64,000 nt of DNA from Candidatus Onthomorpha sp. (lineage in GTDB: Bacteria > Bacteroidota > Bacteroidia > Bacteroidales > P3): positions 57,970 to 121,969 of the forward strand of contig JAZNQE010000025.1 of assembly GCA_045590015.1 (NCBI GenBank). The letters are read 5' to 3'. The position numbers and the translations under genes are program-made. Below, piece after piece: positions 1 to 64,000 of this stretch. How positions within the stretch are numbered: the first letter of the stretch is position 1; each line of letters starts with the position of its first letter. Under the pieces are notes generated by a model. It searched no databases. It worked only from the letters and a program-made list of their open reading frames with translations, and was not told the origin of the DNA.

Positions 1-360
1 GAAGGCTTGGAAGCAGAACTTGAATACGTATTCAAAGCCTTTGCAACTACTGCAAGCGGAACCACAGAAGGTGAAGAATTAACATTCACTACATTGGCAG
101 GATTAAGCGATGCGACAGCTGTAAGCATCATTGCGAACGTTTATCCAAACCCTGCAGACGACAAAGCAACGATAAGCGTAAGCAACGTAGCGAATGGAAC
201 GAAGATAGTGGTAAGCGACATGCAAGGACGCATAATCTTGAGCGATGATATGAGCGAAAGCACATACGAACTCAACACAAGCAACTACGCAAGTGGCGTT
301 TACTACATCAGAATCATCAGCGGAAACGCAGTAAACACACAAAAATTGATTGTAAAGTAA
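1..360 (+). CDS. T9SS cargo protein, C-terminal fragment (gene starts upstream of window)
   Basis: The frame is open from nt 1. The tail VYPNPADDKATISV...GVYYIRIISGNAVNTQKLIVK is a typical type-A Por/T9SS C-terminal sorting domain. A hairpin terminator follows. Confidence 0.8.
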   Translation, partial: EGLEAELEYVFKAFATTASGTTEGEELTFTTLAGLSDATAVSIIANVYPNPADDKATISVSNVANGTKIVVSDMQGRIILSDDMSESTYELNTSNYASGVYYIRIISGNAVNTQKLIVK

Positions 361-385
361 GAACACACAATCGATAACACTCAAA

Positions 386-416
386 GGGAGAAGCCATTCG
401 GCTTCTCCCTTTTTTG
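386..416 (+). terminator. rho-independent terminator
   Basis: GGGAGAAGCC-attc-GGCTTCTCCC followed by TTTTTT. Confidence 0.85.
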
Positions 417-519
417 TTTCTTGAAATCCCGAAAATAACTCTTTATTTCATTTTTCTGAAATCAAGTTTCGCTCGAACGAAATCAAGAAACAATTTACTG
501 AAATAAAGAATTATTTTTG
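413..519. repeat. 21-bp repeat family, locus 1 (2 forward + 3 reverse units, near-palindromic)
   Basis: TTGTTTCTTGAAATC ... CTGAAATCAAG ... GAAATCAAGAAACAA ... CTGAAATAAAGAATT. Confidence 0.7.
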
Positions 520-663
520 CCTATTCAAGATACTGTAAATCAAAAGCGTATTTTGCGGGTTTTAATCACTGAATTGCTATGAGGAAACAAAACTTAGAAA
601 ACTGCTTTCGTCGTTTACTTTTGCTTTAATCCTAAAAATATTTATTTTTTCCTTTATAATTCT

Positions 664-695
664 TTTGAATAATTAAAATATTGTTCATATATTTG
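664..695 (+). promoter_or_regulatory. Bacteroidota sigma-A type promoter (-33 TTTG / -7 TAtaTTTG)
   Basis: TTTG at 664-667, a 20-nt spacer, and TATATTTG at 688-695. About 170 nt upstream of the 867 start. Confidence 0.55.
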
Positions 696-866
696 CAAAG
701 TCGAAATCTCTCAAACGCTATGAACACACATTCTATTCAAATACTCGGAAAGAATAATTTGAGCCTGTAAGGCTGTTTGCTTTCTATTCCCTTGTGCGAA
801 CAGCAGAAAAATAAATCCAAACAAGGATTGTAGATAATAACTTTTTTAACCAAACAAGTGATAACA

Positions 867-2249
867 ATGAAAAAGAAAATTTTTACACGGTTTTATATGC
901 TTGCAATGTTGATACTATTTGCCACTTCTTCGTTGCAGGCACAGATTTGGACAAATAGTCAAAGTTTGATGATGAATACAGATGTTGTTGTAGATTTACA
1001 GGCACAAAAAGTGCAGGAATATGGAGATAAATATTTAATTACTATCAGCAAAAAAACTGATTCATCTAATTATTGTTTTTCTTCTTGGATAAATGGAAGC
1101 AACGTTGTACATAACTCTTTTTTGAATACAAGTGATATTACGATTAATGATTTTACTATTTTAGGAGATTCTTTGTATTTTTGTGGAAACAGAAAGGTGT
1201 CTCAGAACTTAACCTTAGGAATATTGGGTAGGTTTAATATAAATGACTTTTTGGATGATGGTAATTTTGGTTATAATTTTGCATATCTTGCAGATACAGA
1301 GAATTTAACTAAATTAGTCGCATATTATACACAAGGAGATACAGTTTGTCTTATGGCTATAGGACATGATACAATTAGTGATACTACAATAGGAAGAATA
1401 ACTCTGTTGAAATTCGAAACATCTAGTACAAATCCTGATTATGAGATAATTAAGTGCCCATTTGTTTCTTATACACAGAAAGAAGTAATGCACGATATTA
1501 GTTTGGTGGATAATGAAATTATAACTCTTAGTCATATTCACCCCACAAATATGTATGTATTAAGATATTTTAAAAGAGAATCTTCATTTGATAACACATA
1601 CAACGTTTATTATACGTTCCCTAATTTACAGTTTAATGTGTCTTCTGATGTCTATGAGTTCCCTCTTCATTTTACGAATATATCGGATTTAAAAAATGCT
1701 GTATGTGTTTCCATAATAAAAAACCAAGAATATTTTACCATGGTGAATATCTTAAAGAATAGTTCTGACTATGTTTTTTCCACCCAGCTCGTTCTGCATA
1801 AAGAAAAATTAAATAAAGCATTGGAAATGGATTATTCTGTTGATAATAAAGAGATTTTGCTTTTGAATAATAATTACTCAGGGCAACAAATGTACCAACC
1901 AATGGTGCATTTAGATCCAGAATCTGTGACAAATTACTATGCCATAGAAGAGATCTTTGATAAACCGAATCAATTAAATCATTTTTTTATAATCCCTAAT
2001 GGTAAATATGCCGTTGCAGGAGTTAGACCTCTATCTCAAACTTCCGGAGAACAATTGCTTTCTGTAAAAGACATCAATCCTCTGGAAAACGATTGTGTTA
2101 GTATGTTTGATAAAGAAATAGATGTAATTCATGTTCCAGATGGCAATTGGAATAATATATCTCTGTTGTATTTACAATATGGGGGAGCTTGGAATTCGGG
2201 GGGAGCATTTGATTCTTCTGAGCCTATTAATGTTTATTGTGTTGATTAA
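867..2249 (+). CDS. hypothetical secreted protein (signal peptide, no recognisable domain, no T9SS CTD)
   Basis: Start moved to Met4 of ORF 858..2249, giving the signal peptide MKKKIFTRFYMLAMLILFATSSLQAQ. Lies 21 nt upstream of the next cargo gene. Confidence 0.6.
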   Translation: MKKKIFTRFYMLAMLILFATSSLQAQIWTNSQSLMMNTDVVVDLQAQKVQEYGDKYLITISKKTDSSNYCFSSWINGSNVVHNSFLNTSDITINDFTILGDSLYFCGNRKVSQNLTLGILGRFNINDFLDDGNFGYNFAYLADTENLTKLVAYYTQGDTVCLMAIGHDTISDTTIGRITLLKFETSSTNPDYEIIKCPFVSYTQKEVMHDISLVDNEIITLSHIHPTNMYVLRYFKRESSFDNTYNVYYTFPNLQFNVSSDVYEFPLHFTNISDLKNAVCVSIIKNQEYFTMVNILKNSSDYVFSTQLVLHKEKLNKALEMDYSVDNKEILLLNNNYSGQQMYQPMVHLDPESVTNYYAIEEIFDKPNQLNHFFIIPNGKYAVAGVRPLSQTSGEQLLSVKDINPLENDCVSMFDKEIDVIHVPDGNWNNISLLYLQYGGAWNSGGAFDSSEPINVYCVD

Positions 2250-2270
2250 TTTTTTAAATTCCTTTAACGT

Positions 2271-3470
2271 ATGAAAAATAAAGTATTAAATAAAGTTTTG
2301 ATTCTTGGAATCTTTGTATTTATATCTGTTTTTACGAAAGCACAATTAGATACGGCGTATATACAAAGTGTATATAGTAATCAGTATATTTATCCTTATC
2401 TGATGGATACAAATTACACAAGTATCAGAACATTAGCTTGTGAGCAGGCAGAGCCTATATCTTCACCGTTCGGTTTGTCAATACATAGTACAGTTAGTAA
2501 TCAACATCTTCTAACGGGCTTTGCACAGCGTTATGAAGTAACAGATAGCGTAGATATAATGGGGGTGGCATTGATGGTTCAAGGTTCAGTCGGATTAAAT
2601 AGTTGGCCGTCTCTTCTTATAATACAGGTTAGTGTATGGGATAGCACAATGACAAGCATGATATATTCACAACAATATATAGATGGGGGAATGGTAAATA
2701 ATTATCAACGACCAGCAACAACTTCTTATCCTTTTATAGAGTTTATTTTTGATGATACTTTGACCTTATACGAAGATTATCATATAGCATTTAGTTATCC
2801 TAAAAGATGTGAAGAATTTATGACATCAGTCCCTTTGTTTATGACTCTAAGTGATTATGCACTTCAAGTAGTTGACCCATATTCGGATTATTGTACTCCA
2901 TATGGGATTTGTACAAAATACAAACCGTATGTAATGTTTGGATGTGAGGGAGAAAGAAGTTGGTTACATGTTGATAGTGTTACTTATCAAGGTTCACAAA
3001 ACTATCACAAGATTGCAAGATATCAAAATTATCAAGAGAATTTAATATATCCGGATCTTCCTGTTTGTGATTCTGTTGTTTACAAAGCGATTGGCATTTG
3101 TCCTATCAAGGCTTTGGAAAACTCAATTATAACAGATAACGATTCGACATCAACAGGTGGTGGCTCAACAGGCACAGGTGATGATACGACTTCAACGGGT
3201 GACGGTTCGCAAGATAGTTATATAGCAACGGTGTTGGCAGATAAGGACATAGAACTTTATCCGAATCCTGCCGATGAAGTTTTGAATATACGTTCTGACT
3301 ATAACATAACGGAGATTGAGGTTATCGATGCGATGAATCGTTTGATCGAGCATTGGGAACTTAACTCGAGAGAATTGACTCTTGATGTCGCAAGCTATAA
3401 ATCGGGAACATATTTCATCATAATCAAAACAGACAAAGGCTCATTAACGAAGAAATTCATCGTAAGATAG
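2271..3470 (+). CDS. hypothetical T9SS cargo protein with C-terminal sorting domain
   Basis: Signal peptide, a Thr/Gly/Ser/Asp linker (TDNDSTSTGGGSTGTGDDTTSTGDGS), then the CTD LYPNPADEVLNIRS...GTYFIIIKTDKGSLTKKFIVR. A terminator follows. Confidence 0.75.
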   Translation: MKNKVLNKVLILGIFVFISVFTKAQLDTAYIQSVYSNQYIYPYLMDTNYTSIRTLACEQAEPISSPFGLSIHSTVSNQHLLTGFAQRYEVTDSVDIMGVALMVQGSVGLNSWPSLLIIQVSVWDSTMTSMIYSQQYIDGGMVNNYQRPATTSYPFIEFIFDDTLTLYEDYHIAFSYPKRCEEFMTSVPLFMTLSDYALQVVDPYSDYCTPYGICTKYKPYVMFGCEGERSWLHVDSVTYQGSQNYHKIARYQNYQENLIYPDLPVCDSVVYKAIGICPIKALENSIITDNDSTSTGGGSTGTGDDTTSTGDGSQDSYIATVLADKDIELYPNPADEVLNIRSDYNITEIEVIDAMNRLIEHWELNSRELTLDVASYKSGTYFIIIKTDKGSLTKKFIVR

Positions 3471-3495
3471 AACCAAAACAAAGATAAAAAGAAAA

Positions 3496-3524
3496 GGAGA
3501 TGCAAAACAGCGTCTCCTTTTTTA
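3496..3524 (+). terminator. rho-independent terminator
   Basis: GGAGATGC-aaaaca-GCGTCTCC followed by TTTTTT. Confidence 0.8.
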
Positions 3525-3540
3525 GTTTCAAAAAGTTCGT

Positions 3541-3622
3541 AAAACGAATCTTTGTTTGAGCAAATTCTTTCTTTGTTTTATTTTCCTGAAATCAAGAAAC
3601 AGAAAATTGTTTCTTTGATTAG
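3541..3622. repeat. 21-bp repeat family, locus 2
   Basis: CGAATCTTTGTTTGAG, AATTCTTTCTTTGTTTTA, CTGAAATCAAGAAACAG, AATTGTTTCTTTGATTAG. Confidence 0.7.
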
Positions 3623-3652
3623 AGTCTTGGTAATCAGTTTAAGCATTTGTTG

Positions 3653-3705
3653 ATTACGAATAGAGGATTTGTTCGTCATTCATATTTTCTATCCTTATTC
3701 GTAAT
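3653..3705. repeat. long inverted repeat carrying the same ATTACGAA half-site
   Basis: ATTACGAATAGAGGAT ... ATCCTTATTCGTAAT: 15 of 16 bp pair, with a 22-nt loop. Immediately follows repeat locus 2. Confidence 0.7.
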
Positions 3706-3880
3706 TTAATCATGGTTCATGGTTTTATTACAATGTGATGATTTAACTTCGGTCGCTTTTTACGAACCGGGGTTTTGCGATATGATAAAAAGGATATGAA
3801 TGCTTGATTGATTTTCTGCTGAATGAAGTTATTAAGAATTGAATATTGTTTTAATTGGTGGGGCTACATGTTTAATGAAA

Positions 3881-3913
3881 CAAAAAAGACGAGGCAGTCA
3901 ACCACCTCGTCTT
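3881..3913 (-). terminator. rho-independent terminator of the por operon
   Basis: AGACGAGG/CCTCGTCT stem, with a T6 run on the minus strand 20 nt after the porN stop. Confidence 0.8.
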
Positions 3914-3933
3914 TATATTTATTTGTATGATTA

Positions 3934-4800
3934 TTAGTATTCCCACATATCTTCTTCCATATTGAACAATAGTTCTTTTATTCTCTCGGATTCTGCCAAA
4001 GCGTCAGCTCCTTGAAGGTAGTCGTTTATGGAACGATTGAATGTGTTTGTCGCTCTTATTATGTAGCTGTCGAAGATTCTTTTCTGGAATACATCATCAT
4101 AAGAACGTCTTGCCTTATCGTTTTGAGGATTATAAACTTCTGAATTCGCAAGCAACAATCTCACTTCCGGATCGTTGTATCTTATCCAACCCAACGCCAA
4201 AGTTTGAACGTCTCCTTCAGACTTTTCATAAGAAGCAACCAATGAAAATCCTATTATTCTCACATCCTCAACTGTTCTATTCTTATCAAAGAACCAATCT
4301 TCTTTTATACGAAGTTTTTCAGCACTTTCAAAGTTTGCAGGAACGAAAATTGTAGTGTCTCTTGTGATTTCCATTCCGTCAACATCGTAGTCAATCAAAG
4401 TTTCCACTCTTGTCGTACCGAACTTGTCTTTATACTCTGTCCAATTGGTTATCGGTTGAGTAAACATATCATCTTCGTATGCTGTGATACGTCCTTCGGT
4501 CAAAGCTTCATCCAATATCGTAGTAATATTCTTTCTTCCTTGATCCGGAACAAGAGGATAGTAGAAAACTTGATTCATCTTTTCTTTGAAATCAATGACT
4601 CTCCATACTCTGTATGACCAAACAACATCGTCTTCTCTCACATAAGGATATTCAAACGGTTTCTTTCCATCCGGATAAGCGTCTGAACTCTTTACATAAA
4701 ATCCATCAAGATTTTCTTCCGGTTCTTCCATAACCTGTGCGTTCAAATTAAACGTTCCGCACAAGATAATACCCAATACTAATAATCCAAGCTTTCTCAT
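3934..4800 (-). CDS. porN: T9SS ring protein PorN/GldN
   Basis: 288 aa with a signal peptide. Last gene of the conserved porP-K-L-M-N order, with GldN-like sequence as I recall it. A strong terminator lies downstream. Confidence 0.8.
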   Translation of the reverse strand: MRKLGLLVLGIILCGTFNLNAQVMEEPEENLDGFYVKSSDAYPDGKKPFEYPYVREDDVVWSYRVWRVIDFKEKMNQVFYYPLVPDQGRKNITTILDEALTEGRITAYEDDMFTQPITNWTEYKDKFGTTRVETLIDYDVDGMEITRDTTIFVPANFESAEKLRIKEDWFFDKNRTVEDVRIIGFSLVASYEKSEGDVQTLALGWIRYNDPEVRLLLANSEVYNPQNDKARRSYDDVFQKRIFDSYIIRATNTFNRSINDYLQGADALAESERIKELLFNMEEDMWEY

Positions 4801-4827
4801 ATCGCTATACTTTTTATTTTGTCTTTA

Positions 4828-6423
4828 CTATTGTATGGTGAAAATCATCTGAGGGTTGCTAACAGCCTTTTCGCCATCAGGTCCTTTTGCTCTGATATTT
4901 TCAATATACACCTTGTTTCCTCTTCTCAATTTACTCAATTTTGCTTTCATCTCTGCGTTAAACTGACTTCCTGTCGCTTGAATTGGAGCTTGAGCATCTC
5001 CTCCTGTGTTAAACGACATACTGAATGAAGTTACATTATATTTAACAGGGAAATCAAATCCTTCCATCGATACACGCAATCCTCCTTGAGTAAGAAGAGA
5101 TTCTTTAGGTATTCTTCCACCGGTGTAAGTTCCGACCATGGCAGTCGGTTTTGGTATTGCCTTACATCTGAACTCCATTGTTCCCATGTTCATAGTCTTT
5201 CCACTCATGGTAGCAGATACACTGATAGTTGCTTTACCTTGAGACTTAACCGTTGCTAAGTATTCTCCGTCTTTAACTTTCTTCAATACTATGCCGGCTC
5301 CCGTAGCTGTCACATTAACATCCTTAGAGTTTGCTCCTGGAACTGATACTGAAATAGGGTTATCAACACCAATATAAAGAACGTTCATCTTGGTTGGAGA
5401 GATTGTTGCAGATGGTGCAGCAACAAAGTATTCCAATTCGAAATCATAAGGAACAGGGCCACTATCCTTTTTAACGAACAATGTTCCATTAAACTTTTGA
5501 TTTCCTAAAGCTCCTGCAGGGAATTTCAACTTCAACATACCGGAATCTCCAACATATTCTTGTCCGCGTACTTGTCCTGTCAATTCACTTCTTGAATCGT
5601 ATGCAGCAACAAACACTTCAGCCTCATATTGTCCTCCTTGTATTATATAAGTTGATTTTGGAACAACTTTCGCCACAACAGTATTGAACTTAAAGTCATC
5701 TGCCGATACAGCTGAGTATAAGTGATTAATCAAATCGACTTCCGCATTTTGAATTTCAGATTTGAACTTGTTCAAAAGCACCATATCTGCAAGTGTAATC
5801 GTATGGAAGAAGTTGTACATCTGCCAATTTAGTTCGTCTCCTGCAGCATTACGGAATGGTCCTTTGAAATCAATTTGCATCTTTTTCAAAGTTTCCTTGA
5901 ATGAACCGGTTGCATATTCCAACATTTCCTTTTGGTACGTTTCAATCTTCTTTCTCAATTCTATTGCCTTGCCTTTTGAACCGTCTTCACTTCCTGCCAA
6001 GAAATAGTTCGTCGGAGCAGAATATTCGTCTTTCTTAACTACTGCATCAAATCCCTTTTCATCCAATAGTTTCTTCGCTTCAGCCACTCCTCCTGGAGTT
6101 CCTTCGACTACAACAAACAATTCATATTTCATATTGTCGATATATTCAACAATGGCCTTAGTCTTCTTGCGAACTTCTTGTGCCTTTGCCCAATTATCGC
6201 CAACCTTTCCAGGATCTTGCTTATAAGAATTTTCAAAAATAGTATATGCACTTTCTGCCTTTCCCATCAGCAGTTTATTTGTTACTTCCATGCTGTCACC
6301 GACCGTAACGAATGCCTGTAATATCTCGGCTGACACGTTCAACGCCAACATCGCCGTGTAAACCAAGTACATCATTGAGATCATTCGCTGCCTCGGCGTT
6401 TCGGGACAATTCGTAGCACCCAT
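4828..6423 (-). CDS. porM: T9SS motor/periplasmic shaft protein PorM/GldM
   Basis: The N-terminus PRQRMISMMYLVYTAMLALNVS matches the conserved GldM anchor motif (RQKMINLMYLVF-AMLALN). 531 aa. Confidence 0.9.
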   Translation of the reverse strand: MGATNCPETPRQRMISMMYLVYTAMLALNVSAEILQAFVTVGDSMEVTNKLLMGKAESAYTIFENSYKQDPGKVGDNWAKAQEVRKKTKAIVEYIDNMKYELFVVVEGTPGGVAEAKKLLDEKGFDAVVKKDEYSAPTNYFLAGSEDGSKGKAIELRKKIETYQKEMLEYATGSFKETLKKMQIDFKGPFRNAAGDELNWQMYNFFHTITLADMVLLNKFKSEIQNAEVDLINHLYSAVSADDFKFNTVVAKVVPKSTYIIQGGQYEAEVFVAAYDSRSELTGQVRGQEYVGDSGMLKLKFPAGALGNQKFNGTLFVKKDSGPVPYDFELEYFVAAPSATISPTKMNVLYIGVDNPISVSVPGANSKDVNVTATGAGIVLKKVKDGEYLATVKSQGKATISVSATMSGKTMNMGTMEFRCKAIPKPTAMVGTYTGGRIPKESLLTQGGLRVSMEGFDFPVKYNVTSFSMSFNTGGDAQAPIQATGSQFNAEMKAKLSKLRRGNKVYIENIRAKGPDGEKAVSNPQMIFTIQ

Positions 6424-6456
6424 AATCTATATTCTTTGTTATTTAACTTGTTTTAC

Positions 6457-7428
6457 TTATGCCTTTGTTTGCATTGCTGCAAGCATGTTACCATAAATAT
6501 CGTTCAATGCACCAACTTTCTTAGACAAAGCATTAACTTGCTCTTTGTACTTCAATACGTTCTCTGCTGTATCTGCAAAATTTACAACCAAGTTGTCTAT
6601 TCTTTCTTGAACAACTTTACTTGCTTCCAATTGAGAAGAAGAATTTTGAATTTGCATTTCATACAAAGCATTTATTGAAGAAAGGCTTGATGCCATCTTT
6701 TTCAATTCATCCAAATAAGACGCATCTCCTGCTGACAAAGTATTGGCAGTTTCTTTGTAAATGTTAGCCAATGTAGATACAGCTGAAGTTGCTTCTTGTA
6801 CAGAAGAAAGATATTCACCTGAAACCAACAAATCTTTGTTCAAGTTATCTGCAGTTTTCTTGTATGCTTCAGATAACTCCCCTGCTGCAGATGCGGCATT
6901 ACTCAAGTTTTGGTTAAATCTTTCTGAAGAAACAGCTGCTCCCGCAACATCATTCAATTGATTAGTTGTATCAGCTAAATTCTTCAATCCCTTACCCAAA
7001 CTTTCAATTAACTCAGGTCCGATCTTCGCATCAGCCAACATCTTATCTAAATCTTGAGTACCAGAGTATCCACCGCCAACAACAACTCCACCTGGGACAC
7101 CAACAACTCCTGCTTCTACTTCTGCTTCTTTCTTTTTAGACTTTTTATCTTTCTTTTCTTTCTTTTCCTCTGCGTGAATATCATCCATTCCTGCTAATTC
7201 AGGGAATACCAAACTCCAATCGTAAGTTACGTGCAAAGGTTCAAATGCCGACACAAAGAAAATAACAGCCTCAATACCCATACCAATAATCAACATGATT
7301 GTACCGCCAGGCCAGTGGTTAATCTTAAACAACGCACCAACGATAACGACTGATGCACCTATACCGTACAATTTAGCTGATACTTCTTTGTAAAGTTTAC
7401 TTCTGACAAAATTATCTACCCAACCCAT
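6457..7428 (-). CDS. porL: T9SS motor protein PorL/GldL
   Basis: The N-terminus KLYGIGASVVIVGALFKINHWPGG...IEAVIFFVSAFEP matches the conserved GldL two-TM region. Contains a Lys/Glu-rich and Gly/Val-rich low-complexity insert. Confidence 0.9.
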   Translation of the reverse strand: MGWVDNFVRSKLYKEVSAKLYGIGASVVIVGALFKINHWPGGTIMLIIGMGIEAVIFFVSAFEPLHVTYDWSLVFPELAGMDDIHAEEKKEKKDKKSKKKEAEVEAGVVGVPGGVVVGGGYSGTQDLDKMLADAKIGPELIESLGKGLKNLADTTNQLNDVAGAAVSSERFNQNLSNAASAAGELSEAYKKTADNLNKDLLVSGEYLSSVQEATSAVSTLANIYKETANTLSAGDASYLDELKKMASSLSSINALYEMQIQNSSSQLEASKVVQERIDNLVVNFADTAENVLKYKEQVNALSKKVGALNDIYGNMLAAMQTKA

Positions 7429-7472
7429 AATTTAATAGTTTTTAATTTGTTTATTTAATATTGTTAATTATC

Positions 7473-8846
7473 TTAATTGTTTCTATATACATTTGAAGAT
7501 GTTTTAGGGTTATCTCCTCTTACTCTTCCTAAGTATGATTGAACGCAACGGAATCCGATATAACTCTTTCCTGAATCTTGATACTCATAAGAACGAGTTG
7601 CTGTTTGGATAAAGAATTTTTGATCTTTCCATGAACCACCTCTCACCGTTTTTCTCTTCATTTGAGGTGCATCATCTTCTGTAGCATTGTATATATTTAC
7701 TTGGTTCAAATCGTGTGCAAAGTTATAAGCAGCTTCGTTATAAGCATCTTCACACCACTCTGCAACATTTCCTGCCATATCATACAATCCGAATCCGTTA
7801 GGTGCATAGTGTGCCACCAAGATAGGAGTTACACCACCATCATCACCATAATTTCCTCTCAAAGGTTTATAGTTTGCAATGAAACAGCCATTTCCGTTTC
7901 TTACATACGGACCTCCCCATGGATAAGGTGCTCCATCAACACCACCTCTTGCTGCATACTCCCACTCTGCTTCGGTTGGCAAACGGAAATCTTCCATTCT
8001 CGCATATTCTTGCTTTGATAAATAATCATTCATCATTATAGTTCTCCATACAGAGAATGCCTTAGCTTGACGATAAGAAACGCCAACAACAGGATAGTTA
8101 TCATAACGAGGATGACTGAAATAAGAACGAGTGGCAGCATCGTTATAGGAATAAGCATAGTCATGCATCCAACACAAGGTGTCAGGATATACGTTTATTA
8201 CTTCTTTTCTAAAGAATTTATCTCTGTTTTTCAATGTTCCGGGTCTTGAAGCGAAAGAAGAGCCTCTATATTCTTCTTGAGCTTGTGAGCCATAATCTTT
8301 TTTACTTGCTGCTCTAAGGTCGATCCAATAATATTCGAAATTCAACTTTCTTGCATCTATCTGCATATTGTTATAGAATCTCTCATCAACCGGCACAAAC
8401 AATTCTGACAAAGCTTCTCTTTCATCAGCATTCTTCATACTCCAATCTATCTTTTCTTTCCAATTGATCAAAGGTGTTTCCAAGTCTTCTCCCCATTGAT
8501 CTGCTTCAATAAGATATCTCTCAGGATCATTCTCTCCTAACAATCTGTATGCTATTGAATCTCTTACCCAATCAACAAATTGTCTGTATTCATTATTTGT
8601 AATCTCTGTTTCATCCATCCAAAACGATTGAACTTGCACCGTTTTTGGCTGATGCTCATACAATTTATACAAATCCTCATCAGCAGCACCCATTAAAAAA
8701 CTACCTTGCGGTATATCAACCATTCCATATGGTTGCATATCCAAAAAATCAGGTCTGTCTTGAACACCAATCAGCTCACCCTTGTCTGAGCTTCCACAAC
8801 TTATTGCAAGCAATGCAACTGAAATTAACAAAACTATACGTCTCAT
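7473..8846 (-). CDS. porK: T9SS lipoprotein PorK/GldK (FGE/SUMF1-type fold)
   Basis: Lipobox LLAISCGS, a formylglycine-generating-enzyme-like domain (WEYAARGG, RGGSWKD), and its position in the operon. Confidence 0.9.
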   Translation of the reverse strand: MRRIVLLISVALLAISCGSSDKGELIGVQDRPDFLDMQPYGMVDIPQGSFLMGAADEDLYKLYEHQPKTVQVQSFWMDETEITNNEYRQFVDWVRDSIAYRLLGENDPERYLIEADQWGEDLETPLINWKEKIDWSMKNADEREALSELFVPVDERFYNNMQIDARKLNFEYYWIDLRAASKKDYGSQAQEEYRGSSFASRPGTLKNRDKFFRKEVINVYPDTLCWMHDYAYSYNDAATRSYFSHPRYDNYPVVGVSYRQAKAFSVWRTIMMNDYLSKQEYARMEDFRLPTEAEWEYAARGGVDGAPYPWGGPYVRNGNGCFIANYKPLRGNYGDDGGVTPILVAHYAPNGFGLYDMAGNVAEWCEDAYNEAAYNFAHDLNQVNIYNATEDDAPQMKRKTVRGGSWKDQKFFIQTATRSYEYQDSGKSYIGFRCVQSYLGRVRGDNPKTSSNVYRNN

Positions 8847-8922
8847 AAAACCAATTTATTTTTCAAATTCTAATGTTACTTTATTTCGTTTACGCAATTC
8901 TTTGAAAGAATGTTTCAAATCC

Positions 8923-9984
8923 CTACATCCTTCTGGTGTTTCTATAAATTGTCGGAGGTTTTGGAGGATTCTCTATCTTAAAACAGAATCTTGCGAACAA
9001 TTCAAGCGATCCCATTGACTGAGTAGATATTCTTGAAGTAGGAATATCATAAGAAAAACCGAGTTTAAAGTCACCCAATGCAACGCCACCTAATAAGATT
9101 ATCGCATCTTGTACTCTATACGTTACTCCTCCCCAGAACTTATGTTCCCATTCAAGTATCGCAGAAGCATCCAACTGATATGCCGATTTAGATAAAAAAT
9201 CTGTCTTCAATAAAGCCGATGGTAATACTCTCAAAGAAGGATACGATGGAACAGTCCATTCATAACCTGCCAGAACATAGTAAAATCGTCTGTTATCCCA
9301 TTTCAACTTTTCGCTTTCTGCCTGCATCAACTTAGAGGAAGAAATACCTATATAAAGTTGTCCAGGAATCTGATAATAAATACCTGCACCTAAATCAAAC
9401 AAAAAGTCCTCCTGATTTGTAGGATCTGACAATACAGGATCATGAGAAGTTCCTATTTGATCATCTTCTGTATACTGATCAGCTCCGACCAATCTTGACA
9501 TATCCAATGAAGAACTAAATAGTTGGGCTTCAACTCCTATCGCAAGATTTCCTCGAGGAAATTGTATCCTGAATGCGTAATCAAATTTTGCATGCAAATT
9601 ATTCCAAAAACCAATCTTATCAGAAATAATTGTAGCCCCAATTCCACCATGCAAAAAACGCACTGGCATATCGAATGACAGATTCATCGTTTCTCCTCCT
9701 GAAGCCCCTGTATTTTGCCCCATAGCATCAGTGAATGTTATTCCCATCCATTGACTACGATAAAAACCTGTAAAACAAATAGCTCCATTACTTCCAGCAT
9801 AGCCAGGATTGTACGATAATCTGTTAAACATATATTGAGAGAACTGTGGTTCCTGCTGTGCCATAGTTTTTTCGCACAAAGACAAAACCAAACCTAGCGA
9901 TATTACAACAAATAATACGCCGCATTTTAAATTGACTCTCAATATATTACTCAGTTTGTACATAAATTGTACCAATATACTCAT
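8923..9984 (-). CDS. porP: T9SS membrane protein PorP/SprF family
   Basis: Hallmark motif QQEPQFSQYMFNRLSYNPGYAG after the signal region, with a beta-barrel-like remainder. First gene of the por operon. The true start could be an internal Met. Confidence 0.85.
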   Translation of the reverse strand: MSILVQFMYKLSNILRVNLKCGVLFVVISLGLVLSLCEKTMAQQEPQFSQYMFNRLSYNPGYAGSNGAICFTGFYRSQWMGITFTDAMGQNTGASGGETMNLSFDMPVRFLHGGIGATIISDKIGFWNNLHAKFDYAFRIQFPRGNLAIGVEAQLFSSSLDMSRLVGADQYTEDDQIGTSHDPVLSDPTNQEDFLFDLGAGIYYQIPGQLYIGISSSKLMQAESEKLKWDNRRFYYVLAGYEWTVPSYPSLRVLPSALLKTDFLSKSAYQLDASAILEWEHKFWGGVTYRVQDAIILLGGVALGDFKLGFSYDIPTSRISTQSMGSLELFARFCFKIENPPKPPTIYRNTRRM

Positions 9985-10047
9985 AACCTATTTTTTTTCT
10001 CTACAACCTGCAACTCAAGTATCTGCACAATGCACGAAGTAGCACTG

Positions 10048-10055
10048 CAAAGGTA
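10048..10055 (-). promoter_or_regulatory. -7 box TAccTTTG upstream of porP
   Basis: CAAAGGTA on the plus strand, 64 nt upstream of the porP ORF start. Confidence 0.45.
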
Positions 10056-10155
10056 ACTAAATTCTTTTTAAGAACGAAAACTTATCTCATTTTTTTATTC
10101 TTATTTCGTTTTTCAAAAACTTTAAGGACTGAAACTCAAACAATTATTATTTATA

Positions 10156-10917
10156 TCAATTATCCTTCTTTTTTATCAAATGAGCCAACGGATAGTTCTT
10201 TTTAAGAATCTGTATAGCCTCTTCTGCAGTTTCTTGAGATATAAATGGTCCTATATTTATATAGTAGAAACTTTCATTGTATACTTTTACAGCTTTAGCA
10301 AGTTTCTTATACTGTTCCGGTAATTGATGTACAATATCTTTTGCCTCCGTTTTATTTGCTGCGGTTGCCAATCTTACATAATAAGTAAACAAAAACGCCT
10401 GTTCATATTTATTTCCTTTTGCAAATATTACAGAGTCCAAATACCTATTCCTCACACTATCATTTAATTCAGCTCTATCAAACATCTCAAATAATTCATT
10501 TTGTTTTTCCCACAACTCCATATACTCTTGACCAAGAATCTCAACTTTCACTTTAGCTGTACCTGTCTTATGTAATAATATCCTTTTAGCTGCCAACAAC
10601 GATAAATCGATTACTCCACTACGAGGGCAACGATCATTTACCTTAACCAAAACAGAACGTCCGTTTTTCAAATGAGTTACTCTTACTAACGTATTCAATG
10701 GTAGCGTTTTGTGAGCAGCAGTATATTTCTTCTGAGAAAAAATTTCTCCTGATGAAGTTTTTCTGTTTTCAAACCTATCATGATAGTATGTCGCACTTGC
10801 ATTAAAGCCTTTCTTTTCCTGTGAAAAAACATTACCCCTGAGAAAAGAAAATACGAGAACTAAAGACAAAATACCGAATACTTTATTTACCACGCTTTTG
10901 CATCTTCGTGAAACCAT
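10156..10917 (-). CDS. rlpA: septal ring lytic transglycosylase RlpA-family protein (DPBB + SPOR domains)
   Basis: DPBB core ASATYYHDRFENRKTSSGE...VLVKVNDRCP and a C-terminal SPOR-like domain. Start moved to Met21 to remove most of the overlap with kdsC. Confidence 0.7.
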   Translation of the reverse strand: MVSRRCKSVVNKVFGILSLVLVFSFLRGNVFSQEKKGFNASATYYHDRFENRKTSSGEIFSQKKYTAAHKTLPLNTLVRVTHLKNGRSVLVKVNDRCPRSGVIDLSLLAAKRILLHKTGTAKVKVEILGQEYMELWEKQNELFEMFDRAELNDSVRNRYLDSVIFAKGNKYEQAFLFTYYVRLATAANKTEAKDIVHQLPEQYKKLAKAVKVYNESFYYINIGPFISQETAEEAIQILKKNYPLAHLIKKKDN

Positions 10918-11405
10918 TGTCCTTGCAAACGAAGAACTTGCTCTATAACATCTCTGACACACCCTTGTCCACCACATTTGTGGGATATATAATCAGCAAC
11001 CGACTTTATCTCTTCAGCAGCATCGGCAGGGCACACAGACACCCCAACCATCGTCATAACATCATAATCAGGAATATCATCACCAACATACAAAACCTGC
11101 TCTGCTTCCAAGCCCTTATCTAACAAAAATTGCTCAAATATCTCTTTCTTTCGATGCGATCCCAAATACACATCCTCAACTCCAAGCATTTTCATTCTTG
11201 ATCTTATACTTTCGCCATTCCCTCCCGACAAAATTGCAACAATATACCCTTTACGCAAAGCATACTGTATTGCATAGCCATCCTTAACATTACCGCTTCT
11301 TACAATAATTTGATCGTTTGCTGACCAAATATTACCATCGCTTATAACTCCATCATAATCAAAAACGAAAGCTTTTATTCCATGCAACTTTGCTTTATAA
11401 TTCAT
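10887..11405 (-). CDS. kdsC: 3-deoxy-D-manno-octulosonate 8-phosphate phosphatase (HAD family)
   Basis: FVFDYDGVISDG...DGYAI...ILSGG...VGDDIPDY...GGQGCVRD is the KdsC pattern. Confidence 0.8.
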   Translation of the reverse strand: MNYKAKLHGIKAFVFDYDGVISDGNIWSANDQIIVRSGNVKDGYAIQYALRKGYIVAILSGGNGESIRSRMKMLGVEDVYLGSHRKKEIFEQFLLDKGLEAEQVLYVGDDIPDYDVMTMVGVSVCPADAAEEIKSVADYISHKCGGQGCVRDVIEQVLRLQGQWFHEDAKAW

Positions 11406-11408
11406 ACT

Positions 11409-12374
11409 CTAAAGATATTTATTCCCAATCAAATAATTCTGCACATAATCTCTTACTCCAGCTTCTAATGTATAAAAATCTGCAGTATATCCCACTGATT
11501 TAAGTTTCTGCATATTCGCTTGTGTAAAATACTGATACTTATCTCTTATATCAATAGGTATATCTATATATTCAATATTTATAGGCTTATCCATTGCTTC
11601 AAATGTTGCTACAGCCAAATCATAAAAACACCTCGCTTTTCCGCTACCTAGATTATAGATATCCGACTTCGGTTTATTTGTCATTAAAAAGAATAGCACA
11701 TTTACGACATCTTTTACATAAACAAAGTCTCTCATCTGTCTACCATCTTCAAAATCATCTCTGTGCGAACGGAATAATTTCACCTTACCAGTTTCTGTTA
11801 TCTGCTTAAATGAATGTATTACAACCGAAGCCATTCTTCCCTTATGATATTCATTTGGTCCATAAACATTAAAAAATTTCAAACCTGCCCAAAAAGGAGG
11901 TTGTTTTTCCTGTTGCAAAGCCCAAACATCAAATTCTTGCTTCGAACGACCATATGGATTTAACGGACATAACTTTGGAAGTAATTTTAAGTCATCATCA
12001 TATCCCAATTCTCCATTTCCGTAAGTTGCGGCTGACGAAGCATATACCATAGGAATGTTATTAGCAGAACAAATCTTCCAAATGCTTTTTGTATACTCCA
12101 AATTCAATTTAACAAATATATTCCAATCAAATTCGGTTGTATCTGTTCGTGCCCCCAAATGATAAACACCTTCCACCGAAGTGGCATTATCATTAAACCA
12201 TTCAATAAAGACTTCCCTATCTATCTTTTGAGAATACTTCAATCTGCTGTAGTTATTTGACTTTTCTTTTTTTGAAAAATCATCAACAATCACAACATCT
12301 GTTATCCCCATACTATTAAGCTTGCTCAACATACAACTGCCTATAAATCCAGCTGCTCCTGTTAATACTATCAT
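11409..12374 (-). CDS. hldD: ADP-L-glycero-D-manno-heptose 6-epimerase-like NAD-dependent epimerase
   Basis: MIVLTGAAGFIGS Rossmann motif. YASSAATYG, FNVYGPNEYHKGRMASV and RDFVYVKDV align well with HldD/RfaD as I remember it. Confidence 0.6.
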   Translation of the reverse strand: MIVLTGAAGFIGSCMLSKLNSMGITDVVIVDDFSKKEKSNNYSRLKYSQKIDREVFIEWFNDNATSVEGVYHLGARTDTTEFDWNIFVKLNLEYTKSIWKICSANNIPMVYASSAATYGNGELGYDDDLKLLPKLCPLNPYGRSKQEFDVWALQQEKQPPFWAGLKFFNVYGPNEYHKGRMASVVIHSFKQITETGKVKLFRSHRDDFEDGRQMRDFVYVKDVVNVLFFLMTNKPKSDIYNLGSGKARCFYDLAVATFEAMDKPINIEYIDIPIDIRDKYQYFTQANMQKLKSVGYTADFYTLEAGVRDYVQNYLIGNKYL

Positions 12375-12387
12375 AGACTACACTTTA

Positions 12388-13722
12388 TTATTTATTAGAA
12401 AATAGAGCTTCTTTCTTTTTAGAAACATATTCTATTGATCGTTCGTAAACATTTCTCCAGTCTTCCCATCCAAAATCTTCGGACAAACTCTCATTATGCC
12501 AAACGCTAATCAAATGTCCATCAGCTTCGACAACCTTATCAACAATGCCCACTATCTTAGCCAAAGCCTCATCGGGAGAAAGTTGTAAACCATTTTTCAA
12601 AGCTACATCCATATATGCAAACGGAAAAATTCTTAATTTGGTTTCAAAATCCAATGCCAAATCGTAAAAATTAAAGCTATTACATATACCAGCTCTGAAC
12701 CCGATAGCATTAGAATAGCCCATAGAATAATCTCCTTCAATATTGTTATTTATCAATTCACGATAAGACTCAGGCAATCTGAATCTGAGATAATGAAACC
12801 TTGATCTATGTATCGGTTTACGCAATAGAGACTTCAGCATCTTTATTTGTTCTGACATAAGCTCGGATTCTTCAAAACTTTCATAAGAAGGATGTATCCC
12901 GACCTTAGCATAATCACACAAAGACTTAAGCTGTAACCTGAATTTAGGATTGTATGGAGATATATTCTTATCATAGCGACCATAATCCCCAAACAAAATA
13001 AAGAAAGTCGTATTTACCTTATATTTCTGCAAAATGGAAATAATGTAATCGAATGTATCGTACGGATCTTGCCTCTTCCCTATTAACACACCCAATCTTT
13101 TAAGACATTGAGCTAAATTTCCTTTAAGCAAATCTCGAGCGAATCCTCCACAAGTACGCAGAACACCCTTTCCGCTATAAGAATAAGCCGAATCAACATC
13201 GATAGTATTGGTGTAAGTAAAGAATGACTTCTTCGACTCCAAGGTAGGATATATCGTTTGCAACTTTTGTTTTAGTTCCCTCACCCAAATATTTACCACA
13301 GGTTTATCCAAGAAACCTTTTTTGTAGGCTAAACTATCTTCTGCTTTGAAACGCGAGTGTTCATCTCTGACAAAAGGCAAATATTCTTCATAACGAGAAA
13401 CCAAATAAAAAACAGATGCAAGCACATCATAATCACAAATCGAATCCTTGGAATATTGCTTAAAAAGATAGGGTAATCCGTTTTGTTCAAAATAGTTTAC
13501 ATCCACAAGCTCTATAGTTGTATCAAACAAAAGACTATCACAACATAAGAATGCTTCATCACACAGTTTGTGTTTGCAGTAAGATAGCTTCGGATCTTTG
13601 CTTTCGACAAAAAAATCCTCATCGGTTGTTATGGAATATTCGATTCCCATCAACTCTCCGAAAACGAGATTCAACGTATAACCCAATCTGTTGGTTATTT
13701 TTTTAGCATATATCAGTAGCAT
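12388..13722 (-). CDS. polysaccharide deacetylase-family protein (Bacteroidota-type, long N-terminal domain)
   Basis: The N-terminus MLLIYAKKITNRLGYTLNLVF resembles the conserved N-domain of flavobacterial deacetylase-family proteins. HPSYESF...RFHYLRF resembles the CE4 region. Confidence 0.5.
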   Translation of the reverse strand: MLLIYAKKITNRLGYTLNLVFGELMGIEYSITTDEDFFVESKDPKLSYCKHKLCDEAFLCCDSLLFDTTIELVDVNYFEQNGLPYLFKQYSKDSICDYDVLASVFYLVSRYEEYLPFVRDEHSRFKAEDSLAYKKGFLDKPVVNIWVRELKQKLQTIYPTLESKKSFFTYTNTIDVDSAYSYSGKGVLRTCGGFARDLLKGNLAQCLKRLGVLIGKRQDPYDTFDYIISILQKYKVNTTFFILFGDYGRYDKNISPYNPKFRLQLKSLCDYAKVGIHPSYESFEESELMSEQIKMLKSLLRKPIHRSRFHYLRFRLPESYRELINNNIEGDYSMGYSNAIGFRAGICNSFNFYDLALDFETKLRIFPFAYMDVALKNGLQLSPDEALAKIVGIVDKVVEADGHLISVWHNESLSEDFGWEDWRNVYERSIEYVSKKKEALFSNK

Positions 13723-13727
13723 AAAAC

Positions 13728-14450
13728 TTATCTCAACTCAAAGTCATCTCCCAAATACTTTGTTCTCACCTCAACATCGGCAGCCAATTCTTCAGGAGTT
13801 CCATGTCTGAAAACCGTTCCTTCAATCAACAAATACGCTCTATTGGTTATAGAAAGAGTTTCATGAACATTATGATCAGTAATCAGTACGCCTATATTTC
13901 TATCTTTCAATCCCTTTACAATATGCTGAATATCTTGAACAGCTATCGGATCCACTCCTGCGAATGGCTCGTCCAACAAAACAAATTTTGGATCAGCCGC
14001 TAAAGCCCTCGCTATTTCACAACGTCTTCTCTCCCCTCCCGAAAGCTGATTACCATTGTTTTTCCGTATATGTGTCAGGCTGAATTCTTCCAAAAGGGAT
14101 TCCATTTTCTCTTTTCTTTCTTTCTGACTTATGTTTTTGAATTCCAAGACAGACATTATATTATCTTCAACCGACATATTTCGAAACACAGACGCTTCTT
14201 GTGCCAAATAACCAACACCGAGTTGAGATCTTTTATACATCGGCATCTTTGTAATATTGGTCTGATCTAAATAAACATCCCCCGAAAAAGGATGAATCAA
14301 GCCTGTCATCATGTAAAAAGTAGTTGTCTTACCTGCTCCATTCGGCCCTAACAAACCAACAATCTCTCCTTGCTCAACCGAAATCGACACACCCTTCACC
14401 ACAGTCCTTTTCCTATACTTTTTAACTACATTGTCAGTATATAATTTCAT
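13728..14450 (-). CDS. lptB: LPS export ABC transporter ATP-binding protein
   Basis: Walker A GPNGAGKTT, signature LSGGERRR, Walker B LLDEPF. Start moved to MKLYTDNVVKKY (Met62 of the ORF). A TAnnTTTG box lies 21 nt upstream. Confidence 0.85.
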   Translation of the reverse strand: MKLYTDNVVKKYRKRTVVKGVSISVEQGEIVGLLGPNGAGKTTTFYMMTGLIHPFSGDVYLDQTNITKMPMYKRSQLGVGYLAQEASVFRNMSVEDNIMSVLEFKNISQKERKEKMESLLEEFSLTHIRKNNGNQLSGGERRRCEIARALAADPKFVLLDEPFAGVDPIAVQDIQHIVKGLKDRNIGVLITDHNVHETLSITNRAYLLIEGTVFRHGTPEELAADVEVRTKYLGDDFELR

Positions 14451-14470
14451 TTTTCTATATTTTGAAAGTA

Positions 14471-14478
14471 CAAAGATA
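14471..14478 (-). promoter_or_regulatory. -7 box TAtcTTTG upstream of lptB
   Basis: CAAAGATA on the plus strand, 21 nt upstream of the ATG at 14450. Confidence 0.5.
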
Positions 14479-14686
14479 CAACAAAGAAACGATAAAATGA
14501 ATTCAAGAAAGAAAAGAATAGTTCTTGAATCCGTTTCGCTGAATCTTGAATTCATTTTTCCACCATCATAATGCACTTTTTCAACAACCCATTCTATAGA
14601 AACATATCGAAATCTCAACAAGCCGAACAACAAACCATTTAATTGAAATCTTGTTATTTTTTAACCGACATTTTAGACAAAAACAT

Positions 14687-14694
14687 TACATTTG
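14687..14694 (+). promoter_or_regulatory. -7 box TAcaTTTG upstream of the 324-aa hypothetical gene
   Basis: 36 nt upstream of the ATG at 14730. Confidence 0.45.
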
Positions 14695-14729
14695 CAATCG
14701 GCAAAAATAAACAAAGGGTAAGTTACATC

Positions 14730-15701
14730 ATGACAGAAGAAACAATCTCCGAAAGATTATATAGAGAATATATAACAAAATATATAGATAAGATAACGAA
14801 ATTAGACACCCACCCTGATTTTATCAGAAACGATGCTGTGCGTAAACGCGAAACAAAAAGTCATATCATGTACAAACTTAAACGCAATCCAATATCACAA
14901 TCTTTGGATTTCTTGTTCGATAGCAATGCTTCTGAAAAAAAATATAAGTATGAGTTCCTCGTAGAGTTTGATAAAGAAACTCCGGGCTATGGTATATATT
15001 ATGGTTGCAGGGCAATAATCGATGAATCCATAACTTCAGAAGAAGAACTTCTTAGGCAGATTGACTTAATTGAAGAAGACATGATTCCGATTAAAGAAAA
15101 AGCATCTGAAGTTTTAAATAAAGTTTTTGTATCTAAAAAATTCAATGAACAATCCTTCAGAAAAACAAACAACGCCAATGAAAACACCTATTGGCCTTTT
15201 TGGATCGCTTTATCTGATGAAGAAGACATTTGGGTGATTGCCGCACAAGCAACCAAGTTAATTGCAAATACATATCTGACTATAAATACAGGACAACCTC
15301 TCTTCAAATTTAGTCAACCCAAATATGAGAAAGAACACAATTTATGCAATATTGTGCAAACTAGATTTACTTTCGATGCACTGCAAGAGTTATTGAAAAA
15401 ATTAAAAACCACAGATAAGCAAGATTTATTCTTAGACTTCATTATCAAAGCAGAGAAAAAAGGATTCCTTACAAGAAATTCTTACTACGAATTCGCATGG
15501 GATTTATCTAAAAGTGGAGAACGCAACAAAGGGGCTTTCAATGGAGCTGTCAAAATATTGCTCGAGAAGTTAGAACACAAAGGAGAATGGAATTTAGTTG
15601 AACGAATCATACTGCAAGGATTAAAACAGAATTTAGGAAAACAAGAAGCAACCAATAGAAATGTGTTTAATGATATTATGGATATCAAAACAGAAAAATA
15701 A
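14730..15701 (+). CDS. hypothetical protein (no recognisable domain)
   Basis: 324-aa ORF starting at MTEETISERLY, 36 nt downstream of a TAcaTTTG box. Conserved-looking patches are YGIYYGCRAI and TYWPFWIAL. Confidence 0.5.
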   Translation: MTEETISERLYREYITKYIDKITKLDTHPDFIRNDAVRKRETKSHIMYKLKRNPISQSLDFLFDSNASEKKYKYEFLVEFDKETPGYGIYYGCRAIIDESITSEEELLRQIDLIEEDMIPIKEKASEVLNKVFVSKKFNEQSFRKTNNANENTYWPFWIALSDEEDIWVIAAQATKLIANTYLTINTGQPLFKFSQPKYEKEHNLCNIVQTRFTFDALQELLKKLKTTDKQDLFLDFIIKAEKKGFLTRNSYYEFAWDLSKSGERNKGAFNGAVKILLEKLEHKGEWNLVERIILQGLKQNLGKQEATNRNVFNDIMDIKTEK

Positions 15702-15751
15702 TCTTTTGAAGAAATCTTTTACAGTAAAATAGAACCTCGCGAAGAACTTGC

Positions 15752-15759
15752 TACCTTTG
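15752..15759 (+). promoter_or_regulatory. -7 box TAccTTTG upstream of the DUF1232 gene
   Basis: 43 nt upstream of the ATG at 15802. Confidence 0.45.
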
Positions 15760-15801
15760 CACCGTCTTCTTGGAAACAAGTCAGACGTATCAGTAACAAA
15801 A

Positions 15802-16215
15802 ATGTTTAATTCAAAATTTGCAGCTATGGAACAGATAGATTGGAAAAATGAAAATTTAGAAAAGTATGGTACTAACTACTCCGAGCCAAGTCTTTGGAAG
15901 AAAATTGGCAAATTTGCCGCAAAAGCAGGTTTGAAAGTCATTTATTATGTACTCATTCTTTACTACTCGTTAAAATCAGACAAAGTTTCCAAAAAAGAAA
16001 AAGCGTTAATAATCGGAGCGTTGGGCTATTTTATTCTGCCAGTGGATTTAGTTCCAGATTTAATTCCCGGAGTTGGATTTGCAGATGACGCAGCAGCTTT
16101 ATTGGTTGTTATCCGCAGTCTGACATGTGTAGACTTTGAGATAAAGAATCAAGCAAAATACAAACTGCGTGAGTGGTTCAGTGATTACAACGAAAGTGAA
16201 ATAGACAACATTTAA
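15802..16215 (+). CDS. YkvA/DUF1232-family membrane protein
   Basis: The motif GYFILPVDLVPDLIPGVGFADDAAALLVV is the DUF1232 signature. Start set downstream of a TAccTTTG box that lies inside the longer ORF. Confidence 0.65.
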   Translation: MFNSKFAAMEQIDWKNENLEKYGTNYSEPSLWKKIGKFAAKAGLKVIYYVLILYYSLKSDKVSKKEKALIIGALGYFILPVDLVPDLIPGVGFADDAAALLVVIRSLTCVDFEIKNQAKYKLREWFSDYNESEIDNI

Positions 16216-16236
16216 TCAATAAAAAAATCTACAAGC

Positions 16237-16944
16237 ATGGAAAGAAAAATCTCAAAACAAGAGTTAGATATAGAAAATCAAATAACAGAAATTGCGAACA
16301 AAATCTCATCTGCAGATACAGAGGCAATATACGATGGTGTATTCGATTTAGAATTGTATAAAAGTTCTCCAATACGATTGATGTATGTTTTGAAAGAAGC
16401 ATACGATGAATTTGATGATCAGAACAATGCTTATGGTGGTGGTTATAGCATACCTCGCGATTGTTTCATTAAAAATGACGCTGGAAACGTCAAGACGTGG
16501 CAACCAATCATATACACAACTTACGCTTTGTTCAATGACTTAAAATATAATGATATAGACTACATCTGCAACGACAAAAGCATGACAGATGTACTTAAAC
16601 AGATAGCCTATATCAATACAAATAAAATACCGGGGCAGAAAACATCAGATGATTCTTTCATAAGCAAAGCCTATAATACCTGGAAACCGGTGTTGATGCG
16701 TCAAATAGATTTTTACAATCCTCAAGTAATAATTTTCTGTGGCACTTTCAAATTTTACAAAGCTGATTTAGTTGGTCTATATACCAAACCTATATACACA
16801 AGTCAAAGCAATTCTCTTAATGTTTACCGAAAAGAAAATGGGGCTCTTCTTCTTGATGCTTACCATCCTAATCAACGATTTGTCAAACACGAAATCTATG
16901 TCAATGACATCCTTAACGCGATAAAGGATTTTTTGAACAAGTAA
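16237..16944 (+). CDS. hypothetical protein, possible divergent uracil-DNA-glycosylase-superfamily fold
   Basis: LMYVLKEAYDEFDD, IAYINTNKIPG, NPQVIIFCG and AYHPNQR line up with UDG family-4 motifs (VGEAPG, TNvvKcRP, iv-lG, HPS), but motif A is degenerate. Confidence 0.45.
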   Translation: MERKISKQELDIENQITEIANKISSADTEAIYDGVFDLELYKSSPIRLMYVLKEAYDEFDDQNNAYGGGYSIPRDCFIKNDAGNVKTWQPIIYTTYALFNDLKYNDIDYICNDKSMTDVLKQIAYINTNKIPGQKTSDDSFISKAYNTWKPVLMRQIDFYNPQVIIFCGTFKFYKADLVGLYTKPIYTSQSNSLNVYRKENGALLLDAYHPNQRFVKHEIYVNDILNAIKDFLNK

Positions 16945-16966
16945 CATATTTCAAAATATAAACGGT

Positions 16967-17200
16967 ATGAAAAGAGGAAAAGCAATATTTGTTTGCAATG
17001 ACTGCAAGAAGGTTTTTGTAGGCGATGACTTAGAATATCATGCCACCGTTTTGTCTCATCCTTTAGAGTGTCCGAAATGTGGAAGTATGCACACAAAACC
17101 TATATTTGCAAGCAAGGTTATTTACAAAAAAATTTGGAGAAAAAAAATAAAGAAAAATTGTAATCAAGAAATACTCTCCCCCAAAAAAGAACGGGCTTAA
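16967..17200 (+). CDS. small zinc-ribbon protein with basic tail
   Basis: CNDC...CPKC four-Cys pattern and a Lys-rich C-terminus. The stop lies inside the terminator stem. Confidence 0.45.
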   Translation: MKRGKAIFVCNDCKKVFVGDDLEYHATVLSHPLECPKCGSMHTKPIFASKVIYKKIWRKKIKKNCNQEILSPKKERA

Positions 17201-17232
17201 CAAGATAAAATCCTGCAAGCCCGTTCTCTTAT
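17189..17232. terminator. bidirectional terminator between the zinc-ribbon gene and the EF-G paralogue
   Basis: GAACGGGCTT ... AAGCCCGTTC 10-bp stem, with an A6 run upstream and T-rich sequence downstream. Confidence 0.7.
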
Positions 17233-17248
17233 TTAATCGAAAACTATT

Positions 17249-19387
17249 TTAATCTTCGTCTTTCATTAACTCTTCATAAGTCTTCAACAACTTAGATTGA
17301 ACATCTGTAGGAACAGCTTCATATTCTGCAAACTGCATTGAGAAGACAGCTCTACCAGAAGTGATTGAAGAAAGTGCGGTAGAATAACGATACATCTCAG
17401 CCAAAGGCACTTTTGCTTTAATAATAGTATTCATTCCCTCAGAGTCCATACCCATAACTATTGCTCGACGAGATTGAAGGTCTGTCATAACCCCTCCCAT
17501 CAATTCAGAAGGCACAGTAACTTCCATATCGTATATTGGTTCCAATATTTTAGGACCTGCGTTCTTGAAAGCTTCTTTGAAAGCGTTACGTCCGGCAAGT
17601 TTGAATGCCATTTCATTACTATCAACAGGGTGCATCTTTCCATCGAACACGTTAACCACGATATCTCTCGCATAAGAACCTGTCAATGGACCTTCTTCCA
17701 TTTTTTCCATAATACCTTTTAAAATTGCAGGCATAAATCTTGCATCAATTGCTCCACCAACAATACAAGTATTAAACACCAACTTACCACCCCAAGGTAA
17801 ATCTACAGTTTCTGTATTTCTGATAGGATATTTCTTTTGTTGTGGCATATCTTCATAATACGGCTCAATCATCATGAAGACTTCTCCAAATTGTCCAGCA
17901 CCTCCTGATTGTTTTTTATGCCTATAAGAAGCCTCTGCACTCTTTGTTATGGTTTCTCTATATGGAATCTTAGGTGCGAATAATTCTACTGGAATCTTGT
18001 AAACGTTATCCAAATACCATTTCAATGTATTAACATGATATTCACCCATTGCACTTATAATGGTTTGTTTTAACTCCCTTGCTATCTCTACTTTCAAAGA
18101 ACAATCATTTGAAGCATATTCATTCAAAACCATACCAAGCTTTTCGTCATCTGCACTATCGACAGCCTTGATTGCAGTTGTGTATATAGGTTCTGGGAAT
18201 TTTATTTCATTCAATTTATCTCCTATATTCTTGGTTGACGTAAGGGTGTCATTTGTAGATACATCTTTAAGTTTAATCGTAGATATAATATCTCCTGCAG
18301 CTGCTTTTTCGATTTTTGTTCTTGTCTTACCTGAATTTACGAATATTTGAGCGATTCTTTCTTTTCCTTCATTAGTAGAATTAACCACATCCATACCTTC
18401 AGCCAATTCTCCGCTCATTACTTTCATATATACTATGTTTCCGACATGTGTTTCGTTTGCAGTCTTGAACACAAACAAAGTTGTAGGAGCAGCTTCATTG
18501 AAAGTAATCTTCTCTCCCGATACAAGAGTTTTTGCATGCAATGCTTCTGTTGGAGAAGGCACGTTGAAAGTAATAAATTCCATCAATCTACCAACACCGA
18601 TGTTTTCCTTTCCAGACACACATAAAACAGGGAACACATTTCTTGCCGCCATTCCCAATCTCAAACCGCGTCTTACTTCATCAATTGCCAAATCTCCGTT
18701 ATCGAAATACTTCTCCATCAAATCATCAGAACCAGAAGCAGCATTTTCTACCAAAGCCAAACGCAATTCTTCTGCTCTTTCCTTTTCTTCTTCTGGAATA
18801 TCCAATATTTCAGGCTTGCCTCCACCTGCTGGATATTTGTACATCTTTTGCATTATCAAGTCAATAAAGCAATTGAATCCAGGGCCTTGATTAATCGGAT
18901 ATTGTACAATTGTTATTTTTTCACCGAAAAATTCTTTCAATTCTCTGATCTGTTCGTCAAAATTAGACTTTTCATGATCCAATTGGTTCATTGCAAACAT
19001 CAAAGGAATAGCTAGTCTTGATGTATGGCGGAAAGCGATTTCTGTTCCTACCTCCACTCCGATTTGAGAGTTGATTACAACAACTGCAGTCTCGGCAACG
19101 TGCAAAGAAGCTACCAATTCACCTTGATAGTCTGCATAACCAGGAACGTCTATTATATTTATCTTTTTATTATTGTACTCTGCATATAAAAGACTCGAAG
19201 AAACAGAACTCTTTCTTTCAATTTCTATATCTCTATAATCGGAAACAGTATTTTTCTCTTCAACAGAACCCCTACGGCTTATTGTATTTCCTTCGAATGC
19301 CATAGCCTCAGCTAAGGTCGTTTTACCTGATTTAGCACCACCCATCAAGGCGATGTTCTTAATTTCTGACGTGTGATAAATTTTCAT
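17249..19387 (-). CDS. elongation factor G paralogue (EF-G2-like, degenerate GTPase motifs)
   Basis: 712 aa with full EF-G domain architecture. G1 is GGAKSGKTT, G3 is DVPGY (canonical DTPGH), G4 is NQLD (canonical NKMD). Confidence 0.85.
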   Translation of the reverse strand: MKIYHTSEIKNIALMGGAKSGKTTLAEAMAFEGNTISRRGSVEEKNTVSDYRDIEIERKSSVSSSLLYAEYNNKKINIIDVPGYADYQGELVASLHVAETAVVVINSQIGVEVGTEIAFRHTSRLAIPLMFAMNQLDHEKSNFDEQIRELKEFFGEKITIVQYPINQGPGFNCFIDLIMQKMYKYPAGGGKPEILDIPEEEKERAEELRLALVENAASGSDDLMEKYFDNGDLAIDEVRRGLRLGMAARNVFPVLCVSGKENIGVGRLMEFITFNVPSPTEALHAKTLVSGEKITFNEAAPTTLFVFKTANETHVGNIVYMKVMSGELAEGMDVVNSTNEGKERIAQIFVNSGKTRTKIEKAAAGDIISTIKLKDVSTNDTLTSTKNIGDKLNEIKFPEPIYTTAIKAVDSADDEKLGMVLNEYASNDCSLKVEIARELKQTIISAMGEYHVNTLKWYLDNVYKIPVELFAPKIPYRETITKSAEASYRHKKQSGGAGQFGEVFMMIEPYYEDMPQQKKYPIRNTETVDLPWGGKLVFNTCIVGGAIDARFMPAILKGIMEKMEEGPLTGSYARDIVVNVFDGKMHPVDSNEMAFKLAGRNAFKEAFKNAGPKILEPIYDMEVTVPSELMGGVMTDLQSRRAIVMGMDSEGMNTIIKAKVPLAEMYRYSTALSSITSGRAVFSMQFAEYEAVPTDVQSKLLKTYEELMKDED

Positions 19388-19433
19388 ACACTATTTTGTT
19401 TTTTGAAAGTTAATAATATAGTATTTGTTGGAG

Positions 19434-19441
19434 CAAAGATA
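19434..19441 (-). promoter_or_regulatory. -7 box TAtcTTTG upstream of the EF-G paralogue
   Basis: CAAAGATA on the plus strand, 47 nt upstream of the ATG at 19387. Confidence 0.5.
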
Positions 19442-19551
19442 AATACTTTTTTCTTGACAACAAAACTTTTTTCAAAAAAAATATCTCGTAAATAAATATT
19501 TCACCTACATGAAACCCAAAATGGCAATATAAAACCTACAAAGACAAAACT

Positions 19552-20568
19552 TTATCGTGCAAAAACGCCCTGTAAAATCACCGCACGAGAGGATTTTTCT
19601 CGTAAAAGGAATACAAACGGACGCTCAAACGCCAAAGTCTCTCTACTACCGCTTTGCTCCATCTTCTCTGTCAGAGTCTGCTTGTATGAATGTAACTCTG
19701 CTTCTTTAGGTTTTCGAATATTGAACGCACAAGATGTATGAATATTTGGAACAAGAAATTCATTCGCATACGGCAAAGGCACGGACATCTCCGTTTCAAA
19801 ATTACTAAAATCAGGCATTCTTAATGACAGACTTCTTTTCTCCAAACTTTTTACAATTTCCATATACTTCATTTCCGAAAACGCCCTAACATAATAAGGT
19901 AACGACAACCGCAAAGGCATAATCAACAACAAAGAATAAGAACCATTGCCCACAGGAACTTCAACCACGGATTCATTATCAGAAAACGAACACATGAAAC
20001 AGCCGGACAATTCAAAGAAATCAAGTTCCCGACTCGATGTGTCATCAATTTGAAAAACCGATTTCTCCGTTTGCAAAGCTTCATCATAGAATAAAGGAAT
20101 TTCAAACTGCTGAACAAATCTCAAAACGCCCTCCTGAGAAGAATCGATTGAAGAAACGATTAACAAAGTGCTATCTACTGATTGCAAACTATTGGAAAGA
20201 TTGGTTAAGGATTTGCACATTACATTTTCAGATGTGTCAAGCGATGTGCTCAAGTTTGCAATACTGTTAAGGTATTCTCTATCCGTTCCCGACAAATACC
20301 AATCCTTATAAAGGAAGAGTGAAGAGAATGCGAATGAATTAGAACCGCTGTCCACAGATACAGAAGAACGGAATATATCACAGCCAAGTCCATTCGACAT
20401 TCCAAACAAAGGAAGATAATCATTAAGAGATGATTCATCGGAAAGAACTGATAGCGAAGGAGCTGAAACAGATACGCCATAGTATTCCGTTTCCTGTTTC
20501 CCCGAACAAGCAAACAGAACAGCCACTGCACATATCGACACTGCAATCCAAAGCAAACATCTCTTCAT
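19552..20568 (-). CDS. serpin-like lipoprotein (divergent, probably non-inhibitory)
   Basis: Lipobox LFACSG. The C-terminus LAFERPFVFLLREKSSRAVILQGVF is a near match to the serpin signature. Start set at Met12, 23 nt downstream of a TAccTTTG box. Confidence 0.45.
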   Translation of the reverse strand: MKRCLLWIAVSICAVAVLFACSGKQETEYYGVSVSAPSLSVLSDESSLNDYLPLFGMSNGLGCDIFRSSVSVDSGSNSFAFSSLFLYKDWYLSGTDREYLNSIANLSTSLDTSENVMCKSLTNLSNSLQSVDSTLLIVSSIDSSQEGVLRFVQQFEIPLFYDEALQTEKSVFQIDDTSSRELDFFELSGCFMCSFSDNESVVEVPVGNGSYSLLLIMPLRLSLPYYVRAFSEMKYMEIVKSLEKRSLSLRMPDFSNFETEMSVPLPYANEFLVPNIHTSCAFNIRKPKEAELHSYKQTLTEKMEQSGSRETLAFERPFVFLLREKSSRAVILQGVFAR

Positions 20569-20590
20569 ATCCACAATCATTTTGCTGTTG

Positions 20591-20598
20591 CAAAGGTA
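20591..20598 (-). promoter_or_regulatory. -7 box TAccTTTG upstream of the serpin-like gene
   Basis: CAAAGGTA on the plus strand, 23 nt upstream of Met12 (20568). Confidence 0.45.
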
Positions 20599-20617
20599 CA
20601 TGTTTTTTGAATTTTCG

Positions 20618-20722
20618 ACAGCGATTTTTCTTTCTTTGTTTTGGTAAAATGTTTCTTTGTTTCAGGAAATTGTTTCTTGATTTCAGCGGATTGTTTCTTT
20701 GTTTCATAAAATTCTGATTTGC
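20618..20722. repeat. 21-bp repeat family, locus 3 (4-5 head-to-tail units)
   Basis: TAAAATGTTTCTTTGTTTCAG GAAATTGTTTCTTGATTTCAG CGGATTGTTTCTTTGTTTCAT. Confidence 0.85.
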
Positions 20723-20796
20723 AAATAGTTTCTCAGAAGCAAAAAGAGAAATTCTGTTTTTGCTTTTCACAAGCAGGCATTTACGGCTTATTTTCG

Positions 20797-20804
20797 TACT
20801 TTTG
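20797..20804 (+). promoter_or_regulatory. -7 box TActTTTG upstream of recX
   Basis: 16 nt upstream of the ATG at 20820. Confidence 0.45.
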
Positions 20805-20819
20805 CAAAAAAGATGTATA

Positions 20820-21290
20820 ATGTCGCAGAAGAAGCTATATACAGTAAAGCAGGCGTTAGATTATGCAAAGCAATATTGTGCCAAACAAGAGCATTGCCAG
20901 AGCGAAGTGAGGGATAAATTGCGTTCTTATTCGGTTACGGAAGATGAAATCGACATCTGTATTGCTGAATTGATATGCGAAGGTTTTATCAATGAACAAC
21001 GCTACGCCGATTTGTTTGTTCCAAGCAAGCTTCACCAAAACCAATGGGGCAAAATGAAGATAGCCGTTCACCTTAGAGCCAAAGACATTTCCGAAGTTTG
21101 CATAAAAAAGGCTCTTGCACAAATAGACAGCGATGAATACATGAATACACTACGCAAAGTATGCGACAAAAAGCTCCGAACCTTAAACGGGAACAATCTG
21201 AGTAAGAAACAAAAACTCATCTCTTTTCTTGCTTCAAAGGGATTCGAGTTCGATTGTATTGATATTGTATTGAAGGAGATAGGATTATGA
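20820..21290 (+). CDS. recX: regulatory protein RecX
   Basis: ALDYAKQYCAKQEHCQSEVRDKLRSY...FINEQRYA is the RecX repeat pattern. Start at MSQKK follows a TActTTTG box. Confidence 0.75.
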   Translation: MSQKKLYTVKQALDYAKQYCAKQEHCQSEVRDKLRSYSVTEDEIDICIAELICEGFINEQRYADLFVPSKLHQNQWGKMKIAVHLRAKDISEVCIKKALAQIDSDEYMNTLRKVCDKKLRTLNGNNLSKKQKLISFLASKGFEFDCIDIVLKEIGL

Positions 21291-21898
21291 TTTCATTTTT
21301 TCTTCGTTTGTGGTCAAAAATTTCAAACACCGATACTGTTTTTCGTGTTGCCGAAAGCAAAAAGCAAATCTTCCTTACATTTGACGATGGTCCGATTCCG
21401 GAAGTTACACCCAAGGTTTTGGATATTTTGAAACGCTATAATGCAAAAGCGACTTTTTTTTGTGTTGGAGACAATATAAGAAAGCATCCTGATTGTTTTG
21501 AAAGGCTCAAAGCAGAAGGACATTCGGTCGGCAACCATACCATGCATCACCTGAAAGCAAGCAAGGTAGATTTTGACACTTACATAAACGATGTGGAACA
21601 ATGCAGGGATTTATGCGATTCAGTTTTGTTTCGTCCTCCCTACGGCAGGCTTTCATCAGATTTGAAACAAGAACTGAAAAAGCGAGGTTTTCGCTTGGTA
21701 CTATGGACTGCGATCAGTTTCGATTACGACAAAAAAATCTCCCAATCCTCCTGCTATCGAAATGTTGCAAGACTAAGATCGGGAGATATAGTTCTTTTTC
21801 ACGATAGTCTGAAATCCGAGCAGAACACGCTCTATGCCCTTGAAAAGGTCCTCAAACGCTATTCCGACTTAGGCTTCAGCTTTTGTGCTTTGAAATAG
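21287..21898 (+). CDS. polysaccharide deacetylase (NodB homology domain)
   Basis: LTFDDGP, TFFCVG, GHSVGNHTMHH, FRPPYG. Confidence 0.8.
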   Translation: MISFFLRLWSKISNTDTVFRVAESKKQIFLTFDDGPIPEVTPKVLDILKRYNAKATFFCVGDNIRKHPDCFERLKAEGHSVGNHTMHHLKASKVDFDTYINDVEQCRDLCDSVLFRPPYGRLSSDLKQELKKRGFRLVLWTAISFDYDKKISQSSCYRNVARLRSGDIVLFHDSLKSEQNTLYALEKVLKRYSDLGFSFCALK

Positions 21899-21903
21899 CA
21901 GGC

Positions 21904-22266
21904 TTACTCTGCCACCAATACTTCTTTGATTATAACCTCATTGTATTTCAAACGAACAGTACTTTTACCTCTTCTTACCAACGGCTCATCTCCGTAAGCT
22001 ACATCAACTCCGAAGATAGCTTCATTATCAAAAAAGAAATAAGCTTCTCCATTTGCATCAGAAACTCCTTCTCTGCGAATACTGCCTGACTCTTGCGAAA
22101 TTGTGATTCTTGCATTTGCCAATCTTTGTGTAGGATTCATCGCATCTTTTACAACTATAGTCAATCCACATCCGTCGATTTCATCTTCTCCACAAGAACT
22201 AAATAACGGAGTAACAAGCACTATCGCCAATGCCATCAAAAAAAATATTCTTACTTTTTTCATCAT
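21904..22266 (-). CDS. small lipoprotein, carboxypeptidase-regulatory-like fold
   Basis: Lipobox FSSCG. VVKDAMNPTQRLANARITI...SDANGEAYF resembles a CarboxypepD_reg domain. Confidence 0.5.
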   Translation of the reverse strand: MMKKVRIFFLMALAIVLVTPLFSSCGEDEIDGCGLTIVVKDAMNPTQRLANARITISQESGSIRREGVSDANGEAYFFFDNEAIFGVDVAYGDEPLVRRGKSTVRLKYNEVIIKEVLVAE

Positions 22267-22338
22267 AACGGTTTTTTTTTGTAATATTGCGTTCTCAATT
22301 CAAGAATTAAAGTTGCAAAACTAAGAAAAAAATTTCGT

Positions 22339-23052
22339 ATGAGTACAATTAGAAACTTATTTTTAAGCCTTTTTGTCGCTATTTTTGCATTTGGATGCTC
22401 CAATAAGGTAGCAGACAAGAACATTGCGGCAGAACCAAAGAAAGAAGAAACAAAAGAAAAAACTACTATGGTTATTATCAGTACCGATTTAGGAGAGATG
22501 AAGGCCGTTCTCTACAACGAGACACCTCTTCACAAGGAAAATTTCATCAAATTGGCAAAAGAAGGATATTTTGACGGATGTTTATTCCACAGAGTCATAG
22601 ATGGATTTATGATTCAGGGCGGAGACCCCGACTCAAAGGCTGCAAAACCAGGTCAGATGTTAGGTCAAGGTGGTCCGGGCTATACAATACCTGCCGAATT
22701 CAAGCAAGAACTTATCCACAAAAAAGGAGCGTTGGCGGCAGCTCGAATGGCTGATCAAGTGAATCCTCAAAAGGCATCTTCCGGAAGCCAATTCTACATT
22801 GCTCAAGGCAAATCTTACACCGAAAATGAGTTAAATATGCTCAGCAGTAGAATGGGTAAAGCGTTCAATAAACAACAAATGGAAGCTTACACCACAGTTG
22901 GCGGAGTTCCTTTCCTTGATTATGAATACACAGTCTTTGGAGAGGTTGTGGAAGGTTTGGAAGTAATCGATAAAATTGCCGCTGTAGAGAAAGACAGACG
23001 CGACAGACCTGTTCAAGACATTAAGATGACAATCAAAGTTGTTGAAGAATAA
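22339..23052 (+). CDS. peptidyl-prolyl cis-trans isomerase, cyclophilin type (lipoprotein)
   Basis: [36 protein letters not shown]. Confidence 0.85.
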
Positions 23053-23060
23053 TTGCGATT

Positions 23061-24092
23061 ATGAAACAGAGGATAAGGCAATCAATAGAGAATTTGAAGC
23101 AACTAAGTGCCAACACACTGGAAGAAATAGAGCAATTACGTATTCAGTATCTTGGCAAGAAGGGTGTGCTGAATGATTTGTTCGCTCAGTTCAAGCAAAT
23201 TCCCAATGAAGAAAAAAGAGAAATGGGTTCTTTGCTTAACGAACTCAAAACGGCAGTACAATCGAAAATAGATGCTCTTCGTGAAACTTTAGAGGCTAAA
23301 GCGGATAGTCAAATCAACATCGATGATTTAACAAAGCCAGCTTATTTGGAGACATTGGGATCTCGCCACCCTATTTCTTTAGTTCGAAACGAGATATGTG
23401 AGATTTTTGCTCAGATTGGCTACGTTGTAGAAGAGGGACCTGAGATTGAAGATGATTGGCACGTATTTTCGGCCTTGAATTTTCCACCTGAGCATCCTGC
23501 AAGGGACATGCAAGACACCTTTTTCATTGAAAACAGAGCAGATGGCAACAATGCAGTATTGCGAACTCACACTTCGTCGATACAAGTTCGCACAATGGAA
23601 CGCCAACAGCCGCCTATAAGAATTATAGCTCCAGGAAGAGTATTCAGAAACGAAGCAATCTCTGCTCGTGCTCATTGTATATTCCACCAAATTGAAGGTC
23701 TGTACATAGATAAAGGTGTTTCATTTGCAGATTTGAAGCAAAGCCTACTTTATTTCGCAAAAGAAATGTTCGGAAACGATACAAAGATAAGACTACGTCC
23801 TTCATATTTCCCATTCACTGAGCCAAGTGCGGAAATGGATGTTTCATGTAATCTTTGCGGAGGCAAGGGTTGTAATGTTTGTAAGGGAACAGGTTGGTTG
23901 GAAATAATGGGTTGCGGAATGGTTGACCCGAACGTTTTAAGAGCATCAGGAATCGATCCCGACGTTTATTCGGGTTTTGCATTCGGAATGGGAGTTGAAA
24001 GAATCGCAATGCTCAAATACGGAGTCAATGATTTGAGAATGTACTTCGAAAACGATGTAAGATTTCTCAATCAGTTTAAGTCGTTCATTTAA
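23061..24092 (+). CDS. pheS: phenylalanine--tRNA ligase alpha subunit
   Basis: Class II aaRS motifs and a typical PheS sequence ([32 protein letters not shown]). Confidence 0.95.
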
Positions 24093-24151
24093 TTTTTAGT
24101 TTTTAATATTTTTTTCATCGGAGGAGGCGTCAGCCTCTTCCTTTTATTATT

Positions 24152-24511
24152 ATGGCACGAATAACTATTGACAATATGTCTTTTTATGCTTTCCACGGTT
24201 GCTTTGACGAGGAGAGTAAAATAGGAACCAATTTTTCGATTGATTGTGAATTTGATTGCGATACTAAGAATGCAGAAATCAGCGACAATATCGAAGACAC
24301 CGTAAGCTACCTTGATGTTTACAGAGTGATAAAGCAACAAATGGAAATTCCTTCCCATCTGCTTGAGCATGTATCAAGAAGAATTATCGATGCGTTATTT
24401 GAAAATTTCCCTCAGATCGATTACTGCAAAATCAGGGTTCACAAACTTAATCCACCGCTTGGTGGCCAGATGAAGGGCGTAAGTGTTTGTCTTGAGCGTT
24501 ATCGTTCTTAG
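24152..24511 (+). CDS. folB: dihydroneopterin aldolase
   Basis: ITIDNMSFYAFHGCFDEESKIGTNFSIDCEF is the FolB signature region. 119 aa. Confidence 0.8.
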   Translation: MARITIDNMSFYAFHGCFDEESKIGTNFSIDCEFDCDTKNAEISDNIEDTVSYLDVYRVIKQQMEIPSHLLEHVSRRIIDALFENFPQIDYCKIRVHKLNPPLGGQMKGVSVCLERYRS

Positions 24512-25097
24512 ATTTCTTGCCTGAAAAAAACTGCACCCAAACAATCCATAACAGAAATATCACAACATACATCAGGGGTCTTGCAACCCAATCGTGGTAA
24601 AACTGAAACTGTTCGGGATTCTGGGCATACAAATCTGTCAAAAGATAGATTCTCAATATATTTGCCAATACCAACACAACACTTCCTGCAATAAAATAAG
24701 GAATCTTTTTCCACCAGCGTCCGGTACAAAGAATGATAATCAGCAAAAATTGCATGATTTGTTTGATTCCAGAACAGTCGTGAATGATACTCATTGCCGC
24801 ATAAACCTCTACACCATGTTGCGGATGCGGTCTAAAAAACAAAAATTTAGTTCCTTCGGTATAGTACGGGATATCACAAAAAGCCTCTAACAAAACATTT
24901 GTTCCATTGAACGCAATCAAAGTAAAAAAATCAAAAACCTGCGTTGAAAAAGGCCCAAAAAGCCAAGTATTCATATCCGTATTCCAATACAAAAAATGAA
25001 ATATAACTCCTGCAACGCTCAATGCAAGAAAGTTTTTAATCAGTCTCTGATTCTCTTGATTATTCCAAATATTCTTTACTAATTCTTTCAACTTCAT
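24447..25097 (-). CDS. exosortase/archaeosortase-family transpeptidase (small Bacteroidota type, XrtF-like)
   Basis: Polytopic membrane protein with candidate catalytic residues: Cys in IHDCSGIKQ, Arg in ANILRIY, His in FYHDW. Start moved to MKLKELVK because the longer ORF reads through a repeat array. Confidence 0.6.
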   Translation of the reverse strand: MKLKELVKNIWNNQENQRLIKNFLALSVAGVIFHFLYWNTDMNTWLFGPFSTQVFDFFTLIAFNGTNVLLEAFCDIPYYTEGTKFLFFRPHPQHGVEVYAAMSIIHDCSGIKQIMQFLLIIILCTGRWWKKIPYFIAGSVVLVLANILRIYLLTDLYAQNPEQFQFYHDWVARPLMYVVIFLLWIVWVQFFSGKKSKNDNAQDKHLRPSSGHQAVD

Positions 25098-25119
25098 TTG
25101 GCAAAGATAGTAAATTATT

Positions 25120-25206
25120 CGATTGGATCTTGATTTCAGAAAAATGTTTCTTGAATCCATTTTAGCGAAACAAAGATTCATTTTTCTGATTTCAAGAAAC
25201 AGTTTC
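25120..25206. repeat. 21-bp repeat family, locus 4
   Basis: GATTGGATCTTGATTTCAG AAAAATGTTTCTTGAATCC ... GAAACAAAGATTC ... CTGATTTCAAGAAACAG. Confidence 0.75.
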
Positions 25207-25264
25207 TATGTCTTCAAGTAAATATTATGCGGTTGCAAGTATGATATTTTCGAGTATTTTATCG

Positions 25265-25272
25265 TACCTTTG
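25265..25272 (+). promoter_or_regulatory. -7 box TAccTTTG upstream of wbpD-like
   Basis: 27 nt upstream of the ATG at 25299. Confidence 0.5.
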
Positions 25273-25298
25273 CAATCTAAGTTATTTTTGTGGATTTT

Positions 25299-25877
25299 AT
25301 GAATACAGATTTCTTTGCACACGAATCGGCAGCTATAGACGAAGGTTGCAAAATCGGGAAAGGGACAAAAATTTGGCATTTCTCACACATAATGAGCGGT
25401 TGTGAAATCGGAGAAAATTGTAACATCGGACAAAACGTTGTAATCTCTCCTTCAGTCGTTTTAGGAACAAATTGCAAAGTCCAAAACAATGTTTCTGTTT
25501 ACACAGGTGTGATTTGCGGCGACGATGTCTTTCTCGGACCGAGTTGCGTCTTCACAAACGTCATCAATCCTCGCTCAGCGGTTGCACGCAAAAGCGAATA
25601 CAGACAAACGCTTATTGGAAAAGGTGCTTCGATTGGTGCAAACGCAACCATAGTTTGCGGTCATAACATCGGCAAATACGCTTTGATTGGTGCAGGTTGC
25701 GTAGTAACGAAAGACATTCCCGATTATGCTTTGGTCGTTGGCAATCCTTCAAAACAGATCGGCTGGGTTTCGGAATACGGACACAGACTGACTTTCGACG
25801 AAAAGGGAATCGGCATTTGCCCCGAAACAAAACAGGTTTATGAATTAAAAAACGATATTGTTAAAAGAATAGAATAG
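25299..25877 (+). CDS. wbpD: UDP-2-acetamido-3-amino-2,3-dideoxy-glucuronate N-acetyltransferase (WbpD/WlbB-like hexapeptide transferase)
   Basis: Near end-to-end resemblance to WlbB as recalled (KIWHFSHI, VQNNVSVY, FTNVINPRSAV-RKSEYR-TLI, IGWVS). A TAccTTTG box lies 27 nt upstream. Confidence 0.85.
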   Translation: MNTDFFAHESAAIDEGCKIGKGTKIWHFSHIMSGCEIGENCNIGQNVVISPSVVLGTNCKVQNNVSVYTGVICGDDVFLGPSCVFTNVINPRSAVARKSEYRQTLIGKGASIGANATIVCGHNIGKYALIGAGCVVTKDIPDYALVVGNPSKQIGWVSEYGHRLTFDEKGIGICPETKQVYELKNDIVKRIE

Positions 25878-25881
25878 ATAT

Positions 25882-26847
25882 ATGAAAAACTTTGGCATAA
25901 TAGGCGTTGCAGGATACATTGCACCGCGACATTTGAAAGCAATCAAGGATACAGGGAATCGTCTTGTTGTAGCTTTGGATAAAAGTGATTCTGTAGGAAT
26001 TATGGATAGTTACTTCCCACAATGTTCTTTTTATACCGAATATGAGAGATTTGACCGTTTTGTTGAAAAAATCAAACATACGGAAGACAGATTGGATTAT
26101 GTGAGTGTGTGTACTCCTAACTACTTGCACGACTCTCATATCAGATTTGGTCTGAGAGCAGGTGCGGATGTGATTTGTGAAAAGCCGTTGGTATTGAATC
26201 CATGGAACATAGACGCTCTCAAAAAGATGGAAGAAGAGACAGGAAAGACTGTTTACAATATCCTACAATTAAGACTGCACCCTGCAATCATTCAATGGAA
26301 AGAAATGGTTGACCAAGGTCCGAAAGACAAAGTTTATGATGTCGATTTGACTTACATAACCTCTCGAGGCTTGTGGTATTACACTTCATGGAAAGGCGAT
26401 GTTACAAAATCGGGAGGAGTAGCCACAAATATAGGTGTGCATTTCTACGATATGCTTTCATGGATTTTCGGCAAAGTTAAAGAAAACATCGTTCACATTT
26501 ACGAACACGACAGAGCAGCAGGGCTTTTGGTATTCGAAAAAGCAAGAGTGCGTTATTTCCTTTCAATAAATGCGGACACTCTTCCAAAAGAAGCCGTTGC
26601 GGCAGGTAAAAGAACGTTCAGAAAAATGGAGATGGACGGCAAGGAAATCGAATTCTCTGACGGCTTTACCGAATTGCATACTGAAAGTTACAAGAACATT
26701 TTTGCAGGAAAAGGCTTCGGCTTGGATGATGCAAGACAATGTATCAGCATTGTTCACGATATAAGAAACTCAAAACCGATAGGATTGCAAGGAGACTATC
26801 ATCCGTTGGCGGCTTTGCCTTTAGACAAGCATCCTTTCTTCAAATAA
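25882..26847 (+). CDS. wbpB: UDP-N-acetyl-2-amino-2-deoxyglucuronate 3-dehydrogenase-like (Gfo/Idh/MocA, WbpB/WlbA-like)
   Basis: MKNFGIIGVAGYIAPRHLKAIKDTGN, ICEKPL, NILQLR-HPAI and ATNIGVHFYDML closely parallel WbpB. Confidence 0.85.
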   Translation: MKNFGIIGVAGYIAPRHLKAIKDTGNRLVVALDKSDSVGIMDSYFPQCSFYTEYERFDRFVEKIKHTEDRLDYVSVCTPNYLHDSHIRFGLRAGADVICEKPLVLNPWNIDALKKMEEETGKTVYNILQLRLHPAIIQWKEMVDQGPKDKVYDVDLTYITSRGLWYYTSWKGDVTKSGGVATNIGVHFYDMLSWIFGKVKENIVHIYEHDRAAGLLVFEKARVRYFLSINADTLPKEAVAAGKRTFRKMEMDGKEIEFSDGFTELHTESYKNIFAGKGFGLDDARQCISIVHDIRNSKPIGLQGDYHPLAALPLDKHPFFK

Positions 26848-26860
26848 TCTCAAAGAAAAG

Positions 26861-27775
26861 ATGATTGAGCTGACTCGTGCGGACAATTTCATAAAAGAAT
26901 TCGAGAGAGTGTATTCGCTAAAGGTACATAAGATTCCTCTTGAATACTTTGACGGCAGGCGTGTGTTGCTTCTGATGTGCAAGTGCTCAGGAGTGTGGAT
27001 TGATTTACCATATCACTCGCAAGGATACGCACAAACAGATTTATCAAACTTTGACGGAAAAGCTCCATTCAAATTTGTGGAATCTCAAGACGGCAACTTG
27101 TTCTGCACAAAGAACATAAAATGGCAACTGAGAGACACAAGAGCTTACAGCAACCACATTTACGCCGACAAACTCAATTTTTCATTGGACTTAAACAACA
27201 ATCAGCTCATAGGAACCGCCAATGTGAGAAGAAAAATCCGCAAAGCCAAAGCCTCAAACTTGAAGGTTGTCAGCGGAGGAAAAGAATTGGTAAAAGATTT
27301 CTACAAAGTATATTCACAAAGAATGTATGAATTGGGTTCACCTGCTTGTGGTAAATCACTGATACGAAGATTGGTTAAACACAAATCAAACAAGATATTC
27401 GTGGTTTACCACAACCGATTACCCATAGGCGGTGCGACCTTATCGTTACGCAACATCGATTCTGCCGAGAACGTTTTGTTTGCCACCGACATAAGATACA
27501 ACCATCTTTACACAAGCTATCTGTTGCATGATGCAATGATAGAATATGCCCGAAACAACAATCTATCAACATATTTCTTGGGAAGAAGCACACGAAACAG
27601 CAGTGTACATCTCTACAAGAAGCATTTCAGACCTATGGAAGTGGATTTGTATTGGAGCAATTCTCATGCGACAAAAAACATTCGCGACAACAAACTTTTC
27701 CGTAAGCTTTGGAAATTGTTGCCTCTCAGACTTGCCACCCTTTTAGGCCCTTTCGCAAACCGATTTGTTTATTAG
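26861..27775 (+). CDS. FemAB-like / GNAT-fold acyltransferase family protein
   Basis: VRRKIRKAKASNLKV...FYKVYSQRMYELGSP...PIGGA...YLLHDAMIEYA...LGRS...LYKKHFRP follows the FemAB/acetyltransf_6 pattern. This call is tentative. Confidence 0.5.
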   Translation: MIELTRADNFIKEFERVYSLKVHKIPLEYFDGRRVLLLMCKCSGVWIDLPYHSQGYAQTDLSNFDGKAPFKFVESQDGNLFCTKNIKWQLRDTRAYSNHIYADKLNFSLDLNNNQLIGTANVRRKIRKAKASNLKVVSGGKELVKDFYKVYSQRMYELGSPACGKSLIRRLVKHKSNKIFVVYHNRLPIGGATLSLRNIDSAENVLFATDIRYNHLYTSYLLHDAMIEYARNNNLSTYFLGRSTRNSSVHLYKKHFRPMEVDLYWSNSHATKNIRDNKLFRKLWKLLPLRLATLLGPFANRFVY

Positions 27776-27868
27776 ATCCACATCTTTCAATAAAGCGAAA
27801 ACGCAAAACAGCGTCTTTTTTTTTTGTAATTCAGCGTATCAAATTCACTTCTATCAGTCTTATTTTCA

Positions 27869-27964
27869 CGATATTTGAATCCAGAAAACTCTTTCTTGAT
27901 TTCAGAAAAATAAAACAAAGAATCAGCAAATTGTTTCTTTGTTTCAGTAAATTAAAACAAGGAG
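27869..27964. repeat. 21-bp repeat family, locus 5
   Basis: AAAACTCTTTCTTGATTTCAG AAAAATAAAACAAAGAATCAG CAAATTGTTTCTTTGTTTCAG. Confidence 0.8.
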
Positions 27965-27993
27965 TTGATAAAGCGAATCGTTGTTTGTGGGTT

Positions 27994-28545
27994 TTACAAC
28001 TTTGGGGAGCGAATTTTCAGTTTTCGTTTGAGTTGCTCAAATGTTTCAACGCCAAGACATTCTGCTTCATGCAACAAAAGCCTTGCACAAGCCTCTGCAT
28101 CGGAGTCTGCTTTGTGATGAGCAAACTCAAAACCCATCTCATTACAAAGGTAATCCAACGAAAATTTCGGGCTTTGCTGCCAAACCAATCTTGCAATCTG
28201 ATAAGTGCAATAATATCTTGCGGGAGGGATTTCCAATTTGTAATGCCTCAAAGTCTTACGAAGAACATTTATATCAAAACTCGCATTGTGTGCAACCAAG
28301 ACTTGCGATTCCAAATACGGTTTTATTTCATTCCAAAGCTCATCAAACTCAGGTTCAAACTTGACATCATCTTTGTGAATACCATGAATACGTTGAGCAT
28401 AGTAATGAAAATAGGGATAACATATCGGTTTAATCAACCAACTACGCTTTTCAACAATCTGAGAGTTGCTTACAACTGCCAAACCCAAAGAACAAGGAAT
28501 ATATTTGTCGGCAGTCTCGAAGTCCAATGCTACAAAATCGAACAT
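27994..28545 (-). CDS. DEDDh 3'-5' exonuclease (DnaQ/epsilon-like domain)
   Basis: Exo motifs ALDFETA, HNASFDINVL, HHKADSDAEA. Confidence 0.75.
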   Translation of the reverse strand: MFDFVALDFETADKYIPCSLGLAVVSNSQIVEKRSWLIKPICYPYFHYYAQRIHGIHKDDVKFEPEFDELWNEIKPYLESQVLVAHNASFDINVLRKTLRHYKLEIPPARYYCTYQIARLVWQQSPKFSLDYLCNEMGFEFAHHKADSDAEACARLLLHEAECLGVETFEQLKRKLKIRSPKL

Positions 28546-28553
28546 AATATAAA

Positions 28554-28587
28554 GAGCGGTGCTTTTGAAACACCGCTCCGTTTTTTT
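28554..28587. terminator. hairpin between dsbD and the exonuclease gene
   Basis: GAGCGGTG-cttttgaaa-CACCGCTC. The T7 run is on the plus strand and only a weak T-tract lies on the coding (minus) strand. Confidence 0.45.
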
Positions 28588-28593
28588 GTTTCT

Positions 28594-30669
28594 TTATTCG
28601 GTCTTTTTGAAATTTGACAAACCTTCATCCAAGAACTTAACGAAATTCTCGATGTTTCTGTCGTATGATTTAGGTTCTTTTGTCAAAAGATTGCCATCAG
28701 CATCCATCAAAACGTATAAAGGTTGTGCGTTTGCGTTAAACTGTTCTATTTGGAAATTATGGTTTTTCTTTCCAAGCGTTTTAATAGTCTTGCCGTCCTT
28801 TGTTTTAATCCATTCGCTCTCCGGTAGCTCTATGTTGTTTACATCTGCGTAAAGTGCCACCATGACATAATCTTCGTTCAAGCGTTTCTTGACTTGTGGA
28901 TCTACCCACACGTAATTTTCCATTTCACGGCAGTTTGCACAAGTTTTTCCCGTAAAATCTATGAATATAGGCTTACCTACTTGTTTTGCATACGCCTTTG
29001 CTTCCTCCAAATCGAAGAATCCCTCGAATCCTGTCGGTAAATGCAATTCTTTAGCGTATTTTCTGTCGGCAGGCAATGCAGATGTACTTGTTGCAACTGT
29101 TGCATTCTCTGCGTTGATTCTTATCAAGTCGAAATCCTGTGTTGTTTGTGGCGGAATATATCCTGAGATTGCTTTCAACGGAGCACCCCACATACCCGGC
29201 AACATATAGATTACGAATGAGAAAGTTATCAAAGCGAGGAACAAACGCGGAACACCTATCTTCTCTAACGGCTCATCACCTTTGAATCTCAATTTTCCCA
29301 ACAAATAGAATCCCAACATAGCGAACGTAACTATCCATAGAGCGAGGTAAGTCTCTCTGTCCAAAATTCCCCAGCCTGCAGAAAGGTCTGCCATCGACAA
29401 AAACTTCAAGCCTAATGCAATTTCGATGAAACCAAACACTATCTTAACCGTGTTCAACCAAGAACCAGATTTCATATTCTTCAATACCGATGGGAACATC
29501 GCCAACAAAGTGAACGGCAATGCAAATCCGACAGCGAATCCTAACATAGAAATTAAGAAAACAAAGCTATTGCTTGAACCTGACGCCATTTCAATCAAAG
29601 CCGCACCAAGAATCGGACCGGTACATGAGAAAGACACCAAAACGGTTGTCAATGCTATGAAGAAGGTTCCAAGATAACCGCCTTTGTCTGCTTGTTCATC
29701 TGATTTGTTTATTATCTTCGATGAAATGGTTATTTCAAACAATCCAAAGAATGAAAAAGCGAATATCATGAAGATAACAAAGAAGATAAGATTCGGTATC
29801 CAGTGAGTGGAGATTATGTACATCGCATCTTTACCTAAAAGAAGTGTCAAAACAGTTCCTAAAACGGCAAACATAAACACAATACTTGCTCCAAAGAAAT
29901 AAGCTTGCTGTCTTGCTTTTCTTTTTGAGCTGTTACCCTTCATAAAGAACGAAACGGTCATCGGTATCATTGGGAAAACGCAAGGAGTAATCAATGCCAA
30001 CAAACCTGCGGCAAACGACACGAAGAACACACCCCACATCGATTTATCTTTGGTTGCGGCATTCTCTACTTTGGTTTCTGCCTCTTGAACTTGAACAGTT
30101 TCTTCTTTTGTCGCATTTGGTTGAGACTCTGTCAATGTTTCGGTCGCTCCCTCTCCAACAACTGCCACCATTTCTTCCTCGATTGCTACAACAGGTGTCG
30201 CAAAATTAGGGTTTCCTTTCACACTAAAAACATATTCAACTTCATCCGGTGGAATGCAACTGCCTTTTTCGCACAATTGAAAGTAGACACTGCCCTTTAC
30301 TTGGAAGTTTTGTTTTGTTTTTATCTTGATTCGTTGACGGAAAGTAACGTCTTTTTTGAAGTACCTTGCAGTATCTTTTGCGTAAGGATCGTATTCGGCA
30401 ATCGAAGACGGCTCTTTAACGCCACCAATCCTATCATAAGAGTTGTCAGCCTCGAACTTAAATTCGATAGGCAACTCTGTACCTTTAGTTTTCTGAGAAT
30501 AGATATGCCAATCTCCGCTTAGCTTACAATGCAATACCAACTCGGCAACAGAATCATTGATTTTCTTTGTCTTGAAATCCCATTGTGCAGGGCTTTGTGC
30601 AAACAAATTCATTGACGAAAAAAGAATCGTCAAAAGAATCGTAGCACTCATCATTCTAATACATTTCAT
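28594..30669 (-). CDS. dsbD: thiol:disulfide interchange protein DsbD (N-domain, CcdA-like membrane core, thioredoxin domain)
   Basis: Signal peptide, TPCVFPMIP and SCTGPILG membrane Cys motifs, and a C-terminal thioredoxin CANC motif. Confidence 0.85.
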   Translation of the reverse strand: MKCIRMMSATILLTILFSSMNLFAQSPAQWDFKTKKINDSVAELVLHCKLSGDWHIYSQKTKGTELPIEFKFEADNSYDRIGGVKEPSSIAEYDPYAKDTARYFKKDVTFRQRIKIKTKQNFQVKGSVYFQLCEKGSCIPPDEVEYVFSVKGNPNFATPVVAIEEEMVAVVGEGATETLTESQPNATKEETVQVQEAETKVENAATKDKSMWGVFFVSFAAGLLALITPCVFPMIPMTVSFFMKGNSSKRKARQQAYFFGASIVFMFAVLGTVLTLLLGKDAMYIISTHWIPNLIFFVIFMIFAFSFFGLFEITISSKIINKSDEQADKGGYLGTFFIALTTVLVSFSCTGPILGAALIEMASGSSNSFVFLISMLGFAVGFALPFTLLAMFPSVLKNMKSGSWLNTVKIVFGFIEIALGLKFLSMADLSAGWGILDRETYLALWIVTFAMLGFYLLGKLRFKGDEPLEKIGVPRLFLALITFSFVIYMLPGMWGAPLKAISGYIPPQTTQDFDLIRINAENATVATSTSALPADRKYAKELHLPTGFEGFFDLEEAKAYAKQVGKPIFIDFTGKTCANCREMENYVWVDPQVKKRLNEDYVMVALYADVNNIELPESEWIKTKDGKTIKTLGKKNHNFQIEQFNANAQPLYVLMDADGNLLTKEPKSYDRNIENFVKFLDEGLSNFKKTE

Positions 30670-30689
30670 AAAGTTATTATTGTTTTATT

Positions 30690-32015
30690 CTACTTACTTA
30701 ACCACACAGACGGATTCAAGTGATGCGTTCCTTTGAATATCTGGAACTTATATTCACTTACTCCATCTTCGTTTGTATTCACCACACCTATCGTTTGCTT
30801 TGTCGTAACCTTCGTTCCCGTTTTCACACTCACACTCTTAAGGTTGGCATACACCGTCATATATTCTCCATGTCTTATGATAACAACCATACCCGCAGGT
30901 CCTTTTGCCACTCTCGAAACTTCACCCGAGAAAACAGCCCTTATCGCAGAACCTTTTGTCGTACGAATGTCGATACCCTTGTTTTCAATTTGAGTACCCT
31001 TTATCTCAGGATGTGCATGCACGCCATACTGAGAAACAATCACTCCTTGAGATGACGGCCACGGCAATTTACCCTTATTCGTTTCGAATTTGTTTGATAA
31101 AGCCACCTCTTCAGGCGTTGTTGCTATCGTATAATTTTTCTTTTTCGCCGTTTCCATCGCAGCCTTATTTGCAGCGACCTCCTTCTTATCCGCATTCGAA
31201 GACTTGGCCTGTTCATTCATTTTCTTCTTCTTTGCCTCTGCCAATTTTCTTTGCTTTTCCACCTCAGCAGCAATTGCAGCGTCTATCTGTCGTTGCAGTT
31301 TCTTAACCTCATCTTGCTTTTTCTTCAGATTCTGAGCAAGTTGTTTTTCTTTCTTTTGCAAATTTTTGACAGCCTTTTCCTTTTGCTTTTTCTCCTTATT
31401 AAGAGCCTCATTATTCTTTAACTCTTGTTGTAAAAGCGATTGCTGACTGCTGATTTTGGTTTCCAATTCTCCCGTACGCTTCGACAATTCGGCTGTTTTA
31501 TCTTGAATCTGTGCCAACTTCTTTCTTTGCATCTCTCCGAATTGTCTGAAAAAGATATATCTCTGATAAGCTTCTTTATAATCCTTTGCCGAGAATATAA
31601 ACAACAACTTATCGGTTGCGGTTTTGTTTCTTTGAGCATATCTCAACATTTGGGCATAGCTTTCTTTCAGAACCTCGATTTCGTTACATAGCTCGCCTAT
31701 GGATTTTTGAGTGCTTTTGATTTCGTTGTTCAACATACCCATTTGAGATGATATGTTATTGATAAGACGTTGTCGACTTGCGATTTTCTTTTTTAGAATT
31801 TGTAATTCGGACGTCGACATTTTTTTTGTCTTCTTTGTCTCTTTCAAAATGGCATTCATCGATGAGATTTCTTTTTCAAGTTTGGCTTTTTGTTTTTCGA
31901 GTTTATTTCTGTCCTGAGCGTAAACATCGAAAGACGAGGTAACAAAAAAGATTGCAACCAACACAACTGCGAATAATCTCGTCGATACTTTATTACAAAG
32001 CTTTGCCAATAGCAT
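30690..32015 (-). CDS. murein hydrolase activator EnvC-like, coiled-coil + M23 peptidase domain
   Basis: A long Lys/Glu/Gln coiled coil followed by an M23/LytM domain (GIDIRT...VIIRHGEYMTVYANL). Confidence 0.8.
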   Translation of the reverse strand: MLLAKLCNKVSTRLFAVVLVAIFFVTSSFDVYAQDRNKLEKQKAKLEKEISSMNAILKETKKTKKMSTSELQILKKKIASRQRLINNISSQMGMLNNEIKSTQKSIGELCNEIEVLKESYAQMLRYAQRNKTATDKLLFIFSAKDYKEAYQRYIFFRQFGEMQRKKLAQIQDKTAELSKRTGELETKISSQQSLLQQELKNNEALNKEKKQKEKAVKNLQKKEKQLAQNLKKKQDEVKKLQRQIDAAIAAEVEKQRKLAEAKKKKMNEQAKSSNADKKEVAANKAAMETAKKKNYTIATTPEEVALSNKFETNKGKLPWPSSQGVIVSQYGVHAHPEIKGTQIENKGIDIRTTKGSAIRAVFSGEVSRVAKGPAGMVVIIRHGEYMTVYANLKSVSVKTGTKVTTKQTIGVVNTNEDGVSEYKFQIFKGTHHLNPSVWLSK

Positions 32016-32167
32016 TTTTTCGGTTTTTGATTCAGACTACAAAAATACGTTTTTTTGTTGAATTAGCTTACATTCAAACAAACTTTTCAACCGTTCTTTG
32101 ACTCAAAATGCAATCCCTTATCAGCAAAGCACTCAAAACAAGTTCTATGAATCTCAAATATCGACAC

Positions 32168-32302
32168 AAAATGTTTTTGTTTGACAACAAACGACAAACA
32201 GCAGACAACTGATTATTAAAACAAAGATTCAGAAAAATAATTCTTGATTTCGTTCGACTGATTCTTGATTTTATTTTTCTAAAACAAAGAAAGAAAAAAA
32301 CG
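32168..32302. repeat. 21-bp repeat family, locus 6
   Basis: AAAACAAAGATTCAG AAAAATAATTCTTGATTTCGT TCGACTGATTCTTGATTTTAT ... AAAACAAAGAAAGAA. Confidence 0.8.
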
Positions 32303-32377
32303 AAATGAGCGTTCAAATCTGCCAAGGCAAACCGAACGCTCATCGAACTAAATCAAAACAATTTTTAAGTGAATATT

Positions 32378-32420
32378 CAAAAAGAAGGAATCGCCGTATG
32401 CATCACGCATAGAGCGATTC
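32378..32420 (-). terminator. rho-independent terminator after the LRR/T9SS gene
   Basis: GAATCGC...GCGATTC stem with an inner TATGC/GCATA stem, followed on the minus strand by CTTCTTTTT. Confidence 0.6.
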
Positions 32421-32533
32421 AGGTAAAATGATAAGATAAAATTGTTTTTTTATCTTAGGTTTCCGTCATGTACTCACGTAGAAACGGAAACCCGAAAAAG
32501 AATTGTATTAAAAGTATTATGATATAAAAATAC

Positions 32534-34642
32534 TTACTCAACTATTATCTTTTGTGATTTCGCAGCCTTAGCACCTTGAACTTTTACAACGTATGCTCCT
32601 GATGCAACTCCACTCAAAACAAAGTCAGTCTTCTCTGTTTCGAATACTCTTTGACCCAAAGTGTTGTAAACAGTTACTTTTACGTCTTCTTGTGCTGTGA
32701 TTGTGATGTGACGGTTGCTGTTTGTGATTCTTACATCCAATTCTTCCACATCTGCCAAACCGACATTCTTTTTAACCAAAACTTTGAATCTGTCTGCGTT
32801 TTCGCCGCTTGCAATCTCGGTTGTGTACTCAGCTCCTTCGGTCAAATCAACAATTTCTTCGCCGTCGATTATGCTTACAGACAATCCCTCAGGTATATAG
32901 TCTGCTTTGAACTTCACTTCCTTGCCTTCGTAAGAACGAACGTTCATCGTAGCATAATAAGGCAAAGTATTAACTTCTTCTTTCACCAAAGCAATGCCGT
33001 CGGTTAGGAAATATGGCTCTGCTATCTCTGCAGGAGAGAACAATTTGTTCGCATCATAAATATCGTAGCTTTCATTTGCATCATCATTTTGAGCAAACAA
33101 CAATTCAACGCTTCTTTCTCCTTCAAGCATTGCAAGACGTACAAATTCTCTTTCTGTGTTTGCCTTTGAAGAAGGAGTATGTCTTTGAGTTGTGTTGAAA
33201 TATGCAGTTTGACTTCCTGCATTTACAAAGTTTACAAAGAAACCTTCGGTTACGTTTATCACACCGGATTCTGCCACTGTCCAATTTACTCCGTTGTATC
33301 TGTAGCTCACACCACCTTGAATGTTTGCATTGTCTGTCAAGAACTTCGATATATCCAATTTGAATGTGTAAGGATTTGCCAAAGGTAGCCAATAACCGTT
33401 ATTTCCTTGCACAGCCGATTTATTCAATGAGAAATTATCAAAGTTCAATTTAACATCCTCGCCTGCCAAGCCAAGATTGAAGATTATTGATTCGTTACCA
33501 AAAGGCCATGCAAAGAAACTTTCTGCTCTTGAAACATTATCCTCAATTGTTGCCCATTCGCTTGACCATTGTCCATTTTCATAATCAAACAACGAAACGG
33601 CAATATCGGACTCTGTTTCCACAACTGCATTCAAAGAATAGTCGGTGAATGGTGCTCCTATCAATGTCCATTTAGCTTCTCCATTGCTTACAGCCTCAAC
33701 TTCTATGACTCCCAAGTCTGTTTCATTGGTATTGTTTATCAACTCTCCATCTTGTGCAATTCTCAAAACGCCTTCGTTGATCAAAGTTGTGTTTTCATCA
33801 AGAATTAATTCAGAATTTAAAGTTACTTGATGACCTTCTAATATACGGAAAGTTCTTTTTGTTCCTTGAATAGAAGTAACACCCCAAGTAGATGCATCTT
33901 CAAAATTAGCATTTTCTACGTTAGGAGCAGAAGTATAAGTAACATTTAATGTTAAATTATTGTTAGAAAACTCTGCAATAATATCTGAATATGCTTCTAC
34001 ATCTGGAACACTAAGTTCAATAGTTGGATATCCTCCGCCAGCAAAAGAAGGCAATTGGCGAGTTAACTGTTTAAAGGAACAATTTGTTGCACCTCCTGGT
34101 TCATCTCCTGACGGAGGAGCTTTTGAACTATTACAAGATATAAAATCAGGTTGATTATCAGAAAGAAATACAATTTCACGAACACTACCTCCATTAAAAA
34201 TATCTTGTCCTATTTCTGTGATCCCTGTTCCAAAAACAACAGTTTGAGGATTTACGCCATAGAATACTCCATTACCAACATGAGTCATTGTATTAGGCAA
34301 AACAATTGAATTAATGTCATAGTATTGCCCTAGACCTTTAAAAAAACAATAACCATTCGTTACGCCTGCGTCCATAGAACCTAACATTGTTACTGTATAG
34401 TTTTGTCCGCCATGTGTAACAGTGCCTGGAATTACAACATGTTGAGGAAAATTAGTAACCCCTGTTTTTGCTTTTACACTTACATAATGATTAGTAGCGT
34501 CTATAACAGTGTAGGTAAAATATCCAATAGTGAAAGAAGTAGATCCTGAACCAGAATCACCTCCGCTACTTGGTGCTTTTTCTTGTGCTAAGGCTACGTT
34601 TGCAAATAAAACTACAATCAAACTAAAAAACAACTTTTTCAT
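32534..34642 (-). CDS. BspA-type leucine-rich-repeat surface protein with T9SS C-terminal sorting domain
   Basis: Signal peptide, LRR-like segments (VLPNTMTHVGNGVFYG, GITEIGQDIFNG), and the CTD VTVYNTLGQRVFE...GAYVVKVQGAKAAKSQKIIVE. Its ATG overlaps the stop of the upstream ORF (TAATG). Confidence 0.7.
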   Translation of the reverse strand: MKKLFFSLIVVLFANVALAQEKAPSSGGDSGSGSTSFTIGYFTYTVIDATNHYVSVKAKTGVTNFPQHVVIPGTVTHGGQNYTVTMLGSMDAGVTNGYCFFKGLGQYYDINSIVLPNTMTHVGNGVFYGVNPQTVVFGTGITEIGQDIFNGGSVREIVFLSDNQPDFISCNSSKAPPSGDEPGGATNCSFKQLTRQLPSFAGGGYPTIELSVPDVEAYSDIIAEFSNNNLTLNVTYTSAPNVENANFEDASTWGVTSIQGTKRTFRILEGHQVTLNSELILDENTTLINEGVLRIAQDGELINNTNETDLGVIEVEAVSNGEAKWTLIGAPFTDYSLNAVVETESDIAVSLFDYENGQWSSEWATIEDNVSRAESFFAWPFGNESIIFNLGLAGEDVKLNFDNFSLNKSAVQGNNGYWLPLANPYTFKLDISKFLTDNANIQGGVSYRYNGVNWTVAESGVINVTEGFFVNFVNAGSQTAYFNTTQRHTPSSKANTEREFVRLAMLEGERSVELLFAQNDDANESYDIYDANKLFSPAEIAEPYFLTDGIALVKEEVNTLPYYATMNVRSYEGKEVKFKADYIPEGLSVSIIDGEEIVDLTEGAEYTTEIASGENADRFKVLVKKNVGLADVEELDVRITNSNRHITITAQEDVKVTVYNTLGQRVFETEKTDFVLSGVASGAYVVKVQGAKAAKSQKIIVE

Positions 34643-34875
34643 TACTCACCTCCTTTTTTAATGTTACGAATAACTGTTGCTCCAACTGCTGCTCCACCTA
34701 AGCCAAGCAACAAAAGCGTTGCAGGTGCAATCGGACTAGTTTCATTATTCGACCTGTGCATACGTTGTGTAGCTTGATTTGTTGGATCGTTTTCCGGTAC
34801 AGGCGGTTGTGCGAAGACTCCGCAAGGTAGCATGAATGCAATTGCCACGATGATTCCTTTAAGTGTTTTTTTCAT
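34642..34875 (-). CDS. 77-aa secreted mini-protein with PEP-CTERM-like C-terminal sorting signal
   Basis: Signal peptide MKKTLKGIIVAIAFMLPCGVFAQ, a 24-aa polar core, then SPIAPATLLLLGLGGAAVGATVIRNIKKGGE (Pro motif + TM helix + basic cluster). Confidence 0.55.
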   Translation of the reverse strand: MKKTLKGIIVAIAFMLPCGVFAQPPVPENDPTNQATQRMHRSNNETSPIAPATLLLLGLGGAAVGATVIRNIKKGGE

Positions 34876-35241
34876 CTTAATTCTTTTTTGTTTTTAATAC
34901 ATTTTTCTTTCTTTGCCCAAGTTCCAAAGGCGATATGTGTTTCTGAAAACCGATTTGAGGGAATAGGAACCCTGACTTAAGGACATAAAAAAGTCGTGGA
35001 ACTTTTGTCTTACCATTGTTTGAGGTTCTGGACTACCTAACTAATCGAATAAGAAAAGCCCACGAAAATCATCGTGAGCGTTTTCAACTTATTCTTTCGA
35101 TTAGTTGTTATGAAATTGTCCAGATTTCAAACAATTAAGTATAAGTAAAAACGCTTTTATATGTTGCAATAAAAATGCTAAGTCTTAATATAATTTATTC
35201 TTTTGTCTCCTTTTGTTTTCTCCTTTCTTTTTATTGGTTTC
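34876..35241 (-). other. long (~365 nt) putative structured 5' leader of the mini-protein/LRR operon
   Basis: Lies between a strong TTTG-N19-TAtcTTTG promoter and the ATG at 34875. Contains a compound hairpin at 35039..35106 (AACTAATCGAA/TTCGATTAGTT outer stem, GCTCACGA/TCGTGGGC inner stem). Confidence 0.4.
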
Positions 35242-35247
35242 TGCCGG

Positions 35248-35278
35248 CAAAGATACGCATTTTCCTTTTACCTGCAAA
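35248..35278 (-). promoter_or_regulatory. full promoter TTTG-N19-TAtcTTTG for the mini-protein/LRR operon
   Basis: On the plus strand, CAAAGATA at 35248-35255 and CAAA at 35275-35278, with a 19-nt spacer. Confidence 0.55.
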
Positions 35279-35419
35279 TAATTCACTCTCAAAAATACGA
35301 AAATCACAGAGATAAGTCCGCAGATCCAACACATCGACAAGGTTGTTTTTCACTTGACAACCGATGAGAGACAACAGATAACAAGAAGCTGAAAACAAGA
35401 AAAATAGAACACTCGTGTA

Positions 35420-35532
35420 AATCCAAGAAAGACAAAGAAAAGTTTACCGAAAACAAAACAAAGATTCAGAAAAATGATTCTTGATTTCAGGAAATTAAAA
35501 CAAAGATTCGGAAAATTGTTTCTTGATTTCGT
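35420..35532. repeat. 21-bp repeat family, locus 7 (alternating reverse/forward units)
   Basis: AAAACAAAGATTCAG AAAAATGATTCTTGATTTCAG GAAATTAAAACAAAGATTCGG AAAATTGTTTCTTGATTTCGT. Confidence 0.85.
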
Positions 35533-35599
35533 CAAAAGGGGTATTTACGCCGATTCAACGGACTGAAACCGTGTTTTGCGTATGCAGGCAATTCAAAAT

Positions 35600-36586
35600 T
35601 TACAGTCCTATTTTGGAAGAAAGTTTTTTGCTTATCTTTCGGAATATCTGTATAATGACTATCGAAAGCAAAAGGACAAGCGACAGTTTCAAAATCCACG
35701 GCATCGCATTCCATTGATTTGGGAGAGTCGCTCCGAATATAAATATAAAATAACAATGTATGAGGTAAATTCCAAAGCTGATTCGTCCTATGTAATTAAG
35801 CATTCGTTCTACCGAGGTTTTGCCTTGCAGAAGATTTTCAAGTTTTGAGCTGAATGCTATTGCGATTATTCCAAACGAATAGAGGAATGATGATGGTTTT
35901 ATGCCGACTCCGCCGCTGCCGATGGAGATGTAGTATTTTGATTCAAGATATGAAAGCAACAATCCGCAAAGTGTCATAATTACATAGGGATATAATTTGT
36001 GGTTTCTTTGCTTTTGCTTTCCCAGATAAACTCCATAGGCAAAGAAAACGGTCCATAGCGGAAACAGACCTGCATATCTGACAAGCGGAATGCTACGTTG
36101 CTGAATCTGCGTAAGATAAGCTACGATTGCTATGCTGACAAGTGATACTGTTGCATTGATAAGAAGGTGCTTTTTGTTCATTTTATGGTAATAAGGCAAC
36201 AAAGCATAGTATTGCATTATCAAAAGAATGAAATAGTATATGGAAAATCCGCAAAAGAATAGGTTTACAACTCCATCTTTTATGCTTCCACCTTGAGATA
36301 AGGACAAAATAAGATAGGGTATCGACCAAACAAGGCAAGGGATATAGACTTTGGGGATTTGTTTTGAAAGAAAAGTTTTGTATTTTGTTGTATCGGAAAC
36401 GTCTTTCTTTGCCATAAAGAATCCACTGCAGGCAAGGAATAAAGGGACGGCACAATTGAGTATCTGTATTACAAACAAAGAAAAATCACTTTCTGTTTTG
36501 AAAGTGTGTATTCCAACAACCATTATTATGGCGACTCCTCTGAGTAACTCAAAATACGGATTCCTTTCAGTCGTTCTTTTTATCAT
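35600..36586 (-). CDS. acyltransferase family 3 (O-acyltransferase) membrane protein
   Basis: RNPYFELLRGVAIIMVVGIHT motif and about 10 TM segments. Start set at MIKRTTERN (Met36 by arithmetic) because the longer ORF begins inside a repeat array. Confidence 0.7.
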   Translation of the reverse strand: MIKRTTERNPYFELLRGVAIIMVVGIHTFKTESDFSLFVIQILNCAVPLFLACSGFFMAKKDVSDTTKYKTFLSKQIPKVYIPCLVWSIPYLILSLSQGGSIKDGVVNLFFCGFSIYYFILLIMQYYALLPYYHKMNKKHLLINATVSLVSIAIVAYLTQIQQRSIPLVRYAGLFPLWTVFFAYGVYLGKQKQRNHKLYPYVIMTLCGLLLSYLESKYYISIGSGGVGIKPSSFLYSFGIIAIAFSSKLENLLQGKTSVERMLNYIGRISFGIYLIHCYFIFIFGATLPNQWNAMPWILKLSLVLLLSIVIIQIFRKISKKLSSKIGL

Positions 36587-36660
36587 AAAATCAAATCTAA
36601 ACTTTTGAAAAACAAAGATACGAAAATATGATATTCTATCAAATAGCCCCCTCGTCTTTC

Positions 36661-36733
36661 TTCGTTTTAATTCTCTGAAATCAAATTTCAATTTTCTAAA
36701 ACGAAGATTCAGAAAATTGATTCTTTGTTCCGT
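36661..36733. repeat. 21-bp repeat family, locus 8
   Basis: CTGAAATCAAATTTC ... AAAACGAAGATTCAG AAAATTGATTCTTTGTTCCGT. Coordinates are approximate. Confidence 0.65.
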
Positions 36734-36837
36734 TAGTGCGAACCACCGTTTGGATTTACTATATTCAAAAAAGAAAAGTCCGTTGCTTTTTTCGCAACGG
36801 ACTTTATTGATATATGCTTAGTCTGATTCTTTAATTC

Positions 36838-37389
36838 TTAAAGCACATTTACACCTTCAACCAATTCTTTTCCTTTTGCAACTGCATCAAGGTTGGTTGG
36901 TATCAATTTATGGTGTCTTTCAGGAAGTGAATGTTTCAATCCTTCTTCGATATACTGCTCTGTAACAACCGGTTTTATCTTCAAGAATCCACCAAGTACC
37001 ATCATGTTGAATACTTTTGCCATTCCCATTTCAACACTCTTTTCTGTTGCAGGGATTTTGTAAACATTGATGTCTTTTCTTGTTGGAGGGTTGATGATTC
37101 CGTTTGGATCGTATATCAACAATCCACCTGGTTTTACACTGTTTTCAAATTTGTCCAATGATTGTTGGTTAAGTATGATTGCGGTATCAAATTGGCTGAT
37201 GATTGGTGAAGATATTCTTTCGTCAGATATGATAACTGATACGTTTGCTGTACCTCCACGCATTTCAGGACCGTATGATGGCATCCAACTTACTTCTTTT
37301 CCTTGCATCGCTCCTGAGTAAGCAAGTATTTTACCCATAGATAAAACTCCTTGTCCTCCGAAACCTGCGATTATTATTTCTTCTGTCAT
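36838..37389 (-). CDS. korC: 2-oxoacid:ferredoxin oxidoreductase, gamma subunit
   Basis: IIAGFGGQGVLSMGKILA...MRGGTANVSV is typical of the gamma subunit. Confidence 0.8.
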   Translation of the reverse strand: MTEEIIIAGFGGQGVLSMGKILAYSGAMQGKEVSWMPSYGPEMRGGTANVSVIISDERISSPIISQFDTAIILNQQSLDKFENSVKPGGLLIYDPNGIINPPTRKDINVYKIPATEKSVEMGMAKVFNMMVLGGFLKIKPVVTEQYIEEGLKHSLPERHHKLIPTNLDAVAKGKELVEGVNVL

Positions 37390-37412
37390 TGTTGTATGTT
37401 TTTTATATGGGT

Positions 37413-38240
37413 TTATTTTACAGATACCAACTCTCTGATTACCTTACTGTCTTCAGGGTTGTATTGTCTTACTATTTCACCTTCTAATTTTATGTCACCC
37501 AATACATATTTAGGGAACATGTTTTGACGCATCCACTCGTTAGCTTGTACAGGGGTCATCTTCCATCCTGAGTTACATGTTGATACGAACTCGATGAATT
37601 GTGTTCCTTTTTTAGCTGCTTGGTTTTCGAACGCCTTTCTAACTGCTGCTTTTGCCTTTCTGACATCTGCAGGTGTGGATGCACTTTGACGAGTTACATA
37701 ATACGTTCCAGGAAGTTGTGCCACCAACTCTGTGATTTGTAATGGCCAACCGTTTAAGTCCACTCTACGTCCGTAAGGTGTGGTTGCAGATGGCATACCT
37801 ACCAATGTAGTCGGTGCCATTTGTCCTCCGGTCATACCATATATCGCATTGTTCACAAAGAATATGATGATATTTTCTCCACGGTTGCAAGCGTGAATTG
37901 TTTCTGCAGTACCAATCGCCGCCAAGTCGCCATCACCTTGATAAGTGAAAGTATGGTGCTCCGGATGTAGTCTTTGGATTGCTGATGCAAGGGCAGGTGC
38001 TCTACCGTGTGCAGCTTCTACAAAATCTACATTAAAATAATTGTACGCCAATACTGAACATCCAACAGGTGCAATACCGATTGCTTTGTCTTGGATGCCC
38101 ATTTCTTCTATAACCTCTGCTATTATTCTGTGAATTGTTCCGTGAGGACATCCAGGACAATAGTGCATAACTGCATCGGTAAGAACATCTGTTTTTTTGT
38201 AAACAAGATTCTCTGGTTTTACTATTTCTTCGTTAAACAT
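37413..38240 (-). CDS. korB: 2-oxoacid:ferredoxin oxidoreductase, beta (TPP-binding) subunit
   Basis: YCPGCPHG, GDGD, NNAIYGMTGGQ TPP motifs. Confidence 0.8.
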   Translation of the reverse strand: MFNEEIVKPENLVYKKTDVLTDAVMHYCPGCPHGTIHRIIAEVIEEMGIQDKAIGIAPVGCSVLAYNYFNVDFVEAAHGRAPALASAIQRLHPEHHTFTYQGDGDLAAIGTAETIHACNRGENIIIFFVNNAIYGMTGGQMAPTTLVGMPSATTPYGRRVDLNGWPLQITELVAQLPGTYYVTRQSASTPADVRKAKAAVRKAFENQAAKKGTQFIEFVSTCNSGWKMTPVQANEWMRQNMFPKYVLGDIKLEGEIVRQYNPEDSKVIRELVSVK

Positions 38241-38244
38241 AATC

Positions 38245-39330
38245 TTAGCCCTTAATTAATTTGTTTTCCAATGCTTCTACAACTTCTTGTGGAGTAGGTA
38301 TTATACCACCGTAACGTCCGAAGTATTCTACTGGACATTTGAATTCAGAAGCAAGTTTTACGTCATATACCATTTGACCTGCTGACATCTCAACAGTAAG
38401 GATTCCTTTAACTCTTTGTGCCAATGCTTTGATTGGTTGAGTTGGGAATGGGAATAAAGTAATAGGTCTTAACAAACCTACCTTTATACCTTTTTCTCTT
38501 GCAAGTTGAACTGCTTTGTGAGCGATACGAGCACATGAACCGTATGCCACAAATACATAATCAGCATCTTCGCACATTATTTCTTCATACAAAGTATCGT
38601 TCTTTTCCATTTCACGATACTTAGCTTGGAAACGATGGTTGTTTTTCTCTTGTTTAGATGAGTCAAGTTCCAAAGATGTAACTATATTGTGGTCTCTGTG
38701 AGCTGGCTTTCCGAATGCAGCCCATGGAGCGTTCTTTGCGATTTCTTCATCTGTCCAACGAGGAACGTAATCTCCAACATAAACTTTCTCCATTACTTGT
38801 CCGATAGCTCCATCGGAAAGAATCATAACTGGATTTCTGTATTTGAATGCTATATCCCAAGCTTTGAACACGAAATCGTACATTTCTTGAACGCTAGCTG
38901 GTGCAAGAGTGTACAATTGATAGTCTCCGTGTCCACCACCCTTTACAGTTTGGAAATAATCTGCTTGTGAAGGTTGAATTGTACCCAATCCTGGACCACC
39001 TCTCATAACATTAACAAGCAAACATGGTAGTTCTGCTCCTGCAAGATAAGTAACACCTTCCTGCATCAAAGACATTCCAGGAGAAGATGAAGATGTCATA
39101 ACTTTTTTACCTGTTGCAGCACCACCATATACCATATTGATTGAGGCAACTTCACTTTCTGCCTGCAAAACGACCATACCGGTTTTTTCCCATGGCATTT
39201 CAGCCATCAGATGTTCCATAACCTCAGACTGCGGAGTGATAGGATATCCGAAATAGCCGTCACAACCGGAGCGAATTGCTGCTTCTGCAATCGCTTCGTT
39301 ACCTTTCATTAATTTTAACTCTTTTGCCAT
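38245..39330 (-). CDS. korA: 2-oxoacid:ferredoxin oxidoreductase, alpha subunit
   Basis: MKGNEAIAEAAIRSGCDGYFGYPITPQSE and the domain layout of KorA/VorB. Confidence 0.8.
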   Translation of the reverse strand: MAKELKLMKGNEAIAEAAIRSGCDGYFGYPITPQSEVMEHLMAEMPWEKTGMVVLQAESEVASINMVYGGAATGKKVMTSSSSPGMSLMQEGVTYLAGAELPCLLVNVMRGGPGLGTIQPSQADYFQTVKGGGHGDYQLYTLAPASVQEMYDFVFKAWDIAFKYRNPVMILSDGAIGQVMEKVYVGDYVPRWTDEEIAKNAPWAAFGKPAHRDHNIVTSLELDSSKQEKNNHRFQAKYREMEKNDTLYEEIMCEDADYVFVAYGSCARIAHKAVQLAREKGIKVGLLRPITLFPFPTQPIKALAQRVKGILTVEMSAGQMVYDVKLASEFKCPVEYFGRYGGIIPTPQEVVEALENKLIKG

Positions 39331-39351
39331 TTCTTATACAGTTTTTTTCGT

Positions 39352-39570
39352 TTATAATTTTGCTTTGTAAACTGTTATAACTCCATCAGGGCAAACCATA
39401 CCACAAGATGCGCATCCGATACAATCGCCATTTACCATTTCGGCATAATTATAACCTTTTACATTCACATTTTTTGATAGAGCGATAACTTGTTTAGGAC
39501 ATACGGAAACACATACTCCACATCCCTTGCAACGCTCAACATCAATTACAATTGCTCCTTTTATTGCCAT
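39352..39570 (-). CDS. korD: 4Fe-4S dicluster ferredoxin (delta subunit of the oxidoreductase)
   Basis: Two CxxCxxCxxxCP motifs in 72 aa. First gene of the operon. Confidence 0.8.
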   Translation of the reverse strand: MAIKGAIVIDVERCKGCGVCVSVCPKQVIALSKNVNVKGYNYAEMVNGDCIGCASCGMVCPDGVITVYKAKL

Positions 39571-39615
39571 TGCTGTTTGTTTTTAATGAATAATTTACTT
39601 CTTTATTTCGAACTC

Positions 39616-39623
39616 CAAAATTA
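39616..39623 (-). promoter_or_regulatory. -7 box TAatTTTG upstream of korD
   Basis: CAAAATTA on the plus strand, 46 nt upstream of the ATG at 39570. Confidence 0.5.
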
Positions 39624-39745
39624 TGAATTTATTTTGATATAGCAAAGAAATTTGCATTAAATATTATTTTATCCTTTTTCAAAAACAAAGAACTAATTGC
39701 TTTGTTGGTTGTTGTATATCCAAAAAACAACAAAAATTATATATC

Positions 39746-40324
39746 ATGAAAAAATTAGAATTAATGCAGTTACCATACTCTATGGAAGCATTAGAACCAC
39801 ACATCGGACGTTTGACAATGGAATTTCATTATGGGAAACATCACCGTGCTTATGTCGATAATTTGAATCGTCTTATCCAAGGAACAAAATTTGAAAACAT
39901 GTGTCTTGAAGACATTATCAAAGATTCGGACGGCAGTATCTTTAACAATGCCGCACAAGTTTGGAATCACGATTTCTATTGGAATTGTCTGAATCCAGAG
40001 AATGAAAAAATGCCTATTGGAAGTCTACACATTGCCTTAGAAAAAAAATACGGCGGAATTGAAGAATTCAAGAAGCAATTCAACCTTGCGGCGATGGAAT
40101 TATTCGGTAGTGGTTGGGTATGGCTGATAAAAAACAAAGAAGGCAAATTAGAGATAGTCAAAACCTCGAATGCAGGGAATCCGATTTGCGAAGAAAAACA
40201 CCCATTGCTTGTTTGCGATGTTTGGGAGCACGCTTATTATCTTGATAAGCAAAATAAACGAGCAGAATATTTGGAAGATTTTTGGAAATTAGTTGATTGG
40301 GAAAAAGTATCGGCAAGATACTGA
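39746..40324 (+). CDS. sodB: Fe/Mn superoxide dismutase
   Basis: LPYSMEALEPHI, FHYGKHH, DVWEHAYYLD. Metal specificity cannot be called from the sequence. Confidence 0.9.
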   Translation: MKKLELMQLPYSMEALEPHIGRLTMEFHYGKHHRAYVDNLNRLIQGTKFENMCLEDIIKDSDGSIFNNAAQVWNHDFYWNCLNPENEKMPIGSLHIALEKKYGGIEEFKKQFNLAAMELFGSGWVWLIKNKEGKLEIVKTSNAGNPICEEKHPLLVCDVWEHAYYLDKQNKRAEYLEDFWKLVDWEKVSARY

Positions 40325-40445
40325 CAATAATATTTTAACCCATTACTCATAAACTCAAAGAGGTGAGGCAATGCGGCACTTTACTTCGACTTATTCTGCT
40401 AAATAACAAAGAATCAATTGCATCTGCTTCACCTCATTTTGTTTT

Positions 40446-40871
40446 TCAATCTATTTTTCTGCCCACCATTCGAACGGCCGAAGAAATCAATTCCCTGCAA
40501 GGCCTTATCGGTTTTGTATTTCCTGCTTCAATTCCCCTCAATCGCTTACATATTATCTCTCCACACTCATCACGAAATTCATCAACAAGACTCTTTGTCC
40601 AATCATACGTTTTTTCTAAATCAGTTTTCCCTTCCTGATTCTTGTTACCTTGCACAAAACCTGCCAACATTGCCATTGCGCTGACACAACCGCAAACCTC
40701 TCTCATCTTTGCCACTCCACCGCCAAATGCAGCCGACATACTTTCTGCAACATCCGCATTCAATCCCAAATCTTCCGCAAAAGTCATCACAACACATTGC
40801 GAACAATTATAGCCTCGCTTATGCAATTCAACAGCTTGAGCAACTTTTCTTTCAATTTCCGTTTTCTCCAT
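40446..40871 (-). CDS. C_GCAxxG_C_C-family putative redox protein
   Basis: [15 protein letters not shown] and two C-terminal Cys residues, in a 141-aa protein of the right size. Confidence 0.55.
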
Positions 40872-40918
40872 ACATATCTCTTTTTCTTATTAACGTCTGT
40901 CCTATTTTAATATTTTGT

Positions 40919-40926
40919 TATCTTTG
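40919..40926 (+). promoter_or_regulatory. -7 box TAtcTTTG upstream of pyrF
   Basis: 26 nt upstream of the ATG at 40952. Confidence 0.5.
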
Positions 40927-40951
40927 CAATTCATTATTAAATCAAAAAGAC

Positions 40952-41776
40952 ATGAACAGAAAAGAGCTAATTGAATTGATATATCGCAAGAAGAGTTTTC
41001 TTTGCGTAGGATTGGACAGCGACATTACAAAATTGCCAGAATGCGTATTGGATAAAGAGGATCCAATCTTTGAATTTAACAAAGCCATTATTGATGCCAC
41101 ACTTCCTTACACAGTAGCCTACAAACCTAATTTGGCTTTCTATGAATCTCAAGGCATAAAAGGCTTAATCAGTTTGAAGAAAACAATGGACTATTTAAGA
41201 CAATTTTCAAACGAATGCTTTACAATAGCCGATGCAAAACGCGGAGATATAGGAAATACATCTCAACAATATGCGAAAGCATTTTTGTCTCCAGAAAGCG
41301 ATTTCGGATTCGATTCTATGACAATCGCTCCTTACATGGGTGAAGACTCGGTACAACCTTTTACTGTTTACGAAGGAAAATGGGTAATCCTGCTTGCATT
41401 AACTTCAAACAAAGGTGCAAACGATTTTCAGTTTACAACAGACAAAGAAGGCAGCAGATTATTTGAAAGCGTCTTGACAAAAGCTCAACAATGGGGCACT
41501 CCGGACAATCTAATGTTTGTCTGCGGAGCTACACAAGCTACAATGTTTGAACGAATCAGAGAATTAGCTCCAGAACATTTCCTTTTAGTTCCCGGAGTTG
41601 GTGCTCAAGGTGGCTCACTTGCAGAAGTATGCAAATATGGTTTGACTAAAGACTGCGGATTGCTCGTAAACTCATCTCGAGGCATCATTTTTGCAGACAA
41701 GAGTCAAGATTTTGCAAAAGTAGCCGCTGAAAAAGCGAAAGAATTGCAAGAAGAAATGGCTTCTTATTTGAAATAA
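40952..41776 (+). CDS. pyrF: orotidine 5'-phosphate decarboxylase (type 2)
   Basis: [27 protein letters not shown]. Start at MNRKELIEL, 26 nt after a TAtcTTTG box. The ORF-track N-extension overlaps the antisense gene. Confidence 0.85.
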
Positions 41777-41780
41777 GGTT

Positions 41781-44483
41781 TTATATGTTCCGCAATGCTT
41801 TGACCAAAGTAGAGAAAACTTCTCCTCTATGTTCGAAATTGCGGAACATATCATAACTGCTGGCTGCCGGAGAGAGCAAACAAATCTTTCCTTTCTCAGT
41901 ATTTTCTGCACACCATTTCACAATAGCCTCGTAATCATCACAAACAAAGGCATTGTAATCAAGTCCTGATTCACTCAAGATTTCGTTCATTCTCTTGCCT
42001 GCCTGACCTACAAAAACAATGTTCTGAACAGAAAAGCGTTTTAGTTCTTTTGCAAGAATGCTATAGTCGATTCCACGATCTTTTCCTCCAAGAATAAGAG
42101 TCTGAACATCTTTCAATGCTTCCAGTGCTGCAATTGTCGCTTCAGGAATAGTACTTATGCTATCGTTGTAATAACTTACTCCATCAATTACCCCAATCGG
42201 TTGAAGTCTGTGTGCCAAAGGCTCGAAGTTTATCATACTTTCAATTGCCTTTTCTTTATCCAATCCCAATATCTCAACAACTTTCATTGCCGCAACCGCA
42301 TTCGATTTGTTATGTTCACCTTTCAAATATTTCAATTCGGGGTAATGATACCCTTCCTTTACGAATCCTATAAGCGTAGAGGGCAAATCATTGGCTTGAA
42401 TCAGGTTTTGTATTCTCTTGTCATCAGAATCAAACACAAAATAATCCGACTCGCTTTGTTTGCTTGCAAGATTGAATTTTGCGCTCCAATATTCTGCACA
42501 ATCACCAAAATGATCCAAATGTTCCTCATAAAGATTCAATAAAACGGATATATGAGGCGACCGTTTGATAAATTGCAATTGATGAGCTGACATTTCGGCA
42601 ACGATTATCGTATCTTTGTTTATCGAATCTATTGTCTCGAAAAGTGGCACACCTATATTACCTGCAAAGACCACATTCGGAGTTTGATCTTTTATTATCT
42701 TATAAATCAAACTACTTGTGGTACTCTTGCCTTTTGTTCCGCTTACTGCGATCGTCTGAGAGGCAAAAAGTTGAAGAAAAATATCGCTTTGAGATGTGAT
42801 TTTATCCTTCGGAACAAACGGAATATTCTTATAAGGTATTCCCGGGGCTTTTATGAATAGCGTTCTATCATTCAGATTATCAACACCAAGCAAACAGTAT
42901 TCTAAATCTTGAAAAGATTTTTTTGTTTCTTTGTTTTGAGAAATTGTTTCTTGATTTCGCAAAATCAGTTCTTTGTTTCCGTCAGCAACCACAAGAGAAC
43001 AATCTGCTCCGATTCGTTCAAGCAGTTTCACAGTTGAGATTCCCTCTCTTCCATATCCCAACACAGCAACTTTCTCCGAAGCAAACATACGTTTTAATTC
43101 AGCCTTGACAATGGCAGCGTATGAATCGGCAAAGATCTCGAAGTCTCTTGGCAAAAGGTTATGCTGATTTTGCAAGGTGAACAAATTATGCGAGTCGGTC
43201 ATATCAAGACAAGATTGAGAAAACGGAAGTTGTAACCACTCTTTCAACAGTATTTCTTTTTCAGAACCAGCCTCTCGTTTTATTCTCATCGCAATCGCCA
43301 TATTTACCTCATCGATAGTCCCTACGCATTCGAAAGGCTTTTGCTCTCCAACCCCACACAATTCAAACAAATAGTCTTTCAGATTTTCGTCTTCAAAGAG
43401 ATTCTTTCCGAATACTTCTGACAATAGTTTCGTTTCAACAAATGGAGACAAGATAATAAAGGCAAAAAGACACTTAGGGCAGTTCCCACACCATATATCT
43501 TGTTTTGAACCTGCGTTACAGCTTTTGAAAACGTGATGATATTTTAATTCGGAAAATAATTTCGCTATATGCAGTTCTGATAACGGGCGAAGGAAACTGA
43601 AATAGTTAAAGTCTGTTGATATGTATTTTGCAACGTATGAGCGGAAATCATTTTCAAATTCAAGGCTTTTTGAATATTGATGATTGATTTTTTCTCCCTT
43701 TACGGTAGATTCGTTTGCTGAACTTTCATTTGAAAGAGCTATGTGTTTGCGTTTTGAAAAGGCTGCTGTTAAAAGACTTGTAAATGCCAACATCGCAGAA
43801 AAAGGCGTATGTCCATTCAAATATCCTTCGGCGTTTAACTCCAATAAATGAGAGTCTATCGTTCTTCTGTCTTCTAAAATTTCATCTCTCTGAATCTTTG
43901 CTTGCTTACAACAATCCAAAGTCGCTCCTCTCGGATTTATTATAAACGTTCTGACATCTCTTCCTGCTCCATAAAGCAAATCAAGGCTCACAACAGAATC
44001 CTTACCTCCCCCGATCGGAACAATGTATTTGTCTTCCAGATCGAATGCACAAGGTTGCAATTCTTTATCTGTATCGAATGCGAAATTAACAAAACTATTT
44101 ATATCTGTTTTTATGCCGTTTATGAAAAAGAATTCACCCAATCCATAGAAGTAAATCTTTCTCCAAAATGCCAATTGTTCACTATCAAGTTTGTAATCGT
44201 GTATCAGAATAGTAGGAGAACAGAACGCTTTCCAATAACTCACCAATTCTATCATTCCGATATTGAAAACAAGTAAATCCAATTGTGCTTTCGATAGATG
44301 ATTGAACGAATAAAATTCTTTGGCCTTGAATGTATGAGTTGGAGTAAAAGAATGGTTCCTACAATAAAAGTGAAATTTCAGTACAAAATCACCTTCTACG
44401 ATATCATATTCAAATCCCCTGTATTCAAAGCAAGGATAACTTTCTCTCAATTGATTATATTTTTCTTGATTTTTCACATTCAT
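41781..44483 (-). CDS. bifunctional fusion: N-terminal PP-loop-type ATP-utilising domain (MurL-like candidate) + C-terminal MurD-type UDP-MurNAc-L-Ala:glutamate ligase
   Basis: The N-part (aa 1-465) has YIVPIGGGKDSVVSL and a CNAGSKQDIWCGNCPKC Cys cluster. The C-part starts at internal Met466 (MFASEKVAVLGYG) with SGTKGKST, NDSISTIPEA, LGGKDRG and LLSPAASSYDMFRNFEHRG. Confidence 0.6.
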   Translation of the reverse strand: MNVKNQEKYNQLRESYPCFEYRGFEYDIVEGDFVLKFHFYCRNHSFTPTHTFKAKEFYSFNHLSKAQLDLLVFNIGMIELVSYWKAFCSPTILIHDYKLDSEQLAFWRKIYFYGLGEFFFINGIKTDINSFVNFAFDTDKELQPCAFDLEDKYIVPIGGGKDSVVSLDLLYGAGRDVRTFIINPRGATLDCCKQAKIQRDEILEDRRTIDSHLLELNAEGYLNGHTPFSAMLAFTSLLTAAFSKRKHIALSNESSANESTVKGEKINHQYSKSLEFENDFRSYVAKYISTDFNYFSFLRPLSELHIAKLFSELKYHHVFKSCNAGSKQDIWCGNCPKCLFAFIILSPFVETKLLSEVFGKNLFEDENLKDYLFELCGVGEQKPFECVGTIDEVNMAIAMRIKREAGSEKEILLKEWLQLPFSQSCLDMTDSHNLFTLQNQHNLLPRDFEIFADSYAAIVKAELKRMFASEKVAVLGYGREGISTVKLLERIGADCSLVVADGNKELILRNQETISQNKETKKSFQDLEYCLLGVDNLNDRTLFIKAPGIPYKNIPFVPKDKITSQSDIFLQLFASQTIAVSGTKGKSTTSSLIYKIIKDQTPNVVFAGNIGVPLFETIDSINKDTIIVAEMSAHQLQFIKRSPHISVLLNLYEEHLDHFGDCAEYWSAKFNLASKQSESDYFVFDSDDKRIQNLIQANDLPSTLIGFVKEGYHYPELKYLKGEHNKSNAVAAMKVVEILGLDKEKAIESMINFEPLAHRLQPIGVIDGVSYYNDSISTIPEATIAALEALKDVQTLILGGKDRGIDYSILAKELKRFSVQNIVFVGQAGKRMNEILSESGLDYNAFVCDDYEAIVKWCAENTEKGKICLLSPAASSYDMFRNFEHRGEVFSTLVKALRNI
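42915..42982. repeat. 21-bp repeat family, locus 9 (inside CDS 41781..44483, in frame)
   Basis: TTTTTGTTTCTTTGTTTTGAG AAATTGTTTCTTGATTTCGC AAAATCAGTTCTTTGTTTCCGT. Confidence 0.8.
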
Positions 44484-44550
44484 CTCTTCAGAATTGGAAT
44501 AAACAGCAACTTAATCAGAACAAAGATATACAAAAAAAACTTTACAAAGG

Positions 44551-45582
44551 CTACAAATAGGAAATCAATTCCGCAACATCTTCTTTTGTAGTAGACCAAT
44601 CGGTAACGAATCTGACTAACGAACGTTCCCCTTTTCCACTACCCCATATCTCAAAACTGACTTTTTGTTTTAACTCCTCGATTTTGCTTTTCGACATATA
44701 AAAAAACTGTTGATTGGTCGGAGAATCCGAATACGGTTCATAGCCTTTTGAAATGAATGCTCGTTTTATTTCCATTGCTCTATCGATTGCGTTCTTTGAG
44801 AGCTTGAAATACAGATTATCTGTAAACAAGGTCTCAAACTGCATTCCCAACAAGCGACCCTTTGCCAATAATGCACCATGTTGCTTTATCAAAGAAAAGA
44901 AATGTTTCAGTCTTTGTTTATTTTTGACAACCACAGCTTCTCCAAATAAAGCCCCCACCTTCGTTCCGCCGATATAAAACACATCAGAATATTTTGCGAT
45001 ATCTTGAAGTGTTACCTTGTTTGTTTCTGCCATCAACCCATATCCCAATCTTGCTCCATCAATATACAAAGGTATCTCGGCTTTTTGACATACGGCATAA
45101 AGTTCTTTTAGTTCTTCAAGCTCATATATAGAACCCAATTCGGTAGGAAAACTGATGTAAAGCATCCCAGGGGCAACCATGTGTTCGTATGACTCATCTG
45201 TATAAAAATCTTCAATATATCTTTCTACATCTTTTGCACTCACTTTTCCATTATTTGATGGCAATACAAGAACTTTATGTCCCGAAGCCTCTATTGCACC
45301 AGATTCATGAACGCTTATATGACCGCTTTCTGCCGCCATTACACCTTGATGCTTTGCAAGAAGCCCATCTATTACTGTTGCATTGGTTTGTGTCCCCCCT
45401 ACCATAAAATAAACCTCTCCCTCTTCCAATTCACACAAATCAAGTATCAATCGTTTTGCTCTTTGACAATAATCATCCAAACCATAGCCAACAGTTTGCT
45501 CCATATTGCTTGCAGACAACCTTTCGATTATCTCTTTGCAAGCTCCTCTCATATAATCGGTATCGAAATGCAACATAATCAA
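44551..45582 (-). CDS. ltaE: low-specificity L-threonine aldolase (PLP, beta-eliminating lyase fold)
   Basis: FDTDYMRG, GGTQTNA, YIDGARL, GGTKVGA pattern. Confidence 0.7.
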   Translation of the reverse strand: MIMLHFDTDYMRGACKEIIERLSASNMEQTVGYGLDDYCQRAKRLILDLCELEEGEVYFMVGGTQTNATVIDGLLAKHQGVMAAESGHISVHESGAIEASGHKVLVLPSNNGKVSAKDVERYIEDFYTDESYEHMVAPGMLYISFPTELGSIYELEELKELYAVCQKAEIPLYIDGARLGYGLMAETNKVTLQDIAKYSDVFYIGGTKVGALFGEAVVVKNKQRLKHFFSLIKQHGALLAKGRLLGMQFETLFTDNLYFKLSKNAIDRAMEIKRAFISKGYEPYSDSPTNQQFFYMSKSKIEELKQKVSFEIWGSGKGERSLVRFVTDWSTTKEDVAELISYL

Positions 45583-45612
45583 TCTCTATTATTAAATAAC
45601 TAAATACAAAGA

Positions 45613-46188
45613 TTAAAAATATAAATGCTCAATAAGCGTTTTTACTCCTATCAAAATCAAAATCGCTCCTCCCAAAAACAAAGCAATTCTTGGTTTTATA
45701 AAGTGAACTCTTTCTCCCATTTTTACGCCTATAAACGAAAATATGAATGTAGCAACAAATATCGCCAATATAGCTATCACTTGTTGCATTATAGTCCACA
45801 TCATACTAAAACTTATTCCAACAATGAAAGCATCTATGCTTGTGGCTAATGATAATAAAATTATGACTTTAAGACTTGAAACATCGAAGATTTTTTCTTT
45901 CAACTTGAAGTTTCGTCCGTCCATTATCATCTTAAGTCCTATTATAAACAACAATGCAAATGCTATCCAATGATCTGCTTTTGACATGATAGAACTGAAA
46001 GCATCGCCAAGCAAAGCTCCCAATAATGGTAACAATGCTTGAAAAAATGCAAAGCTAAATGCAAGTAAGAATGTTCTTTTCTTTGTCAGTGTTTTTTGTA
46101 AGCCACATGTGATGGACACAGTGAAAGAATCCATGGACAAAGCCACTGAAAGGAAAAGTATTTCCAATATATAAGCCAAACTAATCAT
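45613..46188 (-). CDS. mntP: manganese efflux pump MntP
   Basis: Two DUF204 repeats (LSMDSFTVS / TSIDAFIVG) and six TM segments. Confidence 0.8.
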   Translation of the reverse strand: MISLAYILEILFLSVALSMDSFTVSITCGLQKTLTKKRTFLLAFSFAFFQALLPLLGALLGDAFSSIMSKADHWIAFALLFIIGLKMIMDGRNFKLKEKIFDVSSLKVIILLSLATSIDAFIVGISFSMMWTIMQQVIAILAIFVATFIFSFIGVKMGERVHFIKPRIALFLGGAILILIGVKTLIEHLYF

Positions 46189-46966
46189 TACTTAATAATT
46201 TTGTTATGTGAATAAATTGTTCAGTTGTCAATTGTTCTGCTCTCAATGTAAGCAAAGAATCTTCTATCTTTTCGAGAGAAAATCCGAGAGGTTTCAATGC
46301 CGAACGCAACATCTTACGTCTTTGATTGAAAGCAGTCTTTACAATTCTTACAAACAAAGTTTCATCACAATCTAATTGTTTTACATCATTACGAATCAAC
46401 CTTATGACTGCAGATTTCACCTTCGGAGGTGGTGCAAATACGTCTTCATTGACCGTAAACAAGTATTCTCTATCGTAGAACGCAGAAAGAAGAACCGAAA
46501 GTATGCCATAGGTTTTACTGCCATTTGATGCTACGACTCTCTCTGCAACTTCCTTTTGAAACATTCCCACTAATTGGGTTACTTTTTCTCTATTCTCAAA
46601 CAACTTAAACAAAATCTGATTCGATATATTGTAAGGGAAGTTTCCCATTATGGCATATTGGTCTGAAAAAATATTATCTAAGTCCATTCTAAGGAAGTCT
46701 CCCTCTATCAAATTTGGAATTAGAATAGGGTAATTCTCCTTCAGATACGCCACACTCTCGGTATCTATTTCTATTACTTTAAGTTCATTTACCGAAGAAT
46801 TCTTCAAAAGATATTTTGTCAAAACTCCCATCCCAGGACCTATCTCTAAAACAGAGCTATTGCCTACAAGGCTGAATGCGATTCGCTCTGCAATACTTTC
46901 ATCTTTCAAGAAATGCTGACCGAGATACTTCTTTGCTTTTACTTTTTCCATGATTATTTTTTTCAA
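46181..46966 (-). CDS. rsmA: 16S rRNA (adenine1518/1519-N6)-dimethyltransferase
   Basis: KKYLGQHFL, EIGPGMG, GNFPYNIS. Confidence 0.9.
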   Translation of the reverse strand: MKKIIMEKVKAKKYLGQHFLKDESIAERIAFSLVGNSSVLEIGPGMGVLTKYLLKNSSVNELKVIEIDTESVAYLKENYPILIPNLIEGDFLRMDLDNIFSDQYAIMGNFPYNISNQILFKLFENREKVTQLVGMFQKEVAERVVASNGSKTYGILSVLLSAFYDREYLFTVNEDVFAPPPKVKSAVIRLIRNDVKQLDCDETLFVRIVKTAFNQRRKMLRSALKPLGFSLEKIEDSLLTLRAEQLTTEQFIHITKLLSND

Positions 46967-46984
46967 TTCAAGAAAACGATGTCT

Positions 46985-47125
46985 CTTATTTCTTAAATCA
47001 ATCTACTGAAACTTTATATGGATAAAATAATTCTTGATTTCAGTATTACTGATTCTTGATTCTAATTTTTCCTTTCTTGATTTTGACGAAATGATTCTTG
47101 ATATCACTTCTTTATTTCTTCGATT
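46985..47125. repeat. 21-bp repeat family, locus 10 (4-5 forward units)
   Basis: AAAATAATTCTTGATTTCAG TATTACTGATTCTTGATTCTAA TTTTTCCTTTCTTGATTTTGAC GAAATGATTCTTGATATCAC. Confidence 0.8.
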
Positions 47126-47161
47126 CGATATTTGCTTTTCAACAACGAAATCTTCAATGCT

Positions 47162-47204
47162 AAAAAAGGGCATGCCAAACTGGTTTTTGACACGCCCTTT
47201 TTGC
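47162..47204. terminator. bidirectional terminator downstream of tsf
   Basis: AAGGGCATG ... CACGCCCTT stem flanked by A6 and T5 runs. Confidence 0.7.
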
Positions 47205-47222
47205 TGTTTTTAAGATTTGAAA

Positions 47223-48050
47223 TTATTCTCCCAATTCTGCACGTTGGAAACTTGAAATCGTCAAATCTTTATCTATTTTTCTCAAGTGCTCTTCTACAGA
47301 AACCTTTGCTTCACGTGTATATTCTTGGCTTAGCAATGTACTTTCCTTAAAGAACTTGTTAAGTTTACCTTCAGCAATTTTTTCAACCATGTTTTCAGGT
47401 TTGCCTTCTTCTCTTACTTGAGCTCTGTAAACTTCCATTTCTCTTTCGATAACTTCAGCAGGTACAGTTTCTTTATTCAAAGCTACTGGTCTGCCTGCAA
47501 TTACCTGCATTGCCATTTCTTTACCTTCTTCGTCGTATCCTGCTTTTGACAAGCCAACTACTGAAGCCATTCTGTTACCTGGGTGAACGTAAGAATATGT
47601 AGCAGCTGCTTCGATTGGTAAATAGTGAGACAATGTAATCTTCTCTCCAATCTTAGCAACTTGTTCTACTATCATTGTTTCAACGCTCTTACCTTCGATT
47701 TCAAGAGCCAAAACATCTTGCATCGTTTGTGCTTTTGCAGCCAATGCAGCATCCAAAACTGTCTTTGTAAACGCTACGAAGTCTTCGTTCTTTGCCACAA
47801 AGTCTGTTTCGCAGTTCATCATGATAACAGCTGCAAAAGTTTTATCAGCGTTAACTCCTGCTAAAACTGCTCCTTCTGAAGCATCTCTATCAGCACGTTT
47901 TGCTGCCAACTTTTGACCTTTTTCTCTAAGATAATCAATTGCTTTATCCATATCACCGTCACACTCAACCAAGGCTTTCTTACAATCCATCATTCCGACT
48001 CCTGTACGTTGTCTTAGTTCGTTAACAAGTGATGCTGTTATATTTGCCAT
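47223..48050 (-). CDS. tsf: translation elongation factor Ts
   Basis: VNELRQRTGVGMMDCKKAL UBA-like N-terminus and typical EF-Ts sequence. Confidence 0.95.
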   Translation of the reverse strand: MANITASLVNELRQRTGVGMMDCKKALVECDGDMDKAIDYLREKGQKLAAKRADRDASEGAVLAGVNADKTFAAVIMMNCETDFVAKNEDFVAFTKTVLDAALAAKAQTMQDVLALEIEGKSVETMIVEQVAKIGEKITLSHYLPIEAAATYSYVHPGNRMASVVGLSKAGYDEEGKEMAMQVIAGRPVALNKETVPAEVIEREMEVYRAQVREEGKPENMVEKIAEGKLNKFFKESTLLSQEYTREAKVSVEEHLRKIDKDLTISSFQRAELGE

Positions 48051-48074
48051 ATCCGTATGTTTTAAATGAAAAAA

Positions 48075-48947
48075 TTATTTTCTTGAAGTACTCTTTTTAG
48101 AAACTTGTCTTCTTGGACGTTTTGTTTCGTTATCTTCTGCAACAGCTTTTACTTTTCTGATTTTGTTTTCTTCTTTTCCTTCAGTTACCTCATCATCAAG
48201 TAGTTCAGTTGCCAATCTGTCGTTTTCAGCTTCCTCTTGTTCTGCAACTTTGCTATCTTTGTCCATTTTTCTTTCTTGCATACCTTCTTCAATAGCTTGG
48301 CATACATAGTCAACAATTAAAGCAACAGATTTTGATGCGTCATCATTTGCAGGTATTGCAAAATCAACAACATCAGGATCACAGTTTGTATCAACCATTG
48401 CAAATGTAGGGATATTCAAACGTTTTGCCTCTGCAACAGCAATGTGTTCTTTGTTAACATCAACTATAAACAAAGCAGAAGGAAGACGAGTAAGTTCTGC
48501 AATAGAACCCAAGTTCTTTTCTAACTTAGCTTTTTCTCTTGTGATTTGAAGTCTTTCTCTTTTTGATATTGCTGTAGATTCTTTATCGTTCAACAATCTT
48601 TCCAAAGAGTTCATCTTCTTAACGGCTTTTCTTATTGTAACAAAGTTAGTAAGCATACCGCCTGGCCAACGTTCTGTTACGAAAGGCATATTTGTTCTCT
48701 TTACTCTCTCAGCAACTATATCCTTTGCTTGTTTTTTGGTTGCAACAAACAATATTTTCTTACCTGATTTTGCTATTTGTTTCAATGCAGCAGAAGCCTC
48801 TTCTACTTTAGCTGCAGTTTTGTGTAAGTCTATAATGTGGATACCATTACGTTCCATAAATATATATGGAGCCATTTTTGGATTCCATTTTCTTCTCAAG
48901 TGTCCGAAGTGAACACCTGCATCAAGCATTTGATTAAATTCTAACAT
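48075..48947 (-). CDS. rpsB: 30S ribosomal protein S2 (with acidic/basic C-terminal tail)
   Basis: MLDAGVHFGH..RKWNPKM, the S2 core, and an extended C-terminal tail of about 50 aa. Confidence 0.95.
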   Translation of the reverse strand: MLEFNQMLDAGVHFGHLRRKWNPKMAPYIFMERNGIHIIDLHKTAAKVEEASAALKQIAKSGKKILFVATKKQAKDIVAERVKRTNMPFVTERWPGGMLTNFVTIRKAVKKMNSLERLLNDKESTAISKRERLQITREKAKLEKNLGSIAELTRLPSALFIVDVNKEHIAVAEAKRLNIPTFAMVDTNCDPDVVDFAIPANDDASKSVALIVDYVCQAIEEGMQERKMDKDSKVAEQEEAENDRLATELLDDEVTEGKEENKIRKVKAVAEDNETKRPRRQVSKKSTSRK

Positions 48948-49051
48948 TTTTTCTTTCTTTTTTGTTTACTTTCCTAAATTTTACTATCAATCGGTAAGTA
49001 GTTGTGTTTTTACAAATCTCACCAATTTGGATACTAAACAATATCCATATA

Positions 49052-49441
49052 CTAACGTTTGCTGAATTGGAAACGTTTTCTTGCTTTCTTTTGACCAGGT
49101 TTCTTTCTTTCAACCATACGAGGGTCTCTTCTCAACAAGCCTTTTGCTTTCAAAGCACTTCTATCCTCTGCATTAACTTCACATAAAGCTCTTGCAATAC
49201 CCATTCTCAATGCTTCTGCTTGTCCTGAGATTCCACCACCATCAAGATTTGCTTTTACATCATATTTTCCCTCTGCTCCGATTGTTTCGAATGCTTGACG
49301 GCAAATATATTGTAAAGTTTCAGTAGGGAAATATTCTTTGTAATCTCTTCCGTTTACTATTATTGCACCTTCACCTGCTTTCATATAAACTCTGGCAACG
49401 GCACATTTTCTTCTTCCTATGGTATTTATTACTCCTTCCAT
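49052..49441 (-). CDS. rpsI: 30S ribosomal protein S9
   Basis: GRRK-AVARV...GGG-SGQA-A...RDPR-VERKK-G--KARK--QFSKR. Confidence 0.95.
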
Positions 49442-49446
49442 ATCTC

Positions 49447-49902
49447 TTATCTGATTGAATTAAGGTTTACTAATTTAGGTTGTTGTGCCTGAAATTTGTG
49501 TTCTGTTCCTGCAACTACATGCAAATTTCTATACAATTTAGCACCCAATTTATTCTTTGGCAACATTCCTTTTACTGCATGCTCAACAATACGAATAGGG
49601 AACTTTGCCATCAATTCCTTAGGCGTAGAGAAACGTTGTCCTCCTGGATAACCTGTATGTCTTACATAAACCTTATCGGTGAATTTCTTTCCTGTGAATC
49701 TAACTTTATCTGCATTGATAACAATTACATTATCTCCGCAATCCACATGTGGAGTAAAGCATGGTTTATGCTTTCCTCTCAATACGTTTGCAACTTTGGT
49801 AGCCAAACGTCCTACCACTTCATTTTCGGCATCGATAACTATCCATTCTTTTTTTACCGTGTTTTTGTTAGCCGAAATTGTTTTATAACTCAATGTACTC
49901 AT
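49447..49902 (-). CDS. rplM: 50S ribosomal protein L13
   Basis: W-VIDA---V-GRLAT-VA--LRGKHKP-FTPHVD-GD. Confidence 0.95.
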
Positions 49903-50061
49903 TTCGTTTTTGCTTTCTAAAACATTAAAAACTTACACTCTTTCAACGAAAAAACAACCACCGAAACGGGCAGTAACGGCTATTGATTTTTCATCTAACT
50001 TTCTCCAAATCAATTAGTCATAGGATAATACGGGTTCGCTGACACATAGATTCAGAGTTTG

Positions 50062-50069
50062 CAAAATTA
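50062..50069 (-). promoter_or_regulatory. -7 box TAatTTTG upstream of rplM-rpsI
   Basis: CAAAATTA on the plus strand, about 160 nt upstream of the rplM start, which implies a long leader. Confidence 0.4.
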
Positions 50070-50201
50070 CTATTTTTTCTTTACAAATCAAGCATTTGAG
50101 TAATTTTTTTTGATTTTTACTCATAAAACTTAGGCAATTATGATAGATATTTGCTAACTTCGCAGTGTTTTCATCACATAACAAACACACAATTTGCATC
50201 T

Positions 50202-50924
50202 ATGAAGAACGATATTGATAAACCCAATTCATACGAAAAGAGATTAAATATAAAACAATGGGATACTGCAGATCGTCCAAGAGAAAAGTTAATGAACCTT
50301 GGAAGACAAAATCTGAGCAATGCAGAGTTGTTGGCAATAATATTAGGTAGTGGAAACACAAAACAAACAGCAGTGGATTTGGCAAAAGATATTCTCGACA
50401 GTGTAAACAACAACCTGCATGAGCTATCCAAATTATCGTACAAAGATTTCTGTAACAGATTCAATGGCATAGGTCCTGCAAAAGCATTAAACATAATTTC
50501 CGCATTGGAATTGGGATTCAGAAGAAAAGAATCATCCGCTTTACAAAAGACTAAAATTACAAGTTCTGCCGATGCATATAGTGTACTTGCTCAATATCTT
50601 TTGGATTTGGATTATGAGGCATTTTGGATAATTCTACTCGACATAAAAGGTAAAGTATTAAAATGTATGTGTATAAGCGAAGGTGGCTGGAATGATACAT
50701 CGATTGACGTAAGGAAAATATTCAAGGCAGCATTGGAGTTCAACGCATCATCACTTATACTCGCTCATAACCACCCGTCAGGAGAAACAGAACCGAGCAA
50801 AGACGATATTACAACCACAAGAAGAATCATAGAAGCAGGAAAGTTGATGTCGATAAAAATATTAGATCATATAATAATAGGAAACTGCAAATATCTCAGC
50901 ATGCTTGACGAAGGGATTTTATAA
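50202..50924 (+). CDS. radC: RadC-family (JAMM/MPN) protein
   Basis: RPREKL...LSNAELLAIILGSG, HNHPSGETEPSKDD. Start moved to MKNDIDK. Confidence 0.85.
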   Translation: MKNDIDKPNSYEKRLNIKQWDTADRPREKLMNLGRQNLSNAELLAIILGSGNTKQTAVDLAKDILDSVNNNLHELSKLSYKDFCNRFNGIGPAKALNIISALELGFRRKESSALQKTKITSSADAYSVLAQYLLDLDYEAFWIILLDIKGKVLKCMCISEGGWNDTSIDVRKIFKAALEFNASSLILAHNHPSGETEPSKDDITTTRRIIEAGKLMSIKILDHIIIGNCKYLSMLDEGIL

Positions 50925-50960
50925 ATATCATTCGTTTTTGTTCAAAACAACAAATTAAAC

Positions 50961-50995
50961 AAAAAAACCTCCCGCTTTTAAGGAGGTTTTCTTAT
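50961..50995. terminator. bidirectional terminator between radC and the lipoprotein gene
   Basis: AACCTCC-cgcttttaa-GGAGGTT flanked by A7 and T4 runs. Confidence 0.65.
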
Positions 50996-51017
50996 CTATC
51001 AATATTTTCTCATTTTT

Positions 51018-51542
51018 TTAAGGCACTGCCACAAATTGTCCGCTGAATGTGCGAAGTGAGTTCTGCACAGCCTCAGGAGTAAGGTTGCCACCGATAAGAG
51101 AAAGTGCGTGGTCTTTCCTTAACATCTTACCAGTAAAGGTTGCTGCAATCGAATCTTCGCCATATTCGCTCATTGTCAAAACTCCGCAAACGGCAACAAA
51201 TTCTTCTCTCGCATCAATCGTTGAAACAAATTCCAAATCAGCCTGAGTTGCAAATCCTTCTCCGAACGGATGTGCCGCAGACATTTCTTCAAAATCCTTT
51301 CCGTAACCAATCGTGTATTGTTTTACCTCATTTCCTTTCACCTTTACACTTAAGGTTTGAGCCACATTTGTTCCCAATACATCGGTTACGCCATCTGCAA
51401 ACACGAAATTGGCAATCGGCATGTGATACGCAGTCTTGTCGATTGTCAAATCGGCAGAACCTGTAAAATCTCTATCTTCGCTACACGACACCCCAAAAAG
51501 AGAAATCACGACAAGCGAAAAAAGCAAAAATATTTTTCTCAT
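51018..51542 (-). CDS. hypothetical lipoprotein (paralogue of the upstream gene)
   Basis: Lipobox GVSCSE. Co-linear similarity with 51567..52088 (GTNV, Y-TIGYG/LGLG, G-LT/LEI--Y, TF-G motifs). Confidence 0.5.
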   Translation of the reverse strand: MRKIFLLFSLVVISLFGVSCSEDRDFTGSADLTIDKTAYHMPIANFVFADGVTDVLGTNVAQTLSVKVKGNEVKQYTIGYGKDFEEMSAAHPFGEGFATQADLEFVSTIDAREEFVAVCGVLTMSEYGEDSIAATFTGKMLRKDHALSLIGGNLTPEAVQNSLRTFSGQFVAVP

Positions 51543-51566
51543 ACGTCTTCTATATTAAAATACAGC

Positions 51567-52088
51567 CTATAGTTTCTGACCTACAGCCTTGAAACTTCCG
51601 CTTATTTCCTTTATGCTTTCTTGCAATGCATCCCAATTCAAATCACCCTCACTCAAAATCGAGGTCTTTATACCATATCCACTGAAAGTTCCTTCAACTT
51701 TTTGAGAAGTGTATTTGGTTATTTCCAAAGTACCACACAAAGTTGTCATTCCCTCTTCCCTTATTCCTGATGAAGGAATATAAACCAATGTATTTTCCAT
51801 TGAAGAAATATTGGAAAGGTTAGCTGCTGCAGAAAGCAAATCAGCTCCAAGTCCAAGTGTATATGTTCCTACACTATCGCCAGTGAAAGCAATTGCAACA
51901 CTTTCTTGAACATTAGTTCCCACAATTGTTGTTATACCTTCGATTTGAGTAAACAATGCATCAGGAATCTTTACTTGCTCTTCACCAATTGTGATATTCA
52001 TTTCACCAACCATATCTTGCAGTTCTTCACAACCAAAGAACATAACCGGTGCCAACAAGCACACTAAAAATCTCATAATTTTTTTCAT
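51567..52088 (-). CDS. hypothetical lipoprotein (tandem paralogue)
   Basis: Lipobox FFGCEE, the same length (173 vs 174 aa), and motif order shared with 51018..51542. Confidence 0.5.
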   Translation of the reverse strand: MKKIMRFLVCLLAPVMFFGCEELQDMVGEMNITIGEEQVKIPDALFTQIEGITTIVGTNVQESVAIAFTGDSVGTYTLGLGADLLSAAANLSNISSMENTLVYIPSSGIREEGMTTLCGTLEITKYTSQKVEGTFSGYGIKTSILSEGDLNWDALQESIKEISGSFKAVGQKL

Positions 52089-52156
52089 GACAATCTATTT
52101 TTTATGTTTTGAAGTGCAAAAATATTGTTTTTTTTTCTAATCACAAAATTTATTTC

Positions 52157-52164
52157 TAATTTTG
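52157..52164 (+). promoter_or_regulatory. -7 box TAatTTTG upstream of mreC
   Basis: 21 nt upstream of the ATG at 52185. Confidence 0.5.
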
Positions 52165-52184
52165 CAAAGAATTTGAGTGATGGT

Positions 52185-53018
52185 ATGAACAATCTTATAC
52201 GTTTTTTACAAAAATATTATTACATCTTCTTGTTTCTGATACTCGAAGGTTTTGCGGTGTATTTCATTTCCTGCAATTCGTTTTATCAAGGCTCTGCAAT
52301 AACGAGCTTCGCCAATAGTGTTGCCGGTGGAGTTTATGGAGGGGTTGATGCAGTATCAAAATATTTTTCGCTTGCTTCTGTCAACGAAGAATTGGTAAAG
52401 GAAAACGCAAGACTCCGAGAACAAATCGAATCATCTTATGTGCGTTATACCGACAGGGTGATGATAAAAGATGATACGATTTACAAACAACAATTCTCTT
52501 TTGTTGAAGCCAAAGTCATATCAAAATCAATTAATAAACGCAACAATTATTTCATGCTCAACAAGGGGCTCTCGAGCGGAATCTTGAAAGATATGAGTGT
52601 GATAGCACCAAACGGTATAGTTGGAGTAGTTGTAAACAGTACAGAGAATTTTTCTCTTGTCATGACCGTTCTGCACCAAGACAGCAAGATTGCGGTAAAG
52701 AACAAAAGAACCAGTGCAAGCGGCACTCTTGTATGGAATGGAGGGAATTATGCAACTGGACAAGTTATCGACATTCCTTCATCTATGCCTCTTAAAGTCG
52801 GAGACACAATAACGACAAGCGGCTTTTCAAGAAATTTCCCTGAAGGAATCGAAGTCGGATACATAAAGAAATTCAGCAAAGATAGCGGAAGTGGTTTTTA
52901 CAATGTGGAAATAAAATACAGCACCGACTACAATAAATTAGGATATGTTTATGTGGTGAAGAACTTCTTTAAGTTGGAACAAGAGCAATTGGAAAGGGGG
53001 ATAAAGGAAGATGAGTAA
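52185..53018 (+). CDS. mreC: rod shape-determining protein MreC
   Basis: N-terminal TM, coiled coil (LVKENARLREQIE) and beta-barrel domains (NGIVGVV, SGTLVWNG, GDTITTSG). Start follows a TAatTTTG box. Confidence 0.8.
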   Translation: MNNLIRFLQKYYYIFLFLILEGFAVYFISCNSFYQGSAITSFANSVAGGVYGGVDAVSKYFSLASVNEELVKENARLREQIESSYVRYTDRVMIKDDTIYKQQFSFVEAKVISKSINKRNNYFMLNKGLSSGILKDMSVIAPNGIVGVVVNSTENFSLVMTVLHQDSKIAVKNKRTSASGTLVWNGGNYATGQVIDIPSSMPLKVGDTITTSGFSRNFPEGIEVGYIKKFSKDSGSGFYNVEIKYSTDYNKLGYVYVVKNFFKLEQEQLERGIKEDE

Positions 53019-53526
53019 AAGCATATTACTGACAGCTTTGAGATTTATTTTATTGCTAACAGTTCAAGTATTGATACTGAACAATATCAATTTGTTTGGA
53101 TTGGTTGAACCGTTATTATATGTATGGTTTATTTTGTTGTTACCTCTCCGCACACCTAAATGGGCGGTTTTATTGTTATCGTTTCTAATGGGATTCTGTG
53201 TTGATATTTTCAGCGGACAAGTAGGTTTTCATACAGCGGTCAGTGTGTTTACGGGATTCATCCGTCCTTTGTTTCTTGGTGCTTTGCTGACAAACTCTCA
53301 CAATGAAGCGCACGACACTCCTACATCTGCAAACATGGGCTTTATGCCTTATTTCGGTTACGTATCAATCCTTATGATTATCCACACATTTACCCTTATT
53401 GCGATAGAGTCTTTGCGTTGGAGCGAAATACTTCAATATCTTCTTCGTTCGAGTTTGAGTTCGCTTGCAGGCATAGTGCTTATACTTATCTGCGATATGG
53501 TTTTCTTCCCTTCATCGAAAAATTAA
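53011..53526 (+). CDS. mreD: rod shape-determining protein MreD
   Basis: 171-aa polytopic membrane protein overlapping the mreC stop by 8 nt, the usual mreCD arrangement. Confidence 0.7.
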   Translation: MSKSILLTALRFILLLTVQVLILNNINLFGLVEPLLYVWFILLLPLRTPKWAVLLLSFLMGFCVDIFSGQVGFHTAVSVFTGFIRPLFLGALLTNSHNEAHDTPTSANMGFMPYFGYVSILMIIHTFTLIAIESLRWSEILQYLLRSSLSSLAGIVLILICDMVFFPSSKN

Positions 53527-53617
53527 CACAACTATAAGACAATAAGACTACAAGACAACGAGATAGTTGTCATTTTATAGTCTTATGGACTTGTTCTCTT
53601 TCAGACTCCTTGACCCC

Positions 53618-53697
53618 GAGTCTTTGTTTTAGAAAACTGATTCTTGATTTCGGCAGATTATTTCTTGATTTCGATAGAGCGATTCTTTGTTTTATTT
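53618..53697. repeat. 21-bp repeat family, locus 11
   Basis: GAGTCTTTGTTTTAG AAAACTGATTCTTGATTTCGG CAGATTATTTCTTGATTTCGA TAGAGCGATTCTTTGTTTTAT. Confidence 0.85.
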
Positions 53698-53720
53698 TCA
53701 CAAAACGCCATTTCGAAAAT

Positions 53721-53829
53721 ATTACGAAGTTTTCGTAATATTATTTCGAAGCCTTCGTAATCCGATTACGACAAACTCGTAATACTATTACGACAGTTTC
53801 GTAATACCATTACGAAGCCTTCGTAAAAT
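53721..53829. repeat. 5 x 22-bp tandem array, each unit a 19-bp palindrome ATTACGAAG-N-CTTCGTAAT
   Basis: Units start at 53721, 53743, 53765, 53787 and 53809, an exact 22-bp phase. Sequences: ATTACGAAGTTTTCGTAAT, ATTTCGAAGCCTTCGTAAT, ATTACGACAAACTCGTAAT, ATTACGACAGTTTCGTAAT, ATTACGAAGCCTTCGTAAA. A related ATTTCGAAAAT lies at about 53710. Confidence 0.9.
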
Positions 53830-53981
53830 AATTATCAAGCCGTTGATTTTTTTTGATACAAAGAAAAACGCAGTTGCAAACGCCTTTATCTATCTTGCAA
53901 AGGCTTGTTTGGTTTTGCGGAAAGTAGGAAAATCATTATCTTTTCTTATTAAAGTATAACAATAACTCTTAGAAAAGAATT

Positions 53982-54210
53982 ATGAAAATCACGATACGAT
54001 ATAATGAAATCGCGGACTTTGTCGAGAAAAAGCTTAAAAGAAAGGCTTAATTTCGTCGGTATAGATTCCAAAACCTTTGAGACAACTTATAAATCCAGCA
54101 TTTTCCATCGATAGGAATAAGGTTAAGAGTTGAGCAGAGGGAGAATAATTCGCTTGGAAGAGGTTCATTTCGACACAGAAACACTTAATGTAATTGCAGG
54201 AATAAAATAA
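53982..54210 (+). pseudogene. remnant of a small ORF broken by a frameshift and stop codons
   Basis: MKITIRYNEIADFVEKKLKRKA(stop) continues in another frame as NFVGIDSKTFETTYKSSIFHR(stop), then ELSRGRIIRLEEVHFDTETLNVIAGIK. No intact ORF of 60 aa or more here. Confidence 0.3.
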
Positions 54211-54227
54211 GCAACTGCTGAAAACAG

Positions 54228-54269
54228 AAACAAACGCCGATATACTTTGTGCATATCGGCGTTTGTTTT
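54228..54269. terminator. bidirectional terminator (16-bp perfect stem)
   Basis: AAACAAACGCCGATAT-actttgtgc-ATATCGGCGTTTGTTT, 14 nt beyond the stop of the 368-aa membrane protein gene. Confidence 0.8.
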
Positions 54270-54282
54270 ACTTAACAATTGC

Positions 54283-55389
54283 TTAATCGTTTCCCCAATC
54301 TTTGTATTTGGACATATCGTATTTCTTTTGTCCCCATTGCTCATCCGAAATCGTGCTATCAACCGACTCGATATCATCAAGAAACGAATCTTCCAACTTT
54401 GCTCTCTTTTTTTCTTTCTTTTTATATGAGATATAAAGGTAAATCAAAAAGCCGATTATTATCAGTCCCAAGCTAAGCAGGATTACATTTTCCAAAAAGT
54501 AGTTTCTGTATGGCGAAACATCACAAAACAACCCGCCATCGAATATAACCTTAACAACAATCATCACCCCCAATACTATGAGAAGAAGTGGCAGATTTAT
54601 CCTTTCATCATCAATTAGCACGCTTTCTTCGCTTTCTTCTACAAACCTATACCTTTTCAATACGACAGGAAACATTATCCCTATCATTCCTCCAAGTAAC
54701 ATCACCGCCGCAAGCACTTCCATCCAAGTAAAAGCAGGTTTGAATGGAATAAAGAAAAGATTGACAATCACAATACCTATAATCGCAGGAACAAGAATAT
54801 CCGTTTTCACAGATTCTTTCAAACGTCCTGCATAAGGATTTAAGATATATTTTATCAGCGATGACGACCAATAAAAACCTGCCGCAGTAAGGAGTATCAA
54901 AACAATGATAAAGATAGTCTTTCCTAAATTCCCTGGATAAGTAATACCCATAAAGTCTGTAACCAAGTTGATATTCCACAAATGAGAAATATGCCCTACG
55001 ATGAAATTACTGCTCAAACGAACAAACGAACAAATAAATATCCAAAATAAAAATCGTTTGATTTGTAATTTATCTGTTTGCCATCTTGTAAGCAAAAGAA
55101 CGGCTGTTATACTGAGAATAATTACGGCAATGACAGCCATACCAAATATCGCTATAACATTGTCAGCACTTGTCCATACATCCCCGCTCGCCGCACTATT
55201 TACATGACTAAAGTCTATCTCGTGAGTATAAAGCACCATAGGCACTCCATGAGTAAACGCACTCAAGAAGGTTGATATTTGAACCACATAAAAAACCATG
55301 AGGTATGACATAACAAACAATACCGTATTATTTATTATGCTGTTCTTTTTCTGTTTGAATAAATTCGTTAGTGTTTCCATCTGTACCAA
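54283..55389 (-). CDS. hypothetical polytopic membrane protein
   Basis: About 9 predicted TM helices and an acidic/basic cytoplasmic tail. No recognisable family. Confidence 0.5.
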   Translation of the reverse strand: MVQMETLTNLFKQKKNSIINNTVLFVMSYLMVFYVVQISTFLSAFTHGVPMVLYTHEIDFSHVNSAASGDVWTSADNVIAIFGMAVIAVIILSITAVLLLTRWQTDKLQIKRFLFWIFICSFVRLSSNFIVGHISHLWNINLVTDFMGITYPGNLGKTIFIIVLILLTAAGFYWSSSLIKYILNPYAGRLKESVKTDILVPAIIGIVIVNLFFIPFKPAFTWMEVLAAVMLLGGMIGIMFPVVLKRYRFVEESEESVLIDDERINLPLLLIVLGVMIVVKVIFDGGLFCDVSPYRNYFLENVILLSLGLIIIGFLIYLYISYKKKEKKRAKLEDSFLDDIESVDSTISDEQWGQKKYDMSKYKDWGND

Positions 55390-55784
55390 AACAATTGGTC
55401 TTTAATTTGAATATCGAGAATCACCCTTATTCTCAATGCCATCTGAATAAAAATCTCTAAATCTCTTTCTTCTAACCATCGCATGCCATCGGGTTCTTTG
55501 CGACATGCGGCAGAAAAGTTTATGTAAAACTCATTCTTTGAACTTAACACCCACTGCACAGCTTTCTTTTCTCCGTCAATTGCATTGCTCAACACTCCAA
55601 GTTCTCCATAACCATTATCAAAGAGCCAATGCAGTGCATCAACATCTCCAAGCACTGCATTACTCCAAGCCGCAAGTTCGGGATAACCATTATCCAAAAG
55701 CCATTTGAAAAACTTCTTCTTCCCTTTGAGCGATTCCAATAAAACAATCAGAATCTTTATGTCGTAATCAACCAAAGAAACCAT
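55368..55784 (-). CDS. hypothetical protein with ~27-aa internal repeats
   Basis: WLLDNGYPELAAWSNAVLGDVDALH / WLFDNGYGELGVLSNAIDGEKKAVQ / WVLSSKNEFYINFSAACRKEPDGMR / WLEERD. Confidence 0.45.
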   Translation of the reverse strand: MVSLVDYDIKILIVLLESLKGKKKFFKWLLDNGYPELAAWSNAVLGDVDALHWLFDNGYGELGVLSNAIDGEKKAVQWVLSSKNEFYINFSAACRKEPDGMRWLEERDLEIFIQMALRIRVILDIQIKDQLFWYRWKH

Positions 55785-55788
55785 AGAC

Positions 55789-58254
55789 TTATCTCAGTTG
55801 AGAGTTTAGTTTTTGTTCGAATGTTTTTATAAGTTTTTGCATAATTGCCTCGATTTGCTTATCGGTAAGTGTTTTCTCCTTGTCTTGAAGAACGAAAGAA
55901 ACGGCATATTGTTTTGTGCCTTCAGGCAATTTATCTCCTCTATAAACATCAAATAACGAAACCGATTTGAGTAGTTTCTTTTCTGTTTGATATGCTACCG
56001 ATTCGATTTGAGCAAAAGTTATCTCATCGGAAACAATCAACGCAAGGTCTCTTCTTACTTCTGGATATTTTGATATTTCGCTGTATTTTACGTTTTTGGA
56101 AGGAAGCATTCTAAGCATCAAATCCCAATTAAGATCTGCATAATAAACTTGTTGCTTAATTCCGAAACGCTTGCAAACTTGAGGTTTTAGCATTCCTATT
56201 GTAAAAACAACTTTCTTGCTTTCTCTTGCAATAAAACACAAGGCATATTGATAATATTCAGTTATGAGGTGTTCAACACTGATTCTTGAAGTATCGATAC
56301 GAAGTTGTGTAAAAATATTTGCTACTATGTTTTTCAAATAATAGAAATCTGTATCTTGTTGTTTTGCTTGCCAACTTTCTTTTGTCTTTCCGCAAGTAAG
56401 GATTGCAAGATGTTTTGTTTGGTCGTATCGTTTTGTTATATTCTCATCTTCAAACGTTTCAGTTTTTTTCTTATAGCAATTTCCAAACTCAAAGAGATTC
56501 AAATCCGAAAACTTACGATTGATATTATATTCTGCACATTCAAGCAAACCATACAAAAGCGTTTGACGCATCTGTCCCAAATCCTTACTCAAAGCATTCA
56601 AAACAGGTACGGAAACTTCTGCAGGGAAATCCGCATTGTTTTCGTAGTAAGAAAGTTTTGTGAGGGAATTATTCATAACCTCATTGAAACCATTTGCCGC
56701 AAGATAGTCTGAAACAAGATTTTGAACTTTATCAGGATTAGGTTTGTGTGTTTGATTCAAGCAACTTTTAACTGATTCTGAAATCTCCACATTATTATAT
56801 CCATATATTCTGAGAATTTCTTCAACCAAATCGCAAGGACGTGTAACATCTACTTTGTTTGTAGGAACAATTGCTGTCAATCCCTCTTCATTTTCGTTTG
56901 CTGTCTGAATATTAAGGCTTGTCAATATATTCTTAACCAAAGCTCTTTCAATGGATTTTCCTATAAGACTATCCATATACGAATAACGTAAATCAATCTT
57001 AACAGGCTCTATAGTTGAAGGGTAAACGTCTTTGATTTCTGAAGATATTGCACCTCCTGCAATCTCCTTTATCAAAAGTGCAGCACGCTTCAAAGCATAA
57101 AGAGTTATGTTTGGGTCAGTTCCTCTTTCATAGCGGAATGATGCATCGGTATGAAGTCCATGTGTCTTTGCCGCTTTACGAATTACAACAGGGTCAAAAT
57201 ATGCACTTTCCAATAAAACATCTGTCGTCTCTGCACTAACACCTGAATCCAATCCGCCATATATTCCACCCATGCACATTGCTTCTTGAGCATTGCAAAC
57301 CATCGCTTCTTTTCCTTCAAGTTTTCTTTCTACTCCATCGAGAGTTGTAAACTTTGTTCCTGCAGCGAGAGTCTTTACTTCAATTTTGCGATTCTTTACT
57401 TTATTCAAATCAAATGCGTGAAGCGGTTGCCCTATTTCCATAAGGACAAAGTTGGTAATGTCCACAATATTATTTATCGGACGAATACCAATCACTCTCA
57501 ACCTATCTGCCAACCATTGCGGAGAATCCGTAACCTTTACTCCGCTGATTGCTACTGCTGAATAACGCTTACATAGATCGGTATCGATTTTGATTTCTAT
57601 GTCATTGTTCTCCAAAGAATCTGTTTTGAAGTCATCAACAGATGGCAAACGCAATTGCTTTTCTTCATCCAATTGAGCCTTCAATAATGCAACTAAATCT
57701 CGACCTACTCCTATGTGAGATGTGGCATCGGAACGGTTTGCGGTAAGTCCTATTTCGAATACATAATCTTCTTGTATGTTGAAGTATTCTTTTGCGGGAG
57801 TTCCAACAACTGCATCAGAGTCCAAAACCATTATTCCATCATTATTATCGCTAAGACACAACTCTTTTTCGGAACAGATCATTCCCTCGCTAACTTCACC
57901 TCTTAATTTTGAGCGTTTGATTTCGAAACATTCATCATCACTCACATAGACCTTTGCTCCAATTTTTGCAACGATCACCTTTTGTCCTTCGGCAACATTC
58001 GGTGCTCCGCATACTATATTCAAAGGTTTTTCTTCCCCTACATCAACCGTAGTAAGGTGTAAATGATCTGAATTAGGGTGCATAACACAAGTAAGAACCT
58101 TCCCTACTACATAGTTTTTCAAACCTCCCTTAATTGTCTCAACAACCTCTATATCTTCAACCTCTAAACCTCCAAAAGTTAATAATTCTGCTACTTTCTC
58201 TGCTGAAACCGTTGTATCAACATATTGTTTCAACCAATTATATGATATTTTCAT
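55789..58254 (-). CDS. pheT: phenylalanine--tRNA ligase beta subunit
   Basis: MKISYNWLKQY N-terminus, with tRNA-binding, B3/4, B5 and FDX-ACB domains in order. 821 aa. Confidence 0.95.
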   Translation of the reverse strand: MKISYNWLKQYVDTTVSAEKVAELLTFGGLEVEDIEVVETIKGGLKNYVVGKVLTCVMHPNSDHLHLTTVDVGEEKPLNIVCGAPNVAEGQKVIVAKIGAKVYVSDDECFEIKRSKLRGEVSEGMICSEKELCLSDNNDGIMVLDSDAVVGTPAKEYFNIQEDYVFEIGLTANRSDATSHIGVGRDLVALLKAQLDEEKQLRLPSVDDFKTDSLENNDIEIKIDTDLCKRYSAVAISGVKVTDSPQWLADRLRVIGIRPINNIVDITNFVLMEIGQPLHAFDLNKVKNRKIEVKTLAAGTKFTTLDGVERKLEGKEAMVCNAQEAMCMGGIYGGLDSGVSAETTDVLLESAYFDPVVIRKAAKTHGLHTDASFRYERGTDPNITLYALKRAALLIKEIAGGAISSEIKDVYPSTIEPVKIDLRYSYMDSLIGKSIERALVKNILTSLNIQTANENEEGLTAIVPTNKVDVTRPCDLVEEILRIYGYNNVEISESVKSCLNQTHKPNPDKVQNLVSDYLAANGFNEVMNNSLTKLSYYENNADFPAEVSVPVLNALSKDLGQMRQTLLYGLLECAEYNINRKFSDLNLFEFGNCYKKKTETFEDENITKRYDQTKHLAILTCGKTKESWQAKQQDTDFYYLKNIVANIFTQLRIDTSRISVEHLITEYYQYALCFIARESKKVVFTIGMLKPQVCKRFGIKQQVYYADLNWDLMLRMLPSKNVKYSEISKYPEVRRDLALIVSDEITFAQIESVAYQTEKKLLKSVSLFDVYRGDKLPEGTKQYAVSFVLQDKEKTLTDKQIEAIMQKLIKTFEQKLNSQLR

Positions 58255-58263
58255 TATCTTTTA

Positions 58264-60417
58264 TTATTTTACAATCGTCATTTCATCTACCAAATGTTTA
58301 GCTCCCGCAAACTTATCTATTATAAATAAGCAATAGCGTATATCAAGTGATATATTTCTACATTGAGTCGGGTCATACATGATATCGCTCATCGTTCCCT
58401 CCCAATTTCTATCGAAATTTATACCTATAAGATTTCCCTCCGCATCTAACACAGGGCTTCCGGAGTTTCCTCCTGTAGTATGATTACTTGCAATAAACGC
58501 AACAGGCATTTCACCTTTCTCATTTGCATAAGGACCATAGTCTTTTGTATTGTATAACTCTTTCAATTTATCAACTACAACATAATCATACACATCAGGG
58601 TTCTCTTTTTCCATTATTCCCTCTATTGTTGAATACGGCTTATACACTACCCCATCTTTAGGTTCGTACGATTTTACTTTTCCATACGCAACTCTCAAAG
58701 TAAGATTGGCATCAGGGTAAAAGTCTTTGTCTTTTTCCATTTGCATGATTCCTGCGACATAAACACGATATAAACTATCCAATTCATTATTGGAAGCAAT
58801 CAATTCATCACGCATCGAATTCACATATAAATTCCAAAATGGAGATAGCAATTTCACCGCAGGATCTTCTGCTATTTTCTTTATGTTTTTTGATTTGAAA
58901 TTTCCTAACAGCTTTTTTGCTTTATCCGGATTCGACAATAACGATGTTTCATACACAGATTCAAAATACGTTTCCATCGGTCCATCAAATTTCTTTTCAG
59001 GAATAAGATTTCCAACACAAGCATCGTAAAATGTTGTCATCGTTTTGACAAAAATTTCTTTGTCAATCTTTCGATGATTTTCATAATCGTTCTCGTAGTA
59101 TTTTGAAAGTTTGCCATACATTACTTCCGCAATCATTTTCAACACTTTTTCATCTGTCTCTTTATCCGCTTCAGTAATTAAATCCAAAAGTTCTCGAGCA
59201 TTAAGCATTAAATCTGATGCAAAAATTGCCTCATTCAGATAAACGTACATTATTTCCGACGCCATCTTTTTCGAATAAACAGACTTCATGGCAGGTAATA
59301 CACTTCCGTAAACTTTGTTTGTTTCCTCCGAACTTGCAGCCCAATCTGAATATCTCTTCTCAAAATCTTTCTTCTTTTCTATTGCATTCAAGCGTTTCAA
59401 GCCTCTGACTTCTCCTTGCCACTTTTTCCAACCATTGGCTATTGAAGCCACTTGAGAGGCATAGCGTAATCTTTGAGCAGGACTTGAATTCATCGCTCTG
59501 TTATAAACATCCAATCTTATGGTTCTAAGTTTTATTCTGATAGGATCTTCCAAATTTTGGACAAAATCAACAGCGTCGGAAATCAAAAACTGTTTAGTTG
59601 TTCCGGGATAACCAAACACAAAAGTAAAATCTCCTTCTTTCACGCCATTAAGGTTAATCTTCAAATGCTTTTTAGGAACATACGGAACATTTTCCGGACT
59701 ATAATCAGCAGGTTTATTATCCTTGCCGACGTATACTCGAAACATCGAAAAGTCTCCTGTATGCCGAGGCCACATCCAGTTGTCTGTATCTCCTCCAAAT
59801 TTGCCTATATTACTTGGCGGAGCACCAACAAGCCTTACATCTTTAAATACTTCATTCACATACATAAAGTATTGATTCCCATAATAAAATGGCTTTATGA
59901 CAGCTTGATAATGAGTTCCTTCAATTGCTTTTGCTTTTATCTTTTCGATATTCTCGTTGATTATTTTTTCCCTATCCGATTCAGTCATTTTTGCATCAAC
60001 CCCTTGTAGCACTTGTTTTGTTACATCTTCCATATACACTAATGAAGTAACAGTCATACCCTTACAAGGTAACTCTGATTGCTTATCGCTTGCCCAAAAA
60101 CCATTTGTAAGATAATCCGCTTCAACAGTACTGAGCGATACAATTGAACCATATCCGCAGTGGTGATTTGTAAGAAGTAGTCCCTCTGACGATACGAATT
60201 CACCTGTACATCCGCGACCGAATAAAACTACCGCATCTTTGAGCGAGGAATGATTGGCACTATATATATCTTCAGCTGTTATTTTCATTCCATTTTTTTG
60301 CATATCAATCTGTTTATCAGCCAAAAGCAAAGGTAACCACATACCTTCATCTGCAAACCCTTTACCTATAATTGACAGTAAAAGTGTCCCAAAAATCAAC
60401 ATTCTTTTCATCAACAA
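58264..60417 (-). CDS. S46-family dipeptidyl-peptidase (DPP7/DPP11-like)
   Basis: Signal peptide followed by DEGMWLP. NHHCG (His), GGDTDNW, and GGNSGSPV (Ser) catalytic motifs. Confidence 0.85.
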   Translation of the reverse strand: MLMKRMLIFGTLLLSIIGKGFADEGMWLPLLLADKQIDMQKNGMKITAEDIYSANHSSLKDAVVLFGRGCTGEFVSSEGLLLTNHHCGYGSIVSLSTVEADYLTNGFWASDKQSELPCKGMTVTSLVYMEDVTKQVLQGVDAKMTESDREKIINENIEKIKAKAIEGTHYQAVIKPFYYGNQYFMYVNEVFKDVRLVGAPPSNIGKFGGDTDNWMWPRHTGDFSMFRVYVGKDNKPADYSPENVPYVPKKHLKINLNGVKEGDFTFVFGYPGTTKQFLISDAVDFVQNLEDPIRIKLRTIRLDVYNRAMNSSPAQRLRYASQVASIANGWKKWQGEVRGLKRLNAIEKKKDFEKRYSDWAASSEETNKVYGSVLPAMKSVYSKKMASEIMYVYLNEAIFASDLMLNARELLDLITEADKETDEKVLKMIAEVMYGKLSKYYENDYENHRKIDKEIFVKTMTTFYDACVGNLIPEKKFDGPMETYFESVYETSLLSNPDKAKKLLGNFKSKNIKKIAEDPAVKLLSPFWNLYVNSMRDELIASNNELDSLYRVYVAGIMQMEKDKDFYPDANLTLRVAYGKVKSYEPKDGVVYKPYSTIEGIMEKENPDVYDYVVVDKLKELYNTKDYGPYANEKGEMPVAFIASNHTTGGNSGSPVLDAEGNLIGINFDRNWEGTMSDIMYDPTQCRNISLDIRYCLFIIDKFAGAKHLVDEMTIVK

Positions 60418-60437
60418 AATATTTAGTTACTAACTTG

Positions 60438-60445
60438 CAAATATA
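60438..60445 (-). promoter_or_regulatory. -7 box TAtaTTTG upstream of the S46 peptidase-pheT operon
   Basis: CAAATATA on the plus strand, 21 nt upstream of the ATG at 60417. Confidence 0.5.
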
Positions 60446-60724
60446 CAAATTATAAAGGATTTTTTTCATCTTTTGGAAAAGTTTTTTGTTTTTTGTAAGT
60501 TTTTGATTTTTTGACTTCCTTACTGTGGTCAATGAAGAGAAAATTAGCTAAAATTTTAGTTACTGAGAATCAAGTAGATAATAAATTTTTAATATTTTTT
60601 TTGGCATTTGATGTGCGTTTGGCACTATTATTGACACATATATATATGTATGGTGCGAATTGTTATTTGAAGAAAAATAAGCCATATATAAAGAATGTAA
60701 TTTTAACACTAAAAAACGAATGTT

Positions 60725-61216
60725 ATGAAACAGCAAGATTTCGAACAAAGATTGGTTGAAGAGATGAAAGATCTTGAGTATTATGCTCTATCTCTAACCA
60801 AAGACAAGGAATTAGCAGCCGACTTGGTACAAGACACCTTGTTAAAAGCACTTATTCATCACAAATCATTTGCAAAAGACACCAATATGAAAGCTTGGTT
60901 GTCTACTATAATGAGAAACACTTTCATTAATGCTTATCGCAGGAAGAAACGTTCGGAAGATTTACAAAAACAAGCAGACACAACTGCTGTGTTTTCAAGT
61001 CCTAAGGCTTGTATTCAGAGAGCTACTGATCACGAAGTTTGTTACAGCGATATTTTGAAAGAGATTTCTGTTTTACCAAAACAACAACGTATTCCTTTTA
61101 ATATGATTAATCAAGGCTATAAGTATCAAGAGATTGCTGATATGCTCGATATCTCAATAGGCACTGTAAAAAGTCGGATATTCCTTGCAAGAAAGAAGCT
61201 AATGAAGAATTTATAA
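60725..61216 (+). CDS. ECF-type RNA polymerase sigma-70 family factor
   Basis: Region 2 (DLVQDTLLKAL...AWLSTIMRNTFINAYRR) and region 4 HTH (YQEIADMLDISIGTVKSRIFLARKKL). No anti-sigma gene follows. Confidence 0.85.
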   Translation: MKQQDFEQRLVEEMKDLEYYALSLTKDKELAADLVQDTLLKALIHHKSFAKDTNMKAWLSTIMRNTFINAYRRKKRSEDLQKQADTTAVFSSPKACIQRATDHEVCYSDILKEISVLPKQQRIPFNMINQGYKYQEIADMLDISIGTVKSRIFLARKKLMKNL

Positions 61217-61276
61217 ACCAGTTCGCAAGTCGATATCGAGATTATAATTTTAGATTAATTGGATTTGATAATTATG

Positions 61277-61303
61277 GGGTTCGGACTCTCGAACCTCTTT
61301 TTG
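61277..61303 (+). terminator. rho-independent terminator after the ECF sigma gene
   Basis: GGTTCG-gactct-CGAACC followed by TCTTTTTG. Confidence 0.6.
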
Positions 61304-61406
61304 TTTGACATTAGAGTTAAAACAAGAAAACAACAATAGACACACTCATAGACGTTGAACTTACTATCTTTTGAGCTACCCGACTTATCAGTTTCAAAAA
61401 TATTCG

Positions 61407-61414
61407 TACCTTTG
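61407..61414 (+). promoter_or_regulatory. -7 box TAccTTTG upstream of the PorU-like gene
   Basis: 39 nt upstream of the ATG at 61453. Confidence 0.5.
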
Positions 61415-61452
61415 GCGGCCGATTTAATAAATTTAAGAAAGGAAAGATAGAA

Positions 61453-64000
61453 ATGAAACAGAAATTATGTTTTGCAATCCTTATGTTGAGCATTAGTTTT
61501 CAGACATTCGGACAAGTATTATTCGGAACAAAAGAAGAATCAAACACAAAGATAATAGTCAATGAATCTTTGATTGATTTATCAGTCAATCAAACATTTG
61601 ACTTCTTGGAGTTAGAAACAATAACAACAGAAGCGGGAAATTTCCATAAATTGAATATGGGTAACGATTTTGTATCGTCAAATAAGATTGGTCAAGCAGA
61701 TTTGCCTGTTTATACCTATTTGATCGAAATCCCTTTTTGTGATGATATAGTGATTGAAGAAAAAACAACCAACTCACAAACATTTGCCCTTCAGACAAAG
61801 ATATTTCCTGTTCAAGAAAGTCAATCAAAACAAAATGAAGAGATCCCTTTCGTAATGAGCAATGAGTATTATTCTCAAAATAAATGGAATAAAAACAGAG
61901 TATCTATAGAAGTACTTGGAGTTATGAGTGGAACAAGAATGGCAAAAGTAAGTGTAAGTCCTATTTGTTATAACCCACAAGAGAACAAGATCGAAATAGC
62001 AAAGAATCTCGATTATACTATTAAGTTTATAAATCCCGATTATACAGCAACTCAAAACCTTAAGGCAAAAACAAACTCCCTTTCTACAGGATTCATAAAC
62101 AAAATGATTACAAATCCTAAAAATCTTTCAGCAAGCGTACATGCAACAAATATAAATCGTCCTTACAAGATGGTGATAGTATCGGATAGAATGTTCGAAG
62201 AATCGCTTCAGCCATTTATTCAATGGAAAACTCAACAAGGTTTCGAAGTGATTACTTGCTATACCGATGAGATAGGTACTACAAAAACAGCTATAAAAAA
62301 TCATTTGAAAAGTCTGTGGGATAATGCAAGCGAAACAAATCCTGCTCCTGATTATTTGTTGCTATGCGGTGATATAAACAAGGTTCCGACTTTCGATGGT
62401 TCAACATCTACCCATCCTACCGACCTTTACTATGCCGAATATACAGGAGACTTTTTGCCTGAATTGTTTTACGGAAGATTTTCAGCAAACTCAGCTTCTC
62501 AGATGACTGCAATAGTTAATAAAACAGTAAATTATGAAAAATATGCTTTTGAAAACGATGAGTGGTTGAATCGTATTATGCTTGTTGCAGGAAAAGAAAC
62601 GGCTTCACCTGCCCCGACTTGCGTAAACGGACAGATGAATTACGTTAAGCAATATTTCACTACTCTTGACACAGCGATTTATTATAACCCTGCATCAGGA
62701 AACAAAGCTAGTGAGATTAAGCAAAAACTAAACAATGGTTATGGTTGGATAAACTACTCGGCACATTGCGATGAGGATGGATGGGCATCTCCTTCGCTAA
62801 CAAGAAGCAATGTAAGTGCTATGACAAATACAGGTATGTATGGAGTTTGGTTGAATAACTGCTGTTTGTCAAGTAAGTATGATGTATCCGAATGCTTTGC
62901 TGAAAAGTTATTGAGACAGGAAAACAAAGCTGCTGTTGCAGTGATAGGAGGTAGTAATTATACTTATTGGTATGAAGATTTTTATTGGTCCGTTGGAGCA
63001 AAGAATGCCACCTTAAACCCATCTTATAGCGCATCTGCTTTGGGTTCTTATGATAGGATGTTCCATACTCATGGTGAAACATTCGATAAATGGTATACAA
63101 CCGTCGGACAAACAATTCAAGCGGGTAATTTGGCAGTGGATTTGGCAAACTCATCTCGCAAAAACTATTATTGGGAAGTTTATAACCTTATGGGAGATCC
63201 TTCTCTTGTTCCTTTTGTAGGCGTGGGACAAACGTTCGATGTTGAACTTCCAACAAGTCTTCCGCTTGGCACAAGTGAACTTTCTTTAGATGCACTTCCT
63301 CCTTATACATATGTAGGATTAAGCGTTAATAACACTTTAATCGGCGCAGCACAAGCAAATGAATCAGGTTCTGTTACTATATCTTTCGACGCGATTACAG
63401 AAAACAGCAACCTAATGATCGTTTTGACAAATCAGTTCTATCGTCCATTGATCTCAGAAATAATGATAGCAACACCAAATGAGCCTTATATTGTTTTGTC
63501 TGATATTAAGTTCGAGGATATAGCAACAGGAGATATTGTTGAAAAACTTCAATCAAGTAAAGAATACAATATTCATCTTAATGCTCAAAATATTGGAACT
63601 GTTGCCTTGAATAATACGGTTATTCATATTGAATGGTTGGAAAACGTAACGGTGTTAAGTGATTATCATTTGAACGTAGGAAGAATGAATGCACAACAAT
63701 CAATCACTTGCAATAATATCTTCAAAATAAGAACTCATGAAGCATTGGTAAACGGACTTGAATTAAACTTCTCAATCCTTGTAGATGGAACAAATTATCA
63801 ATCATCAAAAGTGATAAAGAAAAAGATTGAAGCACCTGAATTGGATATTACGAACATAAATCTTAAGCAAAGCAGTGATTCTAAGACTCTTCAATTCACT
63901 CTTCGTAACAATGGTTCGATTACGACCGAAGATGGTAGTGTAAGTATTGAAAGTCGTTCTGCAAATATAGCTTTCCCAACTGAAAGCACTCAAAATGTGA
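61453..64000 (+). CDS. C25 (gingipain-family) cysteine peptidase, candidate T9SS sortase PorU; 3' end outside window
   Basis: Not in the ORF track because it has no stop. My translation is open from ATG 61453 to nt 63999. Signal peptide MKQKLCFAILMLSISFQTFGQ, C25-like His (NYSAHCDEDGW) and Cys (WLNNCCLSS) regions. Confidence 0.55.
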   Translation, partial: MKQKLCFAILMLSISFQTFGQVLFGTKEESNTKIIVNESLIDLSVNQTFDFLELETITTEAGNFHKLNMGNDFVSSNKIGQADLPVYTYLIEIPFCDDIVIEEKTTNSQTFALQTKIFPVQESQSKQNEEIPFVMSNEYYSQNKWNKNRVSIEVLGVMSGTRMAKVSVSPICYNPQENKIEIAKNLDYTIKFINPDYTATQNLKAKTNSLSTGFINKMITNPKNLSASVHATNINRPYKMVIVSDRMFEESLQPFIQWKTQQGFEVITCYTDEIGTTKTAIKNHLKSLWDNASETNPAPDYLLLCGDINKVPTFDGSTSTHPTDLYYAEYTGDFLPELFYGRFSANSASQMTAIVNKTVNYEKYAFENDEWLNRIMLVAGKETASPAPTCVNGQMNYVKQYFTTLDTAIYYNPASGNKASEIKQKLNNGYGWINYSAHCDEDGWASPSLTRSNVSAMTNTGMYGVWLNNCCLSSKYDVSECFAEKLLRQENKAAVAVIGGSNYTYWYEDFYWSVGAKNATLNPSYSASALGSYDRMFHTHGETFDKWYTTVGQTIQAGNLAVDLANSSRKNYYWEVYNLMGDPSLVPFVGVGQTFDVELPTSLPLGTSELSLDALPPYTYVGLSVNNTLIGAAQANESGSVTISFDAITENSNLMIVLTNQFYRPLISEIMIATPNEPYIVLSDIKFEDIATGDIVEKLQSSKEYNIHLNAQNIGTVALNNTVIHIEWLENVTVLSDYHLNVGRMNAQQSITCNNIFKIRTHEALVNGLELNFSILVDGTNYQSSKVIKKKIEAPELDITNINLKQSSDSKTLQFTLRNNGSITTEDGSVSIESRSANIAFPTESTQNV

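Follow-up and report, generated by a model that had tools for sequence, protein, structure and literature searches.

A 22-bp-phased array of dyads after mreD resembles arrays that adjoin DUF6078 genes in gut Bacteroidales

Judged by architecture, the closest described element to the array considered here is BrickBuilt of Porphyromonas gingivalis, a MITE with an internal minisatellite in which a leader is followed by 23-nt tandem repeats and a tail (Klein et al., 2015, PMC4596501). BrickBuilt holds 1-23 direct repeats, carries IS5-like terminal inverted repeats and is present in 19 copies per genome (PMC4596501). Three other kinds of system share the logic of a small protein gene accompanied by repeats that co-vary with it: REP/BIME palindromes with their RAYT proteins, helix-phased site arrays of the parC/ParR type, and type III toxin-antitoxin (TA) loci. 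Type III antitoxin repeats are about 34-46 nt long and non-palindromic, form pseudoknots and act as RNA. They always lie upstream, with a terminator before the toxin gene. A period of 22 bp, finally, is classical for iterons such as those of R6K, pPS10 and RK2. We compared these systems with an array of short dyads that follows mreD in Candidatus Onthomorpha sp., and each of the three kinds of small-protein system fails at least one of the defining features that were tested.

The array lies in a 64-kb stretch of DNA, hereafter called the window, and consists of five units of the form ATTWCGA-N5-TCGWAAT with a spacing of exactly 22 bp (Table 1). An earlier note on this DNA had described five phased units with starts from 53721 to 53809, and both a pattern scan and Tandem Repeats Finder (53720-53826, period 22, 4.9 copies, 76% matches, score 112) confirmed them. 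With up to two mismatches allowed, ATTACGA-N5-TCGTAAT gave five matches against 0.30 expected; all five lie inside the array and none of 100 shuffles gave five matches. From 53700 to 53870 the sequence runs through CACAAAACGCCATTTCGAAAAT, then the five 19-nt units with 3 nt after each, then ATTATCAAGCCGTTGATTTTTTTTGATAC. Over the 7 bp of the arms, units 1, 3 and 4 match perfectly; arm position 1 of unit 5 is an A:A mismatch. The longer 9-N-9 form proposed before (ATTACGAAG-N-CTTCGTAAT) is approached only by units 2 and 5. A CRISPR array was considered and rejected, as there are no spacers and the units are only 3 nt apart.

The arms are found at 53722, 53744, 53766, 53788 and 53810 and the opposite arms at 53733, 53755, 53777, 53799 and 53821. 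A second register, TCGWAAT-N3-ATTWCGA, can be read equally well. The array is therefore better described as ten heptads that alternate in orientation, with start-to-start spacings of 12 and then 10 bp. The related ATTTCGAAAAT that had been noticed upstream is present at 53710-53720, and the half-site in the leader lies 11 bp before unit 1. The array also adjoins repeat locus 11, as described before. The motif family of these 21-bp repeats is enriched in the window (44 matches versus 15.7 expected), and the repeats hold the half-site-like ATTTCGG (53646) and ATTTCGA (53667), which precede the leader half-site by 44 and 65 bp, roughly in phase with the array. After unit 5 there is a sixth, split unit of another arm type, ATTATCA-N16-TGATAC.

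Table 1. Features of the gap after mreD, with positions counted from the first letter of the window.
Feature	Position	Strand	Remarks
21-bp repeats, TTCTTGATTTCG (repeat locus 11)	53621-53702	+	Tandem Repeats Finder 53639-53687, period 21
Leader, AAACGCCATTTCGAAAAT	53703-53720	+	carries extra left half-site TTTCGA at 53711
Unit 1, ATTACGAAGTTTTCGTAAT	53721-53739	.	following 3 nt att
Unit 2, ATTTCGAAGCCTTCGTAAT	53743-53761	.	following 3 nt ccg; T:T mismatch at arm position 4
Unit 3, ATTACGACAAACTCGTAAT	53765-53783	.	following 3 nt act
Unit 4, ATTACGACAGTTTCGTAAT	53787-53805	.	following 3 nt acc
Unit 5, ATTACGAAGCCTTCGTAAA	53809-53827	.	following 3 nt ata
Terminal split unit, ATTATCA, 16-nt T-rich spacer, TGATAC	53831-53859	.	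homologous to last unit of L058 and L055
Non-coding lineage-specific DNA	53878-54227	.	matches only UBA3389 ortholog L017; outside repeat family
Bidirectional terminator hairpin, 16-bp perfect arms	54228-54268	.	serves convergent genes; right edge of gap

We then asked how this DNA compares with the same position in relatives. The gene order is rpsI and rplM (minus strand), radC (plus), two unknown genes (minus), mreC and mreD (plus), followed by a gene-free gap of 756 bp (53527-54282); to its right are a convergent gene for a 365-aa membrane protein, a 138-aa ORF and pheT. In a relative with 81% MreD identity the gap measures 195 bp and contains the 21-bp repeats and a terminator, with no dyad array, and in a relative with 66% MreD identity it measures 4 bp. 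The extra DNA is therefore a lineage-specific insertion and does not reflect decay of the mreCD operon. For the annotation of the window this shows that the gap is inserted repeat DNA and not a lost gene; the gene-free region of roughly 750 bp reported before is real, whereas its description as decayed does not hold. The terminator hairpin at the right edge has a homologue in L039, a relative without the array.

The dyads recur in the same species and in relatives, so that the array, for which the earlier note had proposed a search of the genome, is not unique. Further intergenic loci with both leader and array were found in UBA3389, in Ca. Onthomorpha MAGs, in a Prevotella MAG and in metagenome contigs. 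When one genome per species was scanned for a two-unit pattern, only a few MAGs turned out to carry the array: Ca. Onthomorpha sp. JAZNIO01 at four loci, and JAZORH01, Bacteroidales UBA3389 and an uncultured Prevotella MAG at two each, the last with diverged TTACGG/CCGTAA arms. Copy number was thus 2-4 loci per MAG as counted with this strict pattern in incomplete MAGs, and the 64-kb window holds one array. One UBA3389 locus, L017, is a 97% identical ortholog of the whole gap, and L018 is the second. A metagenome scan contributed L024, L028 and L033. The same scan returned TTACGG-N5-CCGTAA pairs, some of them beside LuxR-type regulators, which we took to be unrelated to the array family. A phage origin was rejected, since two scans of viral contigs found no family member.

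The dispersed copies are built alike. They have the leader CAAACGCCATTTCGAAAAT in common, which opens the paralogous arrays L011, L024, L028 and L033 with 0-1 mismatch and L013 and L014 with three mismatches. The order of units is kept among copies, with AAG..CTT-type units outside and ACA..TGT-type units inside, 1-3 ATTATCAC..GTGATAAT units often close the array, and the number of units per array ranges from 3 to 7. Homology between the window and the paralogous copies is limited to the stretch from 53703 to about 53843-53867.

A selfish or neutral dispersed mosaic repeat of the BrickBuilt MITE or REP/BIME kind could produce such a family. Such a repeat would need no dedicated binder, transposition in trans or recombination would account for its spread, and any effect of its palindromes, for example on termination or mRNA stability after mreD, would at most be incidental. 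We consider this explanation unlikely, although a good part of the family's behaviour suits it. The copies lie at several loci, between genes of every relative orientation (convergent, divergent or co-directional), and have no consistent target; they form mosaics with further common modules and come and go among close relatives. Compared with L033, the copies L024 and L011 carry the array interior turned around with respect to the leader. The succession of leader, tandem repeat of about 22-23 nt and tail matches BrickBuilt (PMC4596501). Both elements are found in Bacteroidales, have unspaced short tandem units (22 versus 23 nt) and a conserved leader and tail, and are intergenic, multi-copy and confined to a narrow lineage. 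Unlike the direct repeats of BrickBuilt, however, the units described here are dyads, number 3-7 per array and were detected in few copies; the low count of 2-4 copies per genome, obtained with a strict pattern in incomplete MAGs, would also weigh against a selfish repeat.

The paired ends of L028 and L033 give a match of 14/18 that resembles terminal inverted repeats, but the repeat is one arm of a local terminator hairpin that is present at an array-free locus too. AAACGCC stands on both sides of the window element, at 53703 and 53878, but also belongs to the conserved leader. Among the copies neither target-site duplications nor consistent terminal inverted repeats could be established, and no transposase, RAYT or IS gene was seen in the loci examined.

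What sets the family apart most clearly is its genomic company. DUF6078 (PF19555) is the one gene family with a consistent link to the arrays; nothing of the kind is reported for BrickBuilt. Twelve of 15 DUF6078 gene lineages have an array with a 22-bp period and inverted 5-7-nt arms within about 150 bp of the gene, and the only array in 83 kb of unselected control DNA was the window array itself. The three lineages without an array are L047/52/53, L054 and L059; in the first two an array remnant is all that is present. HU-HIG genes, AbiH, WD40 lipoproteins and restriction-modification genes were also considered as sources of the binder and showed no consistent linkage. A co-varying gene, as the earlier note had envisaged, was thus found, while none of the HTH, Rep or partition genes it had in mind is linked to the arrays.

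The arms of the linked arrays follow the protein lineage. In L012, L016 and L018 an ATTWCGA array ends 53 nt short of the start codon of a DUF6078 gene that encodes 139 aa. P0071 is the DUF6078 protein linked to the window array type. With 64% identity to P0071, L049/50 has four units with arms ATTACAATC/GATTGTAAG; L051 (52% identity) has six with ATTACCA/TGGTAAT, L055/56 (50%) about five with ATTATCA/TGATAAT, L057 (48%) five with GAAACA/TGTTTC, and L058 (52%) 4.8 units with arms ATTATCAC/GTGATAAT of the ATTATCA type. L055/56 is syntenic with L051, and every half-site differs between them in the same way, C to T and G to A. The period in all these arrays is 22 bp, occasionally 23, and in those of L049 to L058 an extra A/T-rich spacer of about 10 nt splits the first and the last unit. 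Aligned to L058 and L055, the window copy shows this feature in its terminal split unit, where the A/T-rich spacer is about 10 nt longer.

Geometry is more constant than sequence across the linked arrays. The 12/10/22 arrangement was also found in L016, L049, L051, L055, L057, L058, L060 and L063. A pentamer-N7-pentamer geometry is kept while the pentamer itself varies by lineage (TTACG, TTATC, TTACC, TTACA or GTTTC), and the 22-bp period persists where arm, loop and spacer lengths differ. Distant homologues with 24-32% identity, all over the Pfam threshold, occur in P. distasonis, in Treponema saccharophilum and in faecal 'Bacteriophage sp.' contigs, and have 22-bp arrays immediately 3' of the stop codon. 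In P. distasonis (WP_011966740) the distance from stop codon to array is 12 nt. L063 carries GTTTCA-N5-TGAAAC six times, and in B. finegoldii two palindromes lie upstream of the DUF6078 gene. Within a genome, orphan and DUF6078-linked arrays have the same arms: both UBA3389 loci (L017 and L018) have ATTWCGA/TCGWAAT, and the arms also match in JAZNIO01 (L012 versus L011/L013) and JAZORH01 (L016 versus L021). The arms of the window array are those of its own species' DUF6078-linked array, L018.

Arms that are uniform within an array and specific to a lineage, set in a fixed geometry, call for a sequence-specific trans-acting factor. A neutral repeat leaves two of these observations unexplained, namely the adjoining arrays with lineage-specific arms in 12 of the 15 DUF6078 lineages and a 12/10/22 geometry that outlasts complete replacement of the arms.

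By analogy, the pairing of DUF6078 and array takes the form of a cognate repeat array beside the gene of its putative binding protein. It shares with REP/BIME and RAYT the dispersed, extragenic palindromic units in alternating orientation, and a sequence class that co-varies with the associated small protein gene. Unlike RAYT, DUF6078 has no HUH or Y1 motifs and no significant similarity to IS200/IS605 TnpA: it matches PF19555 only, and Foldseek comparison with IS608 TnpA gave E-values above 5. REPs flank the RAYT gene, whereas the array lies on one side of the DUF6078 gene only. REPs are also about 35 nt long, in contrast to the 19-nt units found here, which have a strict 22-bp period, no GTAG head and, by the strict pattern, a low copy number. 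Another likeness is to parC/ParR, sopC/SopB, omega heptads, MetJ boxes and lambda cosB/Nu1, where a small protein gene has a set of short direct or inverted sites, in phase with the helix, immediately 5' or 3' of it, and the sites co-evolve in sequence with the protein, here the putative binder. Unlike in those systems, there is no partner ATPase, terminase or par operon, the fold of DUF6078 is unrecognised and additional orphan arrays are present in chromosomal intergenic regions.

The likeness to parC/ParR and sopC/SopB, an array beside the gene of a small binding protein, might also mean that the arrays are iterons or a centromere, that is, the origin or partition site of an integrated plasmid- or phage-like element. 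The 22-bp period and the presence of some DUF6078 loci on records labelled plasmid or phage would agree with this. We nevertheless regard it as very improbable. No Rep, ParA or ParM gene lies beside any examined array or DUF6078 gene, the units are dyads and not direct repeats, and the viral contig scans returned no member of the family. Several arrays per chromosome lie among housekeeping genes; the window copy is placed between mreD and the convergent membrane-protein gene, with rpsI, rplM, radC, mreC and pheT as wider neighbours. These chromosomal multi-locus contexts, with no linked Rep or partition gene, argue against iterons or a centromere.

We next considered the window copy itself. 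No DUF6078 was found by tblastn in the whole 64-kb window, and the DNA downstream of the array (53878-54227) gave no match to DUF6078 by blastx. The window array is therefore an orphan, since there is no DUF6078 gene in the window and the downstream DNA is no decayed copy of one. This downstream DNA is absent from relatives, and it either came with the insertion or accumulated afterwards. A decayed gene after the array was rejected in view of the blastx result, the neutral evolution of this DNA and its absence from relatives. Nucleotide diversity (pi) was 0.082 in 53878-54227, 0.042 in the array and about 0.02 in the neighbouring genes. It was 0 in the 18-nt leader, which is invariant in seven strain and ortholog sequences. 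With a diversity about twice that of the neighbouring coding DNA, the window copy is possibly functionless, and its raised diversity would also suit a neutral repeat. Strain-to-strain variation in unit number, raised in the earlier note, was not seen: all nine strain contigs with identical MreD have all five units. A local operator role at the mreD locus is unlikely because the genes are convergent, no promoter box follows the array and the DNA after it evolves neutrally.

A binding protein could recognise the array as DNA or as RNA, and the pattern of substitutions bears on this choice. In an alignment of 17 arrays a five-hairpin structure pairs 83.2% of cells compared to 82.4 ± 0.5% in column shuffles, and pairing in the spacer-centred register, at 91%, is as good as in the loop-centred one. 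As pairing does not exceed that of shuffles and both registers pair equally, the constraint acts on the heptads rather than on any one hairpin. Most frequent among the variants are A/T flips at arm position 4 or 16 that have no compensating change. One of them, the mid-stem T:T mismatch of unit 2, is kept in most paralogous arrays, pair 49/61 being unpaired in 14 of the 17 sequences. On the gene-sense strand of DUF6078-linked arrays we counted 20 G:T, 22 A:C and 73 other mismatches; most are transversions, and there is no enrichment of wobble pairs. A single strand of the array does fold strongly (z-scores -6.6 and -5.6). Since the array as a whole is a large palindrome too, this strand folds best into a single long hairpin; the five consecutive hairpins expected earlier for a transcript are not the best fold, and there is no sign of RNA-hairpin selection.

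Promoter positions were informative as well. In Bacteroidetes the -7 box has the consensus TAnnTTTG. Exact boxes directly follow the last array unit in L051 and L058, and L016 and L012 have a box close to the consensus 20 nt past the array. After the terminal split unit the box is exact in L058, has one mismatch in L055 and is missing in the window. Arrays followed by -7 boxes would therefore sit on the promoter and not on the transcript. A promoter-like GCGAGATTTGC is conserved about 55 nt upstream of some arrays, and a promoter-like GAGATTTG upstream of some arrays could transcribe them, which would make an RNA role possible. Relative to the gene, arrays occur in both orientations (spacers ACC/ACT versus GGT/AGT). 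Searches of the window and 14 related loci against Rfam gave no match at the gathering score and only chance-level miRNA-type matches at the E-value threshold.

If the array did act as RNA, DUF6078 might bind or process its 7-bp hairpins or the one long hairpin in the manner of a type III antitoxin, a CRISPR-repeat hairpin or a protein sponge, and the window copy would be an orphan RNA array in the mreD 3' UTR. The strong predicted fold and the upstream promoter-like sequence speak for this idea, and arrays downstream of the DUF6078 gene would be co-transcribed with it. A short-repeat array beside a small protein gene recalls toxIN-type loci: as in toxIN, cptIN, tenpIN and abiQ, 2-6 short tandem repeats of lineage-specific sequence adjoin a gene whose product has about 140-170 aa, and defence islands are a frequent setting. 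DUF6078 genes are often found among defence or mobile genes (AbiH, hsdR, RhuM, BT4734-family and SLFN/AlbA_2), and the weak, non-significant Foldseek matches of the protein are to ferredoxin-like or RRM-like folds, which would be in line with an RNA role. We still judge an RNA role to be improbable. Covariation at shuffle level, the conserved mismatch in unit 2, G:U-type mismatches that do not exceed A:C mismatches, arrays in both orientations and exact -7 boxes after the arrays of L051 and L058 all speak against it, as does the lack of an Rfam match. The comparison with type III TA fails in further respects: the repeats, dyads of 22 nt, are found on either the upstream or the downstream side of the gene and bear no RNA-type substitution signal, the window array has no adjacent protein gene, and DUF6078 is not in PADLOC and has no PADLOC, Pfam or PDB similarity to ToxN/AbiQ toxins.

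We therefore favour double-stranded DNA recognition sites over RNA hairpins, a preference drawn from sequence comparison and based on the shuffle-level pairing, the equal registers, the balanced G:T and A:C counts and the abutting -7 boxes. The earlier note had placed dimeric proteins on the array; with lineage-specific arms, conserved phasing and no RNA-type substitutions, this part of its proposal is the favoured one, and its comparison with iterons is not.

DUF6078 is a small, uncharacterised zinc-type protein with no known function. The family comprises proteins of about 140-150 aa in 841 clusters at 50% identity, with four invariant cysteines (C15, C20, C26 and C55 in P0071) and conserved basic residues. 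The computed pI is about 9 in four of five array-linked members and 7.6 in P0071. An AlphaFold2 model is confident only for residues 60-139, the N-terminal half being of low confidence. Foldseek searches of this model against PDB and BFVD returned nothing significant, nor did searches of PDB sequences, PHROGs, NCBIfam and PADLOC, and no DNA-binding fold was recognisable from AlphaFold2/Foldseek or from the PDB sequence search. Literature searches for DUF6078/PF19555, for the array unit sequence and for the RefSeq protein accessions gave nothing of relevance, and no publication naming the family came up.

That the arrays are bound by a protein, that this protein would be DUF6078, and any regulatory consequence are inferred from the observations above. 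The best account we can give is that the arrays are phased DNA sites with DUF6078 as their most likely binder and that the window copy is an orphan or secondary site; going by the sequences, we put the chance of this at about one half. The window array is a member of a dispersed family of 22-bp-phased dyad arrays whose prototype adjoins DUF6078 genes. Alternating arms at 12 and 10 bp would present a dyad every two helical turns and could set bound dimers on a single face of the helix. In the close DUF6078 subfamily the array directly adjoins the core promoter, and binding there would make the gene autoregulated. The arrays that distant homologues have downstream of the gene fit poorly to simple autoregulation. 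The window copy, with the same leader, unit order and terminal split unit, was inserted after mreD in this lineage and would provide at most an extra binding site. It might serve as a secondary site for the binder or be no more than a functionless remnant of a duplication.

A bolder reading is that DUF6078 and the adjacent 22-bp dyad array together form a bipartite module not recognised before, in which the protein is paired with its cognate repeats. In such a module the cysteine-rich protein would read lineage-specific arms at the fixed 12/10/22 geometry and orphan arrays would serve as trans-acting sites, and the module might be a new chromosomal binding platform or of a defence or mobility type and not an ordinary operator. 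We put this forward only tentatively and think it rather doubtful as it stands. The pairing of DUF6078 and array is common among gut Bacteroidales and extends to Treponema and to phage-like contigs, and we found no description of it anywhere in the searchable literature.

For DUF6078, a Pfam family of unknown function, the putative link to the arrays provides a first concrete clue that can be tested, and cultivable species such as Parabacteroides distasonis and Bacteroides finegoldii would be suited to this. The lineages would offer a natural specificity code, for example ATTACCA with P0089 versus ATTATCA with P0091. The link also suggests a reason why phased palindrome arrays are scattered in some Bacteroidales genomes.

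A conserved module of ~150 nt adjoins dyad arrays, including arrays with different arm sequences, and is found at DUF6078 genes and at orphan array loci alike. The module follows the pattern ...CTCGCAAAGTTCGCG...CAAGTCAACAAGAC...GCGAGATTTGC.GAGACGTTTCCGAATGCTTTTCCTTACTCTTGGAA... and includes a promoter-like GAGATTTG as well as a possible hairpin. The terminator hairpin AAAACGAGCGTTCGA...TCGAACGCTCGTTTT is a dispersed module in its own right, as seen when one segment of the array-bearing locus L028 is compared with a segment of L033 and with a second one of L028. Array-bearing loci have only the right arm of this hairpin, and the array leader (AAACGCCATTTCGAAAAT) is similar to the absent left arm, showing complementarity at 14 of 18 positions. 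At two DUF6078 loci with the same array arms (L016 and L018), a 2.8-kb island carrying an AbiH-like gene is inserted between the repeat region on the HU-HIG side and the DUF6078 array.

Coordinates of repeats, modules and genes
Feature	Location	Remark
Conserved ~150-nt module	L011 4090-4245; L013 1830-1990; L057 40-120; L058 655-800	adjoins arrays
Terminator hairpin	L028 1-60; L033 190-240; L028 4860-4900	
Tandem repeats, ~170-175 bp	L016 3979-4350; L012 1364-1689	adjoin HU-HIG (PF18291) gene
21-bp repeat copies	window 469-518, 3560-3600, 20631-20706, 27877-27960, 32228-32285, 35460-35540, 42923-42979, 47031-47119, 53621-53702	
Three 8-bp repeats (ATAAGACA)	window 53525-53595	immediately 3' of mreD stop codon
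mreCD	window 52185-53526; L039-L046 (relatives)	
Other 22-bp-period arrays or pairs	L027 6529-6629; L030 10084-10191; L023 5910, 9474, 11153	TTACGG..CCGTAA-type dyads

The window holds a second intergenic repeat family, with a period of 21 bp, that is far commoner than the dyad arrays. Its motif matches 44 times vs 15.7 expected. The units, TTCTTGATTTCAG and AAAACAAAGAATC, alternate in orientation and could therefore form hairpins. Some copies contain GATTTCG, which is similar to the dyad half-site. A diverged form (CTCTTCGTTTCAG) is present in L011 of Ca. Onthomorpha, and a version is also carried by the array-free mreD locus of a relative (L039).

The 8-bp repeats are matched by an inverted counterpart (arms of 29 nt with 72% complementarity). 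The segment in which they lie is nearly invariant across strains and may form a structure at the 3' end of the mreD transcript. Neither in this lineage nor in its relatives does mrdA/rodA come after mreCD; mreD adjoins a convergent gene for a fast-evolving 365-aa membrane protein (pi 0.065) that matches no Pfam family.

The arrays or pairs of TTACGG..CCGTAA type sit on unrelated low-GC contigs; one adjoins a LuxR-type response regulator and one is found at three places on the same contig. Dyad arrays of this 22-bp design may be more general than DUF6078.
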